From: an uncultured Pelagibacteraceae bacterium
Lineage (GTDB): Bacteria > Pseudomonadota > Alphaproteobacteria > Pelagibacterales > Pelagibacteraceae
Assembly: GCA_902572345.1 (NCBI GenBank)
Contig: CACGEW010000006.1
Span: forward strand, 15,231-79,230
Length of the DNA: 64,000 bases
Direction: 5' to 3'
This document shows positions 1-64,000 of this stretch, piece by piece. The notes under the pieces were generated by a model, which saw nothing but the letters and a program-made list of their open reading frames with translations, was not told the origin of the DNA and searched no databases. A program made the translations under genes and the position numbers. Every line of letters starts with the position of its first letter. The stretch's first letter is position 1.

Positions 1-597
1 TCTATGAGCATCACTACAGTTGCCAATGTTGTATTCATTATAAGTACACAAACAATGTTCCTGGCAATTTTTGGTTACTTTTATTTAAAAGAGAAGGTTT
101 CATTAATAAGTTTCTTCTCAATCGTATTAGCTATGGGAGGCATTACTATAATGGTTGGAGACTCTCTTTCAACTGGCTCCTTCCTAGGAAATATCTTTGC
201 GTTAGCGATTCCAATAAACTTTTCAATATTAGTAATGATCATTAGAAAAAATAAAAATTTAGATATGGTGCCGGCAATTTTTTACTCAGGAATATTTAGC
301 ATAATTTATGGATTAATTCTCTCAGAGTCTTTTGTATTTACAAGCCACGATATTTTAATGGGTTTTTTTCTTGGTGTTCCTCAACTAGCGTTTGGTTTTA
401 TTTGTATTACAATTGGATCAAGAACAACTCCATCAACGACTATTGGTCTGCTTATGTTGACAGAGACACTATTTGCACCTGTATGGGTATGGATATTCTT
501 AAATGAGATACCACCTTTGAGCGTACTTATTGGAGGGTGTATAATAATTACTGCTATCACACTCAAAAGCTTTGATAAAAAAAAAATTAAAGTTTAA
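1..597 (+). CDS. EamA/DMT-family transporter, C-terminal part (5' end lies outside the window)
   Basis: The reading frame is open to base 1. The product is very hydrophobic with several TM segments, typical of drug/metabolite transporter repeats, and 197 aa is too short for a full 10-TM DMT protein. Confidence 0.55.
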   Translation, partial: SMSITTVANVVFIISTQTMFLAIFGYFYLKEKVSLISFFSIVLAMGGITIMVGDSLSTGSFLGNIFALAIPINFSILVMIIRKNKNLDMVPAIFYSGIFSIIYGLILSESFVFTSHDILMGFFLGVPQLAFGFICITIGSRTTPSTTIGLLMLTETLFAPVWVWIFLNEIPPLSVLIGGCIIITAITLKSFDKKKIKV

Positions 598-605
598 ATT
601 ATCTC

Positions 606-1343
606 ATGTCCTTAAGAAAATTTTTTTTTAAAACTAAATTTACTTATAAAATTTACTTGTATTATCACTTATATTTAAGACACAAGGGATTAGTTAAAAA
701 AGAGAGATATTCTCAATGGGGAGAAGATAAGTTTATTTATGATTTTTTTAAGGAGAGGAATAGGGGAGTATATCTCGATATTGGATGTTTTCATCCTTTC
801 TGGTGGAGCAATACCTGCTTGCTTTTCAATAAAGGTTGGGAAGGAATCAATATTGATATTAACTCAACAGCTATTGATTTATTTAAAATCGCAAGACCAA
901 ATGACATAAATTTATGCACTACGATTGATGAAGAGAAAAAAGAATTTAAATATTTCTATGACCATGCGTTTAGTCCAGTAAATACTCTAAATGAGTCATT
1001 TAAAAACTATTTTAAAAATGCATACTATGAAAGATTTAAAGAAGAATGTTTTGTTGACGAACAAACAAAAATTGTAAAATCAAAATCTATTCAAGAAATA
1101 CTCGATATAGCAAAAAAATATCAAAAGATTGACTTTTTAAATATTGATGTTGAGGGCACAGATTTAAAAATGTTAAAACAATTAATGCCTAATAAAGTTA
1201 TTAAACCTGAATTAATATCTATTGAAACTCATCATGCAGATGGATCCGAATCTGAAGATGCGAAAAAAATTAGTGATTTTTTAAGTTCTCTTAATTACCA
1301 AACATATAAAAGGGTAGGTCCAACAACATTATTTAGTAATTAA
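606..1343 (+). CDS. FkbM-family SAM-dependent methyltransferase
   Basis: It has an SQWGED motif near the N-terminus, a DIGCFHP glycine-loop-like motif and an NIDVEGTDLKML motif, all typical of FkbM-type methyltransferases. Confidence 0.55.
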   Translation: MSLRKFFFKTKFTYKIYLYYHLYLRHKGLVKKERYSQWGEDKFIYDFFKERNRGVYLDIGCFHPFWWSNTCLLFNKGWEGINIDINSTAIDLFKIARPNDINLCTTIDEEKKEFKYFYDHAFSPVNTLNESFKNYFKNAYYERFKEECFVDEQTKIVKSKSIQEILDIAKKYQKIDFLNIDVEGTDLKMLKQLMPNKVIKPELISIETHHADGSESEDAKKISDFLSSLNYQTYKRVGPTTLFSN

Positions 1344-1379
1344 TTGCTTTTTTCTTTTAACCATACAACTTGAAACCTG

Positions 1380-1410
1380 TTGACATTTTAAATTTTTCAA
1401 TCATTATAAA
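1380..1410 (+). promoter_or_regulatory. Candidate sigma-70 promoter for the riboswitch-gcvTHP transcript
   Basis: A perfect TTGACA sits at 1380-1385, followed 17-19 nt later by ATTATAAA (1403-1410). The predicted start falls at the 5' edge of the riboswitch P1 stem (1414). Confidence 0.4.
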
Positions 1411-1413
1411 GAT

Positions 1414-1556
1414 GTAACGGGAGAGACCAATTATTTGGCGCCGAAGGAGCAACCACCCCGGAAACTCTCAGGCAAAAGGACCGTTACCATAATAACTCTG
1501 GAAAGCAGGCTCTGGCCTCACCGAAGGATTAAATCTCTCAGGTACAAAGACAGATG
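1414..1556 (+). promoter_or_regulatory. Tandem glycine riboswitch (two aptamers)
   Basis: Aptamer 1 (1414-1487) has a GTAACGG/CCGTTAC P1 stem enclosing GGAGAG...GCGCCGAAGGAGCAA...CTCTCAGGCAAAAGGAC. Aptamer 2 (about 1496-1556) reads CTCTGGAAAG...CACCGAAGGATTAA...CTCTCAGGTACAAAGACAG. Both match the conserved glycine aptamer core. The element is locally GC-rich and sits directly upstream of gcvT. Confidence 0.85.
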
Positions 1557-1575
1557 GGGTTTAAAGAGAGTTATT

Positions 1576-2670
1576 ATGGAAGAACAAAAAACAGCTTTAT
1601 ATAATTACCATAAAAATCTTGGTGCTAAGTTTGTTTCCTTTGCAGGTTATGAAATGCCAATTCAATATAAAGATGGAATTGTTAAAGAACATATTTCAAC
1701 AAGATCATACGCTGGTTTTTTTGATGTTTCTCATATGGGGCAGTTTTTTTTAGAGGGAAACGAAACGTTAGTTGATGCTTTAGAAAAAATTATTCCAGCA
1801 GATCTTAAATCTTTAAAATTAAATCATTCTAAATATTCTTTCCTACTAAACAATGATGGAGGAATTATAGATGATTTAATTATTACGAAAACCTCTAAAG
1901 GATTTTGCATTATTTTAAATGCAGCATGTAAAGAGAACGATGTAAAACAAATCAAAAAATTTTTAAACAAAGATCACAAGTATTTTTTAAATAATGATTT
2001 ATCTTTAATAGCATTACAAGGACCAAAAGCAGTTGAGATTTTAGAAAAACTTGTACCTGGTGTTTCAAATTTAAAGTTTATGACTGGTGATAATTTTAAA
2101 TTTGATAATGAAAACCTATATATAACTAGATCAGGATACACTGGCGAAGATGGTTTTGAAATATCCATTCCTAATAACAAAGTTGAAAAACTTATTTCAT
2201 TTTTTAAAGAAAACAAAGTAAATGCTGTAGGATTAGGAGCCAGAGATACATTAAGACTTGAAGCTGGACTATGTTTATATGGTCACGATTTAAATGAAAA
2301 AATTAATCCAATTGAAGCTAATTTAAAATGGGCAATAGCTAAGAGAAGAAGAGAAGAAGGTGGTTTTAATGGTTGGGATAAAATTAAAAAATTAATTGAA
2401 AATGGTAGTGAAAAAAAAAGAGTTGGTATTTTGCCTGAAGGAAGAGTCATTGCTAGAGAAAATACAAAAATTTTTTCTGAAAGCGGAGAAGAGATTGGAT
2501 TAATAACTAGTGGAACTTTTGGTCCTAGCGTAAACGCACCAGTTGCAATGGGTTATATTAATACAAAATATGCAGAAATTGGAACAAAAATTCAATTAGA
2601 GGTGAGAGGAAAGAAATATGGGGGTAAAGTTTCTGAACTTCCATTTTTTAAGAAGAGTTATGTTAAATAA
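1576..2670 (+). CDS. gcvT: Glycine cleavage system aminomethyltransferase (T protein)
   Basis: The sequence [31 protein letters not shown]...FDVSHMGQ is typical GcvT. I placed the start at the ATG at 1576, downstream of the riboswitch. The tracked ORF start at 1435 reads through the riboswitch. Confidence 0.93.
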
Positions 2671-2684
2671 CAAAGGAGCAAAAA

Positions 2685-3065
2685 ATGAGTGAAAAAAAAT
2701 TTTCAAAAAAACATGAGTGGGTTTCACTTGACGGTGATACTGCAACAGTAGGTATTACTAAACATGCTACTGAAATGTTAGGAGACATTGTTTTTGTTGA
2801 AGTTCCTGAATCTGGCAAATCAGTTGAGAAGGATGGCCAAGCTGCTGTCGTTGAGTCCACTAAAGCAGCTAGTGATGTTTATTCTCCAATCTCAGGAGAA
2901 ATTTTAGAAGGGAATAAATCAATAGTTGATGATCCAGGGAATGTAAACTCTGATCCAGAGGGAGCAAGCTGGTTTTTTAAATTAAAAGTAAAAGATAAAT
3001 CTGAATTTGACACATTAATGAATAAATCAGATTACGATAAATTCTGCGCAGAGAACCCTAGCTAA
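2685..3065 (+). CDS. gcvH: Glycine cleavage system H protein (lipoyl carrier)
   Basis: The length is 126 aa and the lipoyl-lysine motif [13 protein letters not shown] is present. It lies between gcvT and gcvP. Confidence 0.93.
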
Positions 3066-5932
3066 TGATTGACGATAATTCAAAAGAATTTATTAAAAGA
3101 CATATTGGTCCTTCTGAAGAAGAGCAATCTAAGATGTTGAAATACGTTGGACATGAGTCACTCCAAGATCTTATGGAAAATACTGTACCGGAAAAGATCT
3201 TGTTAAAAGAAGAACTTAAAATTGATCAGCCAATGTCAGAAAATGATGCTTTGAAAAAATTAAAATCTATTTCTAAAAAAAATAAGATCTTTAGAAATTT
3301 TATTGGAATGGGATATTATAATTCTATTACACCCAATGTAATATTAAGAAATATTTTAGAAAATCCTGGATGGTATACTTCTTACACACCTTACCAGCCT
3401 GAAGTAGCGCAAGGTCGACTTGAAATGCTACTAAATTTTCAACAATCAATAATCGACTTAACAGGTATGGATATTGCTAATGCCTCTTTATTAGATGAAG
3501 CAACTGCAACAGCAGAAGCAGTAGGATTAAGCCAGAGACTAGATAAGACTGACTCAAAAAAAATATTTATTTCAAGTAATTGCAATCCTCAGACGATTGA
3601 TCTTATTAAAACAAGAACAAATCCTTTTGGTTTAGAACTAATTATAGGAAATGAAAAAACAGAACTTACAAAAATTGATGAAGATTTAATTTGTGGAGTT
3701 CTATCATACCCGGGTACTTTAGGTGAGATAAATGATCCAAGTGAAAGTATTAGTCAAATACATAAAAAAAATGGAAAGGCAATTTTGGTTTGTGATTTAT
3801 TGGCGCTAGCTAGATTAAAAACTCCAGCAGAACTAGGTGCTGACATCGCTGTAGGTAGTGCCCAAAGATTTGGTATCCCAATGGGATATGGTGGTCCGCA
3901 CGCAGCATTTTTCGCAACTAAGGAAGAGTTTAAACGATCAATGCCTGGAAGAATTATAGGTGTATCAAAAGATAAACACGGAAAAAAAGCTTACAGACTT
4001 TCTTTACAGACTAGGGAGCAGCACATTAGAAGAGATAAAGCTACAAGCAACATTTGCACTGCTCAAGCTTTATTAGCTATCATTTCTGCTGCTTTTGCAA
4101 TTTATCATGGACCAGAAGGAATATTAAAAATAGCTAATAGAACTTCTAAATTAGCTAAAATTTTTGCTGATAATATTAAAGCTGGTGGTTACAATATTTT
4201 ATCAAATCATTTCTTCGATACCGTTACGATTAAAACTAATAAAAAAACAAATTCTATTTATGATGCTGCATTAAAAGAAAATATTAATTTAAGAAAAGTT
4301 GATGAGGAACATTTATCTGTTGCTTTTGACGAAGCAAAAAAACTTGATGACGTTAATATATTATTAAAAATATTTGGAATTTCTAAAATAATAAAACAAG
4401 ACGTTAAGGTAGAGCTAGATAATCTTCCAAAAAATCTATTAAGAACTTCAAAATACTTAACTCATCCAGTTTTTAACAAATATCATTCTGAAACTGAAAT
4501 GCTCAGATATTTAAAGAAACTCGAAGATTGTGATATTGCTCTAAATAGGTCAATGATAGCTTTAGGATCTTGTACGATGAAACTCAATGCAACAGCTGAG
4601 TTAATTCCTATTACTTGGAAAGAGTTTTCACTTCCACATCCTTTCGTCCCTACAAATCAAATGGAAGGATACAAAATTCTCTTTAATGATTTAATAAATG
4701 ATTTAAAAGAAATTACAGGATATGACGCAGTCTCTTTGCAGCCTAACTCTGGGGCCCAAGGAGAATATGCAGGTCTTATGACAATAAGAAAATTCCATAA
4801 GAATAATAAACAAGAAAATCGTAACGTTTGTCTTATCCCAGATTCAGCTCATGGAACTAATCCAGCCAGTGCTCAAATGTGTGGGATGAAAGTGGTTGTT
4901 GTCAATTGTGACGATGATGGAAACGTTGACATAGACGATCTTAAAAATAAAGCTGAAAAATACTCAAAAGATTTAGCTGCATTAATGGTTACATATCCCT
5001 CTACTCACGGAGTATTTGAGGAAAAAATCATTGAAATTTGTGATGTTATTCATAAGCACGGTGGGCAAGTTTATATGGATGGAGCTAATTTAAACGCACT
5101 TGTGGGTATTGCCAAACCGGGAAAATTTGGACCTGATGTTTGCCATATTAATTTACATAAAACATTCTGCATACCTCACGGTGGTGGCGGACCAGGAATG
5201 GGCCCAATTGCTTGCGCTAAGCATTTAGCTGATTTTTTACCGACACATGAAATCATTAAAGAAGCTGGTCCTAAGAATGGAATGGGAGCTGTCTCAGCCG
5301 CTCCTTGGGGAAGCTCAAGTATACTACCAATATCTTGGATGTATATTAAGATGATGGGTGCGGAAGGGTTGAAAAAAGCTTCACAAGTTTCAATATTAAA
5401 CGCTAATTACATTTCAAAAAAATTATCTAAAGATTATAAAGTTCTTTATACTGGCAAGAATGGCAATGTCGCGCACGAATGCATAATTGATATTCGTCCA
5501 ATTAAAGCAAGCTCAGGGATCTCGGAAGAGGATCTAGCAAAAAGATTAATTGATTTTGGTTACCACGCACCAACTATGTCATGGCCTGTTGCTGGTACAA
5601 TTATGATTGAGCCAACAGAAAGTGAAAATTTAGAGGAAATAGATAAATTTTGTAATGCATTCATTAAAATTAAAAAAGAAATTAATCTGGTTGAATCGTC
5701 TAAATTTGACAAAATAGACAATCCACTTAAAAATGCTCCTCATACATATGTTGAACTAGCTTCAACCGAGTGGAAACATGCTTATTCAAGAGAAGAGGCA
5801 GCTTTTCCAACTGAATACGTAAAAAATAATAAATATTGGGCTCCTGTAGCAAGAGTAGACAATGTATACGGTGATCGTAATCTTGTATGTTCATGTCCTT
5901 CTATGGATGAATATAAAGATGAAGCTGCATAA
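3065..5932 (+). CDS. gcvP: Glycine dehydrogenase (decarboxylating), single-chain P protein
   Basis: The 955-aa product has motifs PGWYTSYTPYQPEVAQGRLE and NLHKTFCIPHGGGGPG (PLP lysine region). Its start overlaps the gcvH stop (ATGA-type overlap). Confidence 0.95.
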   Translation: MIDDNSKEFIKRHIGPSEEEQSKMLKYVGHESLQDLMENTVPEKILLKEELKIDQPMSENDALKKLKSISKKNKIFRNFIGMGYYNSITPNVILRNILENPGWYTSYTPYQPEVAQGRLEMLLNFQQSIIDLTGMDIANASLLDEATATAEAVGLSQRLDKTDSKKIFISSNCNPQTIDLIKTRTNPFGLELIIGNEKTELTKIDEDLICGVLSYPGTLGEINDPSESISQIHKKNGKAILVCDLLALARLKTPAELGADIAVGSAQRFGIPMGYGGPHAAFFATKEEFKRSMPGRIIGVSKDKHGKKAYRLSLQTREQHIRRDKATSNICTAQALLAIISAAFAIYHGPEGILKIANRTSKLAKIFADNIKAGGYNILSNHFFDTVTIKTNKKTNSIYDAALKENINLRKVDEEHLSVAFDEAKKLDDVNILLKIFGISKIIKQDVKVELDNLPKNLLRTSKYLTHPVFNKYHSETEMLRYLKKLEDCDIALNRSMIALGSCTMKLNATAELIPITWKEFSLPHPFVPTNQMEGYKILFNDLINDLKEITGYDAVSLQPNSGAQGEYAGLMTIRKFHKNNKQENRNVCLIPDSAHGTNPASAQMCGMKVVVVNCDDDGNVDIDDLKNKAEKYSKDLAALMVTYPSTHGVFEEKIIEICDVIHKHGGQVYMDGANLNALVGIAKPGKFGPDVCHINLHKTFCIPHGGGGPGMGPIACAKHLADFLPTHEIIKEAGPKNGMGAVSAAPWGSSSILPISWMYIKMMGAEGLKKASQVSILNANYISKKLSKDYKVLYTGKNGNVAHECIIDIRPIKASSGISEEDLAKRLIDFGYHAPTMSWPVAGTIMIEPTESENLEEIDKFCNAFIKIKKEINLVESSKFDKIDNPLKNAPHTYVELASTEWKHAYSREEAAFPTEYVKNNKYWAPVARVDNVYGDRNLVCSCPSMDEYKDEAA

Positions 5933-5941
5933 GTATAAATA

Positions 5942-7168
5942 ATGAAAATTGCAGTAATTGGTTCAGGGATTTCAGGTCTCTCCGCAGCATATTATCTTTC
6001 GAAAAAACATAAAGTTGATTTATTTGAACAAGACGATCATTTTGGAGGACATTCTTATACTTGTGATATTAAAGAAGATAATAAAGTTACACCAGTTGAT
6101 ATAGGATTCATTGTTTTTAATGAATTAACTTATCCAAACTTAATAAAATTTTTTAAGGAATTAAATGTTCCGTTTGAAAAAAGCAACATGTCCTTCGCTG
6201 TTTCTATTAAAAACACAAATGTAGAATATGGTGGAAGCAATTTTAACGCAATATTTGCAAACAAAAAAAACTTGTTCAATATTAAATTTTTAAAAATGAT
6301 TAATGAAATAATTAGTTTTTACAAAAAAGCTCCATTACTTCTTAGCCAAAATATTACTGAAGAAACATTAGGCGGATATTTAAATAAATCAAAATTATCA
6401 AATTACTTTATTGAGTACCATATTATTCCAATGGTAGCAGCTATATGGTCTATGCCCTTTGAAAAAGCAAAAGATATGCCTTTAAAGCTTTTTTTAAATT
6501 TTTTTATAAATCATGGATTATTCAAATTAAAAGATAGACCACAATGGTACACAGTTACTAATCGTAGCAGAACCTATGTAAATAAAATCCTCAACAAAAT
6601 AAGTGGTGAAGTTTTTAAAAATTATCAAGTTAACAAAATTGTAAGAAGTGAAAATAATGTGAGGGTTTCAATTGTTAATGAGTACATAGATTATGATCAT
6701 GTAGTTTTAGCTTCTCACGCAGACCAAAGCCTTAAAATGATAGACAATCCAACTAAAGAAGAAAAAGAGATTTTATCAAAATTTTCATACGTTTCTAATA
6801 ATGCTTATTTACATTTAGATAAAAATTTAATGCCTCAAAGAAAATCTGCATGGTCAAGTTGGAATTCAATTACAAAAGAAAATAAAACATGTGTAACATA
6901 TTGGCTTAATAAATTACAAAATCTTAAGACTGAAAAAAATTATTTCTTAACTTTAAATCCTGTAGAAAAAATTAATGAGGAATACATTATAAAAAAAGTA
7001 AACTTTACACACCCATATTTTAACAACGAGAATGTAACTTTACAAAAAGATTTGCACTCTCTCCAAGGTAAAAAAAGGACATGGTTTTGTGGAAGTTATT
7101 TTGGTTACGGATTTCATGAAGATGGTTTAAAATCCTCAATAAAGCTATTAGAAAAATTTTTAAATTAA
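5942..7168 (+). CDS. FAD/NAD(P)-binding amine-oxidase-like oxidoreductase
   Basis: The N-terminus carries a dinucleotide fold, KIAVIGSGISGLSAAYYL...FEQDDHFGGH. The gene heads the conserved oxidoreductase-DUF1365-CFA synthase block. Confidence 0.7.
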   Translation: MKIAVIGSGISGLSAAYYLSKKHKVDLFEQDDHFGGHSYTCDIKEDNKVTPVDIGFIVFNELTYPNLIKFFKELNVPFEKSNMSFAVSIKNTNVEYGGSNFNAIFANKKNLFNIKFLKMINEIISFYKKAPLLLSQNITEETLGGYLNKSKLSNYFIEYHIIPMVAAIWSMPFEKAKDMPLKLFLNFFINHGLFKLKDRPQWYTVTNRSRTYVNKILNKISGEVFKNYQVNKIVRSENNVRVSIVNEYIDYDHVVLASHADQSLKMIDNPTKEEKEILSKFSYVSNNAYLHLDKNLMPQRKSAWSSWNSITKENKTCVTYWLNKLQNLKTEKNYFLTLNPVEKINEEYIIKKVNFTHPYFNNENVTLQKDLHSLQGKKRTWFCGSYFGYGFHEDGLKSSIKLLEKFLN

Positions 7169-7926
7169 TGAATTCTTGTATATACAATGGTCTCGTAACT
7201 CATCATAGATTTAAACCTGTCAAACACGAATTAAAATATAAAACTTTTTCTTTATTAATCGATTTAGATGAACTTGAGTTACTAGATGCAAAAATAAGCA
7301 TCTTCTCTTTTAACAAATTTAATGTTTTTAGTTTTTACAATAAAGATCATGGAGCAAGAGACGGAAGTTTTTTGAAAGAGTGGGTTATTAAAAATTTAAA
7401 AAAATTTAATATTAGCAATCAAATTACAAATATAAAATTGCTTTGCTATCCAAGAATTTTTGGATATGTTTTTAATCCTCTCAGTATATTTTATTGTTAC
7501 GAGAAAGAAAATTTAAGGGCGATATTTTATGAGGTGAAAAATACATTTAATGAACAACATACATATATTTTTAAAGTTACTAAGAATGAGAAAATAGAGC
7601 AAAAATGTAAAAAAAAGTTTTACGTATCTCCATTTATGGATATGAACACATATTATAATTTTAAACTTTTAAATCCTAATGAGAGGCTTTCAGTATTTAT
7701 CAAGCAAACAGATAATTCAGGGACAGTTCTTACTGCAACCCAAGTAGGTGACAAAAAAGAATTTTCATTCAAGCAGTTACTAATAAATTTTTTTAAATAT
7801 CCACTAATGACGTTCAAGATCATAAGCTCGATACATTTTGAAGCATTTTTATTATGGAAAAAAGGAGCAATATACAGAGGGAGAGAAAAAAAAATTATTA
7901 ATAATTTAAGTTACGAAGAAAATTAA
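7168..7926 (+). CDS. DUF1365 family protein
   Basis: The N-terminus CIYNGLVTHHRFKPVKHELKYKTFSLLIDLDEL is characteristic of DUF1365. It is translationally coupled to both neighbours. Confidence 0.65.
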   Translation: MNSCIYNGLVTHHRFKPVKHELKYKTFSLLIDLDELELLDAKISIFSFNKFNVFSFYNKDHGARDGSFLKEWVIKNLKKFNISNQITNIKLLCYPRIFGYVFNPLSIFYCYEKENLRAIFYEVKNTFNEQHTYIFKVTKNEKIEQKCKKKFYVSPFMDMNTYYNFKLLNPNERLSVFIKQTDNSGTVLTATQVGDKKEFSFKQLLINFFKYPLMTFKIISSIHFEAFLLWKKGAIYRGREKKIINNLSYEEN

Positions 7927-9108
7927 ATGAGCCTATTCAAAATTTCAGAAAAAATTGTCCTAAATAAACTTAAAAAAATAGAATTTGGAAGTTTAAAACT
8001 AATTAATTATGATGGACAGGTTTTTCACTTTGGAAATTTAGAAAACGATCTCACAGCTGATATAAAGATAAACAATGAAAAATTTTACTTCAATATAATT
8101 ATTGGTGGAAGTTCTGCATTAGGTGAAGCACACATGAGTAAAGATTTTTACTCTACTAATCTCACCAATCTTATTGAGTTGACAGCAAGGAATATAAAAT
8201 TAGTCCATTCATTTTCAGGGAGTCTAAGAATTCAAAAAATTAAAAATTTTATAAAAAAAATTTTTGCTTCTAACACCAAGTCAAAAAGTCTAAAATATAT
8301 TTCTAAACATTATGATTTAGGAAACAGTTTTTTTTCTAAATGGTTAGACAAATCTCTCACATACTCTAGTGCAGTTTACGAAAATCCTAATGATAACTTG
8401 GAAAAAGCTCAAAAAAATAAATATCAAAAACTAATTAATTTATTGGATGTTAAAGATGGTAATAAAGTTTTAGAAATAGGTTGCGGCTGGGGAGGTTTTT
8501 CTGAATATTTAGCTAAAAACTATAATGTTACTATTGATTGCATAACCATATCTAAAAAACAATTCGAGTTTACAAAAGATAGAATTAACGATGCAGGTTT
8601 AAATAACAAAGTTAATGTAATGTTTTTAGATTATAGAGATCTGAAAGAAAAATATGACAGAATTGCTTCAATTGAGATGATAGAAGCTGTAGGTGAAAAA
8701 TATTTAGATAAATATTTTGAGACAATTAAAAGATCTCTAAACGTAAATGGAGCAGCTGCAATACAAGGAATAACTATAAGAGACGACTTATTTGAAAGGT
8801 ATAGAAGTAGTGAAGATTTTATTCAAAAGTATATTTTTCCAGGTGGATTTTTGCCTTCACTCGGTTTTATGAAATCATTAATTAAAAAAAATAATTTAAA
8901 TCTTTTAAAAGTTAATTCTTATCCAGATGACTATGCTAAGACTCTAGCAACATGGAGAGAAAATTTTCTTAAAGTTTGGAGCAATATTGCTCCATTAGGT
9001 TTTGATGAAACTTTCAAGAGAATGTGGGAATTTTATCTCTCTTATTGCGAAGCAGGATTTAAATCAAAAAACATCGACTTGATTCAATTTTCGATGTCGA
9101 ATAAGTAA
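7927..9108 (+). CDS. cfa: Cyclopropane-fatty-acyl-phospholipid synthase family methyltransferase
   Basis: It has the SAM motif VLEIGCGWGGF, an IASIEMIEAVG motif and the C-terminal FKRMWEFYLSYCEAGF motif typical of the CFA/mycolic acid synthase family. Confidence 0.75.
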   Translation: MSLFKISEKIVLNKLKKIEFGSLKLINYDGQVFHFGNLENDLTADIKINNEKFYFNIIIGGSSALGEAHMSKDFYSTNLTNLIELTARNIKLVHSFSGSLRIQKIKNFIKKIFASNTKSKSLKYISKHYDLGNSFFSKWLDKSLTYSSAVYENPNDNLEKAQKNKYQKLINLLDVKDGNKVLEIGCGWGGFSEYLAKNYNVTIDCITISKKQFEFTKDRINDAGLNNKVNVMFLDYRDLKEKYDRIASIEMIEAVGEKYLDKYFETIKRSLNVNGAAAIQGITIRDDLFERYRSSEDFIQKYIFPGGFLPSLGFMKSLIKKNNLNLLKVNSYPDDYAKTLATWRENFLKVWSNIAPLGFDETFKRMWEFYLSYCEAGFKSKNIDLIQFSMSNK

Positions 9109-9113
9109 GTATA

Positions 9114-9638
9114 ATGAAAAAATTAATAGGAATTTTTACTTTATTAATATTAACAGGATGTGCAAATAAAATGAAACCAACAGATTTTAAAGATCAAAAA
9201 CCAAGATTAATAATTGAAGATTATTTATCGGGAAATGTAAAAGCCTGGGGTGTTCTTCAAAATAGATCAGGAAAAGTAACAAGACAATTTAAAGCTGATC
9301 TAGATGGCAAATGGGACGGTTCACAATTAATTTTAGACGAGGTTTTTAATTGGACTGATGGAGAAAAACAAACTCGTCAATGGACAATTACTAAAATAGA
9401 CGAACATAACTATGAAGGCACAGCATCAGATGTAGTCGGTAAAGCTAAAGGATACTCTTATGGTCCAGCATTTAAATTTGAATATGTTCTATTAGTTCCA
9501 GTTAAAGGAAAGAATATAAAAATTACTTTTGATGACTGGATATTTATGCAAGACGAACGAGTTGCAATTAATAGAGCCACAATGACAAAATTTGGTATAA
9601 AAGTTGCTGAGTTGACTGTGATGTTTGTTAAAGATTAA
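9114..9638 (+). CDS. DUF3833 family lipoprotein
   Basis: A lipobox LLILTGC is present. The pattern DFKDQKPRLIIEDYLSGNVKAWGVLQNRSGKVTRQF matches DUF3833, and the gene follows cfa as in the conserved cluster. Confidence 0.6.
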   Translation: MKKLIGIFTLLILTGCANKMKPTDFKDQKPRLIIEDYLSGNVKAWGVLQNRSGKVTRQFKADLDGKWDGSQLILDEVFNWTDGEKQTRQWTITKIDEHNYEGTASDVVGKAKGYSYGPAFKFEYVLLVPVKGKNIKITFDDWIFMQDERVAINRATMTKFGIKVAELTVMFVKD

Positions 9639-10387
9639 CGCTTAACTAATTTATCAACTAAAAATAAATAAATTTTGTAAGGTAAAATTCTTAAAAATTT
9701 AAGAGTAAATGTTAATTGTTTTGGAAAATCTATCTCAAAAGAATTAGTTTTAACTAACCCATCATACACTTTGTCCGCAGCAAATTCAGGAGATCTTAAA
9801 AAGGGCATAGGAAATTCATTCTTTTCTGTTAAAGGAGTTTTTATGAAACCCGGTGATACTACTGAAACTTTTACATTGTGTTTTTTAAAGTCAAAATAGA
9901 TGCTTTCAGCAAAATTAGTTAAAGCAGCTTTAGATGGTCCATAACCACTCGAATTTGGCAATCCTCTATACCCTGCAATTGAAGATACAATTGAGATATG
10001 TCCTTTTTTTTCTTTTTTAAAATATTCTTCAACGGACTTAACGCAATTTAGAGTTCCAAAATAATTTACATTCATCACAAATTTATTTTGTTCAATATTA
10101 ATTTCTTGTTCTTTTTTAGGATCATAAGTTCCACTACACAAAAAACAAATATCTATATTTCCAAATTGATTCAATATTTTATCGAATGTGTTTTTGCAAT
10201 TATCAAAGTTAGTTACATCTAAAGGAAATGAAAAAATATTTTCATTTTTTGACATTTCATTGAGTATTTCCTCTCTTCTTGCAGACACTGCTACTTTCCA
10301 ACCTTCTTTTGCAAATTTTTCAGCAACCGCTCTGCCAATACCACTACTTGCTCCAGTAACCCAAATTTTTTTCTGATTTTCAGACAT
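9635..10387 (-). CDS. Short-chain dehydrogenase/reductase (SDR)
   Basis: It has a TGASSGIG cofactor motif, the YGPSKAA catalytic motif, and a length of 250 aa. Confidence 0.8.
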   Translation of the reverse strand: MSENQKKIWVTGASSGIGRAVAEKFAKEGWKVAVSARREEILNEMSKNENIFSFPLDVTNFDNCKNTFDKILNQFGNIDICFLCSGTYDPKKEQEINIEQNKFVMNVNYFGTLNCVKSVEEYFKKEKKGHISIVSSIAGYRGLPNSSGYGPSKAALTNFAESIYFDFKKHNVKVSVVSPGFIKTPLTEKNEFPMPFLRSPEFAADKVYDGLVKTNSFEIDFPKQLTFTLKFLRILPYKIYLFLVDKLVKR

Positions 10388-10411
10388 AAATTAGTTATAT
10401 CTTATAAAGTT

Positions 10412-10873
10412 ATGAAAAATAAATACTTATCTTTACTTATTATACTTTTAATAACATTTATTGCACCGATGATTGGCAGTTATGCGACAACAACTTTTAA
10501 AGAACCCTGGTATTCACAAATCACTTTACCGAGTTTTAATCCACCAAGCTGGGTTTTTGCTCCTGTATGGTCCACATTATATTTTTTAATGTCATTAGCA
10601 ATTTGGAAAGTTTGGATAAAATCTTTTGAAACAAAATTATTAAAAATTTACTTTATTCATTTATTTTTTAATAGTACATGGAGCGTAGTATTTTTTGGTT
10701 TTCACTTAATTGGTATAGCTTTGGTAAATTTAATAATTATATTAATATTTATTATAATTTTAATGAAAGAGTATTTTTCTATAGATAAAATGAGTTTTTA
10801 TTTAATGGCCCCTTATTTAGCTTGGTCAAGCTATGCATTAATTCTTAATAGTTCAATTTTTCTATTAAACTAA
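10412..10873 (+). CDS. tspO: TspO/MBR tryptophan-rich sensory protein
   Basis: The 153-aa product has 5 TM segments and the motifs WYSQITLPSFNPPSWVFAPVWSTLY and APYLAWSSYA. Confidence 0.8.
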   Translation: MKNKYLSLLIILLITFIAPMIGSYATTTFKEPWYSQITLPSFNPPSWVFAPVWSTLYFLMSLAIWKVWIKSFETKLLKIYFIHLFFNSTWSVVFFGFHLIGIALVNLIIILIFIIILMKEYFSIDKMSFYLMAPYLAWSSYALILNSSIFLLN

Positions 10874-11340
10874 AACCATCTAACTGGGTATTTTCTTTTC
10901 AGGATATACCGATTTATTATTACAGATAAAACAATGATGACTATTGAACCAACTATTACAGGAAAAACAACGTAACTCAACGAAACGTCAGCAAACAATG
11001 CTATTAAAGGGTTTGCGGCTGCAGGAGGATGTATAATTTTAAAATATATCATTAGTGTCACAGTAGTCCCTACAGATAATCCAAGCGTAAGGTAAGACAT
11101 CCCTAAAAATTCATTAAAAAGTATTCCTATAACGATTGCTAATAAGTGACCAAAAAAAACATTTGCGGGTTGAGCAAATTCACTATCATGAAATACTAAT
11201 ACGATTAAAGTAGATGATCCAAAAGAAAACATTAACCAAAAACCTGTGGATGTTTCAAAGCTAAGGAAAGAGAGAATTCCAATAATAATTGACGCAAATA
11301 GTCCTGCGAGCAAAGGTTCTAATTTTTTAGGTATTTTCAT
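10870..11340 (-). CDS. HPP family membrane protein
   Basis: It is an integral membrane protein with the signature IIHPPAAANPLI (HPP motif). Confidence 0.6.
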   Translation of the reverse strand: MKIPKKLEPLLAGLFASIIIGILSFLSFETSTGFWLMFSFGSSTLIVLVFHDSEFAQPANVFFGHLLAIVIGILFNEFLGMSYLTLGLSVGTTVTLMIYFKIIHPPAAANPLIALFADVSLSYVVFPVIVGSIVIIVLSVIINRYILKRKYPVRWF

Positions 11341-11375
11341 ATATATTTTTTTTTAAATTAAGCTATATACACATA

Positions 11376-12170
11376 ATGGATTATAACAAACCATTCAACT
11401 TCCTTAAAAAATTACCACCTAAGTTGAACTCATTTTATAAAAAAAAATCTAAGTCTGGTTTAGTAGTAAGCAATAAATCAAAGTCTAAAAAAGATTTTGA
11501 TCCTGTAACTAATTTTGATAGAGCATTTGAAAAATATATACGCTCACTAATAAATAAAAAATTTCCAAAAGACTCTATTATTGGAGAAGAATTTGAAGAT
11601 AAATTTTCATCAAATGATTATAAATGGTCTATTGACCCAATAGATGGCACAAGGGCTTTTGTTATTGGAGCACCAACATGGTCAAATTTAATAAGTTTAT
11701 CGTTCGAGGAAAGATCTTTGATAGGTCTGGCTAATTTTCCAGAGCTAGATAAATATTATATTAATGATAAAAAAAAATCTTATTGTTATAAAAACAAAAA
11801 AAAGTTTATTTTAAAATCATCAAATAATAATAATTTAAAAACAATTAAAATAATTGGAAATTTTCATGGAACATTAAGTTATGAAAAACAACGTAGAGTG
11901 ATTAAAAAATTTGGTTGGTCTTTTAGATTAGCTGGGTTTGATGCGCTGAATTATTGTTTGTTAGCTGAGGGAAAAGTTGATGCTGTAATTGAAGCAAATT
12001 TAAAACCTTATGATATACTCCCTTTAATACCAATTATAAAAAATTCCGGGGCAATAGTAACAAATTGGAAGAATGAACCAGCGGAGAATGGCGGAAATAT
12101 TCTAGCAACATCTAACAAAATTTTGCATAATAAGATTTTAAATTTATTAAAGCCGTTTACCAAAAAGTAG
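11376..12170 (+). CDS. Inositol monophosphatase family protein (possibly HisN-type histidinol-phosphatase)
   Basis: It has the metal-binding motifs IGEEFED and WSIDPIDGTRAF. The exact substrate cannot be read from the sequence. Confidence 0.6.
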   Translation: MDYNKPFNFLKKLPPKLNSFYKKKSKSGLVVSNKSKSKKDFDPVTNFDRAFEKYIRSLINKKFPKDSIIGEEFEDKFSSNDYKWSIDPIDGTRAFVIGAPTWSNLISLSFEERSLIGLANFPELDKYYINDKKKSYCYKNKKKFILKSSNNNNLKTIKIIGNFHGTLSYEKQRRVIKKFGWSFRLAGFDALNYCLLAEGKVDAVIEANLKPYDILPLIPIIKNSGAIVTNWKNEPAENGGNILATSNKILHNKILNLLKPFTKK

Positions 12171-12171
12171 A

Positions 12172-12693
12172 ATGATAAATATATTTTTAAATCGAGTATT
12201 CAGAGCAATAAAAATTGATATTGAATTGTTTGAAGAAGTTGAAAAAGATAAAAATGCAACTTTTCAAGCAGGTGCTGTAGTAGTCTTATCTAGTTTGGCC
12301 GCAGGTGTAGGTTCAATTCATTTAGGAGCCTCTAATTTTCTAATAGCACCAGCCCTTTCATTATTAAGCTGGTATGTGTGGGCGTATGTAATTTATTTTG
12401 TTGGGGTAAAGCTTTTTGGTGGAGTTAAAACAAAAAGTAACCACGGAGAACTTTTAAGAACAATAGGTTTTTCAAGTGCACCAGGATTAATTAGAGTTTT
12501 TGGAATAACACCTGAGCTAATGACAGTTACATTTATTGGTTCTGCTTTTTGGATGCTTGCTTGCATGGTTGTAGCAGTAAAAGCAGCTTTAGATTACGAT
12601 AGTCTTTGGAAAGCTTTTGGAGTTGTTGTAGTTTCCTGGTTGTTTCAAGCTTTTTTCTTATTCTTAGTGATAGTTTTATTCAAAGGGATTTAA
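12172..12693 (+). CDS. Yip1-domain membrane protein
   Basis: An amphipathic N-terminus is followed by 4-5 TM segments, and the layout resembles YIP1 family proteins. Confidence 0.45.
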   Translation: MINIFLNRVFRAIKIDIELFEEVEKDKNATFQAGAVVVLSSLAAGVGSIHLGASNFLIAPALSLLSWYVWAYVIYFVGVKLFGGVKTKSNHGELLRTIGFSSAPGLIRVFGITPELMTVTFIGSAFWMLACMVVAVKAALDYDSLWKAFGVVVVSWLFQAFFLFLVIVLFKGI

Positions 12694-13010
12694 ATAGGGA
12701 ATATTGTTTTTGCTAGATTACAACTTTTACAAATCTTGTAGCCATGCATAATTAAATTTTGTTTAACGCTTTCTTCCTCTTTTTTACATTCTTCACATAC
12801 ATCATTAATTTCCAGTCCTTCCTTAATAACCCAAGCTCTATGGTAAAAATTGTCTACGTTTTTTTGTATTAAAGATTTTGCAAAAATTTCGGCCTGCTTT
12901 TTTTTAAATGGGCCATGAATTTTTTTAGTTTTTTCATCAATTGTATCAATATTGTTAGGGTTTTTATGAATTCCCTCTATGACAATAAATCCATCGTTTT
13001 CCATATTCAT
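12690..13010 (-). CDS. Hypothetical protein, DUF4170-like N-terminus plus a C-terminal CxxC...CxxC element
   Basis: The ORF fills the gap exactly. CEEC and CKSC pairs suggest a zinc ribbon, and the N-terminal half resembles small alphaproteobacterial DUF4170 proteins. Confidence 0.35.
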   Translation of the reverse strand: MNMENDGFIVIEGIHKNPNNIDTIDEKTKKIHGPFKKKQAEIFAKSLIQKNVDNFYHRAWVIKEGLEINDVCEECKKEEESVKQNLIMHGYKICKSCNLAKTIFPI

Positions 13011-13028
13011 TAATATAACATATTTAAA

Positions 13029-13598
13029 ATGAGAATTTTTTTACTATTCGTCACATTAATAATCATAAATCCAGCTTTACATGCTGAGGAAAAAAAAGCT
13101 TATTTTGCAGGGGGTTGCTTTTGGTGTATGGAGGAGTCATTCGATCAAGTGGAGGGTGTAATTTCGACAATCTCCGGTTATTCTGGTGGACACTTAAAAA
13201 ATCCAAAATATGCCGATGTAATTTATACAGACTCGGGACATGTAGAGGCTATTGAAGTTACTTATGACTCAACCAAGATTAACTATCAAAAACTTTTAGA
13301 TATATATTGGAAAAATATAGACCCATTCGATGCCAACGGTCAGTTTTGTGACAAGGGAAAAAGTTATAGATCTGTAATTTTTTTTGAGAATGAGAAACAA
13401 AAAGAACTTATTGATAATTCATTTAAGAAATTAGAAAATATATTTAATAAAAAAATTGTCACATTAGTTTGGAAATTTGAAAAATTTTACAAAGCTGAAA
13501 CTTATCATCAAGATTATTATGAAAAAAATTTTATACGATATTTAATGTATAAAAAAGGATGTCAAAGAGAGGAAACTTTAAAAAAAATATGGAATTAA
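13029..13598 (+). CDS. msrA: Peptide-methionine (S)-S-oxide reductase, with signal peptide
   Basis: It has the active-site motif AYFAGGCFWCME and a YHQDYY motif, plus an N-terminal signal-like sequence. Confidence 0.9.
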   Translation: MRIFLLFVTLIIINPALHAEEKKAYFAGGCFWCMEESFDQVEGVISTISGYSGGHLKNPKYADVIYTDSGHVEAIEVTYDSTKINYQKLLDIYWKNIDPFDANGQFCDKGKSYRSVIFFENEKQKELIDNSFKKLENIFNKKIVTLVWKFEKFYKAETYHQDYYEKNFIRYLMYKKGCQREETLKKIWN

Positions 13599-14044
13599 AA
13601 AAGATATATTTATTCATAATTGTAATTTTATTTAGCAATAAACTTAGTAGTGAAATTATAAATCCTAATGAAAAATTGTTACCTTATGATGTTGTTAAAA
13701 TACAATTAGAGGCACTTAAAAATAATAATAAGAATGACGAAGGCATAAAACAAACTTGGTTGTTTGCCCATCCTGATAATAAAAAAATTACAGGACCGTA
13801 TGAGCGATTTAGAATTATGATTTATGGAGCTCAATATAGACCACTGCTAAATCATTCTTCACATAAAATTAATTTGCTCATGAATGCTCCTGATAAGCAT
13901 ATATTTAAGATTGAAATATTAGCGAAAGATAAAAAATTATTGTTTTATGAATGGCATGTTCAAAAAGCTTCTGAAAAAAATTGTAATAGTTGTTGGTTTA
14001 CCTCAGCAGTATCAGTACCTATGGATCAAGGAAATACTATCTAA
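13589..14044 (+). CDS. DUF4864-like secreted protein
   Basis: I moved the start to MELKKIYLFIIVILF (signal peptide). The pattern VVKIQLEALK...AHPDNKKITGPYERFRIMI resembles DUF4864. Confidence 0.4.
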   Translation: MELKKIYLFIIVILFSNKLSSEIINPNEKLLPYDVVKIQLEALKNNNKNDEGIKQTWLFAHPDNKKITGPYERFRIMIYGAQYRPLLNHSSHKINLLMNAPDKHIFKIEILAKDKKLLFYEWHVQKASEKNCNSCWFTSAVSVPMDQGNTI

Positions 14045-14247
14045 TGAAAAAACCACCATATATGTATAGGCTTTTAATAATTGCCTTAATACTAACTGTT
14101 ATTCCAATAGGTACTACACAAATAGCATCATTATACTTAGGTTCTAAGAACGGAGTTTTATTAGGTTTCTGCGTTGGCATTCCTTGTGTAACTTTTGCCT
14201 GTTGGAAAATGTTTATGGATGATTGGAGAAATGAGGATGAAGAATGA
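14044..14247 (+). CDS. Small two-TM membrane protein
   Basis: It starts at MKKPPYMYRLLIIAL, has two hydrophobic helices and an acidic tail, and overlaps the next gene by 4 nt. Confidence 0.35.
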   Translation: MKKPPYMYRLLIIALILTVIPIGTTQIASLYLGSKNGVLLGFCVGIPCVTFACWKMFMDDWRNEDEE

Positions 14248-15374
14248 TCTTCAAAACAACCAGAGAACAGGCTCTTCAAGATCTAGAAAATTACATTAAT
14301 AAAGATATTGTAAATTATTCTACACAAAGAAATTTCGATTTTGGGCCTAGTAAAAGAAATAATGTTTCGTGCTTATCTCCTTATATCTCTCATAGATTAA
14401 TTACTGAATATGAAGTTGCGAAGAAAGTTTTAAGTAAATTTCCTTATCAGAAAGTTGAAAAATATATTCAAGAAATATTTTGGAGAGTTTATTGGAAAGG
14501 TTGGTTGGAGCTAAGACCCCAAGTTTGGACTGACTTTATTGAGGATTTAAAAGGTATAGAGGAAGATAAAAATTTTCAAATAGCGGTATCTGGAAAAACT
14601 GAAATACAATGTTTTAATGATTGGGTGAATGAGCTTAAAGAAAATAATTATTTACACAATCATACAAGAATGTGGTTTGCTAGCATTTGGATATTTACTT
14701 TAAATTTACCTTGGCAAAAAGGTGCAGAGTTTTTTATGAGATATTTATATGATGGAGATGCCGCTTCTAACACATTGAGTTGGAGATGGGTTGCTGGACT
14801 TCAAACTAAAGGAAAGCACTATGTTGCTCAAGGATGGAACATTGCTAAATTTACTAACAATAAATACAAAAATGTTAGTTTAAATGAGGATGCGACACCA
14901 TTAATTGATAAGAGAGAGTATAAAATATCATCTCTAGAAATAAATAAAGAAGATTTAGAAAGCAAAACACTTGTATTTTTTGAAAGCGAACTAAATATTG
15001 AAACATTAAATCTTAAAAATTATCAAAATATATATTGTGTTTTTCTCAGCAATGAAAAAAGAAAAATTAAACTTGATGAAAAGGTAATCAATTTTAAAAA
15101 AAAAATTATTGAAGACCAGGTCAATAGGTTTTCAAATATTAAAATAATTGATGAAATCAACTTTGATAAATTGACAAGTGAAATAAAAGATCTGGATGTA
15201 ATTTACCCTTCTATAGGAGAAAATTTATCATTTTTAAAAAGTATAAAAAAAAAGAAAAATTTGAATTATAATTTTATAGTGAGAGAGGGAGATGAATTTT
15301 GTTGGCAGTTCTCAAATAAAGGCTATTTTAATTTTAAATCAAATATACCAAAGATAATTCAAAAAATTACTTAG
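14244..15374 (+). CDS. Photolyase-homology FAD-binding-domain protein without the usual N-terminal antenna domain
   Basis: The motifs SCLSPYISHRLIT, EIFWRVYWKGW and HNHTRMWFASIW...YDGDAASNTLSWRWVAG match the C-terminal FAD domain of photolyase/cryptochromes. They sit at the N-terminus and are followed by about 160 aa of unassigned sequence. Confidence 0.7.
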   Translation: MIFKTTREQALQDLENYINKDIVNYSTQRNFDFGPSKRNNVSCLSPYISHRLITEYEVAKKVLSKFPYQKVEKYIQEIFWRVYWKGWLELRPQVWTDFIEDLKGIEEDKNFQIAVSGKTEIQCFNDWVNELKENNYLHNHTRMWFASIWIFTLNLPWQKGAEFFMRYLYDGDAASNTLSWRWVAGLQTKGKHYVAQGWNIAKFTNNKYKNVSLNEDATPLIDKREYKISSLEINKEDLESKTLVFFESELNIETLNLKNYQNIYCVFLSNEKRKIKLDEKVINFKKKIIEDQVNRFSNIKIIDEINFDKLTSEIKDLDVIYPSIGENLSFLKSIKKKKNLNYNFIVREGDEFCWQFSNKGYFNFKSNIPKIIQKIT

Positions 15375-15492
15375 AAGCACATCTTTTAGAACAGTACTTT
15401 ACTCTATCCCAGTTCAATCTCCATTTTTTTCTCCAAGAAAAAGGTTTATTACATTTTGGACAAATTTTTTTCGGTAAGTTAGTTTTTTTCAC
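15367..15492 (-). CDS. DUF2256 family small zinc-ribbon protein (not in the supplied ORF track)
   Basis: My manual translation from GTG is VKKTNLPKKICPKCNKPFSWRKKWRLNWDRVKYCSKRCASK. It matches the DUF2256 pattern C-x2-C...PF-WRKKW...WD-VKYCS-RC. It overlaps the DCC gene by 14 nt and the convergent photolyase-like gene by 8 nt. Confidence 0.6.
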   Translation of the reverse strand: MKKTNLPKKICPKCNKPFSWRKKWRLNWDRVKYCSKRCASK

Positions 15493-15838
15493 TATCTAAT
15501 AAATGTTTATTTTTTATAAAAAGAAAATAAGCTGCTATTTCATAAAAAATATTTAGAAAGAAAAACAAAGGTTTTATCTTAAAGATTTTATACAAGAAAT
15601 TATATTTAGGTATATTTTTCCAAATAATTAAAAAAGACTCTGCTCCATCGATTACTTTTCCATCTTGAATTACATGCATTCGTCTTAATAAGGCCTTGTA
15701 TGATTTTGAGGTTAATTGTTGAGCATCCTGATTATCAGTAACATCAACCCATTCCAAATTACCATCAGAGTGTTTCTTGTAATGATTAATCTCAGCTCTA
15801 CATATGTTACATGAATTATTAAAAAAGACTTTAACCAT
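15479..15838 (-). CDS. Thiol-disulfide oxidoreductase DCC family protein (DUF393)
   Basis: The N-terminal motif VFFNNSCNICRAEINHY is the DCC CxxC motif, and the length is 119 aa. Confidence 0.7.
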   Translation of the reverse strand: MVKVFFNNSCNICRAEINHYKKHSDGNLEWVDVTDNQDAQQLTSKSYKALLRRMHVIQDGKVIDGAESFLIIWKNIPKYNFLYKIFKIKPLFFFLNIFYEIAAYFLFIKNKHLLDSEKN

Positions 15839-17312
15839 TTGTATTTTCTTTAATAAAATTATTTGCTGCTTTAAAAATTCTCATTTTTCTCTCTTTGTTC
15901 ATTTTCTCTGAAATTCTTACCATCATAGCAAGACGAGGATTTTTTAAGAAAAACTTTTTATGACCATCTATAAATTTCCAATATAATCCATCCATAACAT
16001 CACACCATGTACCCTTTTTAAAATGCATCATTTTTAAAAAATAACTAGAGCCACAAATGTAAGGTTTGGTAGCAAATATTCCACCATCACTAAATAAACC
16101 CATTCCATAAACATTTGGAGCCATTACCCAGTCTGAAGAATCTACAAACATTTCCATAAACCATTTATAAACTTGTTTTGGATTTATTTCACAAAGGTTC
16201 ATGATATTCGCTAAAATCATTAATCTTTCGATGTGATGAGACCATCCATAATTTTTAGCATTATTGATTGCATGATCAAGAGGATCCAAACCTGTAGTGC
16301 CTTCATACCAAGATTTTTTCATCTTTCGATTATGATTAAAAAAGTTTGTTTTTTCTAATCTTTGATCATAATTTTGATAAATTCCTCTCATAAATTCTCT
16401 CCAACCAATTATTTGTCTTACGTAACCTTCTAAAGAATTCATAGGTACTTTGTTTTCAATCTTTTTTAATTTAGTAATAATTTCCTCAGGTGTAATTAAA
16501 CCTAAATTTATAAGAGGGCTTAAAGCGCTATGAAAAACAGTATTTGATTTATCAGTAACAGCATCCTCATAATCCCCAAAAAGTTTAATTCTCTCTCTGA
16601 AGAATTCATCCAACCATTTATTTGCATCTTTCCTTGTTGTAGGAAACCAAAATTTATCTGCATCACCCGGATGATCTTTAAAGTTAGAATTAATAAATTT
16701 TTTTAAAATAGTAGTATCTTTTGTATCTTTCACTTTAGATATTTCTGGAATTTTAATTGTATTAGGTAGTTTTTTTCTATTTTCTTCATCAAAGCTCCAC
16801 TTATTTCCTTTAGGTGTTCCATTTTTATTCATCAATAAATTTGTTTTAGTTCTTACAATTTTATAAAAGTTTGCCATGAAGGGTCGCTTATTTTTTGAGA
16901 GGTAGTTTTTAAATTCTTCTCTATCTATTAAAAACATTGGAGATTTTATTTGATTGATTTTGAGTGAATTTTTTTTAGCAATATTTATAATTTTTTTCTC
17001 AAAAAATTTGTCCTCAATTTCAAAAAAAGATAGTTCTTTTATTTTTTTTTCTTTAATTATTTTTTCTAATTTTTTTTCGTAAGATAATTTAAAATCTTTA
17101 TTAATGTCTTTGTAAATAATATTAAAATTTTTAGATTTAATCTCATCTCTAAAAGATCTCATTGACGACAAAAATAATAAAATCTTTAGTTTGTGATGCT
17201 TCTCAAAAGTACATAAGCCATAATCTTCAGCCATGAAAAAAGTATGATCTTTAAAATCATTTAAGTATTTCGGTGAAAATAATTGATTTCCAAGTAATAA
17301 AAAAAGCTTCAT
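15831..17312 (-). CDS. Cryptochrome/photolyase family protein (COG3046, photolyase-related / FeS-BCP-like clade)
   Basis: The 493-aa product has the motifs HSALSPLINLGLITP, GWREFMRGIY, GWSHHIERLMILANIM and DWVMAPNVYGM. Confidence 0.8.
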   Translation of the reverse strand: MKLFLLLGNQLFSPKYLNDFKDHTFFMAEDYGLCTFEKHHKLKILLFLSSMRSFRDEIKSKNFNIIYKDINKDFKLSYEKKLEKIIKEKKIKELSFFEIEDKFFEKKIINIAKKNSLKINQIKSPMFLIDREEFKNYLSKNKRPFMANFYKIVRTKTNLLMNKNGTPKGNKWSFDEENRKKLPNTIKIPEISKVKDTKDTTILKKFINSNFKDHPGDADKFWFPTTRKDANKWLDEFFRERIKLFGDYEDAVTDKSNTVFHSALSPLINLGLITPEEIITKLKKIENKVPMNSLEGYVRQIIGWREFMRGIYQNYDQRLEKTNFFNHNRKMKKSWYEGTTGLDPLDHAINNAKNYGWSHHIERLMILANIMNLCEINPKQVYKWFMEMFVDSSDWVMAPNVYGMGLFSDGGIFATKPYICGSSYFLKMMHFKKGTWCDVMDGLYWKFIDGHKKFFLKNPRLAMMVRISEKMNKERKMRIFKAANNFIKENTNG

Positions 17313-17396
17313 ATGTAGTAAATTACACCTTTTATTAAGTTATTACACGCGTCATTATTTGCATTTAATTCATGGTTAATAGTGTTATTTTTAAAT

Positions 17397-18107
17397 ATGA
17401 AAAAAGTAATATTAGGTGCAACCGGATCAATTGGATCCTCACTTGCAAAAAAACTTGTAGAGTCAGGGGAACAAGTACATTTGGTAGGAAGAGACGAAGC
17501 TAGTTTATCAGAGTTAGCAAACGAAATTAATTCTACGTTTACAACGTGTGATGTTTTAGAAGAAAATTTTTCTGAAAAAATAATTAATGATCTTAAAGAC
17601 GAGCAGGTGAATGGCTTAGCTTATTGTGTTGGATCAATAGATCTTAAACCTTTGAAGCTTACTAAGAAAAGTGATTTTATGCAATCATTCAATCTTAATT
17701 TAGTTTCTGCGACAGAAATTATTAAATCTTTAGCTGATAATTTAAAAGCAAGCAAAGGGTCGATTGTTTTATTCTCAACAGTGGCTGTACAACAAGGCTT
17801 TCCAAACCATGCCATAGTTTCATCTGCGAAAGGAGCAGTTGAAGGTTTAACTCTAGCTCTTGCCGCTGAATATGCTCCAAACATTAGAGTAAATTGTATT
17901 GCTCCAAGTTTGACTAATTCAAAAATATCAAATTTTTTACTTAAAAACGATAAGATGGCTGAGAGTATTGCTAAAATGCATCCACTAAAAAGAATTGGAG
18001 AAGGTGGGGACTCTGCATCTGTGGCAAAGTTTCTTTTAACAGATGAAAGCTCATGGATTACAGGTCAAATCTTTGGAGTTGATGGAGGAAGATCATCTGT
18101 CGCATAA
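17397..18107 (+). CDS. Short-chain dehydrogenase/reductase (SDR)
   Basis: I chose the ATG giving MKKVILGATGSIGSS over the upstream GTG. It has an SSAKGAVEGL catalytic region and lies divergent from the photolyase-family gene. Confidence 0.75.
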   Translation: MKKVILGATGSIGSSLAKKLVESGEQVHLVGRDEASLSELANEINSTFTTCDVLEENFSEKIINDLKDEQVNGLAYCVGSIDLKPLKLTKKSDFMQSFNLNLVSATEIIKSLADNLKASKGSIVLFSTVAVQQGFPNHAIVSSAKGAVEGLTLALAAEYAPNIRVNCIAPSLTNSKISNFLLKNDKMAESIAKMHPLKRIGEGGDSASVAKFLLTDESSWITGQIFGVDGGRSSVA

Positions 18108-18138
18108 CAATCATAGTTTTATGGCTTAAATTGTAAGT

Positions 18139-18627
18139 ATGAAAAAAATTGCAATTTTATTAATTACTTTACTTTTAAGCACTCACCTAATGGCTGCTGG
18201 TAGTGATAATAGTAGTAGCAGCTCTTCCGAAGTGTCGTTATACGATGATGCAGTTAAATTAGTTAAAAGAGCCGGCAAGTTAGAAAAAAAGGATAAGCCT
18301 GACAAAGCTAAGAAGCTCTACGCACAAGCTTTCTCTAAATTAGAAAAGGCTTATAAATCAGATAAAAAAAATCCGGATATTTTAAATTATATGGGATTCA
18401 CAACTAGAAAAGTTGGAAATTTTGAACAGGCTGAAAAATTTTACTTAGAGGGTTTAAAAATTAAACCAAATCACAATGGTATTAATGAATATTTAGGAGA
18501 ACTTTACGTCCAGACAAATCAAATAGACAAAGCTAACGAAAGATTAGCAGTTCTTAAAAATTGCAATTGTGATGAGTATAATGAGCTTCAGTTGATTATT
18601 AAAAATAAGGGCGTAAAAATTTATTAA
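18139..18627 (+). CDS. Secreted TPR-repeat protein
   Basis: It has a signal peptide, a poly-Ser linker and TPR-like repeats (FEQAEKFYLEGLKIKPNH). Confidence 0.5.
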   Translation: MKKIAILLITLLLSTHLMAAGSDNSSSSSSEVSLYDDAVKLVKRAGKLEKKDKPDKAKKLYAQAFSKLEKAYKSDKKNPDILNYMGFTTRKVGNFEQAEKFYLEGLKIKPNHNGINEYLGELYVQTNQIDKANERLAVLKNCNCDEYNELQLIIKNKGVKIY

Positions 18628-19001
18628 GATAAGTCTAAAGCAAATTTCTTTAATTTTTCAATTGGAATAAGATCTAATGTTTTAATATTAGTTTTTTTTA
18701 AGTATACTTGACAGGCAGCTCCTTCTTCAATAGCTCTAGCGTACCATGTAGCACACACACACCAAGAGTCTCCATCTTTTAAACCCGGGAACCCAAATTC
18801 AGGATGAGGTGTAATTAAGTCATTGCCAACTTTTTTAGACCATTGCAAAAATTCATCCGTTACTTTTGCACAAACAGTATGGATTCCACGATCGTTTTTA
18901 TCTGTATTGCAACATCCGTCTCTAAACCAACCAGTTAGAGGGTCATTTGAACACGGTTCAAGAGGTTCTCCAAAAACATTTTTTTGAGTTTCTTCACTCA
19001 T
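18624..19001 (-). CDS. DUF2237 family protein
   Basis: The pattern NVFGEPLEPCSNDPLTGWFRDGCC...GDSWCVCATWY is typical of DUF2237. Confidence 0.6.
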   Translation of the reverse strand: MSEETQKNVFGEPLEPCSNDPLTGWFRDGCCNTDKNDRGIHTVCAKVTDEFLQWSKKVGNDLITPHPEFGFPGLKDGDSWCVCATWYARAIEEGAACQVYLKKTNIKTLDLIPIEKLKKFALDLS

Positions 19002-19603
19002 TTGCTAAATACATTTGCGATTTTTTTATCAATTTCTAAATTAAAAGAAAAAGATCTTCTCTCACCTTTTGTTTTAAATGGGTAAGCAGTATGCATCAAA
19101 TAATGAGGGAACAATATCATATCACCTACTTTTGGTTGATGATTAAAAATGCATTCACTTAAAAGCATTTTATTTCCATTAATAAAGTCTATTGAGCCAT
19201 CAGTTTGTGTAAGCTTTTTATTTCTAGAAAATTTAGGTATCTTTAAATAACCAACTCCTGAAATATGTCCATCATGAAAATGAACGGGATTATATTCGTC
19301 ATTAAATTGACGAACTATCCAAAAATTTTTAATTTTAATTTTAGATATTTTTTTCCCTAAACTTTTAAAGATATAATCTTTAACTGCTTTATACAAAATT
19401 TTTTCTAAATTTTTTTTTATAAAGATTTTTGGTAATTGAAATTCTTGCCTCACTTGCCCGACTAATTTATTTGAATAATCTAATTTTTTTAACAAATTTT
19501 TTTTTGAGATAATTTTATCAACTTCAATATTAATCTTTTTTATTGAACCTCCTGATAGTTTTAGACTTGCAATTTTAGGACCGAAAGGACTTAAAACTTT
19601 CAT
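18998..19603 (-). CDS. Putative 2OG-Fe(II) oxygenase (TIGR02466-like)
   Basis: The NPVHFHDGH and LFPHYLMHTAYPF motifs resemble the His/Asp/His facial triad arrangement of this family. Confidence 0.45.
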   Translation of the reverse strand: MKVLSPFGPKIASLKLSGGSIKKINIEVDKIISKKNLLKKLDYSNKLVGQVRQEFQLPKIFIKKNLEKILYKAVKDYIFKSLGKKISKIKIKNFWIVRQFNDEYNPVHFHDGHISGVGYLKIPKFSRNKKLTQTDGSIDFINGNKMLLSECIFNHQPKVGDMILFPHYLMHTAYPFKTKGERRSFSFNLEIDKKIANVFSK

Positions 19604-19605
19604 AT

Positions 19606-20073
19606 TTATAATTTTGTAGGATTAGGTTGACCTTTATAAACTTCTTCAGGATCAAATTTTTTTTTCTTTTCCTTAAAATCTAGCTCAATTTCTTCAGCAT
19701 TTTTAATTGGACCTAAAGGTATTGATCGATAAAAACAAGACTTGTACCCGACATGGCAACTCGCACCATTCCCAATATCTACTGACATCCATAAAGCATC
19801 CTGATCATCATCAATTCTTAAATCAATTACTTTTTGAACAAATCCACTCGTTTTACCTTTATGCCATAAAGCTTTTTTTGACCTACTCCAATAATGAGCT
19901 TCCTTTGTCTCAATAGTTTTTTTTAAAGCTTCTGCATTCATATATCCATGCATCAAAAGTTCTCCAGAACTACTATCTGTAGTGGTCACAGGAATCAGAC
20001 CATCGTTATCAAATTTTGGAGAGAGAAATTTTCCCTCCTCAACTTCAAATACATTTTCTCTTTTTTTAAACAT
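19606..20073 (-). CDS. hisI: Phosphoribosyl-AMP cyclohydrolase
   Basis: The sequence HYWSRSKKALWHKGKTSGFVQKVIDLRIDDDQDALWMSV...ASCHVGYKSCFY matches HisI. I placed the start at MFKKRENV, trimming a hydrophobic 14-aa extension. Confidence 0.85.
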   Translation of the reverse strand: MFKKRENVFEVEEGKFLSPKFDNDGLIPVTTTDSSSGELLMHGYMNAEALKKTIETKEAHYWSRSKKALWHKGKTSGFVQKVIDLRIDDDQDALWMSVDIGNGASCHVGYKSCFYRSIPLGPIKNAEEIELDFKEKKKKFDPEEVYKGQPNPTKL

Positions 20074-20147
20074 GTCAGTAAAATAGTGAAAAAAAGACAA
20101 AATAGCAATTTGCAATAATTAACCATGTCCTATAGAAACGTTCTAGT

Positions 20148-20756
20148 ATGAAATTAGTTAAAGACATCAATAAAGAGTCATCAAATAAACCTCAAGTCAG
20201 TGATAAAGAGGCTGAAGATGCAATAAAAAAATTATTAGCCTGGATTGGCGAAGATCCAAGTAGAGAAGGCTTGCAAGAGACTCCAAAAAGAGTAGTGAAA
20301 GCTTTCAAAGAGTATTTTAAAGGCTATCATCAAAATGCAGAAGAAGATTTGTCAAAGACTTTCGGTGACGTTGAAGGTTACGATGATATGGTAATTGAAA
20401 AAAATATAACTTTAGAAAGTCATTGTGAGCATCACATGGCACCAATAATAGGCGTTGCTCATGTTTCTTATATTCCAAATAAAAAGGTTGTAGGTCTTAG
20501 CAAATTGGCTAGAACAGTTGAAATTTTTTCTAAACGACTGCAAACTCAAGAGAGATTGACGATGCAAATAGCAAAAACGCTTATGAGTGCTTTAGATGCA
20601 AAGGGTGTAGCAGTTACAATTGATGCAGCTCATCAATGTATGACTATGCGAGGTATAAAAAAAGAGAAAGCAACAACTGTTACAAATTATTTTTTAGGAT
20701 CTTTTAAGGAAGATTTAAGTATTCAAAATAGATACCTAAAATATATTGGAAAATAG
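20148..20756 (+). CDS. folE: GTP cyclohydrolase I
   Basis: It has GLQETPKRVVKAF, SHCEHHMAPIIGVAHVSYIP and RLQTQERLT motifs. Confidence 0.9.
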   Translation: MKLVKDINKESSNKPQVSDKEAEDAIKKLLAWIGEDPSREGLQETPKRVVKAFKEYFKGYHQNAEEDLSKTFGDVEGYDDMVIEKNITLESHCEHHMAPIIGVAHVSYIPNKKVVGLSKLARTVEIFSKRLQTQERLTMQIAKTLMSALDAKGVAVTIDAAHQCMTMRGIKKEKATTVTNYFLGSFKEDLSIQNRYLKYIGK

Positions 20757-21758
20757 ATGTCTGATAAATTCAAAGCTATTGTTATTGATAATCAAAATGA
20801 AAAGTTCATAAGAGAAATTAAAGAAATAGATAAAACCCAATTAAAAGATGGAAATGTATTGGTCAAAGTTGACTATTCAAGCTTAAATTATAAAGACGCT
20901 CTTATTTTAAATGACGGAGGAAAGATTGTAAGAAAATTTCCTTTTGTTCCGGGAATAGATTTTTCAGGAACAGTTGTAGAGAGTGAAGATAGTAAATTTT
21001 CAAAAGATGATAAAGTTATTCTTACAGGATTTAGAGTAGGAGAAGCATATTTCGGAGGGTTTTCTCAATACGCAAAAGTTGACTCAAATTTTTTAATTAA
21101 GATACCAAAAGAATTAGATACACATAAAGCTATGATGTTAGGCACAGCCGGTTTTACCGCTTTACTTTGCTCGTTTGCTGTAAAAGCAAAAGAGGAATTG
21201 TTATTAGGTGAAAAAGTTAAAGATGTTTTAGTCACTGGTGCAACAGGTGGTGTTGGAAGTATTGCAGTAATGATTTTATCAAAAATGGGATACGATGTTC
21301 ATGCTGTTACAGGAAAAAAAGATAAGAGCGATTATTTAAAAGATTTAGGTGCAAAAAACATTATCGACAGAAAAGAGTTTGAAGGTGAAAGCAAACTGTT
21401 AGAAAAAGGAGTGTGGGACGGTGTAGTTGATACTGTTGGTGGATCTGCTTTAACTAAAATATTTGCTCAAACAAAGCCTGGTGGAATAGTTGCTGCTTGC
21501 GGAAATGCTGGAGGTATTAAAATTAATACAAATGTTATGCCATTTATTATTAGAGGAGTTAAATTGTGGGGAATTGATTCGTCAGGATCATCAATTAAAC
21601 GAAGAGAATTTGTTTGGGGAGAAGCATCTAAGTTAATAGATTTTTCAAAGGTTCAATCTTTCACTAAAGAGCTTTCATTTACTGAACTTTTAGAAACTTA
21701 TCCTAAACTTCTTAAAGGGGAGTTTTTTGGAAGAGCTGTAGTAAATCCAAATAAATAA
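20757..21758 (+). CDS. acuI: YhdH/YhfP-family NADPH:quinone oxidoreductase-like protein (acrylyl-CoA reductase AcuI type)
   Basis: It is an MDR-superfamily protein without the zinc Cys cluster. It has the motifs SSLNYKDAL, PGIDFSGTV and VTGATGGVGS. The substrate is inferred from family only. Confidence 0.6.
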   Translation: MSDKFKAIVIDNQNEKFIREIKEIDKTQLKDGNVLVKVDYSSLNYKDALILNDGGKIVRKFPFVPGIDFSGTVVESEDSKFSKDDKVILTGFRVGEAYFGGFSQYAKVDSNFLIKIPKELDTHKAMMLGTAGFTALLCSFAVKAKEELLLGEKVKDVLVTGATGGVGSIAVMILSKMGYDVHAVTGKKDKSDYLKDLGAKNIIDRKEFEGESKLLEKGVWDGVVDTVGGSALTKIFAQTKPGGIVAACGNAGGIKINTNVMPFIIRGVKLWGIDSSGSSIKRREFVWGEASKLIDFSKVQSFTKELSFTELLETYPKLLKGEFFGRAVVNPNK

Positions 21759-21777
21759 CTTATAATTAACTTTATCT

Positions 21778-22668
21778 ATGGATTGGGATAAATTAAAAAT
21801 ATTTCATACTGTTGCTGAGGCTTCTAGTTTTACTAAAGCCTCTACTATATTAAATTTAAGCCAATCAGCTATAAGCCGCCAAATTCAAGCATTGGAGAGC
21901 GATTTAAAAGTCCAACTTTTTGAAAGACATGCCAGAGGTTTAGTTTTAACTGAAAACGGTGAATATCTTTTTAAATCAGCTCATGAAATTATCTCAAAAT
22001 TAAAAGACGTAGAGTCTAATCTGAGTGGACACAAAGACAAACTAAATGGAAAACTTACAGTTACTACAGTAGTAAGTTTTGGCACGACTTGGCTCACCCC
22101 CAGAATTAAAGAATTTATGGATTTACATCCAGATATTGAAATTGAATTAATATTTGATGATAAAGAACTTGATCTAAGCACCCGAGAGGCAGACGTCGCG
22201 ATAAGAATGAGAAGGCCTAAACAATTAAATTTAATTCAAAAAAAATTCGTGGATTTTAATTATCATATTTACGGTTCAAATGATTATTTGCAAAAAAATG
22301 GATATCCAAAAACTTTAAAAGATTTAGATAAACATAAATTTATAACTTACGGAAAAGGAGCTCCATCTCCAGTTTATAATCCTGACTGGGTTTTAAAACA
22401 TGGTGTTAAAGATGGAAAAAAAAGAAAATCGATTATGAAAGTAAACAGCGTGTATGGATTGTTATTAGCAGTACAAAGTGGAGTGGGTCTAGCTGCTTTA
22501 CCAGATTACATTGCGCATAATGTCGGTAATATAACTAAAGTTTTACCCGAGGAAACAGGGAAACCTACAGAAACGCATTTTGTTTATCCCGCTTCTCTAA
22601 AGAATAATGCAAGACTGATGGCTTTTAGAAACTTTATATTTACAAAGGTTAATGAATGGAAATTTTAA
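21778..22668 (+). CDS. LysR-family transcriptional regulator
   Basis: An N-terminal wHTH (FHTVAEASSFTKASTILNLSQSAISRQIQALE) is followed by a LysR substrate-binding domain. Confidence 0.85.
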   Translation: MDWDKLKIFHTVAEASSFTKASTILNLSQSAISRQIQALESDLKVQLFERHARGLVLTENGEYLFKSAHEIISKLKDVESNLSGHKDKLNGKLTVTTVVSFGTTWLTPRIKEFMDLHPDIEIELIFDDKELDLSTREADVAIRMRRPKQLNLIQKKFVDFNYHIYGSNDYLQKNGYPKTLKDLDKHKFITYGKGAPSPVYNPDWVLKHGVKDGKKRKSIMKVNSVYGLLLAVQSGVGLAALPDYIAHNVGNITKVLPEETGKPTETHFVYPASLKNNARLMAFRNFIFTKVNEWKF

Positions 22669-23774
22669 TTTCTTTTATAATCCCATTTATAATTTTATTA
22701 ACTATTGTTGTTTTTATTCATGAATATGGACACTATTATTTTGCAAAAAAATACGGTGTTGGAGTTACTGATTTTTCCATTGGTTTTGGTAAAGAAATAT
22801 TTGGTTTTAATGATAAATCAGGCACAAGGTGGAAATTTTGCGCAATACCCTTAGGAGGATATGTTAAATTTTTTGGTGATAGAAACGTTTTTAGCCAAGC
22901 GGAGCAAGAAGAACTTTTAAAGGAATATAATGAGGAAGACAGAGAAAAACTATTTGTAGTAAAACCTCTCTATCAAAGATCCTTAATTGTTGCAGCTGGA
23001 CCTTTTGCTAATTTTTTACTTGCTATAGTGATTTTTGCTTTTATTTATATGTTTGCAGGTAAGGATTTTACGCCTGCTCAAATCCAAGAGGTTCAGCCTG
23101 AAAGCCCAGCTTATGTTGCGGGCATTAAATCAGGTGATGTAATTCAATCAATAAACGACAGAGAAGTTAAAAGCATTATGGAGGTTTCTACTTTTATTAA
23201 CGCTTCATCTTCAGAAACTATTGACATAGAAGTCTTAAGAAATGGTAATGAACTTACTTTACAAGTAAAGCCAAAGTTTATTGAAGGAAAAGACACGCTT
23301 GGAAATCAAATAAATAAGAAGATTATTGGAATAAAAGTTGCTCCTTTAAACGAAGAGATAAATAGGCAGCGATTAGGTCCTGCCACAGCATTATATTATG
23401 CTGTAAAAGAAACTTGGTTTGTTATTGAAGCATCATGGGAATTCGTAATTTCCATGTTTAAAGGTACAGGGGACACCTCTCAATTAGGGGGGCCAATTAA
23501 AATTGCTAAAATAACTGGTCAGGTTGCTAAGTTTGGAATTGTCGCTTTCCTAAGTATTATGGCTTATATTTCTATAAGTTTAGGGTTTATTAATCTTTTC
23601 CCAATCCCGATGTTAGATGGGGGGCATTTAATGTTTTACGCCTTTGAAAAGATTTTAGGACGTCCTTTAACTCAAAAAACCCAAGAAGGTTTTTTTCGAA
23701 TCGGGTTATTTTTGCTCCTTTCTTTGATGTTTTTCACAACATTTAATGACCTTAAAGATTTAGGCTTGTTTTAA
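22656..23774 (+). CDS. rseP: RIP zinc metalloprotease RseP (M50 family)
   Basis: It has the HEYGHY (HExxH) motif, a central PDZ domain and the NLFPIPMLDGGH motif. Confidence 0.85.
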   Translation: MEILISFIIPFIILLTIVVFIHEYGHYYFAKKYGVGVTDFSIGFGKEIFGFNDKSGTRWKFCAIPLGGYVKFFGDRNVFSQAEQEELLKEYNEEDREKLFVVKPLYQRSLIVAAGPFANFLLAIVIFAFIYMFAGKDFTPAQIQEVQPESPAYVAGIKSGDVIQSINDREVKSIMEVSTFINASSSETIDIEVLRNGNELTLQVKPKFIEGKDTLGNQINKKIIGIKVAPLNEEINRQRLGPATALYYAVKETWFVIEASWEFVISMFKGTGDTSQLGGPIKIAKITGQVAKFGIVAFLSIMAYISISLGFINLFPIPMLDGGHLMFYAFEKILGRPLTQKTQEGFFRIGLFLLLSLMFFTTFNDLKDLGLF

Positions 23775-23921
23775 GCCACTTTTTAAAGTCAAAAAAGTCA
23801 ATAAAATCAACAATTTTTAAGGCACAATATATTGTGTTAACATTTACGTGAAACACCAAAAAAACATTGATTTTATAGGGTTTTTCTGCAGATTAGAAAG
23901 TAACCAAAAAAGGGGCATAAA

Positions 23922-24197
23922 ATGAATAAAAAACAACTAGTAGCGAAAATATCGTCAACTTTGGGTCAAAGTAAAGCTGATGCTGAAAGAACTTTTGACT
24001 CAATAACGACTATTATTTTAGATGCTTTGAAAAATGACGATACTGTAAAGATAGCTGGTTTTGGTACTTATAAAGTAGCAAAGAGAAAAGCTAGAGTAGG
24101 AAGAAATCCTAGAACAGGTGAGTCAATTCAAATCGCTGCATCACAAAAAGTAAAGTTTTTACCTGCTAAAAGCTTAAAAGAAATGTTTAATCGATAA
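23922..24197 (+). CDS. hup: HU-family DNA-binding protein
   Basis: The 91-aa product has GFGTYKVAKRKARVGRNPRTGESIQI (beta-arm) typical of HU. Confidence 0.85.
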   Translation: MNKKQLVAKISSTLGQSKADAERTFDSITTIILDALKNDDTVKIAGFGTYKVAKRKARVGRNPRTGESIQIAASQKVKFLPAKSLKEMFNR

Positions 24198-24205
24198 ACG
24201 TTTAT

Positions 24206-24240
24206 TTAGCCCTTATTTGATAATCTCAAATAGGGGCTAA
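24206..24240 (+). terminator. Strong hairpin after hup (15-bp stem, no clear U-tract)
   Basis: TTAGCCCTTATTTGA-taatc-TCAAATAGGGGCTAA has one G-T wobble. It lies 9 nt after the stop codon, and no T-run follows. Confidence 0.4.
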
Positions 24241-24331
24241 CTACTTGCAAAAACTGCATAGCTCAAATTTAGACATATCAATACTAATTAAAACTTATTA
24301 ATTTTATAAGGCCTTCAACAAGGGAGAACTT

Positions 24332-25624
24332 ATGAAAAAATACATTAGTTACTTTTTAGCAGGTACAGCCATATACTTTGGTTTTGCTGGTTTAGGTTAT
24401 GCCGAGACAACAGTGTCTGCAGAAGTACAATACATATTCAATACCCTATTATTTTTAATGTCAGGTTTCTTGGTCATGTGGATGGCCGCAGGTTTTGCAA
24501 TGTTAGAGTCTGGGTTGGTAACATCAAAGTCTGTATCAGCAATCTGTGCAAAAAATATAGGTCTTTATTCAATCGCTGGAGTAATGTTCTGGTTGGTTGG
24601 TTATAATTTGGCTTACGGTATTCCGGAAGGTGGTTACATAGGAACATTTACGCCATGGAGTGATGGATCAAAACTTGAAACAGGTTATTCAGATGGATCT
24701 GATTGGTTTTTCCAAATGGTGTTTTGTGCCACTACAATGTCAATCGTATCTGGTACGTTAGCCGAAAGAATTAAGATCTGGCCATTTTTCTTATTTGCCG
24801 CAATTTTAACTGGAATTATTTATCCAATTTCAATGGGTTGGCAATGGGGTGGCGGATGGTTATCTGTAGCTGGATTCTCTGATTTTGCTGGTTCTACACT
24901 AGTACATGCTGCCGGAGGAGCTGCTGCTTTAGCTGGTGCTATTGTTCTTGGTGCTAGATCAGGCAGATTCTCAGGTAGAGGAGAAGCTAAGCCTATGGCG
25001 CCTTTTGCGGCATCATCCATTCCGTTAGCAACTTTAGGAGTATTTATACTTTGGTTAGGTTGGTTTGGATTTAATGGTGGATCGCAATTAGCCGCTGGAA
25101 CACTAGAAGACGTGTCCTCAGTAGCAACAATTTATATCAATACGAACTTGGCTGCAGGTGGCGGTGTATTAGCTGCTGCAACTGTATCAAGACTAATTGG
25201 TGGTAAAACCGACGTAGTAATGATGCTAAACGGTGCGATAGCTGGATTAGTGGGTATCACGGCAGAGCCATTAACACCAAGTCCGTTAGCTGCAATCTTC
25301 ATTGGAGCGATAGCTGGAGTATTAATGTACTTCTCAACAAAACTATTGTTCAAAATGAAAATTGATGACGTAGTAGGTGCCATACCAGCACACTTAGTAG
25401 CTGGAGTATGGGGTACATTAGCAGTGCCATTAACAAACGGTGATGTTACTTTCGGAGCACAATTCCTAGGAACTATCTCAGTTGTGGTATTCGTATTCAT
25501 AGTCTCGTTTATTGTTTTCCAAATTATTAAAAATACAATTGGATTAAGAATAAGCAAAGAAGCTGAAAGACTAGGAACTGACAAAGCAGAAGTCGGTGTA
25601 ATAGCTTACGGTATAAGAGACTAA
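24332..25624 (+). CDS. amtB: Ammonium transporter (Amt family), copy 1
   Basis: It has a signal peptide and 11 TM segments, with the motifs FADFAGSTLVHAAGGAAALAGAIVLG and DDVVGAIPAHLVAGVWGTL. Confidence 0.9.
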   Translation: MKKYISYFLAGTAIYFGFAGLGYAETTVSAEVQYIFNTLLFLMSGFLVMWMAAGFAMLESGLVTSKSVSAICAKNIGLYSIAGVMFWLVGYNLAYGIPEGGYIGTFTPWSDGSKLETGYSDGSDWFFQMVFCATTMSIVSGTLAERIKIWPFFLFAAILTGIIYPISMGWQWGGGWLSVAGFSDFAGSTLVHAAGGAAALAGAIVLGARSGRFSGRGEAKPMAPFAASSIPLATLGVFILWLGWFGFNGGSQLAAGTLEDVSSVATIYINTNLAAGGGVLAAATVSRLIGGKTDVVMMLNGAIAGLVGITAEPLTPSPLAAIFIGAIAGVLMYFSTKLLFKMKIDDVVGAIPAHLVAGVWGTLAVPLTNGDVTFGAQFLGTISVVVFVFIVSFIVFQIIKNTIGLRISKEAERLGTDKAEVGVIAYGIRD

Positions 25625-25658
25625 ATAAAATTCCCTCCCTCGTTAGTTGGGAAAAATT

Positions 25659-25700
25659 ATAAGGCCTGGTTCGGATCCCCCGTCCAGGCCTTATTTTATT
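25659..25700 (+). terminator. Rho-independent terminator after amt copy 1
   Basis: An 11-bp stem ATAAGGCCTGG/CCAGGCCTTAT has a 14-nt loop and is followed by TTTATTT. Confidence 0.6.
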
Positions 25701-25777
25701 TACAAGTCTCTTATGCATTTAAATCATGCTTCTAATCTTTGAAATTTGATATCAAGATCAAAAAAAAGGGGGGAAAC

Positions 25778-27067
25778 ATGAAAAAATTAACATTCATTTT
25801 TTTAGGTTGTATTTCTGCTTTACTTATAAGCTCACAAAGCTTCGCAGAAACTACTATGTCTCAAGAGGGACAATATATTTTTAATTCATTAGGATTTTAT
25901 TTGGGTGGAGTACTGGTTGCTTTTATGGCAGCTGGCTTTTGTATGCTTGAAAGCGGTTTAGTGACCACAAAGAGTGTATCGACAATTGCCGCGAAAAATA
26001 TAGGTAAATTCGCTATATGCTCACTCGTATTTTTCTTAATCGGTTATAATTTGGCTTATGGCGTACCAGAAGGCGGTTACGTTGGATCTTTTTCAATTTG
26101 GACTGACAGTTCTGATGCTGGAACAGGTTATTCAGGATATTCGGACTGGTTTTTTCAAACAATGTTCGTGTGTGCAACGGCTTCAATAGTATCCGGAGCA
26201 GTGGCAGAAAGAATTAAGATTTGGCCTTTCTTTATTTTCGCTGCGATTATGGCTGGAATTATTTATCCAATTTCTATGGGCTGGCAATGGGGAGGCGGCT
26301 GGTTAGCAAGCGGCGGATTTTCAGATTTTGCTGGATCAACATTAGTTCATGGATGTGGCGGTGCAGCTGCACTTGCTGGAGTAATAGTTTTAGGTGCTCG
26401 AGAAGGAAGATTTGGAAGAAGAGGAGAAAAGAAGTCTATGCAACCATTTGCAGCTTCGAGTATTCCATTAGTGACTCTTGGTACATTTTTACTTTGGTTT
26501 GGTTGGTTTGGTTTTAATGGATTTAGCCAATTAGCAATGGGTACTTTTGACGATGTTAACGCTATTTCTAAAATTGCAGTTAACACTCATTTAGCTGGCG
26601 CAGCAGGAACATTTACAGGCGCGGTACTAACAAGATTAATTGGTGGTAAAACTGATATTGTTATGATGTTAAACGGAGCGTTAGCAGGTCTTGTAGCAAT
26701 TACTGCAGAACCTTTAACACCTGGACCAATTACTGCAATGATCATTGGATCTGTTGGAGCAGTCATAATGTATTTTGGAACAAAAATGTTAGAAAGTTAT
26801 GGCTTAGATGATGTTGTTGGTGCAATCCCAGTTCACATGTTTGCTGGAATTTTCGGAACATTAGTAGTTCCATTAACTAATCCAGACACATCTTTTGGCA
26901 CTCAATTTATTGGTACTGCCTCAGTGTGTATATTTAGTTTTGTTTTATCTTGGGCTACATTTACAGGTCTAAAATCAACTGTTGGATTAAGGATTAGTAA
27001 AGCAGCTGAAAAACTAGGAACAGATAAAGCCGAAGTAGGTGTTTCAGCTTACTCAATCAGAGACTAA
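25778..27067 (+). CDS. amtB: Ammonium transporter (Amt family), copy 2
   Basis: It is a paralog of copy 1 with the same motifs. I chose the start at MKKLTFIFLGC, which is preceded by AAGGGGGG. The tracked start at 25739 adds a lysine-rich extension. Confidence 0.9.
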   Translation: MKKLTFIFLGCISALLISSQSFAETTMSQEGQYIFNSLGFYLGGVLVAFMAAGFCMLESGLVTTKSVSTIAAKNIGKFAICSLVFFLIGYNLAYGVPEGGYVGSFSIWTDSSDAGTGYSGYSDWFFQTMFVCATASIVSGAVAERIKIWPFFIFAAIMAGIIYPISMGWQWGGGWLASGGFSDFAGSTLVHGCGGAAALAGVIVLGAREGRFGRRGEKKSMQPFAASSIPLVTLGTFLLWFGWFGFNGFSQLAMGTFDDVNAISKIAVNTHLAGAAGTFTGAVLTRLIGGKTDIVMMLNGALAGLVAITAEPLTPGPITAMIIGSVGAVIMYFGTKMLESYGLDDVVGAIPVHMFAGIFGTLVVPLTNPDTSFGTQFIGTASVCIFSFVLSWATFTGLKSTVGLRISKAAEKLGTDKAEVGVSAYSIRD

Positions 27068-27080
27068 TTATTATTAAATT

Positions 27081-27109
27081 AAAGGCCCGAGAAATCGGGC
27101 CTTTTTTTA
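27081..27109. terminator. Bidirectional rho-independent terminator
   Basis: The stem AAAGGCCCGA-gaaa-TCGGGCCTTT is followed by TTTTT on the + strand and has an A/T tract on the other side. It sits between convergent amt copy 2 and the 27115-28137 gene. Confidence 0.75.
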
Positions 27110-27114
27110 TTGCA

Positions 27115-28137
27115 TTATTTTTCGTTTTGATCCCACATTTCCTTCCAATTTACATTCGGTGATAATCCAAAAATTGAATTAACATTTGTAAAATGTAAAG
27201 CTAACGATGGAATAGGCGATATACACAATTCTTTTTCATAAATATAATGTAGAGGTTTTTCGAAAGGCGCGTGTTCTTTATTACACATGCTTACATATTT
27301 ATCCCAATATTTTTCAATCATTTTTTTGCTAGTTAAAAAAGTACACAAAGTTTCATTTACTTTTCTCCAATGGTGATTTTGACCTAAAAAATTTTGTGTT
27401 ATTTCAGATTTTGCGTATAAATAAGGGTAATCAGTTGGACATATGATAATTTCATTATTAATTTGTGAAGCTAATCTTTCATAAGTAAAGATCATCTCTT
27501 TTAGCGACTCTTTTTTGTGTATGTAATCGTCTTCAACAAAATAAATTAAATCTTCACATTTTTTAGCCTCTAAAAGCGATTGATGTATATTTGCCATATT
27601 CGATATTTGATTATCGGTAACACTTTCACCTCTTTGATTTGTTTTTTCTATTTTATTGATGAATTTTGATACATCTAAATTTATCAATGAATATTTTTCA
27701 TTGAATTCTGTAAATACCTTTTCGATTGAGGCTAAATTCTCATTAGTAGAATTATGGTCTATTACTTTAAAATTTATTTTTAACTGTTTTAAATCAGGAT
27801 CTTTAGACGAATTTAATAAAGATCTTATAGTCCTAATAGTATATTCAATTTTTTCCTTTTCGAATAAGCGTGATTTATTTTGAGTTAACATATTGACGCT
27901 TGCACATGTTCTTATGATCACATCTAAAGCTTTTACTTTTCTTGTTATTTTTACTTCTCCAAGAGGAAGGTTTATAGATCTTTGTCCGAGTGTACTTAAA
28001 TGGTCATCAATGTTCTTGTTAGATGTTACGATTTTAAAGTTATTTTGATCAATGATTTCATAACCAAGTTTCCTAGATATTTTGATGAATATTTTTTTAA
28101 AAAAACTAGGTTTATTTGAATTCTTAATATTTTTCAT
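27115..28137 (-). CDS. Hypothetical protein, possibly a GT-A fold glycosyltransferase
   Basis: The 340-aa product has a YFVEDDY (DxD-like) motif and a Rossmann-like N-terminal half. No closer family was recognised. Confidence 0.3.
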   Translation of the reverse strand: MKNIKNSNKPSFFKKIFIKISRKLGYEIIDQNNFKIVTSNKNIDDHLSTLGQRSINLPLGEVKITRKVKALDVIIRTCASVNMLTQNKSRLFEKEKIEYTIRTIRSLLNSSKDPDLKQLKINFKVIDHNSTNENLASIEKVFTEFNEKYSLINLDVSKFINKIEKTNQRGESVTDNQISNMANIHQSLLEAKKCEDLIYFVEDDYIHKKESLKEMIFTYERLASQINNEIIICPTDYPYLYAKSEITQNFLGQNHHWRKVNETLCTFLTSKKMIEKYWDKYVSMCNKEHAPFEKPLHYIYEKELCISPIPSLALHFTNVNSIFGLSPNVNWKEMWDQNEK

Positions 28138-28175
28138 TATAGTAAAATATATATATTAGTTTATTACTTTCATCT

Positions 28176-28574
28176 ATGAGTATTAAGTCATCACAAACTT
28201 TGGTTGAGGAGGCGCAAAAAAAAATTGAAACCTTGAGCCCGAACGAGGTAAAAAATCTCGCTGAAAAAAAAGAAATTACATTAATAGATGTAAGAGATAT
28301 AAGGGAATTATGGAAAGAAGGAACAATTGAAAATTCAAAACATATCCCAAGAGGAATGCTTGAGTTTTGGTTGGATCCTGAAAGTACTTATTACCAATCT
28401 AATAAAATTAAAGAAATAAAAAAGATGGTGCTATTTTGTGCTCTAGGATGGCGCTCTGCTTTAGCAACAAAATCATTAGTAGAGATGGGTTTTACAAATG
28501 TTGCGCACGTAGATGGTGGATTTGATGCTTTAAAAAAAAGCGGATTTAAAGTTGTTGTAAAAGAAAAGAAATAA
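28176..28574 (+). CDS. Rhodanese-domain sulfurtransferase
   Basis: It is a single 132-aa rhodanese domain with the active-site loop FCALGWRSA. Confidence 0.75.
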   Translation: MSIKSSQTLVEEAQKKIETLSPNEVKNLAEKKEITLIDVRDIRELWKEGTIENSKHIPRGMLEFWLDPESTYYQSNKIKEIKKMVLFCALGWRSALATKSLVEMGFTNVAHVDGGFDALKKSGFKVVVKEKK

Positions 28575-28575
28575 A

Positions 28576-29184
28576 TTATTTATTTGCCTCTTTAAGAGCA
28601 AACTCAATTCTATCTTGACCCCAAAAAATTTTGCTATTAGCAACAAAAGTCGGTGCTCCAAAAATTCCTCTTTCATAGGCATCAGTAGTTTTTTTTCTCA
28701 GGGAGTCTTTTATTATTGAGGAAGTTGAGCGTAATACAAAAGTTTTTGGATTTATATTTAAATTTTTTAACACTTTATGAATTATAACTTCATCATTCAT
28801 ATTTAATCCATCCTGCCAAATTGTATTAAAAATATTATCTATATAATAATTTTTTACATTATCTTCTTCAGCAACTAGCACGCCGCGCATTAAATTTAAG
28901 CTCCGTATAGGAAAATATGAATTAAATTTAAACCTTACTCCATTTCTCTCTGCTATGAGCTTGCAATCTCTAATCATGTGTCTAGCCTTTGCAGGGATAA
29001 AAGCAGGAGCTTTAATTCCGTGTAAATTATGTAGGCCTCCCAATAGTATAGGATTATATTTTATTTTAATTCCCTCTTTATTTTCTATTTTTCTAATTTC
29101 TTTATGAGCAAGAAAAGAGTAAGGACTAACAAAGTCAAAATAAAATTCAAAAGGCTTAATCATTAAAGCTGATTTTTTTAGCAA
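28576..29184 (-). CDS. 2-hydroxychromene-2-carboxylate isomerase / DsbA-like family protein
   Basis: It has FEFYFDFVSPYSF at the N-terminus and GIFGAPTFV...FWGQDR at the C-terminus. Confidence 0.7.
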   Translation of the reverse strand: MLKKSALMIKPFEFYFDFVSPYSFLAHKEIRKIENKEGIKIKYNPILLGGLHNLHGIKAPAFIPAKARHMIRDCKLIAERNGVRFKFNSYFPIRSLNLMRGVLVAEEDNVKNYYIDNIFNTIWQDGLNMNDEVIIHKVLKNLNINPKTFVLRSTSSIIKDSLRKKTTDAYERGIFGAPTFVANSKIFWGQDRIEFALKEANK

Positions 29185-29626
29185 AGAAAATTCTAAAAAA
29201 CCAATAGATTACCAATCCTATCGGGCCGGAAAAATATGTTAAAATTAAAGAGGGAATAGTAATCACTTTAGGTATAAAATATTTTTTACTATCTCTTACA
29301 ATCCATGATCCAGCAAATAAACTAATAGCTAAAAAATGCAGCCAAAAAATTAACAATAAAGCCTCATTGGCAAACATTGAATAAAGCCCGTCTAATCCCG
29401 AATATAATTCAAAACCGTCAAAAATGTTTCCTTCTTGATAAATCAAATAAGACAAATAAGCATAACTAATTGCTAAGAGAAGCGGTACAATAATTGACTG
29501 AGTTAGAAAATTTGTTATCTGGTGATTAGGAGTAAAAATTAATAATAACCAAAAAGGTATCACCCCCCAGTTAGCAACTAAATAAATATTTTCATAAGTT
29601 AATAAAGACAATAAATTATTTATCAT
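29156..29626 (-). CDS. DUF4281 (ABA4-like) membrane protein
   Basis: It is a four-TM protein, and the pattern ANWGVIPFWLLLIFTP is typical of the family. Confidence 0.5.
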   Translation of the reverse strand: MINNLLSLLTYENIYLVANWGVIPFWLLLIFTPNHQITNFLTQSIIVPLLLAISYAYLSYLIYQEGNIFDGFELYSGLDGLYSMFANEALLLIFWLHFLAISLFAGSWIVRDSKKYFIPKVITIPSLILTYFSGPIGLVIYWFFRIFFAKKISFND

Positions 29627-29652
29627 TAAAAATAATATAGTATATTAGACTA

Positions 29653-30213
29653 ATGAATCCCACAGTTAATAAAAGTGATTTTGAAGATTTGACTACAAAT
29701 CTTAAAGACTTAGCTTATTCATATTTAGAAAAATATAGTCCCTCAAAACAACAGTTAAAAGTTTATCTGCTTAAAAAATATTTAACTAAAATAAAGGGCA
29801 CTAAATCCAAAAAAGAAGTTACTATAATTATAGACAAAATTATTTCAAATCTTGAGAAAAATAGAATTTTAAACGATGAAATGTATTCCGATTCAAAAGC
29901 AAGAATGTTTTTAAGAAGGGGTTATTCATTAAATAAGATTAACCAATCATTAAGAATTAAAGGAATAGATAGTAAATTTATTAAGCAAAGTATTGATAAA
30001 ATTAAAGAGGATGAAATAGAGCCAGATTTTGTTTCTGCTTTAAAATTATGTAAAAGAAGAAGAATAGGTCCTTTAAGGCCAGAAGATAACAGAGAATTAT
30101 TTTATAAAAAAGATATGGGTATTCTAGCAAGAGGAGGTTTTAGTTTTGAATTATCAAAAAGAGTTTTAGATTTAGAAAAAACTGAGTTTAATAAACTACT
30201 CAAGATTATCTGA
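29653..30213 (+). CDS. recX: RecX-like regulatory protein
   Basis: The 186-aa product shows a repeated three-helix pattern (SKQQLKVYLLKK, NDEMYSDSKARMFLRRGYSLNKINQSLRIKGI) like RecX. Confidence 0.5.
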   Translation: MNPTVNKSDFEDLTTNLKDLAYSYLEKYSPSKQQLKVYLLKKYLTKIKGTKSKKEVTIIIDKIISNLEKNRILNDEMYSDSKARMFLRRGYSLNKINQSLRIKGIDSKFIKQSIDKIKEDEIEPDFVSALKLCKRRRIGPLRPEDNRELFYKKDMGILARGGFSFELSKRVLDLEKTEFNKLLKII

Positions 30214-30339
30214 CTTTCTTCTTTTTTCTTCTTCAACTAAAATATCTAGTTTCCTTTTCAAAGCATTTCTAACCAATATAAAAAACAAAACACCAAAAAA
30301 AGTTACTGATAAAATAATTATTGCAATGGTCTTAGTCAT
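30196..30339 (-). CDS. Candidate 47-aa single-TM protein (not in the ORF track)
   Basis: My manual translation is MTKTIAIIILSVTFFGVLFFILVRNALKRKLDILVEEEKRRKSDNLE. Its ATG overlaps the cysQ stop (ATGACTAA), and the 3' end overlaps convergent recX by 18 nt. Confidence 0.3.
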   Translation of the reverse strand: MTKTIAIIILSVTFFGVLFFILVRNALKRKLDILVEEEKRRKSDNLE

Positions 30340-31111
30340 TTAAATTTTTTGATCTTTTAATTAACAAACTTGGATTTCTGTAGTCTTCTTTGCCATATAA
30401 AAATGGTTTTTCATCCAAAGTTTTAATAATTGCGCCAGCGTTTTGAGCTACTGCATGGCCAGCGGCATAATCCCATTCGTTAGCCCTTTCTCTAGCAGCA
30501 TAAACATCATATTCTCCAGTCGCTATCACACAGAATTTATAAGAACTAGCCATTTTAACTATTGAAGTAACATTAAATTCTTTTAATTTATTTAAAATAA
30601 TATTCGAAGGTTTTATTACGCTTGATAGTGCTACAATTTTTCCTTTTGGCTGTTGTTTTTTGCAACTAATTTTTTGAGTTTTGCCGTTCTCAATTAAATA
30701 ACTTTCTCCTGGACCATAAGAATAAAAAAGTCTATTTTTTTTTGGAACACCTACGACACCGAGCACTGGAACAGTATTAATTACTAAAGCCGCATTAAGT
30801 GTGTATTCGTCTTTGCCAGCAATATATTCTTTAGTTCCATCAATAGGATCTATGAGCCAAAATATCTTGGCTTCATTCTTTTTATCTAAATCTACAGTTT
30901 CTTCCGAAACTATAGGTATATTCGGAGTAAGGTCATTAATTTTATTTGTGATTAATTCATTAACTTTTAGATCTCCATTACTTACAGGAGAGTTGTCTTT
31001 TTTAATTTCAATTTGCAAGCCTTTTTTATAAAGATCAATAGATATCCTCCCAGCATCGTTAAAAGTATTAATTAAATTTTCACTAATGGTTTTTAACTCA
31101 CTCGGTTTCAT
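30332..31111 (-). CDS. cysQ: 3'(2'),5'-bisphosphate nucleotidase (IMPase superfamily)
   Basis: It has the motifs PIVSEE, WLIDPIDGTKEY and WDYAAGHAV. Confidence 0.7.
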   Translation of the reverse strand: MKPSELKTISENLINTFNDAGRISIDLYKKGLQIEIKKDNSPVSNGDLKVNELITNKINDLTPNIPIVSEETVDLDKKNEAKIFWLIDPIDGTKEYIAGKDEYTLNAALVINTVPVLGVVGVPKKNRLFYSYGPGESYLIENGKTQKISCKKQQPKGKIVALSSVIKPSNIILNKLKEFNVTSIVKMASSYKFCVIATGEYDVYAARERANEWDYAAGHAVAQNAGAIIKTLDEKPFLYGKEDYRNPSLLIKRSKNLND

Positions 31112-31280
31112 TTTTTACTCTCTCAAGATTAACATTTTCAACATTAATTACTCTTTTGCCATAATTTTCAAAATTTACCGTAACCTTGTTACCAATTATT
31201 GACTGAACTTGTCCGATTCCCCAATTTTTGTTTGTAGGATTTATAACATAATCCCCTGGTTCAAAATCAATAAGCATCAT
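31098..31280 (-). CDS. DUF3553 family protein
   Basis: The 60-aa product has the pattern [30 protein letters not shown]. Confidence 0.55.
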
Positions 31281-31316
31281 GGAAAATTATTCTTTTTTCG
31301 ATTATACACTTTAATA

Positions 31317-32456
31317 ATGAATTCACTAGGAATTAATAAACCAAAAAAAGAAACTAAAGTGGTTGTTGCAATGTCTGGTGGGGTTGACTCATCCGTAGTA
31401 GCGGCTCTTATGAAGGAAGAAGGTTATGACGTTACTGGCATAACATTAAAATTATATGATGATAGCAAGCAATCAAAAGAGGGCAGACAATGTTGTGCTG
31501 GACAAGATATTTTAGATGCTAAAAGGGTATCAGAGAAAATAAATATTAATCATAAAATTTTATTTTATCAAAAAAAATTTAAATCAGAAGTTATAGACTC
31601 TTTTATAGATAGCTATGCAGCAGGTGAAACACCGATACCATGTGTTCAATGCAATCAAACAGTAAAATTTAGAGATTTATTCATATATGCAAAAGAACTA
31701 AAAGCTGATGCGCTTGTAACCGGTCATTATGTCTCTAGAGTTCAAGTTAATGGACACGCTAATATGTACAGGGCTAAAGATCAAAATAGAGACCAAAGTT
31801 ATTTTTTATTTAGCACTACTCAAGAACAGTTAGATTATCTTAGATTTCCATTAGGAGAAATTGACAAATCAGAAACAAGGTTAATAGCAGAAAAATTAAA
31901 ATTAAATGTTGCTTCAAAACCAGATAGTCAAGACATTTGTTTTGTTCCTAATGGCGATTATGCTTCAGTAATAAAAAAATTTAGACCTGAGTCATTTAAG
32001 CCTGGAAAAATTCTAGATCTTCAAGGTAATACATTAGGAGAGCATGACGGAATTATTAATTATACGATAGGCCAAAGGAAAGGAATCAAGATTGCTAGTA
32101 GTAAACCATTGTATGTTGTTAATATAAACGCCGAAAACAACACTATAATTGTTGGTAGCAAAGAATGTCTTGAGGTTAAAGAAATTAAACTAAGAGATTT
32201 AAATATCTTAGGATCCACTGAAGAATTTAATGAAATTATAAATATCAAAGTTAGATCAACAGGGAGACTGTTAAAAGCTAAAATAAAAATTGAAAAAAAT
32301 TTAGCTGATGTGGAAATTTTAGACAAAGAAACAGGAATTTCTCCAGGACAAGCCTGCGTATTTTATTCTAAAGACAATGTTGGGGATAAAGTGTTGGGAG
32401 GCGGATGGATTCTTAAGACTTATAATAAGAATTTATCCACCAAGTTAACAACCTAA
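31317..32456 (+). CDS. mnmA: tRNA 2-thiouridine(34) synthase
   Basis: It has the PP-loop [13 protein letters not shown] plus CCAGQD, TGHY and RDQSYFL motifs. I placed the start at MNSLGINKP. The tracked start at 31209 would overlap the DUF3553 gene on the other strand. Confidence 0.9.
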
Positions 32457-32513
32457 ATTATTGCTCGTTAAAAGTGATAACAATTTTTTAAAGATATGAT
32501 TTAATTTAATTAA

Positions 32514-32655
32514 TTAAGAGGCAACTCTTAACTGACCAATTAAGGAAAAACCGAGAGGTTCAAGCTTAAAGGGCAGAAAGGTGAACCTAGTAGCGCTAGA
32601 ATAGTTCATCGGGACGGCTTGGCGGTAGCGCCTACAACGACGAGCCAAAACTACT
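32514..32655. ncRNA. Unclassified GC-rich structured RNA candidate (orientation unresolved)
   Basis: The region lies between convergent genes. Bases 32551-32646 hold 53 G+C of 96 nt by hand count, against a roughly 30% background. I see a hairpin TTAAGAG-GCAA-CTCTTAA (32514-32531), a stem AGGTTCA/TGAACCT (32556-62 with 32582-88) and a stem GCGCTA/TAGCGC (32593-98 with 32626-31). No coding potential is apparent. Confidence 0.4.
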
Positions 32656-32683
32656 AAATTTCTGGGCGAAAGCCTAGAAATTT
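32656..32683 (-). terminator. 12-bp hairpin with GNRA/UUUC loop overlapping the stop codon of the 32682-33383 gene
   Basis: The sequence AAATTTCTGGGC-GAAA-GCCTAGAAATTT has one G-U pair. On the minus strand it is followed by AGTAGTTTTGG. It could instead be the 3' hairpin of the adjacent RNA candidate. Confidence 0.45.
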
Positions 32684-33383
32684 ACGTGGTTCTTCTCCAA
32701 AAAAATCTTGTCAATACGTAAAAAAATATTACTCCAACAAAATAGTTCCACTCTAACGCATGTTTGAAGTGTGTATTCCCTTTATCTAAAAGTATAGGTA
32801 AACTTAACACAGCTACAATAGCCAAGATTGAAACCAATAAAGCTTTCAAAATTAAAACTTTTTTATTTATTAAATTTGTAATTTTATCTTTAATTTTAAA
32901 CAAGTGATAGACAAGAACTCCTTGAGCAATAAGTTCAAATATTATGAACAATAATAATATAACTCGTCTCATTAGTTTATAAATTTGTATATCAAATTTT
33001 ATTCCAAGAAAAATGGAGTGTATTGCTAAGAAAATAGCAGATAAAATTCCAAAAGTTTTAAACTTGTGATCGAAATTAGTAGAATTTAACTTATTGATTA
33101 AATTATTATTATTTTTCCAATAGTAATATAGCGTTATCGCTGTAATTATCATTGCTGGCTTGAAAATTAAATATTGAGGAAATGTTCTTGAAGCCCTACT
33201 AATTGAGAGACTGCCGTCCAAATAAGGTATGGAGAAACCAGACCGACCAATTTGATCTACTGTAAAAAAAGTATTCTCTAATAATTGAGGATTTTGAGAA
33301 ATAAATAGACAAAGGTTTATAGCTATTAAAGGTAAAAAAAATATCCATAAACTCAACTTTCTTATTTGAGTTATCTCATTCAT
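32682..33383 (-). CDS. Integral membrane protein, unknown function
   Basis: The 233-aa product has about 6 predicted TM helices. No family was recognised. Confidence 0.5.
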   Translation of the reverse strand: MNEITQIRKLSLWIFFLPLIAINLCLFISQNPQLLENTFFTVDQIGRSGFSIPYLDGSLSISRASRTFPQYLIFKPAMIITAITLYYYWKNNNNLINKLNSTNFDHKFKTFGILSAIFLAIHSIFLGIKFDIQIYKLMRRVILLLFIIFELIAQGVLVYHLFKIKDKITNLINKKVLILKALLVSILAIVAVLSLPILLDKGNTHFKHALEWNYFVGVIFFYVLTRFFWRRTT

Positions 33384-33397
33384 AGAATTTAGATTAA

Positions 33398-33481
33398 TTA
33401 TTTTTTCTTATTTCTTTTTCTTGCTCTTCTTTTTTTTGAACCTATTTTTCTTCTGCCACGGTGTTTTTTTGGATAACCCAT
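33398..33481 (-). CDS. Candidate 27-aa ultrabasic micro-protein (not in the ORF track)
   Basis: My manual translation is MGYPKKHRGRRKIGSKKRRARKRNKKK. A GGAGGC sequence lies 6-7 nt upstream of the ATG (33488-33493 on the + strand as GCCTCC). The stop is 14 nt upstream of the next gene's ATG. Confidence 0.3.
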   Translation of the reverse strand: MGYPKKHRGRRKIGSKKRRARKRNKKK

Positions 33482-33546
33482 ATTTTTGCCTCCTTTTAGT
33501 ATCTTAATTAGACAATTAATATATAAAGATCAATTATAATTATAAT

Positions 33547-34743
33547 ATGAAAAAGTCCATAAAGACATTTCTTAAACATCCCACAAAAGATAGTTCAAAT
33601 AGATCTGCAAACCCAGCTGTAATAAGAGCTTCTACTATTCTTTTTAATACTATGCAGGAACTTTATCAGCATGAAAAAAAAATAAAAAAACACCAAAAAA
33701 TAAGCCATTATAGTTACGGTCGTTATGGAAGCTCTACCACAATAGAGTTAGAAAATATGCTGAAAGAATTAGAGCAAGCATTTCACGTATTTTTAACAGG
33801 AACTGGCTTTGGCGGTGTAGCTTTAGCGATCATGAGTTTATGCAGGCCAGGGGACGAAATATTAGTTTCTGATAATGTTTATGGGCCAACTAAAGAAATC
33901 TCCGAAAAGTTACTTAAAGAATTTAATGTTACAGCGAAATTTTACAATCCAGATTCATTTGAAGACTTAAAAAATAAAGTAACAAAAAAAACAAAAATGA
34001 TATTAGTCGAAAATCCAGGGAGCAATACTTTTGAGTTTCAAGATTTATCAAAAATTGTAAATTTAGCGAAAAGAAAAAAAATATTTACTTTTCTTGATAA
34101 TACATGGGGCACTCCATTATATCTTAAACCATTAAAACTAGGATTTGATATGTCCTTTTCATCAGCAACAAAATATTTTTCAGGTCATTCAGATGCAATG
34201 GGAGGCTCATTAGCAGTAAATAAAAAAGTTTTTAAACAAATAATGTTTTTTTATAAACTTTCAGGGTACAGAATGTCTGCTGATGAAGCTTATTTAATTA
34301 TTAGGGGACTGAGAACATTAGACACAAGATTAAACGCTCATTACGAAAATACTAAACAAGTAATTAACTTCTTGAAAAGACAGAAAAAAGTAAAAGAAAT
34401 TTTGTATCCATACAATCCCACAAGCAAAAATTATAAATTATGGAAAAAATATTATTCAGGTGCAACTGGATTACTATCAATAGTAATTAAAAGTAAAAAA
34501 AAATCCTCAGTTATTAAATTTGTAAATTCTTTAGAACTTTTTGGCATTGGTTATAGCTGGGGTGGATTTGAGAGCCTTGCAATACTTCAAGAACTTAGAT
34601 CAAATAAAAAAGGTGAATATATCCAAGGAAGAAATTATTTCAGATTTAACAAAGATGAACATATAGTAAGATTACATATTGGTCTTGAAGATCCTAAAGA
34701 TCTAATTAATGATTTAAAAAATTCTTTAAGGTACATAAATTAA
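33547..34743 (+). CDS. metC: Cys/Met-metabolism PLP enzyme, cystathionine beta-lyase-like
   Basis: It has the PLP-lysine motif SATKYFSGHSD, a length of 398 aa and a HIGLEDPKDLINDL C-terminal motif. Confidence 0.7.
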   Translation: MKKSIKTFLKHPTKDSSNRSANPAVIRASTILFNTMQELYQHEKKIKKHQKISHYSYGRYGSSTTIELENMLKELEQAFHVFLTGTGFGGVALAIMSLCRPGDEILVSDNVYGPTKEISEKLLKEFNVTAKFYNPDSFEDLKNKVTKKTKMILVENPGSNTFEFQDLSKIVNLAKRKKIFTFLDNTWGTPLYLKPLKLGFDMSFSSATKYFSGHSDAMGGSLAVNKKVFKQIMFFYKLSGYRMSADEAYLIIRGLRTLDTRLNAHYENTKQVINFLKRQKKVKEILYPYNPTSKNYKLWKKYYSGATGLLSIVIKSKKKSSVIKFVNSLELFGIGYSWGGFESLAILQELRSNKKGEYIQGRNYFRFNKDEHIVRLHIGLEDPKDLINDLKNSLRYIN

Positions 34744-35963
34744 TGTTTAATTTTATTCCTAACAGGCTTGCTCTTATAGTTCTTATTTCAGCTTGTAGTA
34801 TCATTTTAATCTCAATGGGTTTAAGACAAACATTTGGTTTGTTTTTTTCTGCATTTGAAGAGGGCCTTGGATGCACCAGAACAGAATTTGGTTTAGCAAT
34901 CGGAATTCAAATGCTTTTTTGGGGTATGTTTGCGCCATTATTTGGTTTGTTGGCAGACAAACTTGGAGGAAACAAAGCTGTCTTTATCGGATTTATAATT
35001 TTTGGTCTTGGTATTTATATGCTTTATGCAGGGCCTAACACAGGTATCTATTTCCAAATTAGTTTAGGTGTTCTAGTAGGTATTGCTCTTGGCGCAACAG
35101 CAATAGGTGTTCCTGTTTCTGAAGTTGGAAAACATTTCCCTAATGAAACAAGAACAATCGCGACTGGTATTGTAACTGCAGCTGCTTCAGTTGGTTATTT
35201 TTTATCTCCGTTATTTACAAAATATAGTCTTGGCTTAGTGGGCTGGGAGCAAACATTGAAATATTTTATGTACTTTATAGCACTTGGACTTTTGGCCTCT
35301 CTTTTTTTATTTCCATCAAAATCTATTTTAAATTCTTCTCAAGTCGATAGAGATCAAACTTTTATGTCAGCAATAAAAGAGGCTTTCACTCATAAAGGTT
35401 ATATTTTATTAGTTTTAGGTTTTTTTGTATGCGGTTTTCAAATTACGTTAGTAGGTACTCATGTGCCTGGTTATATGCAAGATAGAGGAATGGGCGGATG
35501 GTCTGCTACAATAATTTTAGCGTTAATTGGTTTTTTCAATATTTTTGGAACTTTAGGTATGGGCTACTTGGGAACAAAATATAAAAAGAAAAATCTATTG
35601 TGTATTCTCTATGCATTAAGAGCTTTTAGTATTTGTATATTTATTTTTTCTCCACCTTCTCTACTTAACTCAATTATTTTTGGAGTTACATTTGGACTTT
35701 TATGGCTTTCGACTGTCCCTCCTACTAATGGAATTGTTGCTCAAATTTTTGGAACAAAATATTTAAGTACTTTGTTTGGAATAGTTTTCTTATGCCATCA
35801 GTTTGGGGCTTTCGCTGGTGCTTTTCTTGGAGGATATTTCTACGATGCTTATGGCTCATATGACTATGCCTGGTATATGGCTATTGCACTTTCCATCTTT
35901 GCAACAGCTGTACATTTTCCAATTGACGAGAGAAGACTGGTTCGTGTTGATAAGTCTATCTAA
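34743..35963 (+). CDS. MFS transporter
   Basis: It has 12 TM segments and a GLLADKLGGNK loop motif. Its start overlaps the metC-like stop. Confidence 0.8.
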   Translation: MFNFIPNRLALIVLISACSIILISMGLRQTFGLFFSAFEEGLGCTRTEFGLAIGIQMLFWGMFAPLFGLLADKLGGNKAVFIGFIIFGLGIYMLYAGPNTGIYFQISLGVLVGIALGATAIGVPVSEVGKHFPNETRTIATGIVTAAASVGYFLSPLFTKYSLGLVGWEQTLKYFMYFIALGLLASLFLFPSKSILNSSQVDRDQTFMSAIKEAFTHKGYILLVLGFFVCGFQITLVGTHVPGYMQDRGMGGWSATIILALIGFFNIFGTLGMGYLGTKYKKKNLLCILYALRAFSICIFIFSPPSLLNSIIFGVTFGLLWLSTVPPTNGIVAQIFGTKYLSTLFGIVFLCHQFGAFAGAFLGGYFYDAYGSYDYAWYMAIALSIFATAVHFPIDERRLVRVDKSI

Positions 35964-35982
35964 GGTTGTATTTTGAGTCTCA

Positions 35983-36015
35983 AAGTGAATCAAAAGTGAA
36001 TCAAAAGGTGAACAT
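35983..36015 (+). repeat. Three tandem 11-nt units (AAGTGAATCAA x2, then AAGGTGAACAT)
   Basis: The direct repeat is read straight from the sequence. A fourth AAGTG core occurs near 36034. It lies in the 140-nt spacer upstream of the CADD-like gene. Confidence 0.6.
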
Positions 36016-36103
36016 TCTAATAGCTCAACCATAAAGTGTGGATAATTTTTTTGTTTAATCCAATGGTTTTTTTTAATACGCTTTAGATAACAAAGGAGTC
36101 ACA

Positions 36104-36769
36104 ATGTTTTCAAAAAAATTAAACGAAAAATTAGATCAATACCATTTATTAAAACACCCTTTTTATAAATCATGGAATGATGGGAAACTTACTAGAGAAA
36201 TTATCAAAGATTATGCTGAGCAATATTACCAACACGTGAAGGCCTTCCCTAGATATATAAGCGCAACTCACTCATTATGTGAGGATATTGAAAAAAGAAA
36301 AATTCTTTTAGAAAATCTGCAAGATGAAGAAAATAAAGATGCAGATCATCCAAAACTATGGAAAAACTTTGCAACAGAAATGGGAGCAGACTCTGAGAAA
36401 ATTGAAAATGTAAAGCAAGAAACTTTTACAAAAGATTTAATTGAAAATTTTTTCATACAAGGAAGAGCATCGTATGCTGAAGGATTGGCGTCCTTATATA
36501 CTTACGAAAGACAAATTCCTGAAATTGCAGAAACAAAAATACAAGGTCTCAAAAATCATTATGGTTGCAGCTCAAAAAAAGGACTAGAATTTTTTGAAGC
36601 TCATAAATCAGCTGATGTTCACCATAGAGCAGAATGTGAAAAATTATTAGACGGTTTATCTAAAGAAGAGCAAATTAAAGCAGAAAAAGCTGCGTTATCG
36701 ACTGCAAAATATCTTTGGAATTTTCTAAGTGGTATGTCTGTGAAACATAATCTTCAAGCAGCAGCTTAA
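36104..36769 (+). CDS. CADD/PqqC-like heme-oxygenase-fold di-metal protein (CADD-type p-aminobenzoate synthase family)
   Basis: There is strong similarity by eye to Chlamydia CADD (CT610): HPFYKSWNDGKLT, YYQHVKAFPRYISA, LLENLQDEEN...HPKLW, LYTYERQIPEIA and EAHKSADVHH. Confidence 0.7.
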   Translation: MFSKKLNEKLDQYHLLKHPFYKSWNDGKLTREIIKDYAEQYYQHVKAFPRYISATHSLCEDIEKRKILLENLQDEENKDADHPKLWKNFATEMGADSEKIENVKQETFTKDLIENFFIQGRASYAEGLASLYTYERQIPEIAETKIQGLKNHYGCSSKKGLEFFEAHKSADVHHRAECEKLLDGLSKEEQIKAEKAALSTAKYLWNFLSGMSVKHNLQAAA

Positions 36770-36778
36770 GTTTTTCTA

Positions 36779-37159
36779 ATGAAAAATGATAATCACAAGT
36801 GGGATAATAAACATCCCACTGCACAAATGCTTGGACGTTGGCAACCTTGGCATGCAGGACATCAAAAACTTTTTGAAGAGACTCTTAAAAAAACAGGACA
36901 AGTAAACATAATGGTAAGGGATGTTAAAGGCGTTGATGATAATCCGTTTGATTTTGAAACTGTAAAAAAAAATATTTTTGAAGCTCTAAAAGATTATAAA
37001 AATAGAATTCAGGTAACTTTAGTCCCAAACATAACCAATATTTGTTATGGAAGAGGAGTAGGCTATAAAATAGAAGAGATTGTTTTAGACGAAAAAACGC
37101 AACAGATTTCAGCAACAAAAATCAGAGAACAGATGAGAAAAGAGGGTAAACTTAAATAA
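36779..37159 (+). CDS. Small cytidylyltransferase-like nucleotidyltransferase
   Basis: It has a GRWQPWHAGH (HxGH) motif and an ISATKIR motif. The length is 126 aa. Confidence 0.6.
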   Translation: MKNDNHKWDNKHPTAQMLGRWQPWHAGHQKLFEETLKKTGQVNIMVRDVKGVDDNPFDFETVKKNIFEALKDYKNRIQVTLVPNITNICYGRGVGYKIEEIVLDEKTQQISATKIREQMRKEGKLK

Positions 37160-37176
37160 TTGATAACCATTCTCAC

Positions 37177-46322: not shown

Positions 46323-47114
46323 TTAATTAAGAATAGAGGCAGGGTCTAATTTAACATCAAACCAATTTAATCTAATATCCAAGTGGGGTCCAGTTGCCCT
46401 CCCACTTTGCCCTAATGTGCCAACTATTTGACCTTTTTTAACTTTATCACCAACTTTCACATTTATATCCTTCATATGCATATACAGTGTGCTTATACCA
46501 TGACCATGATCAAAAATAATTGTACCTCCAGTAAAATACATATTATTTTCTGATAAAGTTACTTCTCCATCCATCATTGCTTTTACTGGGGTGCCTTCCG
46601 GAGCATGAAAATCTATTCCATAATGAGGCCTTCTAGGTTTACCATTTAAAATTCTTTGGCTGCCATAAACTCCCGTAATTATATATTCATCAATTGGATA
46701 TATAAAATTATCTTTGAAAAAATCGTAAGCAGTGTCAACTGATCTAGCTTTACCTATTAATATATTGTCTTTTTTTATTCTCTCATAGACTTCAGGTGGT
46801 GGAGTAACTTGTTTTGGGGGCAAACCATTAATTCTTTGAATTTTATATTCCCTTTTCATTACCTTTTTTTCAATCCTTTTTGTTTTCCCATTGTTTTTTA
46901 TTATAATTATAACATTATTTTTTCTATCTCTATCTAAACCAAAAGCAAAATAACCCTCTTTAGAAACTCGGATATTTCTATTATCAATTTTTATTTTTGA
47001 ATTTGAATCAGTTTTTCCTAAAATAAAAGCACCTTGCTCAAACTTACCTAAAAATTCAACAGCACCTAGAAACTGAAATTTAAATATAAATAAAATTATT
47101 AAGAAAATTCTCAT
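46323..47114 (-). CDS. M23 family metallopeptidase
   Basis: It has HYGIDF and GQSGRATGPHLD motifs and a signal peptide starting at MRIFLIILF. The ATG overlaps the upstream SDR stop (ATGA). Confidence 0.8.
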   Translation of the reverse strand: MRIFLIILFIFKFQFLGAVEFLGKFEQGAFILGKTDSNSKIKIDNRNIRVSKEGYFAFGLDRDRKNNVIIIIKNNGKTKRIEKKVMKREYKIQRINGLPPKQVTPPPEVYERIKKDNILIGKARSVDTAYDFFKDNFIYPIDEYIITGVYGSQRILNGKPRRPHYGIDFHAPEGTPVKAMMDGEVTLSENNMYFTGGTIIFDHGHGISTLYMHMKDINVKVGDKVKKGQIVGTLGQSGRATGPHLDIRLNWFDVKLDPASILN

Positions 47115-47875
47115 TTTGCTGTCCAACCCCCATCTATAACTATTGATGAACCAGTAATCATTGAAGAAGCTTCAGAGGCTAAAAATGTTATTGAAGTTGC
47201 TACGTCGCTTACGGTTACCACTTTATTAATTGGGGTATTTTCTTTAATATATTGATTGTATTTTTTATCCGCAAAATACTTTTTAGTTCTTGGAGTTAAG
47301 ACAATATTAGGACAAACACTATTAACTCTAATATTATATTTAGCTAAATCTAAAGCCATACCTTTTGTTAATCCTTCAACTCCAAATTTAGTCATACTAT
47401 AAACAGTTCTTTTTTGTCCTGCTACTAGACCAAAAATAGAAGAAATATTTATTATAGAACCATTTTTTCTTTTTAATTTTATTATTTGATTAGCACAAAG
47501 TTGAGCGACATTAAAAACTGCCTTAGTATTTACATTTAATAATGTCTCTAATGATATTTTTTTTACTTTTAAAAAAGATTCTGGAATATTAGTTCCGGCA
47601 TTATTAACTAAAATGTCTAACTTTTTCAGTTTAGATATGAATGTCTTCATTCGATTATAATTATTCACATCACAATTAAACGAAATGAAATTAACTTTTA
47701 ATTTCTTTATCTCTTTTTTTAAAGTATTTAATTCTAATTGATTTCTTCCAATTGCAATAATATTCCCTCCTGCTTCGGCTATTGCTATAGCTGCACCTCT
47801 GCCTAAACCTTTAGTAGCACCAGTGATTAACGCTGTTTTACCTTTTAAATTTATATCTTTTAAAAAAATTCCCAT
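47111..47875 (-). CDS. Short-chain dehydrogenase/reductase (SDR), tandem copy B
   Basis: It has TGATKGLGRG, NNAG and YSMTKFGVEGL motifs. The start MGIFLKD overlaps the upstream stop (TAATG). Confidence 0.8.
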   Translation of the reverse strand: MGIFLKDINLKGKTALITGATKGLGRGAAIAIAEAGGNIIAIGRNQLELNTLKKEIKKLKVNFISFNCDVNNYNRMKTFISKLKKLDILVNNAGTNIPESFLKVKKISLETLLNVNTKAVFNVAQLCANQIIKLKRKNGSIINISSIFGLVAGQKRTVYSMTKFGVEGLTKGMALDLAKYNIRVNSVCPNIVLTPRTKKYFADKKYNQYIKENTPINKVVTVSDVATSITFLASEASSMITGSSIVIDGGWTAK

Positions 47876-48642
47876 TATTGTGCTGTCCAACCTCCATCTA
47901 CTAATAAAGAAGTTCCTGTAATCATTTCAGATGAGTCTGCAGCTAAAAATGCTACAGCAGTTGCAACATCACTTTCTTTAGCAACTCTGCCTAATGGAAT
48001 ATTTTTAAGCATTTTATTTTTAAATTTTTTATTTTTAAAAAATTTTTTAACCATTGGTGTTTCAACAAAAGTAGGGCAAATTGTATTAACTCTTATATTG
48101 TAAGGTGCCAATTCACACGCCATACCTCTAGCAAGACCTTCTACTCCAAATTTGTTCATGTTGTAAACGTTACGTCCTTCACAACCAACCCTTCCTAGTT
48201 GTGATGACATATGAATGATAGATCCACCTATTTTTTTTCTATTTTTCGCTTTTACCATTTTTTGAGAGCATAACTGCGCAACATAAAATGCTGCTTTCAT
48301 ATTAAGATTTGTTAAATATTCCATATTTTCTTGGCTTACTTTTGTAAAATGTTGAGGTCTATTATTTCCAGCATTATTTACCAAAATATCTAATCGATTA
48401 ATTTTTCTTAAAACTTTTTTTAAATCATCTAAATTTGTTACATCACAAACAAACAACTGACTTGAACCTTTTGTTTTTTTTATAATTTTACTTACCTTAA
48501 CAAGGTCAGATTTTGTTCTACTTAATATAATTACCTTTGCTCCTGCTTCAGCTAAAGCTACTGCACAAGCTTTACCAAGACCCTTGCCAGCTCCTGTGAC
48601 GAGGGCTGTTTTATTTTTAAGATTAATTTTTTTCAGCATCAA
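47875..48642 (-). CDS. Short-chain dehydrogenase/reductase (SDR), tandem copy A
   Basis: It has TGAGKGLGKA, NNAG and YNMNKFGVEGL motifs and is a paralog of copy B. Confidence 0.8.
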   Translation of the reverse strand: MMLKKINLKNKTALVTGAGKGLGKACAVALAEAGAKVIILSRTKSDLVKVSKIIKKTKGSSQLFVCDVTNLDDLKKVLRKINRLDILVNNAGNNRPQHFTKVSQENMEYLTNLNMKAAFYVAQLCSQKMVKAKNRKKIGGSIIHMSSQLGRVGCEGRNVYNMNKFGVEGLARGMACELAPYNIRVNTICPTFVETPMVKKFFKNKKFKNKMLKNIPLGRVAKESDVATAVAFLAADSSEMITGTSLLVDGGWTAQ

Positions 48643-49232
48643 AGTATTAAAGTTTTAATATCTGTATATATTAATTCAACAGCTACAATTAAAATCGCTA
48701 GCAAACCTACCCAAGCAATCCACTTATATTTCTTAATCCAACCTGAAATTAGATTTGCTGCAACAGCCATTAATATTATTGAAAGAACTAATCCAAAAAT
48801 TAATAAATGATAATGATGACCAGCAGCACCAGCAACACCAAGAACATTATCTAAACTCATTGTGAAGTCTGCTAATAAAACAGTCCATATTGCTTTAAGA
48901 AAACTTGAATTATCAACTTTAATATCTTCCTCTTTTGATGCTCCTTTAATTACATCAACGTACAATTTATAGACAATGTATAATAATAAAATTCCTCCAA
49001 TAAGTCTTAAACCTGTAATTTGTAATAAGTAAGCTGTTAGAAGAGTTAAAATTATTCTTAAAATTACAGCTCCTCCTATTCCCCAAAAAATAACTTTTTT
49101 TCTTTGATCAGGTGGAAATTTTGAGGCCACCATTCCTATTATAATTGCATTGTCACCCGCTAAGACAAGGTCAATAAAAATGATCTGAGTTAGTATAGTT
49201 ATTTGTTCAGGAGTAAGTATTTCTGCAAACAT
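48639..49232 (-). CDS. TerC/YjbE family membrane protein
   Basis: It has the repeated DLVLAGDNAIIIG and MSLDNVLGVAG motifs. Confidence 0.75.
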   Translation of the reverse strand: MFAEILTPEQITILTQIIFIDLVLAGDNAIIIGMVASKFPPDQRKKVIFWGIGGAVILRIILTLLTAYLLQITGLRLIGGILLLYIVYKLYVDVIKGASKEEDIKVDNSSFLKAIWTVLLADFTMSLDNVLGVAGAAGHHYHLLIFGLVLSIILMAVAANLISGWIKKYKWIAWVGLLAILIVAVELIYTDIKTLIL

Positions 49233-49234
49233 GA

Positions 49235-50842
49235 TTACTTATTAAGTATCATGTCAGATGCTTTTTCTGCAATCATTATTGTTGGAGCATTAGTATTACC
49301 CGAGGTTATATTGGGCATAATAGATGCATCCACAACTCTTAAATTTTGAATTCCATGTGCTTGCAATTTATCATTTACAACAGCTTCATCTCCTTTACCC
49401 ATTTTACATGTCCCAACAGGGTGAAAGATTGTTTGAGCGTGATTACTTGCGGCTTTGACTAATTCCTCATCATCGGTGATATGTGCGCCAGGTCTATATT
49501 CTTCTGGTTCATATTTTTTGAAAGTTTTAGTGTTAAGCATAATATTTCTTACTATTTTAAGAGCTTTTGCTGCTACATCTCTATCGTCTTGAGTAGATAA
49601 GTAATTCATTTTTATTTTAGGATTATCTCTACTATCTTTACTCGCTATATTAATTTCCCCTCTGCTAGTCGGTCTTACATTAGCAATAGTAGGAGTTATT
49701 CCATCAAAGTCATGCATTTTTGTTGCACCTAAAATATCTGTACTTATGGGTTGAACGTGAAACTGTAAATTAGGTGTAGCTCTGGATGGATCGCTTTTTA
49801 CAAAACCACATACCTGACTTGCCCCCATTGTCATCGGACCACTTTGTTTAAAAATATATTCTAAACCAATAAAAAAGTTTCCAATCAAACTATTAATTTT
49901 ACTATTTAAAGATTTTAAATTCTTCACTTTATACACCGGTCTAAACATTAAATGATCTTGTAAGTTTTTTCCTACACCTTTTAACTCATGAATTGTTTCT
50001 ATACCGTGTTTTTTCAATTTATCTGCATCACCAATACCTGAAACTTGCAAAATGTGTGGTGAACCGATTGATCCAGCAGATAAAATTACTTCTCTATTAG
50101 CTTTTACAGTAATTAGTTTTTCCTTTTGATAAAAGCTTACACCAGTTGTTTTTTTTCCTTCAAAGTTTATTTTTTGTACATGAGCTTTAGTGACAATTTT
50201 TAAATTTGATCTATTTTTAACAGGATTTAAATATCCTTTAGCAGCACTACAACGTAATTTTAACAATTTATTTCGACTCGTAGTAAATTGAAAATAACCA
50301 ATACCGAAATTGTCTCCGGTATTAAAATCCTCTGTTCTTGGAATTCCAGTTTCTTCAGCAGCATTTTGAAATTCTTCCAACATATCTAAATTAATTTTTT
50401 TATTCGAAACAGTTATTGGACCTTTGTCGTTATGAAATTCATTAAGACCGAGTTCATTGTTTTCTGATTTTAAAAAATAAGGAAAAACATCATCCCAACC
50501 CCAACCAGCATTACCTTGTTGTCTCCAATTATCATAATCATTACTTTGACCTCTAATCCAAAGAAGTCCGTTAATTGAAGAACTTCCCCCTAAAGTTTTT
50601 CCTCTAGGATATCTTATTGATCTATTATTCATGGTCTCATCTTTTTCAGTATGAAAACACCAATCAACTTTAGGATTATGCATTGTTTTAAAATATCCAA
50701 CGGGAATATGGATCCATGGATAAGTATCTTTGCCACCTGCTTCTAACAGAAGAACTTTATTATTTGGATCTGCACTCAGTCTATTAGCAAGAACACATCC
50801 TGCTGAACCAGCTCCAATAATTACAAAATCAAATTCGTCCAT
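49235..50842 (-). CDS. GMC-family FAD oxidoreductase (choline dehydrogenase-like)
   Basis: It has [29 protein letters not shown] and the C-terminal HPVGTCKMG motif. Confidence 0.85.
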
Positions 50843-50983
50843 GATAAGAATCTATCTTATACTTGAGAAAACGCATACATGCTAATATGGCTTATTCAAC
50901 TTCAGGTTTAGCTAGTTTGGTTTGACTCTAATTTTCATTAGATGTTTAATTCTGTTTTTTATTAATAAAAAACGGGGGAAATA

Positions 50984-52078
50984 ATGAAAAAATTATTATC
51001 TGTAGTTTTTGGTTTAGCTGTTCTTGTAGGATTCTCTATGACTTCAGCGAATGCTAAAACATTAAAATGCCAAACAGTTCTTGGCAGTAAATCTGATGAA
51101 GTAAAGATGTTAAAGGACTTTACTAACACAGTAAGTGACTTGACAGATGGATCTCTAAAGTTTGAAATTATGCCTGTAGGATCAGTTGTTGGTGTAAAAG
51201 AAACTTTAGATGCAGTTGACAAAGGATTGATTGATTGTGGTTTCGCATGGACACACTATTGGTCAGGAGAACATCCAGCGGCTATGCTATTTGGTTCGCC
51301 AGTAGCAGGTGGTGGAGTAGGTATAGATAACTTAGCGTTTTTATCTTGGTTCCAATACGGTGGTGGTAAAGAATTATACGACCAACTTTGGAAAGAAATG
51401 GGTAGAGACATTAAAGGATTTATGCTTCAACCAGTTGGCCCAGAAGCTTTAGGTTGGTTTCCAAAACCAATTAAAGACATGGCTGATTTTAGAAAATATA
51501 AATTCAGAACACCTCCAGGAATTCCTGGTCAAACATATAAAGATATCGGTATTGCATCTGTAGCAATGGGTGGTGGAGATATTCTTCCAGCATTACAATC
51601 AGGTACTATCGATGCAGCAGAATGGTGTTGTCCAAAACCAGATTTAACATTTGGTTTCCAAAAAGTATTAAAACACTATTACCTACAAGGTTTACACCAA
51701 GTAGTAGTAAATGCTGACTTTTATATTAATGGATCTACTTATAAGAAAATGACTGCTCATGAGAAAAAATCTCTTGAAGTAGCTGCAAACGCTTCATTAA
51801 TTAAATCTTTAAGCTACAGAATCTATGAAAATGGAAAAGCTTTAAAAGAATTGACTACTAAGCATGGAGTAATTTTAGAAGATACTCCAACAGACTACTT
51901 TAAAGAATATATGGCAGCAGCGAAAAAGACTTTAAATAAAAACGCACAAGAAAATAAATTCTTTGCAAAAGTTTACAAGTCTATGAAAGAATTCGCTGAT
52001 ATAGCTGTACCATTCTGGAGTGGTGCTCAAATGTCAAACGCTAAGCTAGGAATGGCTCACGCGGCGACATTAAAGTAA
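50984..52078 (+). CDS. TRAP transporter substrate-binding protein (DctP type)
   Basis: It has a signal peptide and is 364 aa long. It is followed by DctQ-like and DctM-like genes. Confidence 0.8.
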   Translation: MKKLLSVVFGLAVLVGFSMTSANAKTLKCQTVLGSKSDEVKMLKDFTNTVSDLTDGSLKFEIMPVGSVVGVKETLDAVDKGLIDCGFAWTHYWSGEHPAAMLFGSPVAGGGVGIDNLAFLSWFQYGGGKELYDQLWKEMGRDIKGFMLQPVGPEALGWFPKPIKDMADFRKYKFRTPPGIPGQTYKDIGIASVAMGGGDILPALQSGTIDAAEWCCPKPDLTFGFQKVLKHYYLQGLHQVVVNADFYINGSTYKKMTAHEKKSLEVAANASLIKSLSYRIYENGKALKELTTKHGVILEDTPTDYFKEYMAAAKKTLNKNAQENKFFAKVYKSMKEFADIAVPFWSGAQMSNAKLGMAHAATLK

Positions 52079-52102
52079 TAAGCAAAAACTTTAATAATAT
52101 TT

Positions 52103-52136
52103 TAGAGCGGACTATTAAGTCCGCTCTAATTTTTTT
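52103..52136 (+). terminator. Rho-independent terminator/attenuator between the TRAP binding-protein and permease genes
   Basis: An 11-bp stem TAGAGCGGACT-atta-AGTCCGCTCTA is followed by ATTTTTTT. Confidence 0.7.
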
Positions 52137-52145
52137 GACAAGATT

Positions 52146-52760
52146 ATGAATGATAAGCCATCAAAGATAGACATTTCAGATGAAATGATTGCTGAGAGAC
52201 GTAGCGGCTCAGGAAAAATGCCTGATGATATGCCTTTATGGATGGCTAAAACAATAACTTCGATAGATAAATTCAGCAAACAAGTAGGTAATGTTGTTTG
52301 TTGGATACTCGTGCCTTTAATTCTAGCAATGACTTACGAAGTTATTATGAGAAAATTATTTTTAGCTCCAACCATTTGGGCTTACGATGTGAGCAGATTT
52401 TTATATGGAGCATTATTTATGCTTGGTGCAGGTTACGCACTTTCTAAGGGAGTTCATATTAGAGCTGATTTTTTATACAGAAATTTTAAAGTTAAAAATC
52501 AAGGGAAGATAGATTTTTGGTTGTATATTTTATTTTATTTTCCAGGACTAATAGTTTTTCTTTATATGACTATTGGTTTTGTAGGTGAGTCTATTCGAAG
52601 AGGGGAAAGAGGAATGGATACTACTTGGATGCCATTTATGTGGCCAATAAAAAGTTGCCTTCTAATTGGAATTATATTTCTATTAATTCAAGGAGTCTCG
52701 GAACTTCTTAAAAGTTATTGGGCTTATAAAAAAGGTGAATGGCCAGGGGAAAATAAATGA
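52146..52760 (+). CDS. TRAP transporter small permease (DctQ type)
   Basis: It is a 4-TM protein of 204 aa that overlaps the large permease gene. Confidence 0.75.
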   Translation: MNDKPSKIDISDEMIAERRSGSGKMPDDMPLWMAKTITSIDKFSKQVGNVVCWILVPLILAMTYEVIMRKLFLAPTIWAYDVSRFLYGALFMLGAGYALSKGVHIRADFLYRNFKVKNQGKIDFWLYILFYFPGLIVFLYMTIGFVGESIRRGERGMDTTWMPFMWPIKSCLLIGIIFLLIQGVSELLKSYWAYKKGEWPGENK

Positions 52761-54091
52761 TTGCTGAATTAATAGATCCAGCAACGCTGGGCTTTATTCT
52801 AATAGGAGTAATGTTATTTGCAATCTTTGTTGGCTTTCCAATTTCATTTACATTAATTTTTTTAGGATTTGTTTTTGGTTACTTAGGTTTCGGTAAATTA
52901 GTTTTTTACTTAATGACCTTACAATTTTCGATGGTGATGACCGAACAAACTCTTGCCGCAGTCCCGCTATTTGTCTTTATGGGAATAATGATGGAACAAG
53001 CTGGTTTAATGGAAAGGTTGTTTTCGGCATTCCAATTAATGTTAGCAAGAGTAAGAGGTTCACTTTATTATGCGGTTTTATTTGTTTCAGTAATTTTTGC
53101 AGCAGCCACAGGTATAGTTGGAGCTTCAGTCACCATACTTGGCATCATGGCAGCTAAATCCATGAATAGATCTAAGTATGATGTAAGATTAGCCGCAGGA
53201 ACTATCACTGCAGGAGGCACGTTAGGTATCTTAATTCCACCAAGCATTATGCTAGTTGTGATGGGTCCAATAATGGAAATCCCAGTAATTGATTTATTTG
53301 CTGCAGCTATATTTCCGGGCATAATTTTAGCAACACTGTATGCAGCATACACAACAATAAGATGCGCTATGAATCCAAATCTTGGACCACCTCTTCCAGA
53401 AGAGATGAGGGCTACTAGTATGACGAAAGTTTGGATTGAATTTTTACTAGGATTAGTTCCTCCTGCTGCTTTAGTTTTTGCAGCACTTGGAAGTATATTA
53501 TTTGGATTTGCTACACCTACAGAAGCAGCAGGTTGTGGTGCGATGGGAGCGCTTTTATTATCCCTAGCTTATAAAAAGTTGACATTACCAAAATTACAGG
53601 AGGCTTTAGTAAAAACTTTAGAAATTACAGCACTAATAATGGTTCTTGTAGCTGCTTCAAATTTCTTTGGTGCTGTATTCGCTAGATTAGGTACTCCAAC
53701 TTTATTAACTGAATTTTTACTTGGTTTAGAAATGAACAAATATTTAATTCTTGCAATGATCATGGTTATGATTTTTTTGTTAGGTTGGCCTTTAGAATGG
53801 GTGCCAATCGTTATGATCATTATTCCAATAATTTTACCATTAGTAGAAGCTTTAGGATTTAATTTAACTTGGTTTGCTATTTTAGTAGCAGTAAATCTCC
53901 AAACCGCCTGGCTGTCACCCCCAGTTGCTTTATCAGCATATTTTTTAAAAGGTGTAGTGCCTGAGTGGGACTTGAAAGATATTTATATTGGTATGATGCA
54001 ATTTATGGTATTGCAAATTATTGGTTTAGTATTAATAGTAATATTTCCACAAATAGCATTGTGGTTACCAACAGTTTTATATGGCAATTAA
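52757..54091 (+). CDS. TRAP transporter large permease (DctM type)
   Basis: It is a 444-aa polytopic protein with a typical DctM layout. Confidence 0.85.
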   Translation: MIAELIDPATLGFILIGVMLFAIFVGFPISFTLIFLGFVFGYLGFGKLVFYLMTLQFSMVMTEQTLAAVPLFVFMGIMMEQAGLMERLFSAFQLMLARVRGSLYYAVLFVSVIFAAATGIVGASVTILGIMAAKSMNRSKYDVRLAAGTITAGGTLGILIPPSIMLVVMGPIMEIPVIDLFAAAIFPGIILATLYAAYTTIRCAMNPNLGPPLPEEMRATSMTKVWIEFLLGLVPPAALVFAALGSILFGFATPTEAAGCGAMGALLLSLAYKKLTLPKLQEALVKTLEITALIMVLVAASNFFGAVFARLGTPTLLTEFLLGLEMNKYLILAMIMVMIFLLGWPLEWVPIVMIIIPIILPLVEALGFNLTWFAILVAVNLQTAWLSPPVALSAYFLKGVVPEWDLKDIYIGMMQFMVLQIIGLVLIVIFPQIALWLPTVLYGN

Positions 54092-55367
54092 ATATTTAAA
54101 AAAATCACCAAAAACATCTTCAACAGATGATAATAAAACTGCTCAAATCGTTCAGGGCTTATTAAATGATTTAGAAAAATCAAAAGAACAAGGATGTATA
54201 GATCTTACAAAGAAATTTGATAAATACGATGGTGAAATTATTGTTTCTAAAGAAAGAATTGAAGAAATAAAAAAAACACTAGATCAAAAAACAAAAGATG
54301 ATGTTCAGTTTGCTTATGATCGTGTGAGAAAATTTGCTGAAGCTCAATTAAAAAATTATGGTCAAGACTTTGAAGTAGAACTTTCGAAAGGGTTATATGC
54401 TGGACAAAAATTAGTACCAGTTAATACGGCAGGGTGTTATGTTCCAGGTGGAAGATATGCTCACATCGCCTCAGCAGTAATGAGCGTTACTACGGCTAAA
54501 GTTGCAGGAGTAAAGAATGTAATTGCATGTAGTCCACCAAAAGCTGGAGTGGGTGCACACCCAACAATAGTTTATACAGCAGATTTGTGTGGTGCTGATG
54601 TTATAATGAACTTGGGAGGAGTACCAGCAATCGCTGCAATGACAAATGGTTTATTTAAAAATGCTCCTGCAGATATAATTGTAGGTCCTGGAAATCAATT
54701 TGTTGCAGAAGCAAAAAGAATTTTATTTGGAAAAATTGGGATTGATTTATTTGCAGGCCCAACTGAGATTGCTGTGATTGCAGATGAAACTGCTGATCCA
54801 GAAATAGTAGCAGTGGATTTAGTAGGGCAAGCCGAACACGGTTATAACTCTCCCGCATGGTTATATACTACTAGCAAAGAACTTGCAGACAAAGTAATGA
54901 AGAGAGTTCCAGAGTTAATAGCGGACCTTCCTGAATTGCCTAGAACAAGTGCAGAGGCTGCTTGGAGAGATTATGGAGAAGTAGTTCTTTGTGATACAGA
55001 TGAGGAGATGGCTGCAATAAGCGATGAATACGCACCCGAACATCTTGAAGTTCAAACTAAAAATTTAAAATGGTTTCATGAAAGATTAAAAAATTACGGT
55101 TCATTATTTATTGGAGAAGAAACAACAGTCGCATATGGCGATAAATGTTCTGGCACTAATCATATTTTACCAACAAAGGGTGCTGGAAGATATACAGGAG
55201 GATTATTCGTTGGAAAATTTATTAAAACTTTAAGTTTCCAAAGAATGACAAAAGAGTCTACAGAACTAGTAGGAGCAGCAGCGGCTAGACTTTCAAGATA
55301 TGAAGGTATGGAAGCTCATGCAAGAACAGGGGATGTTAGACTTAAAAAATACGGTTACATGAAGTAA
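54081..55367 (+). CDS. hpsN: Histidinol-dehydrogenase-family enzyme, HpsN-like (sulfopropanediol 3-dehydrogenase candidate)
   Basis: It has the HisD fold (GGRYAHIASAVMSVTTAKVAGV, GPGNQFVAEAKR, QAEHG, APEHLE). It overlaps the TRAP permease gene by 11 nt and is far from the other his genes. Confidence 0.6.
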   Translation: MAIKYLKKSPKTSSTDDNKTAQIVQGLLNDLEKSKEQGCIDLTKKFDKYDGEIIVSKERIEEIKKTLDQKTKDDVQFAYDRVRKFAEAQLKNYGQDFEVELSKGLYAGQKLVPVNTAGCYVPGGRYAHIASAVMSVTTAKVAGVKNVIACSPPKAGVGAHPTIVYTADLCGADVIMNLGGVPAIAAMTNGLFKNAPADIIVGPGNQFVAEAKRILFGKIGIDLFAGPTEIAVIADETADPEIVAVDLVGQAEHGYNSPAWLYTTSKELADKVMKRVPELIADLPELPRTSAEAAWRDYGEVVLCDTDEEMAAISDEYAPEHLEVQTKNLKWFHERLKNYGSLFIGEETTVAYGDKCSGTNHILPTKGAGRYTGGLFVGKFIKTLSFQRMTKESTELVGAAAARLSRYEGMEAHARTGDVRLKKYGYMK

Positions 55368-56371
55368 TGCATGCATTAGTCTATACAGACACTCAAACAT
55401 TAGTTTACAGAGAAGAAAATAATCCAACAGAAAAACCAGGTGAAAGTATTTTAAAAATACAAGCATCAGGTATTTGTGGTTCTGACATGCATGCTTATCA
55501 CGGGCATGATGAAAGAAGAATACCACCTCTAATATTAGGTCATGAAGTTAGTGGAGTTATTCAAAATGGAAAATTTAAAGATAAAACAGTTGTTTTAAAT
55601 CCATTAATCACTTGCGGAAATTGTGAATACTGTAAGCAAGGCAGAGAACATCTTTGTCCAGATAGATCTATTTTAGGAATGAGCAAACCAATTAAAAGAG
55701 AGGGTGGTTTAGCAGAATATGTTTCGATACCAGATAAAAATATTTATGAAATACCAAAGGGTTTAGACACCAAAGAAGCTGCAGTAGCGGAACCAACAGC
55801 AGTTTCATTACACGCAGTACTATTAGGTGAACAAACTTTAAAAAAACCTATATCAGAATGTAGAGTTTTAATTCAGGGTGGAGGCGCGATAGGTTTATTA
55901 TGTGGTTTAATTTTAGCTAAAGATAAAGGATGTAGAAATATAGTTTTATCTGATCCAAATAAAAAAAGATTAGACGAATGTTCAAAATACCTTGATGCAA
56001 AATATGTTGCCCCAAATGATAAGATAATAAATTCAAATGGGTTTGATATTGTATTTGACTCAGTTGGACTTGAGGTTAGCAGACAACAAGCTATTGAAGT
56101 AGTTGCACCAGGTGGATCAATAATACATATAGGTTTAACGCAACCCGCTGGTACTTTCAATTTTAGAAAATTAACTTTACAAGAAATAACTTTAGTAGGA
56201 ACTTATTGCTATACAAATAAAGATTTTCAACAGACTATTAATTTATTGCATAATAAAAAATTAGGACCATTGAACTGGATTGAATACAGAGAACTTAAAA
56301 ATGGCGCGAATGCATTTAAAGAAATTCATGATGGCACGTGCGTAGCTCCTAAAATCATTCTTATTCCTTAG
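55367..56371 (+). CDS. Zinc-dependent alcohol dehydrogenase (MDR family)
   Basis: It has GICGSDMHAYHG, GHEVSG, the structural-zinc motif CGNCEYCKQGREHLC and GGGAIG. Its start overlaps the hpsN-like stop. Confidence 0.85.
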   Translation: MHALVYTDTQTLVYREENNPTEKPGESILKIQASGICGSDMHAYHGHDERRIPPLILGHEVSGVIQNGKFKDKTVVLNPLITCGNCEYCKQGREHLCPDRSILGMSKPIKREGGLAEYVSIPDKNIYEIPKGLDTKEAAVAEPTAVSLHAVLLGEQTLKKPISECRVLIQGGGAIGLLCGLILAKDKGCRNIVLSDPNKKRLDECSKYLDAKYVAPNDKIINSNGFDIVFDSVGLEVSRQQAIEVVAPGGSIIHIGLTQPAGTFNFRKLTLQEITLVGTYCYTNKDFQQTINLLHNKKLGPLNWIEYRELKNGANAFKEIHDGTCVAPKIILIP

Positions 56372-56456
56372 TTCTTCTTCTAGTTGTAGACAAATTGCAT
56401 ACCTGTAATTAATTTTTAGCATTGTAGATTTGGAATGATTTTAAATAACATAAATT

Positions 56457-56831
56457 ATGAAAAAAATTTTAATCATTTATTTACTTTTAATTTCTACAGT
56501 AAGTGCTGCTGGACATCTAAGTGAAAAAGACAAGAAAGCTACTTTAAAGTGCACAGGTTTGTATTATGCTAACAGTATGATACCTCAAGGAACCTTAGAG
56601 TTAGATAAAATTGTTTTTTCAATTGCAGCTAAGAAATATTTAACATCATATTTAATTAAAGAAGGAGTTAAAGAAGACTTTATCAACTCAGAATTAAATA
56701 AATCTGTCGATGAACTATATGGAAAGTCATATGATGAAAAAAAAACAGGTGATTGTAATAAATATATTTATAAATTGATACCAGAGTCTAAAGCGGGAAT
56801 TGATAAGTTGGTTAAATCAGGAATTTATTAA
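56457..56831 (+). CDS. Secreted hypothetical protein
   Basis: It has a signal peptide MKKILIIYLLLISTVSA and is 124 aa long. No family was recognised. Confidence 0.4.
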   Translation: MKKILIIYLLLISTVSAAGHLSEKDKKATLKCTGLYYANSMIPQGTLELDKIVFSIAAKKYLTSYLIKEGVKEDFINSELNKSVDELYGKSYDEKKTGDCNKYIYKLIPESKAGIDKLVKSGIY

Positions 56832-56849
56832 AAAAATAAAGGAGTAAAA

Positions 56850-57266
56850 ATGATAGATAAGTTTGGAAATGCTTTTTATTTAATAATTTACTTAGCACAT
56901 TTTATTATTGTTGGCAGTTATGCCTACCAGTTGGTCTTTGATACTAAAAAATTTCTTAAGGGTAGAGGAGTTGATAAAACAGCTACTTTAATCACAAGAT
57001 TTGCAGGTTCGTTTATGATCGCAACTGTCTTAATGGCAATTTATGTTGCATTTATAAGATCAGGTGGACTAGTGGCTACTTGGGCGTTTTTTAATTTGGT
57101 TTTTATAATGAACGCTTCAATATTAGTTGTTAATTTTTATACATTAAAAATTGATAAAACGGGTTTAACTAAAAAAACAAGAAACGATGGAATTTGGGCA
57201 CCTCTAGTTCTTGTTATTATTAGCGCTATACTTTGTTACGGTTTAGCCGATAAAATTTACGTTTAA
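56850..57266 (+). CDS. Four-TM membrane protein, unknown function
   Basis: An AAAGGAG Shine-Dalgarno sequence lies upstream, and four hydrophobic helices are present. Confidence 0.4.
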   Translation: MIDKFGNAFYLIIYLAHFIIVGSYAYQLVFDTKKFLKGRGVDKTATLITRFAGSFMIATVLMAIYVAFIRSGGLVATWAFFNLVFIMNASILVVNFYTLKIDKTGLTKKTRNDGIWAPLVLVIISAILCYGLADKIYV

Positions 57267-57274
57267 GAAGATTT

Positions 57275-57568
57275 ATGGCAAAATTTATGAACATTGTTAG
57301 ATGTAAAGTGAAAACCTCTAATAGAGGAGAGTATCTAAAAAAAATTGACGATATGCCAAAGTTCGAGGGTCAAATTTCAGCTAAATATGTTGAAACTAAA
57401 CCTAACGAATTTTTTATGATCGGTGAATGGAATTCTGAAGATGCAATAGCCAAAGCAAGACCAAAGATGATTGAATTTTTGGACTCACTTCGGCACACTT
57501 TAGAAGAACTGTCGTCCGAGTTAGGTGTTACTGACCCTCACTCTGGTACAGTTGTAATCGAGAAATAA
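57275..57568 (+). CDS. Small ABM/dimeric alpha-beta barrel-like protein
   Basis: The 97-aa product has an alternating beta-alpha pattern. The resemblance to antibiotic-biosynthesis-monooxygenase-like domains is weak. Confidence 0.3.
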   Translation: MAKFMNIVRCKVKTSNRGEYLKKIDDMPKFEGQISAKYVETKPNEFFMIGEWNSEDAIAKARPKMIEFLDSLRHTLEELSSELGVTDPHSGTVVIEK

Positions 57569-57581
57569 GAAAGGAGTAACA

Positions 57582-57905
57582 ATGGCTAAATTCTATACAC
57601 TTGGATGTTATACAGCTAAGGGTCTCGCAGGGTTTGTAAACAACCCTTCAACAGACAGAAAAGCTGCAACATCAGCTTTAGCTGCTTCTGTAGGAGCGAA
57701 AGTAACTCAATATTCTGGCCTAAGAGGGAAATATGATTTTATGGCAGTGATTGAAGGAACTTTTGATCAAGCTGCTGCAGCTGCTATGGTTGCAGTTTCT
57801 AGTGGTGCTGTCTCAGATTTTACAATTTTAGAAGATGTAGATCTAAATGGGATAGCGAAGACTGCTCAGAAAATGGCTTCATCATACAAAGAGCCTGGAA
57901 AATAA
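57582..57905 (+). CDS. GYD-domain protein
   Basis: The pattern MAKFYTLGCYTAKGLAGF...GKYDFMAVIEG matches the GYD family. An AAAGGAG Shine-Dalgarno sequence is present. Confidence 0.55.
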   Translation: MAKFYTLGCYTAKGLAGFVNNPSTDRKAATSALAASVGAKVTQYSGLRGKYDFMAVIEGTFDQAAAAAMVAVSSGAVSDFTILEDVDLNGIAKTAQKMASSYKEPGK

Positions 57906-58613
57906 TTATTTTCTGTAGCTAATACATTTTAAGGTATCAGTGAATTTTATTTGATTTTTATACTTTGATTTAATTTCACTGATACCAAGTTTAATATCTT
58001 TATCGCTTATATTTAATAAGCATGAAATATACCTTTCTCTAAGCATTCTTACGTATTTTTGCTTAGATATATTTACTTTAAAGTTGAAGTTTGTGTAGCT
58101 TATAACTTTCAAATTTTTTTTGATTATCTTAAATAAAGCTTCATCTCTGTTTAAACTTTTCTCTAAATTTTTTCTCATTTTTTTAAAACAAGGTATCTTA
58201 TTATTTTTTGTTTTAAGTGAAAAAATTAGTATTTTGCCTTTGGGATTTAAACTTTTTTTAGCAAGAATAAGAAGACGATTTAAATTAGTTTTTGAAAAAA
58301 AATGAGCAGTTTGTTTGATTAAAATTAAATCATATTTTTTTTGTTTCTTTAAATATTTTAAAGCATCAATTTTCTTAAATATGATATTCTTTTTAACATC
58401 CTTATTTGCAACAACATCAATTCCTATGGGTTTATTTTTAAATTTATATTTCTTTTGAAGAGCAGAAATAATATTTGCTCTTCCACATCCAATATCCAAC
58501 ATTTTTGAATTTTTATTAAAATTAATTTTTTTTTTAAGAAATTTATTAAATTGAAAGATATACGACTTGGATGATAGCCAAGTTTTATTATCCCAGTTTT
58601 TAAGTCTTTTCAT
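57906..58613 (-). CDS. Class I SAM-dependent methyltransferase
   Basis: It has motif I MLDIGCGRANI and a length of 235 aa. Confidence 0.65.
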   Translation of the reverse strand: MKRLKNWDNKTWLSSKSYIFQFNKFLKKKINFNKNSKMLDIGCGRANIISALQKKYKFKNKPIGIDVVANKDVKKNIIFKKIDALKYLKKQKKYDLILIKQTAHFFSKTNLNRLLILAKKSLNPKGKILIFSLKTKNNKIPCFKKMRKNLEKSLNRDEALFKIIKKNLKVISYTNFNFKVNISKQKYVRMLRERYISCLLNISDKDIKLGISEIKSKYKNQIKFTDTLKCISYRK

Positions 58614-59521
58614 TAAAGGGCAACAACAGCAGCAGCCATGGAGGCAAGTCTTGCCTGTGTATCGTCAGCTCTACTTGTTATTACTACAGGAACTTTTCCA
58701 CCAACTACTACACCAGCTGCACAAGCTCCCATAAAAAAAATCATCATTTTTACTAAAGCATTTCCAGTTTCTACGTTTGGAACCAATAGAATATCAGTTT
58801 TACCAGCTACAGCATTTTTAATCCCTTTAATTTGAGCTGCTTTTTCAGAAACTGAATTATCAAAAGCCATTGGACCAAATACATCTGCATTTAAACCTTC
58901 CTCCTTAGCTCTTTTTGTAAGCTCACTTGCCTCCATTGAACTCGGCACACTATCTAAAACTTCTTCAGTAGCTGATAGAACAGAAACTTTAGGTTTTTCA
59001 ATTCCTATTCTATTCGTAAAATCTATTGCATTTTTTAATATATGCATTTTTGTTTCTAATTTTGGTAAAACGTTTAATGCCCCATCAGTGATGATAAATG
59101 GTTTATCATTTTTCTCCAAAGTCATATGCCAAATATGACTAAGTCTTTTTTTTCCAATTAAATTTAAATCTCTTTTTAAAACTGCTTTCATAAGCACATC
59201 GGTATGAATATGTCCTTTTACAATTATTTTTACCTTACCTTCACTTGCAAGTTTTGCAGCGATCGGAGCAGTACTGTTTTCATCTGGTTCATTAATTACT
59301 TCGTATTTAGAAATATCCCAGTTTAATTGTTTAGCATTTTTCTCGATTATTGATTTGTCTCCAATAAAAACTGGCATGATTAAATTTGCATCTACGGCTT
59401 GTTTTGCAGACTCTATTGAAACAGGCTTTACTGCATTAACTATTACTGCTTTTGCTGGTCCTTTTGTTTTAGCTATCTTAAGCAAATTTTCAGGGCAAAT
59501 AATATCTTTTTTACTAAGCAT
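58613..59521 (-). CDS. pta: Phosphate acetyl/butyryl-transferase family protein (short Pta)
   Basis: It is a 302-aa PTA_PTB domain with the motifs IVKGHIHTD and GNALVKMM. It shares the island with xsc, which produces acetyl phosphate. Confidence 0.7.
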   Translation of the reverse strand: MLSKKDIICPENLLKIAKTKGPAKAVIVNAVKPVSIESAKQAVDANLIMPVFIGDKSIIEKNAKQLNWDISKYEVINEPDENSTAPIAAKLASEGKVKIIVKGHIHTDVLMKAVLKRDLNLIGKKRLSHIWHMTLEKNDKPFIITDGALNVLPKLETKMHILKNAIDFTNRIGIEKPKVSVLSATEEVLDSVPSSMEASELTKRAKEEGLNADVFGPMAFDNSVSEKAAQIKGIKNAVAGKTDILLVPNVETGNALVKMMIFFMGACAAGVVVGGKVPVVITSRADDTQARLASMAAAVVAL

Positions 59522-60518
59522 TTAATTCATTCATTTCTTTTAAAATTTTAGCAGGAATAGATATATCTTTATTTAAATTCTTTTTATATGTCTTATTTTT
59601 TCTCTCACCTGGATACAAAATATTTGAAAATCCTTTTGCTTTTGGAAGTTTTTTGACTAACTTTATGTTTTTCTTTATTTCTTTGATGAATTTGCTTCCA
59701 ATAAAAATTTTTGGATTAATAGTAATAAATAAATGACCCATATTCTGAGGCCCCGATAAATCGTCAAAAGGATCCTTTGTTTTCCCTCCATGACTGCTAC
59801 CAGTAAAGACGCCACTTAGAATATCTACCATCCAAGCTAAACCAGAACCTTTAAAACCTGCGATGGGTAATTGAGTTCCTCTAAGCGCTTCTTTGGCATT
59901 TGTAGTTATCTTTCCTTGTTTGTTGAGTGCAACACCATAAGGAATTTTTAAACCTAACTTATCTGCTCTTCTTATAGCTCCTCTGTTAATCATTGATGTT
60001 GAGGCGTCAAATATAAAAGGAACTCCTCCTGTTGGAGCCCCAAAGCAAATAGGGTTAGTGCCAAAGAGAGATTTTTTCGCACCATGAGGCGCTAAGGCAG
60101 CAGGTGCATTAGTAAAACAAAAAACCATTAATTTATTATTGACTGCTTGCTCAGCGTAAAAACTTGAAAGTCCATAATGTCCACTTTTTTTTATAGCAAC
60201 TAAACCTATTCCAGTTTTTTTAGCATTTTTAATTGCTTGTTTAATACCTATGTCAGCACTAACGAAACCAATGCTATTGTCAGCATCTATATATGAAACA
60301 GATGAACTTATCTTTTTTATTTTAATTTTTGGTTTAGGATTAATTACTTTTGCTTTAATTCTATCACAATACATTTTTAGTCTAGCCAAACCATGACCTT
60401 TTGCTATTAATATTTCTGCTTTAACTAAATATTTAGAGCAAATTTCAGCGTGATTTTTTGATAGATTATGTTTTAAAAATATCTGTTTAAGTTTTGATTT
60501 TAAAAGACTTTTTTTCAC
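59514..60518 (-). CDS. comC: Ldh_2 family malate/L-sulfolactate dehydrogenase (ComC-like)
   Basis: It is 334 aa long with the motifs GHGLARL, SGHYGLSSFYA and FGTNPICFGAP. The sulfonate context suggests sulfolactate/sulfopyruvate as substrates. Confidence 0.6.
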   Translation of the reverse strand: MKKSLLKSKLKQIFLKHNLSKNHAEICSKYLVKAEILIAKGHGLARLKMYCDRIKAKVINPKPKIKIKKISSSVSYIDADNSIGFVSADIGIKQAIKNAKKTGIGLVAIKKSGHYGLSSFYAEQAVNNKLMVFCFTNAPAALAPHGAKKSLFGTNPICFGAPTGGVPFIFDASTSMINRGAIRRADKLGLKIPYGVALNKQGKITTNAKEALRGTQLPIAGFKGSGLAWMVDILSGVFTGSSHGGKTKDPFDDLSGPQNMGHLFITINPKIFIGSKFIKEIKKNIKLVKKLPKAKGFSNILYPGERKNKTYKKNLNKDISIPAKILKEMNELNA

Positions 60519-60949
60519 TTAAATTTTTTATTTCCTTTAGCTTCCCAAAAATTTGTTCTCTGCTCTGGGTTTTCAACCAAACTTTTACACATCATGCCAT
60601 ACTCTTTGGCTAGAGAAGAAAAATCATTTTTAGCTAATTCTACAAATTTATTAACTTTATCTTTTGTCATTTGAGACATTACCTCTGGATTTAATCCCAT
60701 TATTTCCCCAAGATCATAGTTATATTTTAAAGAAACATCTGCACTATTTTCTAAGCTGTCGATAATACTTTTGTCTTTTCCTGCATTTTTAAAACTTTGG
60801 GCGGCAACTTTATAAAAACTATAACAATTAACATAATCTCTTTGAATATTTTCCATTACATACTTTGCGACTTTTTGTTCTTTAGCATTTTCGTTCGCAT
60901 TTAAAGAGATAGGAATTATAGCTAAAATTATTAAAATTATTTTTTTCAT
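60515..60949 (-). CDS. Secreted hypothetical protein
   Basis: It has a signal peptide MKKIILIILAIIPISLNA and is 144 aa long. It is coupled to both neighbouring genes. Confidence 0.4.
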   Translation of the reverse strand: MKKIILIILAIIPISLNANENAKEQKVAKYVMENIQRDYVNCYSFYKVAAQSFKNAGKDKSIIDSLENSADVSLKYNYDLGEIMGLNPEVMSQMTKDKVNKFVELAKNDFSSLAKEYGMMCKSLVENPEQRTNFWEAKGNKKFK

Positions 60950-61638
60950 TTATATTTTTTCATTGAAGCCTCAGCTAAAATTAGATTTGGATCCATAAAT
61001 ATTTTTGAAAGCTTAGCTTTCTTAAAAGACTTATATGCAAAAATTGCAATTGGCAACTCTGTGCAGCCCAAAATGATTTTTTTACATTTCTTTTTTATTA
61101 GATAATTTACCGCCGGTTTTATAGTTCTTTCAGCTTCCTTAGTTTTACCCATTTTTACAAGTTTAATAGATTTATTAACGCTTCTTTTTTGTAATGTTGT
61201 GCTTGGCGAAACTAATAAAAATTTTCTGTTAAAGTAATGACTATATACACCAGTTTTTATTGTTGCTTCAGTTGCCAATAAACCAATTTTAGAATTTCTT
61301 TGTAAATTATTTTTTGCGTTCAAATATACAATTTCTGGCATATTTAAAATTGGTATTTTTATTTTCTTTCTGAGATCTTTGTACCAATAGTGTGCGGTAT
61401 TACATGGAATTGATATAAACTTACATTTGCTTTTCTGTAAAAACTTACATCCATTTATAAGACTTTTTAAAACTTTATTATACTTTTTAAGATTTTGTTT
61501 TCGATCCGGAATATTCGACTTATTATATAAAACAAATAAAGGATATTTTTGATCAGCTTTTCCTCTATTTAATTTTGCAAGTTTAGAGCAAAAATCTAAT
61601 CCTGCTTGTGTGCCCATGCCACCAAGTATTCCAATCAT
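60946..61638 (-). CDS. Aspartate/glutamate racemase family protein
   Basis: It has MIGILGGMGTQAG and the two catalytic-Cys contexts IPCNTAHYW and LGCTELP. Confidence 0.75.
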   Translation of the reverse strand: MIGILGGMGTQAGLDFCSKLAKLNRGKADQKYPLFVLYNKSNIPDRKQNLKKYNKVLKSLINGCKFLQKSKCKFISIPCNTAHYWYKDLRKKIKIPILNMPEIVYLNAKNNLQRNSKIGLLATEATIKTGVYSHYFNRKFLLVSPSTTLQKRSVNKSIKLVKMGKTKEAERTIKPAVNYLIKKKCKKIILGCTELPIAIFAYKSFKKAKLSKIFMDPNLILAEASMKKYK

Positions 61639-61653
61639 AAATTAAAAAATAGA

Positions 61654-63561
61654 TTAACCTTTTCCTCGCCAAGGTATCGTTTTGTCAATTATCTTTCTAA
61701 TTGTGATATCAAAAATTAATCCTAACATTCCCATTATAAATATAGTTATCCATATTACTTCATATTGGAAATATTTTTTCGCGACATTTTCTACGAAGCC
61801 AACACCTGTTGTTCCAGCTAAAAATTCTGCAGCTACTAGTGTTCCCCAACACATTCCTGTTGCAACTCTTATTCCAGTTAGTATTTCTGGCAAAGAGTTA
61901 GGAAAAATAACGTGTCTTAATATTTGCCATTTAGATGCTCCAAGAGAGTGTGCTGCATGAATTTTTGATAATTGAGTTCCTGATGCACCAGCTCTAGCTG
62001 AAATTATCATAATTGATAATGACACCATAAATAATAAAAATACTTTTCCAAGATTGTCTATTCCAAGAACCGAAATAACTAATGGCGCCCATGCTAAAGG
62101 GGGAACAGGTCTGTATAGTTCAATTAAAGGGTCAAAAAACCCTTTTGCAAATCTATTTAATCCCATAAATAATCCTAATGGAACTCCAACTATAATTCCC
62201 GCAACTAATCCAAGGAATACTCTTAAAAATGAATCCCATATGTGACCAGTAGGAATAGGAATTTTAAATAAGTTAAATTCTCCAGTGACAAAACTTAAAA
62301 CTTTACTTTTGAAATTTGGCTTAACTTCACCTTGTTCATTATGAACTGGGTACTCTCCTGGTAAAATATCTGCAAACCAATCAGGTATTAAAAAACCAAT
62401 GATCTTACTTACATCCATCATCTCATACCAAATCAATGGAATTTGTTTGTAACCCACATTTGGGTTTAACATTAATGTAAATTTATTAAGCGTATCTGAT
62501 GGTTTTGGAAGCCATCTACCTGAGCCTTGCTCAGAACAACTTGGGCCACTTGAAATGATCGTACCTGATGGAAACAAAAGAAGATCTACCCATCTAAGGC
62601 TGCCTTGTTCTTTTTTTTGCGTATTATCAAAACTAATTATTGATGCTTGCATGTCTTTAAGGGTATTAGGTGGAAATATACTTGCATATTCAATTCTACG
62701 CGCGATCTTAAGAATATCTTTAGCTAATGATGAAGAAATTTCCTCAGAAGTGCTTAAACTGTCTCTATAATCTTTTATTTCTTTTTTTAGTTTTTCTAAA
62801 GCGGAAGTATATTGCTCATTATGATTTTTAAGTTCAAAGAATTCATCACTTATTAAATTTAATTCTGTAGCTGCTGCCTGGAATTTTAAACCTCGCTTTG
62901 TTTTTGGAATAAAGGGAATTTCGATTGTATTTTCAATTGAGGTACTTGATGCTTTCCAAGAACCTTCTTCCTTAGCTGCTTCAATTCTCTCTAATTCTTG
63001 TTCGGCACTCTCATTGGGATAATCACTTCTTTTAAAATTCTCAGTTAAATTTATAATTTTTTCATTTATTAATTTAATTTGTTCTCTAGTCTCATTATTT
63101 AAAAGCTGTTCATTTGTAAGTAATGGGATTGTGTTTTTAGTTTGAGAGACAAAATTAAGTAACTTACTTTTATCTTGATTTTTGACACCGGATTTTTCTA
63201 TTTCAATAGTGATTTTGTCTAAATTTTCTGACTCAGTTTCTATTACCGATGTGCTCTTTAGTTGACGTTCATCTATTGGAAATAAATATTTAAGCGAAAG
63301 AAGAGACTCGTTTACTTTTCCAACTTGGCAAAGTTCATTAGCTGACTTTGGAAAAAAAGACTTAGCTATGTCCCATGAATAATAAAGCCAAACTAATAAA
63401 AGAAAACTACTTCCTACAATGACCCAATGAATACCTCCTTGTGCTCTTTCAGGATTTCCAAAAACTGCATCCACTTTTTCAGTTCTTATTAATTTTCTCC
63501 CATATAAAACACATCCTATAATCGCGAAGAAAAATAAAAATGTTAAAAAACCTGTGATCAT
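61654..63561 (-). CDS. ABC transporter permease (NitT/TauT family) with a roughly 430-aa N-terminal extension
   Basis: The C-terminal 200 aa form a TauC/SsuC-like BPD_transp_1 domain (EAA-like loop AAHSLGASKWQILRHVIFPNSLPE). The N-terminus has one TM followed by a long charged, coiled-coil-like region. Confidence 0.75.
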   Translation of the reverse strand: MITGFLTFLFFFAIIGCVLYGRKLIRTEKVDAVFGNPERAQGGIHWVIVGSSFLLLVWLYYSWDIAKSFFPKSANELCQVGKVNESLLSLKYLFPIDERQLKSTSVIETESENLDKITIEIEKSGVKNQDKSKLLNFVSQTKNTIPLLTNEQLLNNETREQIKLINEKIINLTENFKRSDYPNESAEQELERIEAAKEEGSWKASSTSIENTIEIPFIPKTKRGLKFQAAATELNLISDEFFELKNHNEQYTSALEKLKKEIKDYRDSLSTSEEISSSLAKDILKIARRIEYASIFPPNTLKDMQASIISFDNTQKKEQGSLRWVDLLLFPSGTIISSGPSCSEQGSGRWLPKPSDTLNKFTLMLNPNVGYKQIPLIWYEMMDVSKIIGFLIPDWFADILPGEYPVHNEQGEVKPNFKSKVLSFVTGEFNLFKIPIPTGHIWDSFLRVFLGLVAGIIVGVPLGLFMGLNRFAKGFFDPLIELYRPVPPLAWAPLVISVLGIDNLGKVFLLFMVSLSIMIISARAGASGTQLSKIHAAHSLGASKWQILRHVIFPNSLPEILTGIRVATGMCWGTLVAAEFLAGTTGVGFVENVAKKYFQYEVIWITIFIMGMLGLIFDITIRKIIDKTIPWRGKG

Positions 63562-64000
63562 TTAAACTTCTTTTCCCATTATTTCTTCTTCCATGTCCCA
63601 TATCATTGAAAGAATTTCTTCTCTTTTTGATACGAACTCTTTATTGTTTTTAATATCTCTTAAGTCTTCTTTAAGACCCATTGATGCGAAAGGTAATTTG
63701 TATTCTTTGTGTATTCTTCCTGGTCTTGGTGCCATAACATAAACTTTTTCTCCAAGTAACAATGCTTCTTCAACAGAGTGAGTAATAAGAATAATTGTTT
63801 TTCCAGTTTCTTTCCAAATTTTAAGAACTAAAGATTGCATTTTTTCTCTTGTCAAAGCATCTAAGGCTCCTAAAGGTTCGTCCATTAATATTAATTCTGG
63901 ATCATTAATCAAACATCTTGCCAAAGCTACTCTTTGCTGCATTCCTCCAGACAATTGATAAGTAGGAGTGTTACCAAAACCTTTTAGCCCAACTATATCT
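63562..64000 (-). CDS. ABC transporter ATP-binding protein (TauB/SsuB-like), N-terminus outside the window
   Basis: It has the signature QLSGGMQQRVALAR, the Walker B motif LILMDEPLGALD and the H-loop ITHS. The frame stays open to base 64000. Confidence 0.85.
   Translation of the reverse strand, partial: DIVGLKGFGNTPTYQLSGGMQQRVALARCLINDPELILMDEPLGALDALTREKMQSLVLKIWKETGKTIILITHSVEEALLLGEKVYVMAPRPGRIHKEYKLPFASMGLKEDLRDIKNNKEFVSKREEILSMIWDMEEEIMGKEV

Follow-up and report, generated by a model that had tools for sequence, protein, structure and literature searches.

An IMES-2 small RNA gene between mnmA and a convergent membrane-protein gene in a Pelagibacteraceae genome

The question raised by this locus is what could occupy an intergenic spacer that is both very long and very rich in G+C for the DNA in which it lies. 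The spacer belongs to a stretch of 64,000 nucleotides from an uncultured Pelagibacteraceae bacterium (contig CACGEW010000006.1), and we refer to this whole stretch as the window and give all positions in its coordinates. It extends over 225 nt (32457-32681), bounded by the stop codon of mnmA (32454-32456) on one side and by that of the convergent ORF located at 32682-33383 on the other. The preliminary description of the region had considered this distance very large and, indeed, with a crude gene call it ranks third among the 73 gaps of the window, the median of which is 8 nt. The base composition was equally well described: the 53 G+C counted in the 96 nt of segment 32551-32646 are exact (55.2%), and the background, given as near 30%, is 31.4% over the window. 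Sliding a 96-nt frame along the window gave a mean of 31.3% (sd 6.8%), and the value of the segment equals the maximum. The other non-coding stretch at 50% G+C or above was, as had been pointed out, the glycine riboswitch (ca. 1411-1545). The two flanking genes are:

31317..32456, + strand, mnmA (tRNA 2-thiouridylase), upstream neighbour (Pfam, E 9e-75)
32682..33383, - strand, ORF coding for a predicted membrane protein of 233 aa, convergent downstream neighbour

The product of mnmA carries the tRNA_Me_trans HUP, PRC-barrel and C-terminal domains of Pfam, and its start codon was picked by comparison with a homologous locus (L073). The 233-aa membrane protein matched no family of Pfam or NCBIfam; a search of the protein collection yielded at least 8000 relatives, with an identity of at least 84% among the matches listed. 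The search for tRNA and tmRNA genes in the window gave none.

Identity of the element

The element had been presented as an unclassified structured RNA, and a confident Rfam match had been named beforehand as the outcome that would make it real but not novel. This is what we have found. The comparison of the window with Rfam 15 (cmscan) produced only two matches above threshold, the glycine riboswitch (1408-1493) and a full-length IMES-2 RNA, the latter with 152.4 bits over a gathering score of 54.7 (E 7e-40):

32507..32648, + strand, IMES-2 RNA core (Rfam RF02035, model positions 1-141 of 141, not truncated)

The element was assigned to IMES-2 alone. In the cmscan alignment the window sequence matches every highly conserved consensus position of RF02035, and the unpaired consensus is reproduced letter for letter, i.e., the GGCAAC tetraloop, CGAGAG, the GCaGAAAg junction, AGUAGCGCU in loop 3 and GGUAGCGC in loop 4. 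Those conserved unpaired nucleotides showed no variation in 80 SAR11 genomes, and 12 homologs chosen among the most divergent copies scored 128-156 bits against the same model. All the family features that we have tested (model score, fold, unpaired consensus and marine SAR11 origin) are present here, including the full set of four hairpins, both tetraloops (GCAA and GAGA) and the pair of loops that carry GUAGCGC. The match is very unlikely to be artefactual because of the covariation described below. The element is thus a full-length IMES-2 gene, a member of a curated and already known family from which nothing sets it apart. The broader reading, i.e., an IMES-2 gene with a four-hairpin fold that works as a stand-alone unit, with a role in trans as its speculative part, is taken as a whole the best explanation of the data, and one in which we have considerable confidence.

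IMES stands for "identified in marine environmental sequences". IMES-2 was reportedly described in 2009, by Weinberg and colleagues and by Shi and colleagues, from marine metagenomes and metatranscriptomes. According to the reports of that year it is exceptionally abundant in ocean RNA samples and ranks with the commonest transcripts of SAR11, which no other bacterial clade of the sea exceeds in numbers. A copy was later detected in SAR11 strain HIMB114. We know of no biochemical function established for the family in the 2009 literature. A full-text literature search, with a coverage outside which these 2009 reports fall, retrieved nothing relevant on IMES RNAs or SAR11 small RNAs, and the available part of a Red Sea in-situ TSS study mapped to HTCC7211 lists protein-coding genes alone. 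The SAR11_0636 sRNA (RF01827) and IMES-1, -3 and -4 are also SAR11 or marine small RNAs, but they are unrelated to IMES-2 in sequence and structure. A sub-threshold match to SAR11_0636 was seen in the window at 3.3 kb from the IMES-2 gene.

The value of the element as a discovery is small, since any routine annotation running Rfam would label it. However, some characteristics go beyond the RF02035 model, namely an upstream AAGTGAT box, a lineage-specific terminator (AAAACU/U-tract) and the existence of two genomic contexts. Together with an insertion hot spot, these are modest additions that leave the classification unchanged, and experimenters might find them useful along with the twin loops and the prediction of a transcript of ca. 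180 nt.

Conservation and fold of the RNA

The preliminary description had proposed to look for conservation and covariation in related genomes, and both were found. We retrieved 80 loci through the neighbouring membrane-protein gene (73-88% amino-acid identity), all of them from Pelagibacteraceae or Pelagibacterales genomes. All 80 had the RNA, its position and orientation being unchanged, with 91-98% nucleotide identity. Across 79 SAR11 species the mean identity was 95.5% for the RNA core and 97.2% for the terminator, while the DNA of the flanking genes in the same species was only 76-79% (mnmA) and 76% (membrane-protein gene) identical. Scanning marine metagenome contigs with a sequence pattern provided ca. 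119 further copies with identities down to 77%, as well as one G+C-rich false positive (L159); from their accession prefixes, we take these contigs to come from ocean surveys.

The + strand of 32512-32690 folds with -65.5 kcal/mol, compared to -41.0 +/- 4.0 for shuffled sequences (z = -6.2, none of 200 shuffles matching it), and the - strand with a z of -3.0. For the analysis of covariation we counted pairs over 70 diverse copies, aligned with MAFFT and not fitted to any structure. The helices of the Rfam structure are the following:

32514..32531, + strand, P1, 7-bp stem TTAAGAG/CTCTTAA with a GCAA tetraloop, supported by covariation
32532..32576, + strand, P2/P2b, long interrupted hairpin, with outer pairs between 32532-32544 and 32565-32576
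32549-32560, + strand, P2b, inner stem AACC/GGTT with a GAGA tetraloop, inside P2
32580..32610, + strand, P3, 8-bp stem GGTGAACC/AGTTCATC with a 15-nt loop TAGTAGCGCTAGAAT that contains GUAGCGC, supported by covariation
32616..32646, + strand, P4, 9-position stem GGCTTGGCG/CGACGAGCC with a 13-nt loop GTAGCGCCTACAA that contains the second GUAGCGC

Over the 70 copies this structure was paired in 94.3% of the cells. Double-sided (compensatory) changes were detected in 26 of the 39 pairs (307 cells), and none of 500 shuffles reached any of the pairing measures. When the partners were shifted by 1-3 columns as a control, pairing was 46% at most. RNAalifold recovered de novo the same five helices, with compensatory changes in 24 of 36 pairs, and the minimum-free-energy fold of the single sequence also gives P1, P2/P2b, P3 and P4. 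P1, which is exactly the 7-bp GCAA hairpin that had been noted at 32514-32531, was paired in 100% of the cells and had compensatory changes in four of its seven pairs. Such changes affected seven of the 11 outer pairs of P2 and three of the four inner pairs of P2b, with a conserved GAAA/CAAG internal loop between both sets. The support was complete in P3 (8/8 pairs); in P4 it reached 4/9, and a single G-A mismatch was kept in all 70 sequences.

Two other stems had been suggested before and neither forms part of this fold. The complementarity between AGGTTCA (32556-32562) and TGAACCT (32582-32588) does exist, but it is not a conserved helix: 61.6% of the cells pair on the diverse homologs, no covariation was found above that of shuffles, and the pairing is lost in precisely those ten SAR11 genomes in which P3 swaps a G-C for a C-G pair. 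Its halves belong to P2b and P3, and we have discarded it as an accidental alternative. As for GCGCTA (32593-32598) and TAGCGC (32626-32631), described as a stem enclosing a loop, the two halves are located in the terminal loops of separate hairpins (P3 and P4), so that the complementarity is one between loops.

The frequent G-U pairs can form on the + strand only, indicating that this is the coding strand of the RNA. The same polarity is supported by the fold of the + strand, much better than that of the - strand, and by the canonical U-runs found in other lineages 3' of the terminal hairpin on the + strand. The element is therefore a structured RNA, as first claimed, with a four-hairpin fold held by compensatory changes. 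A G+C-rich spacer arisen by chance and followed by a bidirectional terminator, or else a decayed coding remnant, could be suspected from the 44-codon ORF present on the - strand (32514-32648) and from the 3' hairpin, which is plausible as terminator for both genes. However, a non-functional spacer is contradicted by the compensatory changes and by an identity across species well above that of the flanking genes. The coding remnant was rejected as well, the - strand frame being open in 36 of the 70 homologs and the variable columns being distributed 26/33/34 by column modulo 3, with no three-base periodicity. We consider these explanations already refuted, with a probability that is practically nil.

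Boundaries and genomic contexts of the transcription unit

The preliminary description was right about the existence of the element and too narrow about its extent (32514-32683). The predicted RNA runs from ca. 32507/32512 to 32691, and conserved upstream boxes start already at 32472:

32472..32478, + strand, AAGTGAT box, conserved, in the -35 region of the predicted promoter, 40-43 nt before P1
32495..32505, + strand, AT-rich -10-like box TATGATTTAAT, which reads TGnTTTAAT (extended -10-like) or TATGAT
32649..32691, probably both strands, predicted intrinsic terminator, extended hairpin of ca. 19 bp with a GAAA loop (-23.9 kcal/mol)

The GTGAT of the first box was found at its fixed distance from P1 in 174 of the 175 homologs with enough upstream sequence, whichever the genomic context (see below). 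AAGTGAT occurs 13 times in the window, as often as expected (13), and given this lack of enrichment we have rejected it as a general SAR11 promoter element; judging by its position it may be a -35 element or the site of a regulator. Within the -10-like box, T32497, G32498, T32500 and T32505 are invariant in the 80 SAR11 genomes, and the divergent lineages have TGATAAT or TGGTAAT instead. A simple sigma-70 scan called no promoter at this box, and the spacing between AAGTGAT and the candidate -10 hexamers (15 or 20 nt) is non-canonical. Unlike both upstream blocks, the 5 nt preceding 32511 vary freely. This pattern of conserved blocks followed by free positions leads us to place the predicted start at 32507-32512, which would give a transcript of ca. 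180 nt.

At the other end, the terminator scan called the 3' hairpin on the + strand. The GAAA hairpin that had been noted at 32656-32683 exists and is conserved, but it is only the core of the longer stem (32649-32691), in which the AAAACU that follows P4 pairs with the GGUUUU(U) after the hairpin; U-rich sequence comes next in most lineages outside Ia. A hairpin directly 3' of P4 was found in all 188 copies with enough sequence, with stem sequences that are lineage-specific and unrelated to each other, and within SAR11 Ia the stem covaries. In the window its 3' arm extends into the end of the convergent membrane-protein gene, where it covers the stop codon (32682-32684) together with the final codons. 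This overlap with coding sequence explains the weak U-tract of this clade (GGUUCUUCUCC) and also the very high conservation of the terminator. We have found, therefore, a stable hairpin placed at the end of the unit and free to change its stem sequence, together with a U-run that is degenerate in this clade, and the hairpin probably terminates both IMES-2 and the convergent gene.

Two different genomic contexts, conserved to the same degree, were observed among the metagenome copies. In the first one (ca. 72 of 119) the order is that of the window, i.e., mnmA, IMES-2 and the convergent membrane-protein gene, with mnmA identities down to 62%. In the second (ca. 37 of 119) there is no mnmA upstream; a divergent tyrosine recombinase gene is found instead at ca. 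300-500 nt, and an ogt-like gene with the orientation of the RNA comes immediately 3' of the terminator (for example in contig L119). Judged by the NCBIfam cut-offs, the recombinase is not XerC/D. The upstream box and the terminator are kept in both contexts. The position just 3' of the terminator appears to be a recurrent site of gene insertion, as in L073, where an acyltransferase gene is located there on the same strand. We found no IMES-2 copies in IMG/VR (pattern search), GenBank phages or PLSDB plasmids, and a mobile or viral origin was rejected on this basis.

The existence of a context without mnmA indicates that the RNA is not tied to this gene, nor is it the leader of a fixed downstream gene. 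A functional link to mnmA or to tRNA is disfavoured by the same context, and also by the lack of tRNA genes in the window. A cis-acting element, be it a structured 3' UTR belonging to mnmA or a riboswitch-like leader or attenuator of the gene downstream, would fit with the location of IMES-2 in most lineages, 50 nt 3' of mnmA and on the same strand even where mnmA identity has dropped to 62%, and with the same-strand ogt and acyltransferase genes located immediately 3' of the terminator in L119 and L073. Nevertheless, in ca. 37 contigs the RNA, the upstream box and the terminator have all been kept without mnmA, and where mnmA is present the promoter-like boxes conserved between it and the RNA speak against a 3' UTR. 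Regarding a leader, the next gene is convergent in the window and in 80 of 80 SAR11 genomes, in agreement with the previous statement that no 5' riboswitch could lie here. No anti-terminator alternative is conserved either, since AGGTTCA/TGAACCT, the sole alternative pairing proposed, fails in covariation. A role in cis is thus largely refuted and seems to us very improbable. The conservation of both ends in the two contexts points to a stand-alone transcription unit, which is likely to produce a + strand RNA of ca. 180 nt from 32507/32512 to 32691.

Twin GUAGCGC loops and possible roles

The central question on IMES-2 is its function, which is beyond the reach of sequence analysis. The most striking trait in this respect is the repetition of GUAGCGC in the loops of P3 and P4. 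The motif and the A or G that precedes it were invariant in both loops of the 80 genomes, which were found independently of the motif; the invariance within the metagenome set cannot be counted as evidence because the search pattern itself fixed the loops. By contrast, every pair of the stem under the invariant P3 loop varies among the 70 diverse copies. Both hairpins follow the same design, (A/G)GUAGCGC and then an A-rich stretch in loops of 13-15 nt, over matched stems of 8 and 9 positions, and they are separated by a linker of 4-7 nt in all lineages. E. coli 5S rRNA contains GUAGCGC twice, but there the motif is partly helical, and we have set aside mimicry of 5S rRNA as probably a coincidence.

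We propose, as a speculation, that IMES-2 might act in trans as a scaffold or decoy for proteins. We hold this only tentatively, with somewhat less than even confidence. Transcription would start around 32507-32512, downstream of the AAGTGAT and -10-like boxes, and would stop at the hairpin in 32649-32691. In the resulting RNA the GNRA tetraloops (GCAA and GAGA) and the GAAA/CAAG internal loop would keep the fold compact, and the loops of P3 and P4 would each display an identical GUAGCGC to a protein partner, either dimeric or bound twice. The proposed action has a functional analogy in CsrB, RsmY and RsmZ, likewise stand-alone and highly structured RNAs in which a short motif is repeated in hairpin loops, and whose loops bind a dimeric protein. 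It is an analogy and not membership: IMES-2 has two GUAGCGC loops and no repeats of GGA loops, the window had no match to the Csr/Rsm families of Rfam, and no CsrA-like partner came to light. Similarly, 6S RNA and IMES-2 are both abundant, single-copy and highly conserved sRNA genes, and 6S binds protein as IMES-2 might do. However, 6S RNA forms a single long and irregular hairpin, the central bubble of which imitates an open promoter, in contrast to the four separate hairpins of IMES-2, and the window gave no match to 6S at E <= 0.1, so IMES-2 is not a member of that family either.

A second way of acting in trans would be that of a base-pairing small RNA, with the GUAGCGC loops or another single-stranded stretch serving as seed on RNAs that bear GCGCUAC. 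This possibility is in keeping with a small RNA gene that stands alone and carries its own terminator, and the invariant single-stranded segments fit the role of seeds. In a genome with 31% G+C, seeds located in such G+C-rich loops would be very specific. However, the only GCGCUAC target found in the 64-kb window was the complement of a stray GTAGCGC at 3404 (0.68 expected). Besides, the conservation extends over the whole 141 nt, junctions and tetraloops as well as loops, which goes far beyond what an antisense RNA acting through a seed would require. AAAACU provides no free seed, as it pairs with the U-tract of the terminator. We regard a base-pairing role as rather improbable, and the protein scaffold or decoy as the preferred reading.

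The complementarity of the twin loops, GCGCUA in loop 3 with UAGCGC in loop 4, suggests still another type of architecture, made of RNA only, in which P3 and P4 would kiss or several molecules would dimerise or oligomerise, and the fold itself would be functional, for example by binding a ligand or by catalysis. The predicted duplexes are stable (-12.1 kcal/mol for L3-L4, -12.5 for L3-L3 and -12.9 for L4-L4) compared to -3.9 +/- 2.0 kcal/mol for shuffled loops, of which only 2 in 1000 were as good. Intramolecular contact would be favoured by the matched lengths of P3 and P4 and by the short linker, and further tertiary contacts are suggested by the two GNRA tetraloops and the conserved internal loop. 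There are parallels among known RNAs: the palindrome UAGCGCUA of loop 3 and the UAGCGC of loop 4 are comparable to the GCGCGC loop of the HIV-1 DIS hairpin, and P3 and P4, adjacent hairpins with matching lengths, could lie parallel to each other in the manner of the hairpins held by the L2-L3 contact of the purine riboswitch. On the other hand, the duplex energies follow trivially from the common palindromic GCGC core, and the pairing of L3 with L4 leaves the invariant 5' AGUA of loop 3 unexplained. It is also reduced to 5 bp in several lineages where loop 3 has GCGCUU. Covariation can give no signal for this contact, given that the loops are invariant, and the six pairs of L3-L4 never vary in the unbiased set of 80 genomes. 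All in all, an RNA-only architecture with a functional fold appears unlikely, and the narrower proposition that the invariant loops make RNA-RNA contacts (P3-P4 kissing, or RNA-only dimers or oligomers) instead of being protein sites appears more doubtful still. Were the latter true, a very abundant small RNA of the ocean would be a self-assembling particle. RNA-only complexes have been shown recently for GOLLD, ROOL and OLE (PMC12286853).

A second genomic setting of IMES-2

A second conserved context of the small structured RNA IMES-2 was found at 7478–9235 of L119, one of the metagenome loci that carry homologs of this RNA, and at about 36 other metagenome loci (for example L099, L116, L132 and L151). 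The lineage that carries it has a G+C content of 26%, as measured on L119. Here a divergent tyrosine recombinase is located 300–500 nt upstream of IMES-2; its product matches the Pfam family Phage_integrase and scores far under the cut-offs for XerC/XerD. On the other side there is an ogt/MGMT-like gene, the likely ATG of which is found only a few nucleotides past the U-run of the IMES-2 terminator, leaving no space for a promoter of its own. The recombinase is 61–88% identical between contigs, which indicates that the arrangement of recombinase, IMES-2 and ogt is old and stable.

The upstream box and the loop heptamer

In both genomic contexts the AAGTGAT box (32472–32478 in the window, and its equivalents in the homologs) is maintained at a nearly constant distance from IMES-2, and among the homologs CAAC or CACG is often present ca. 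10 nt upstream of it. We found no enrichment of AAGTGAT in the rest of the 64-kb window. Instead of acting as a −35 element, the box may bind a dedicated regulator.

The heptamer GTAGCGC, invariant in the loops of hairpins P3 and P4 of IMES-2, was found three times in total in the 64-kb window vs. 0.68 expected, the only occurrence beyond the two IMES-2 loops being:

3404–3410, + strand, GTAGCGC heptamer

The region 3′ of the IMES-2 terminator

In the window, the open reading frame on this side of IMES-2 is the following:

32682–33383, − strand, convergent multi-pass membrane protein of 233 aa

No Pfam or NCBIfam family was found for this protein. A search of the protein collection gave at least 8000 close relatives, with identities of at least 84% among the matches listed. 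It is an abundant family without assigned function, apparently specific to SAR11.

The position directly 3′ of the terminator is a recurrent point of single-gene insertion (L073; also L101, L122, L125, L142, L154 and L163), and several metagenome contigs contain different extra sequence of 0.7–1.6 kb at this site. The insertion in L073 (SAG AG-325-E13) is:

4699–5715 of L073, membrane ORF of 338 aa between the IMES-2 terminator and the convergent membrane-protein gene

From its sequence, our guess is that this ORF may be acyltransferase-like.

Other matches to structured RNA families in the window

Three further matches to Rfam families were identified:

1408–1493, + strand, Glycine aptamer (71.3 bits)
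1405–1557, + strand, glycine-GGAnGA, RF03166 (permissive scan, 80.5 bits, below the gathering score of 110)
35964–36030, + strand, SAR11_0636 sRNA, RF01827 (sub-threshold, full-length)

By a crude gene call, the spacer of the glycine riboswitch region extends over 232 nt (1344–1575), and the RF01827 match is located in a gap of 140 nt (35964–36103). The latter match covers model positions 1–90 of 90 and scores 54.2 bits (E = 1.4e-6), below the gathering score of 67; we regard it as a probable divergent member of the SAR11_0636 small RNA family.
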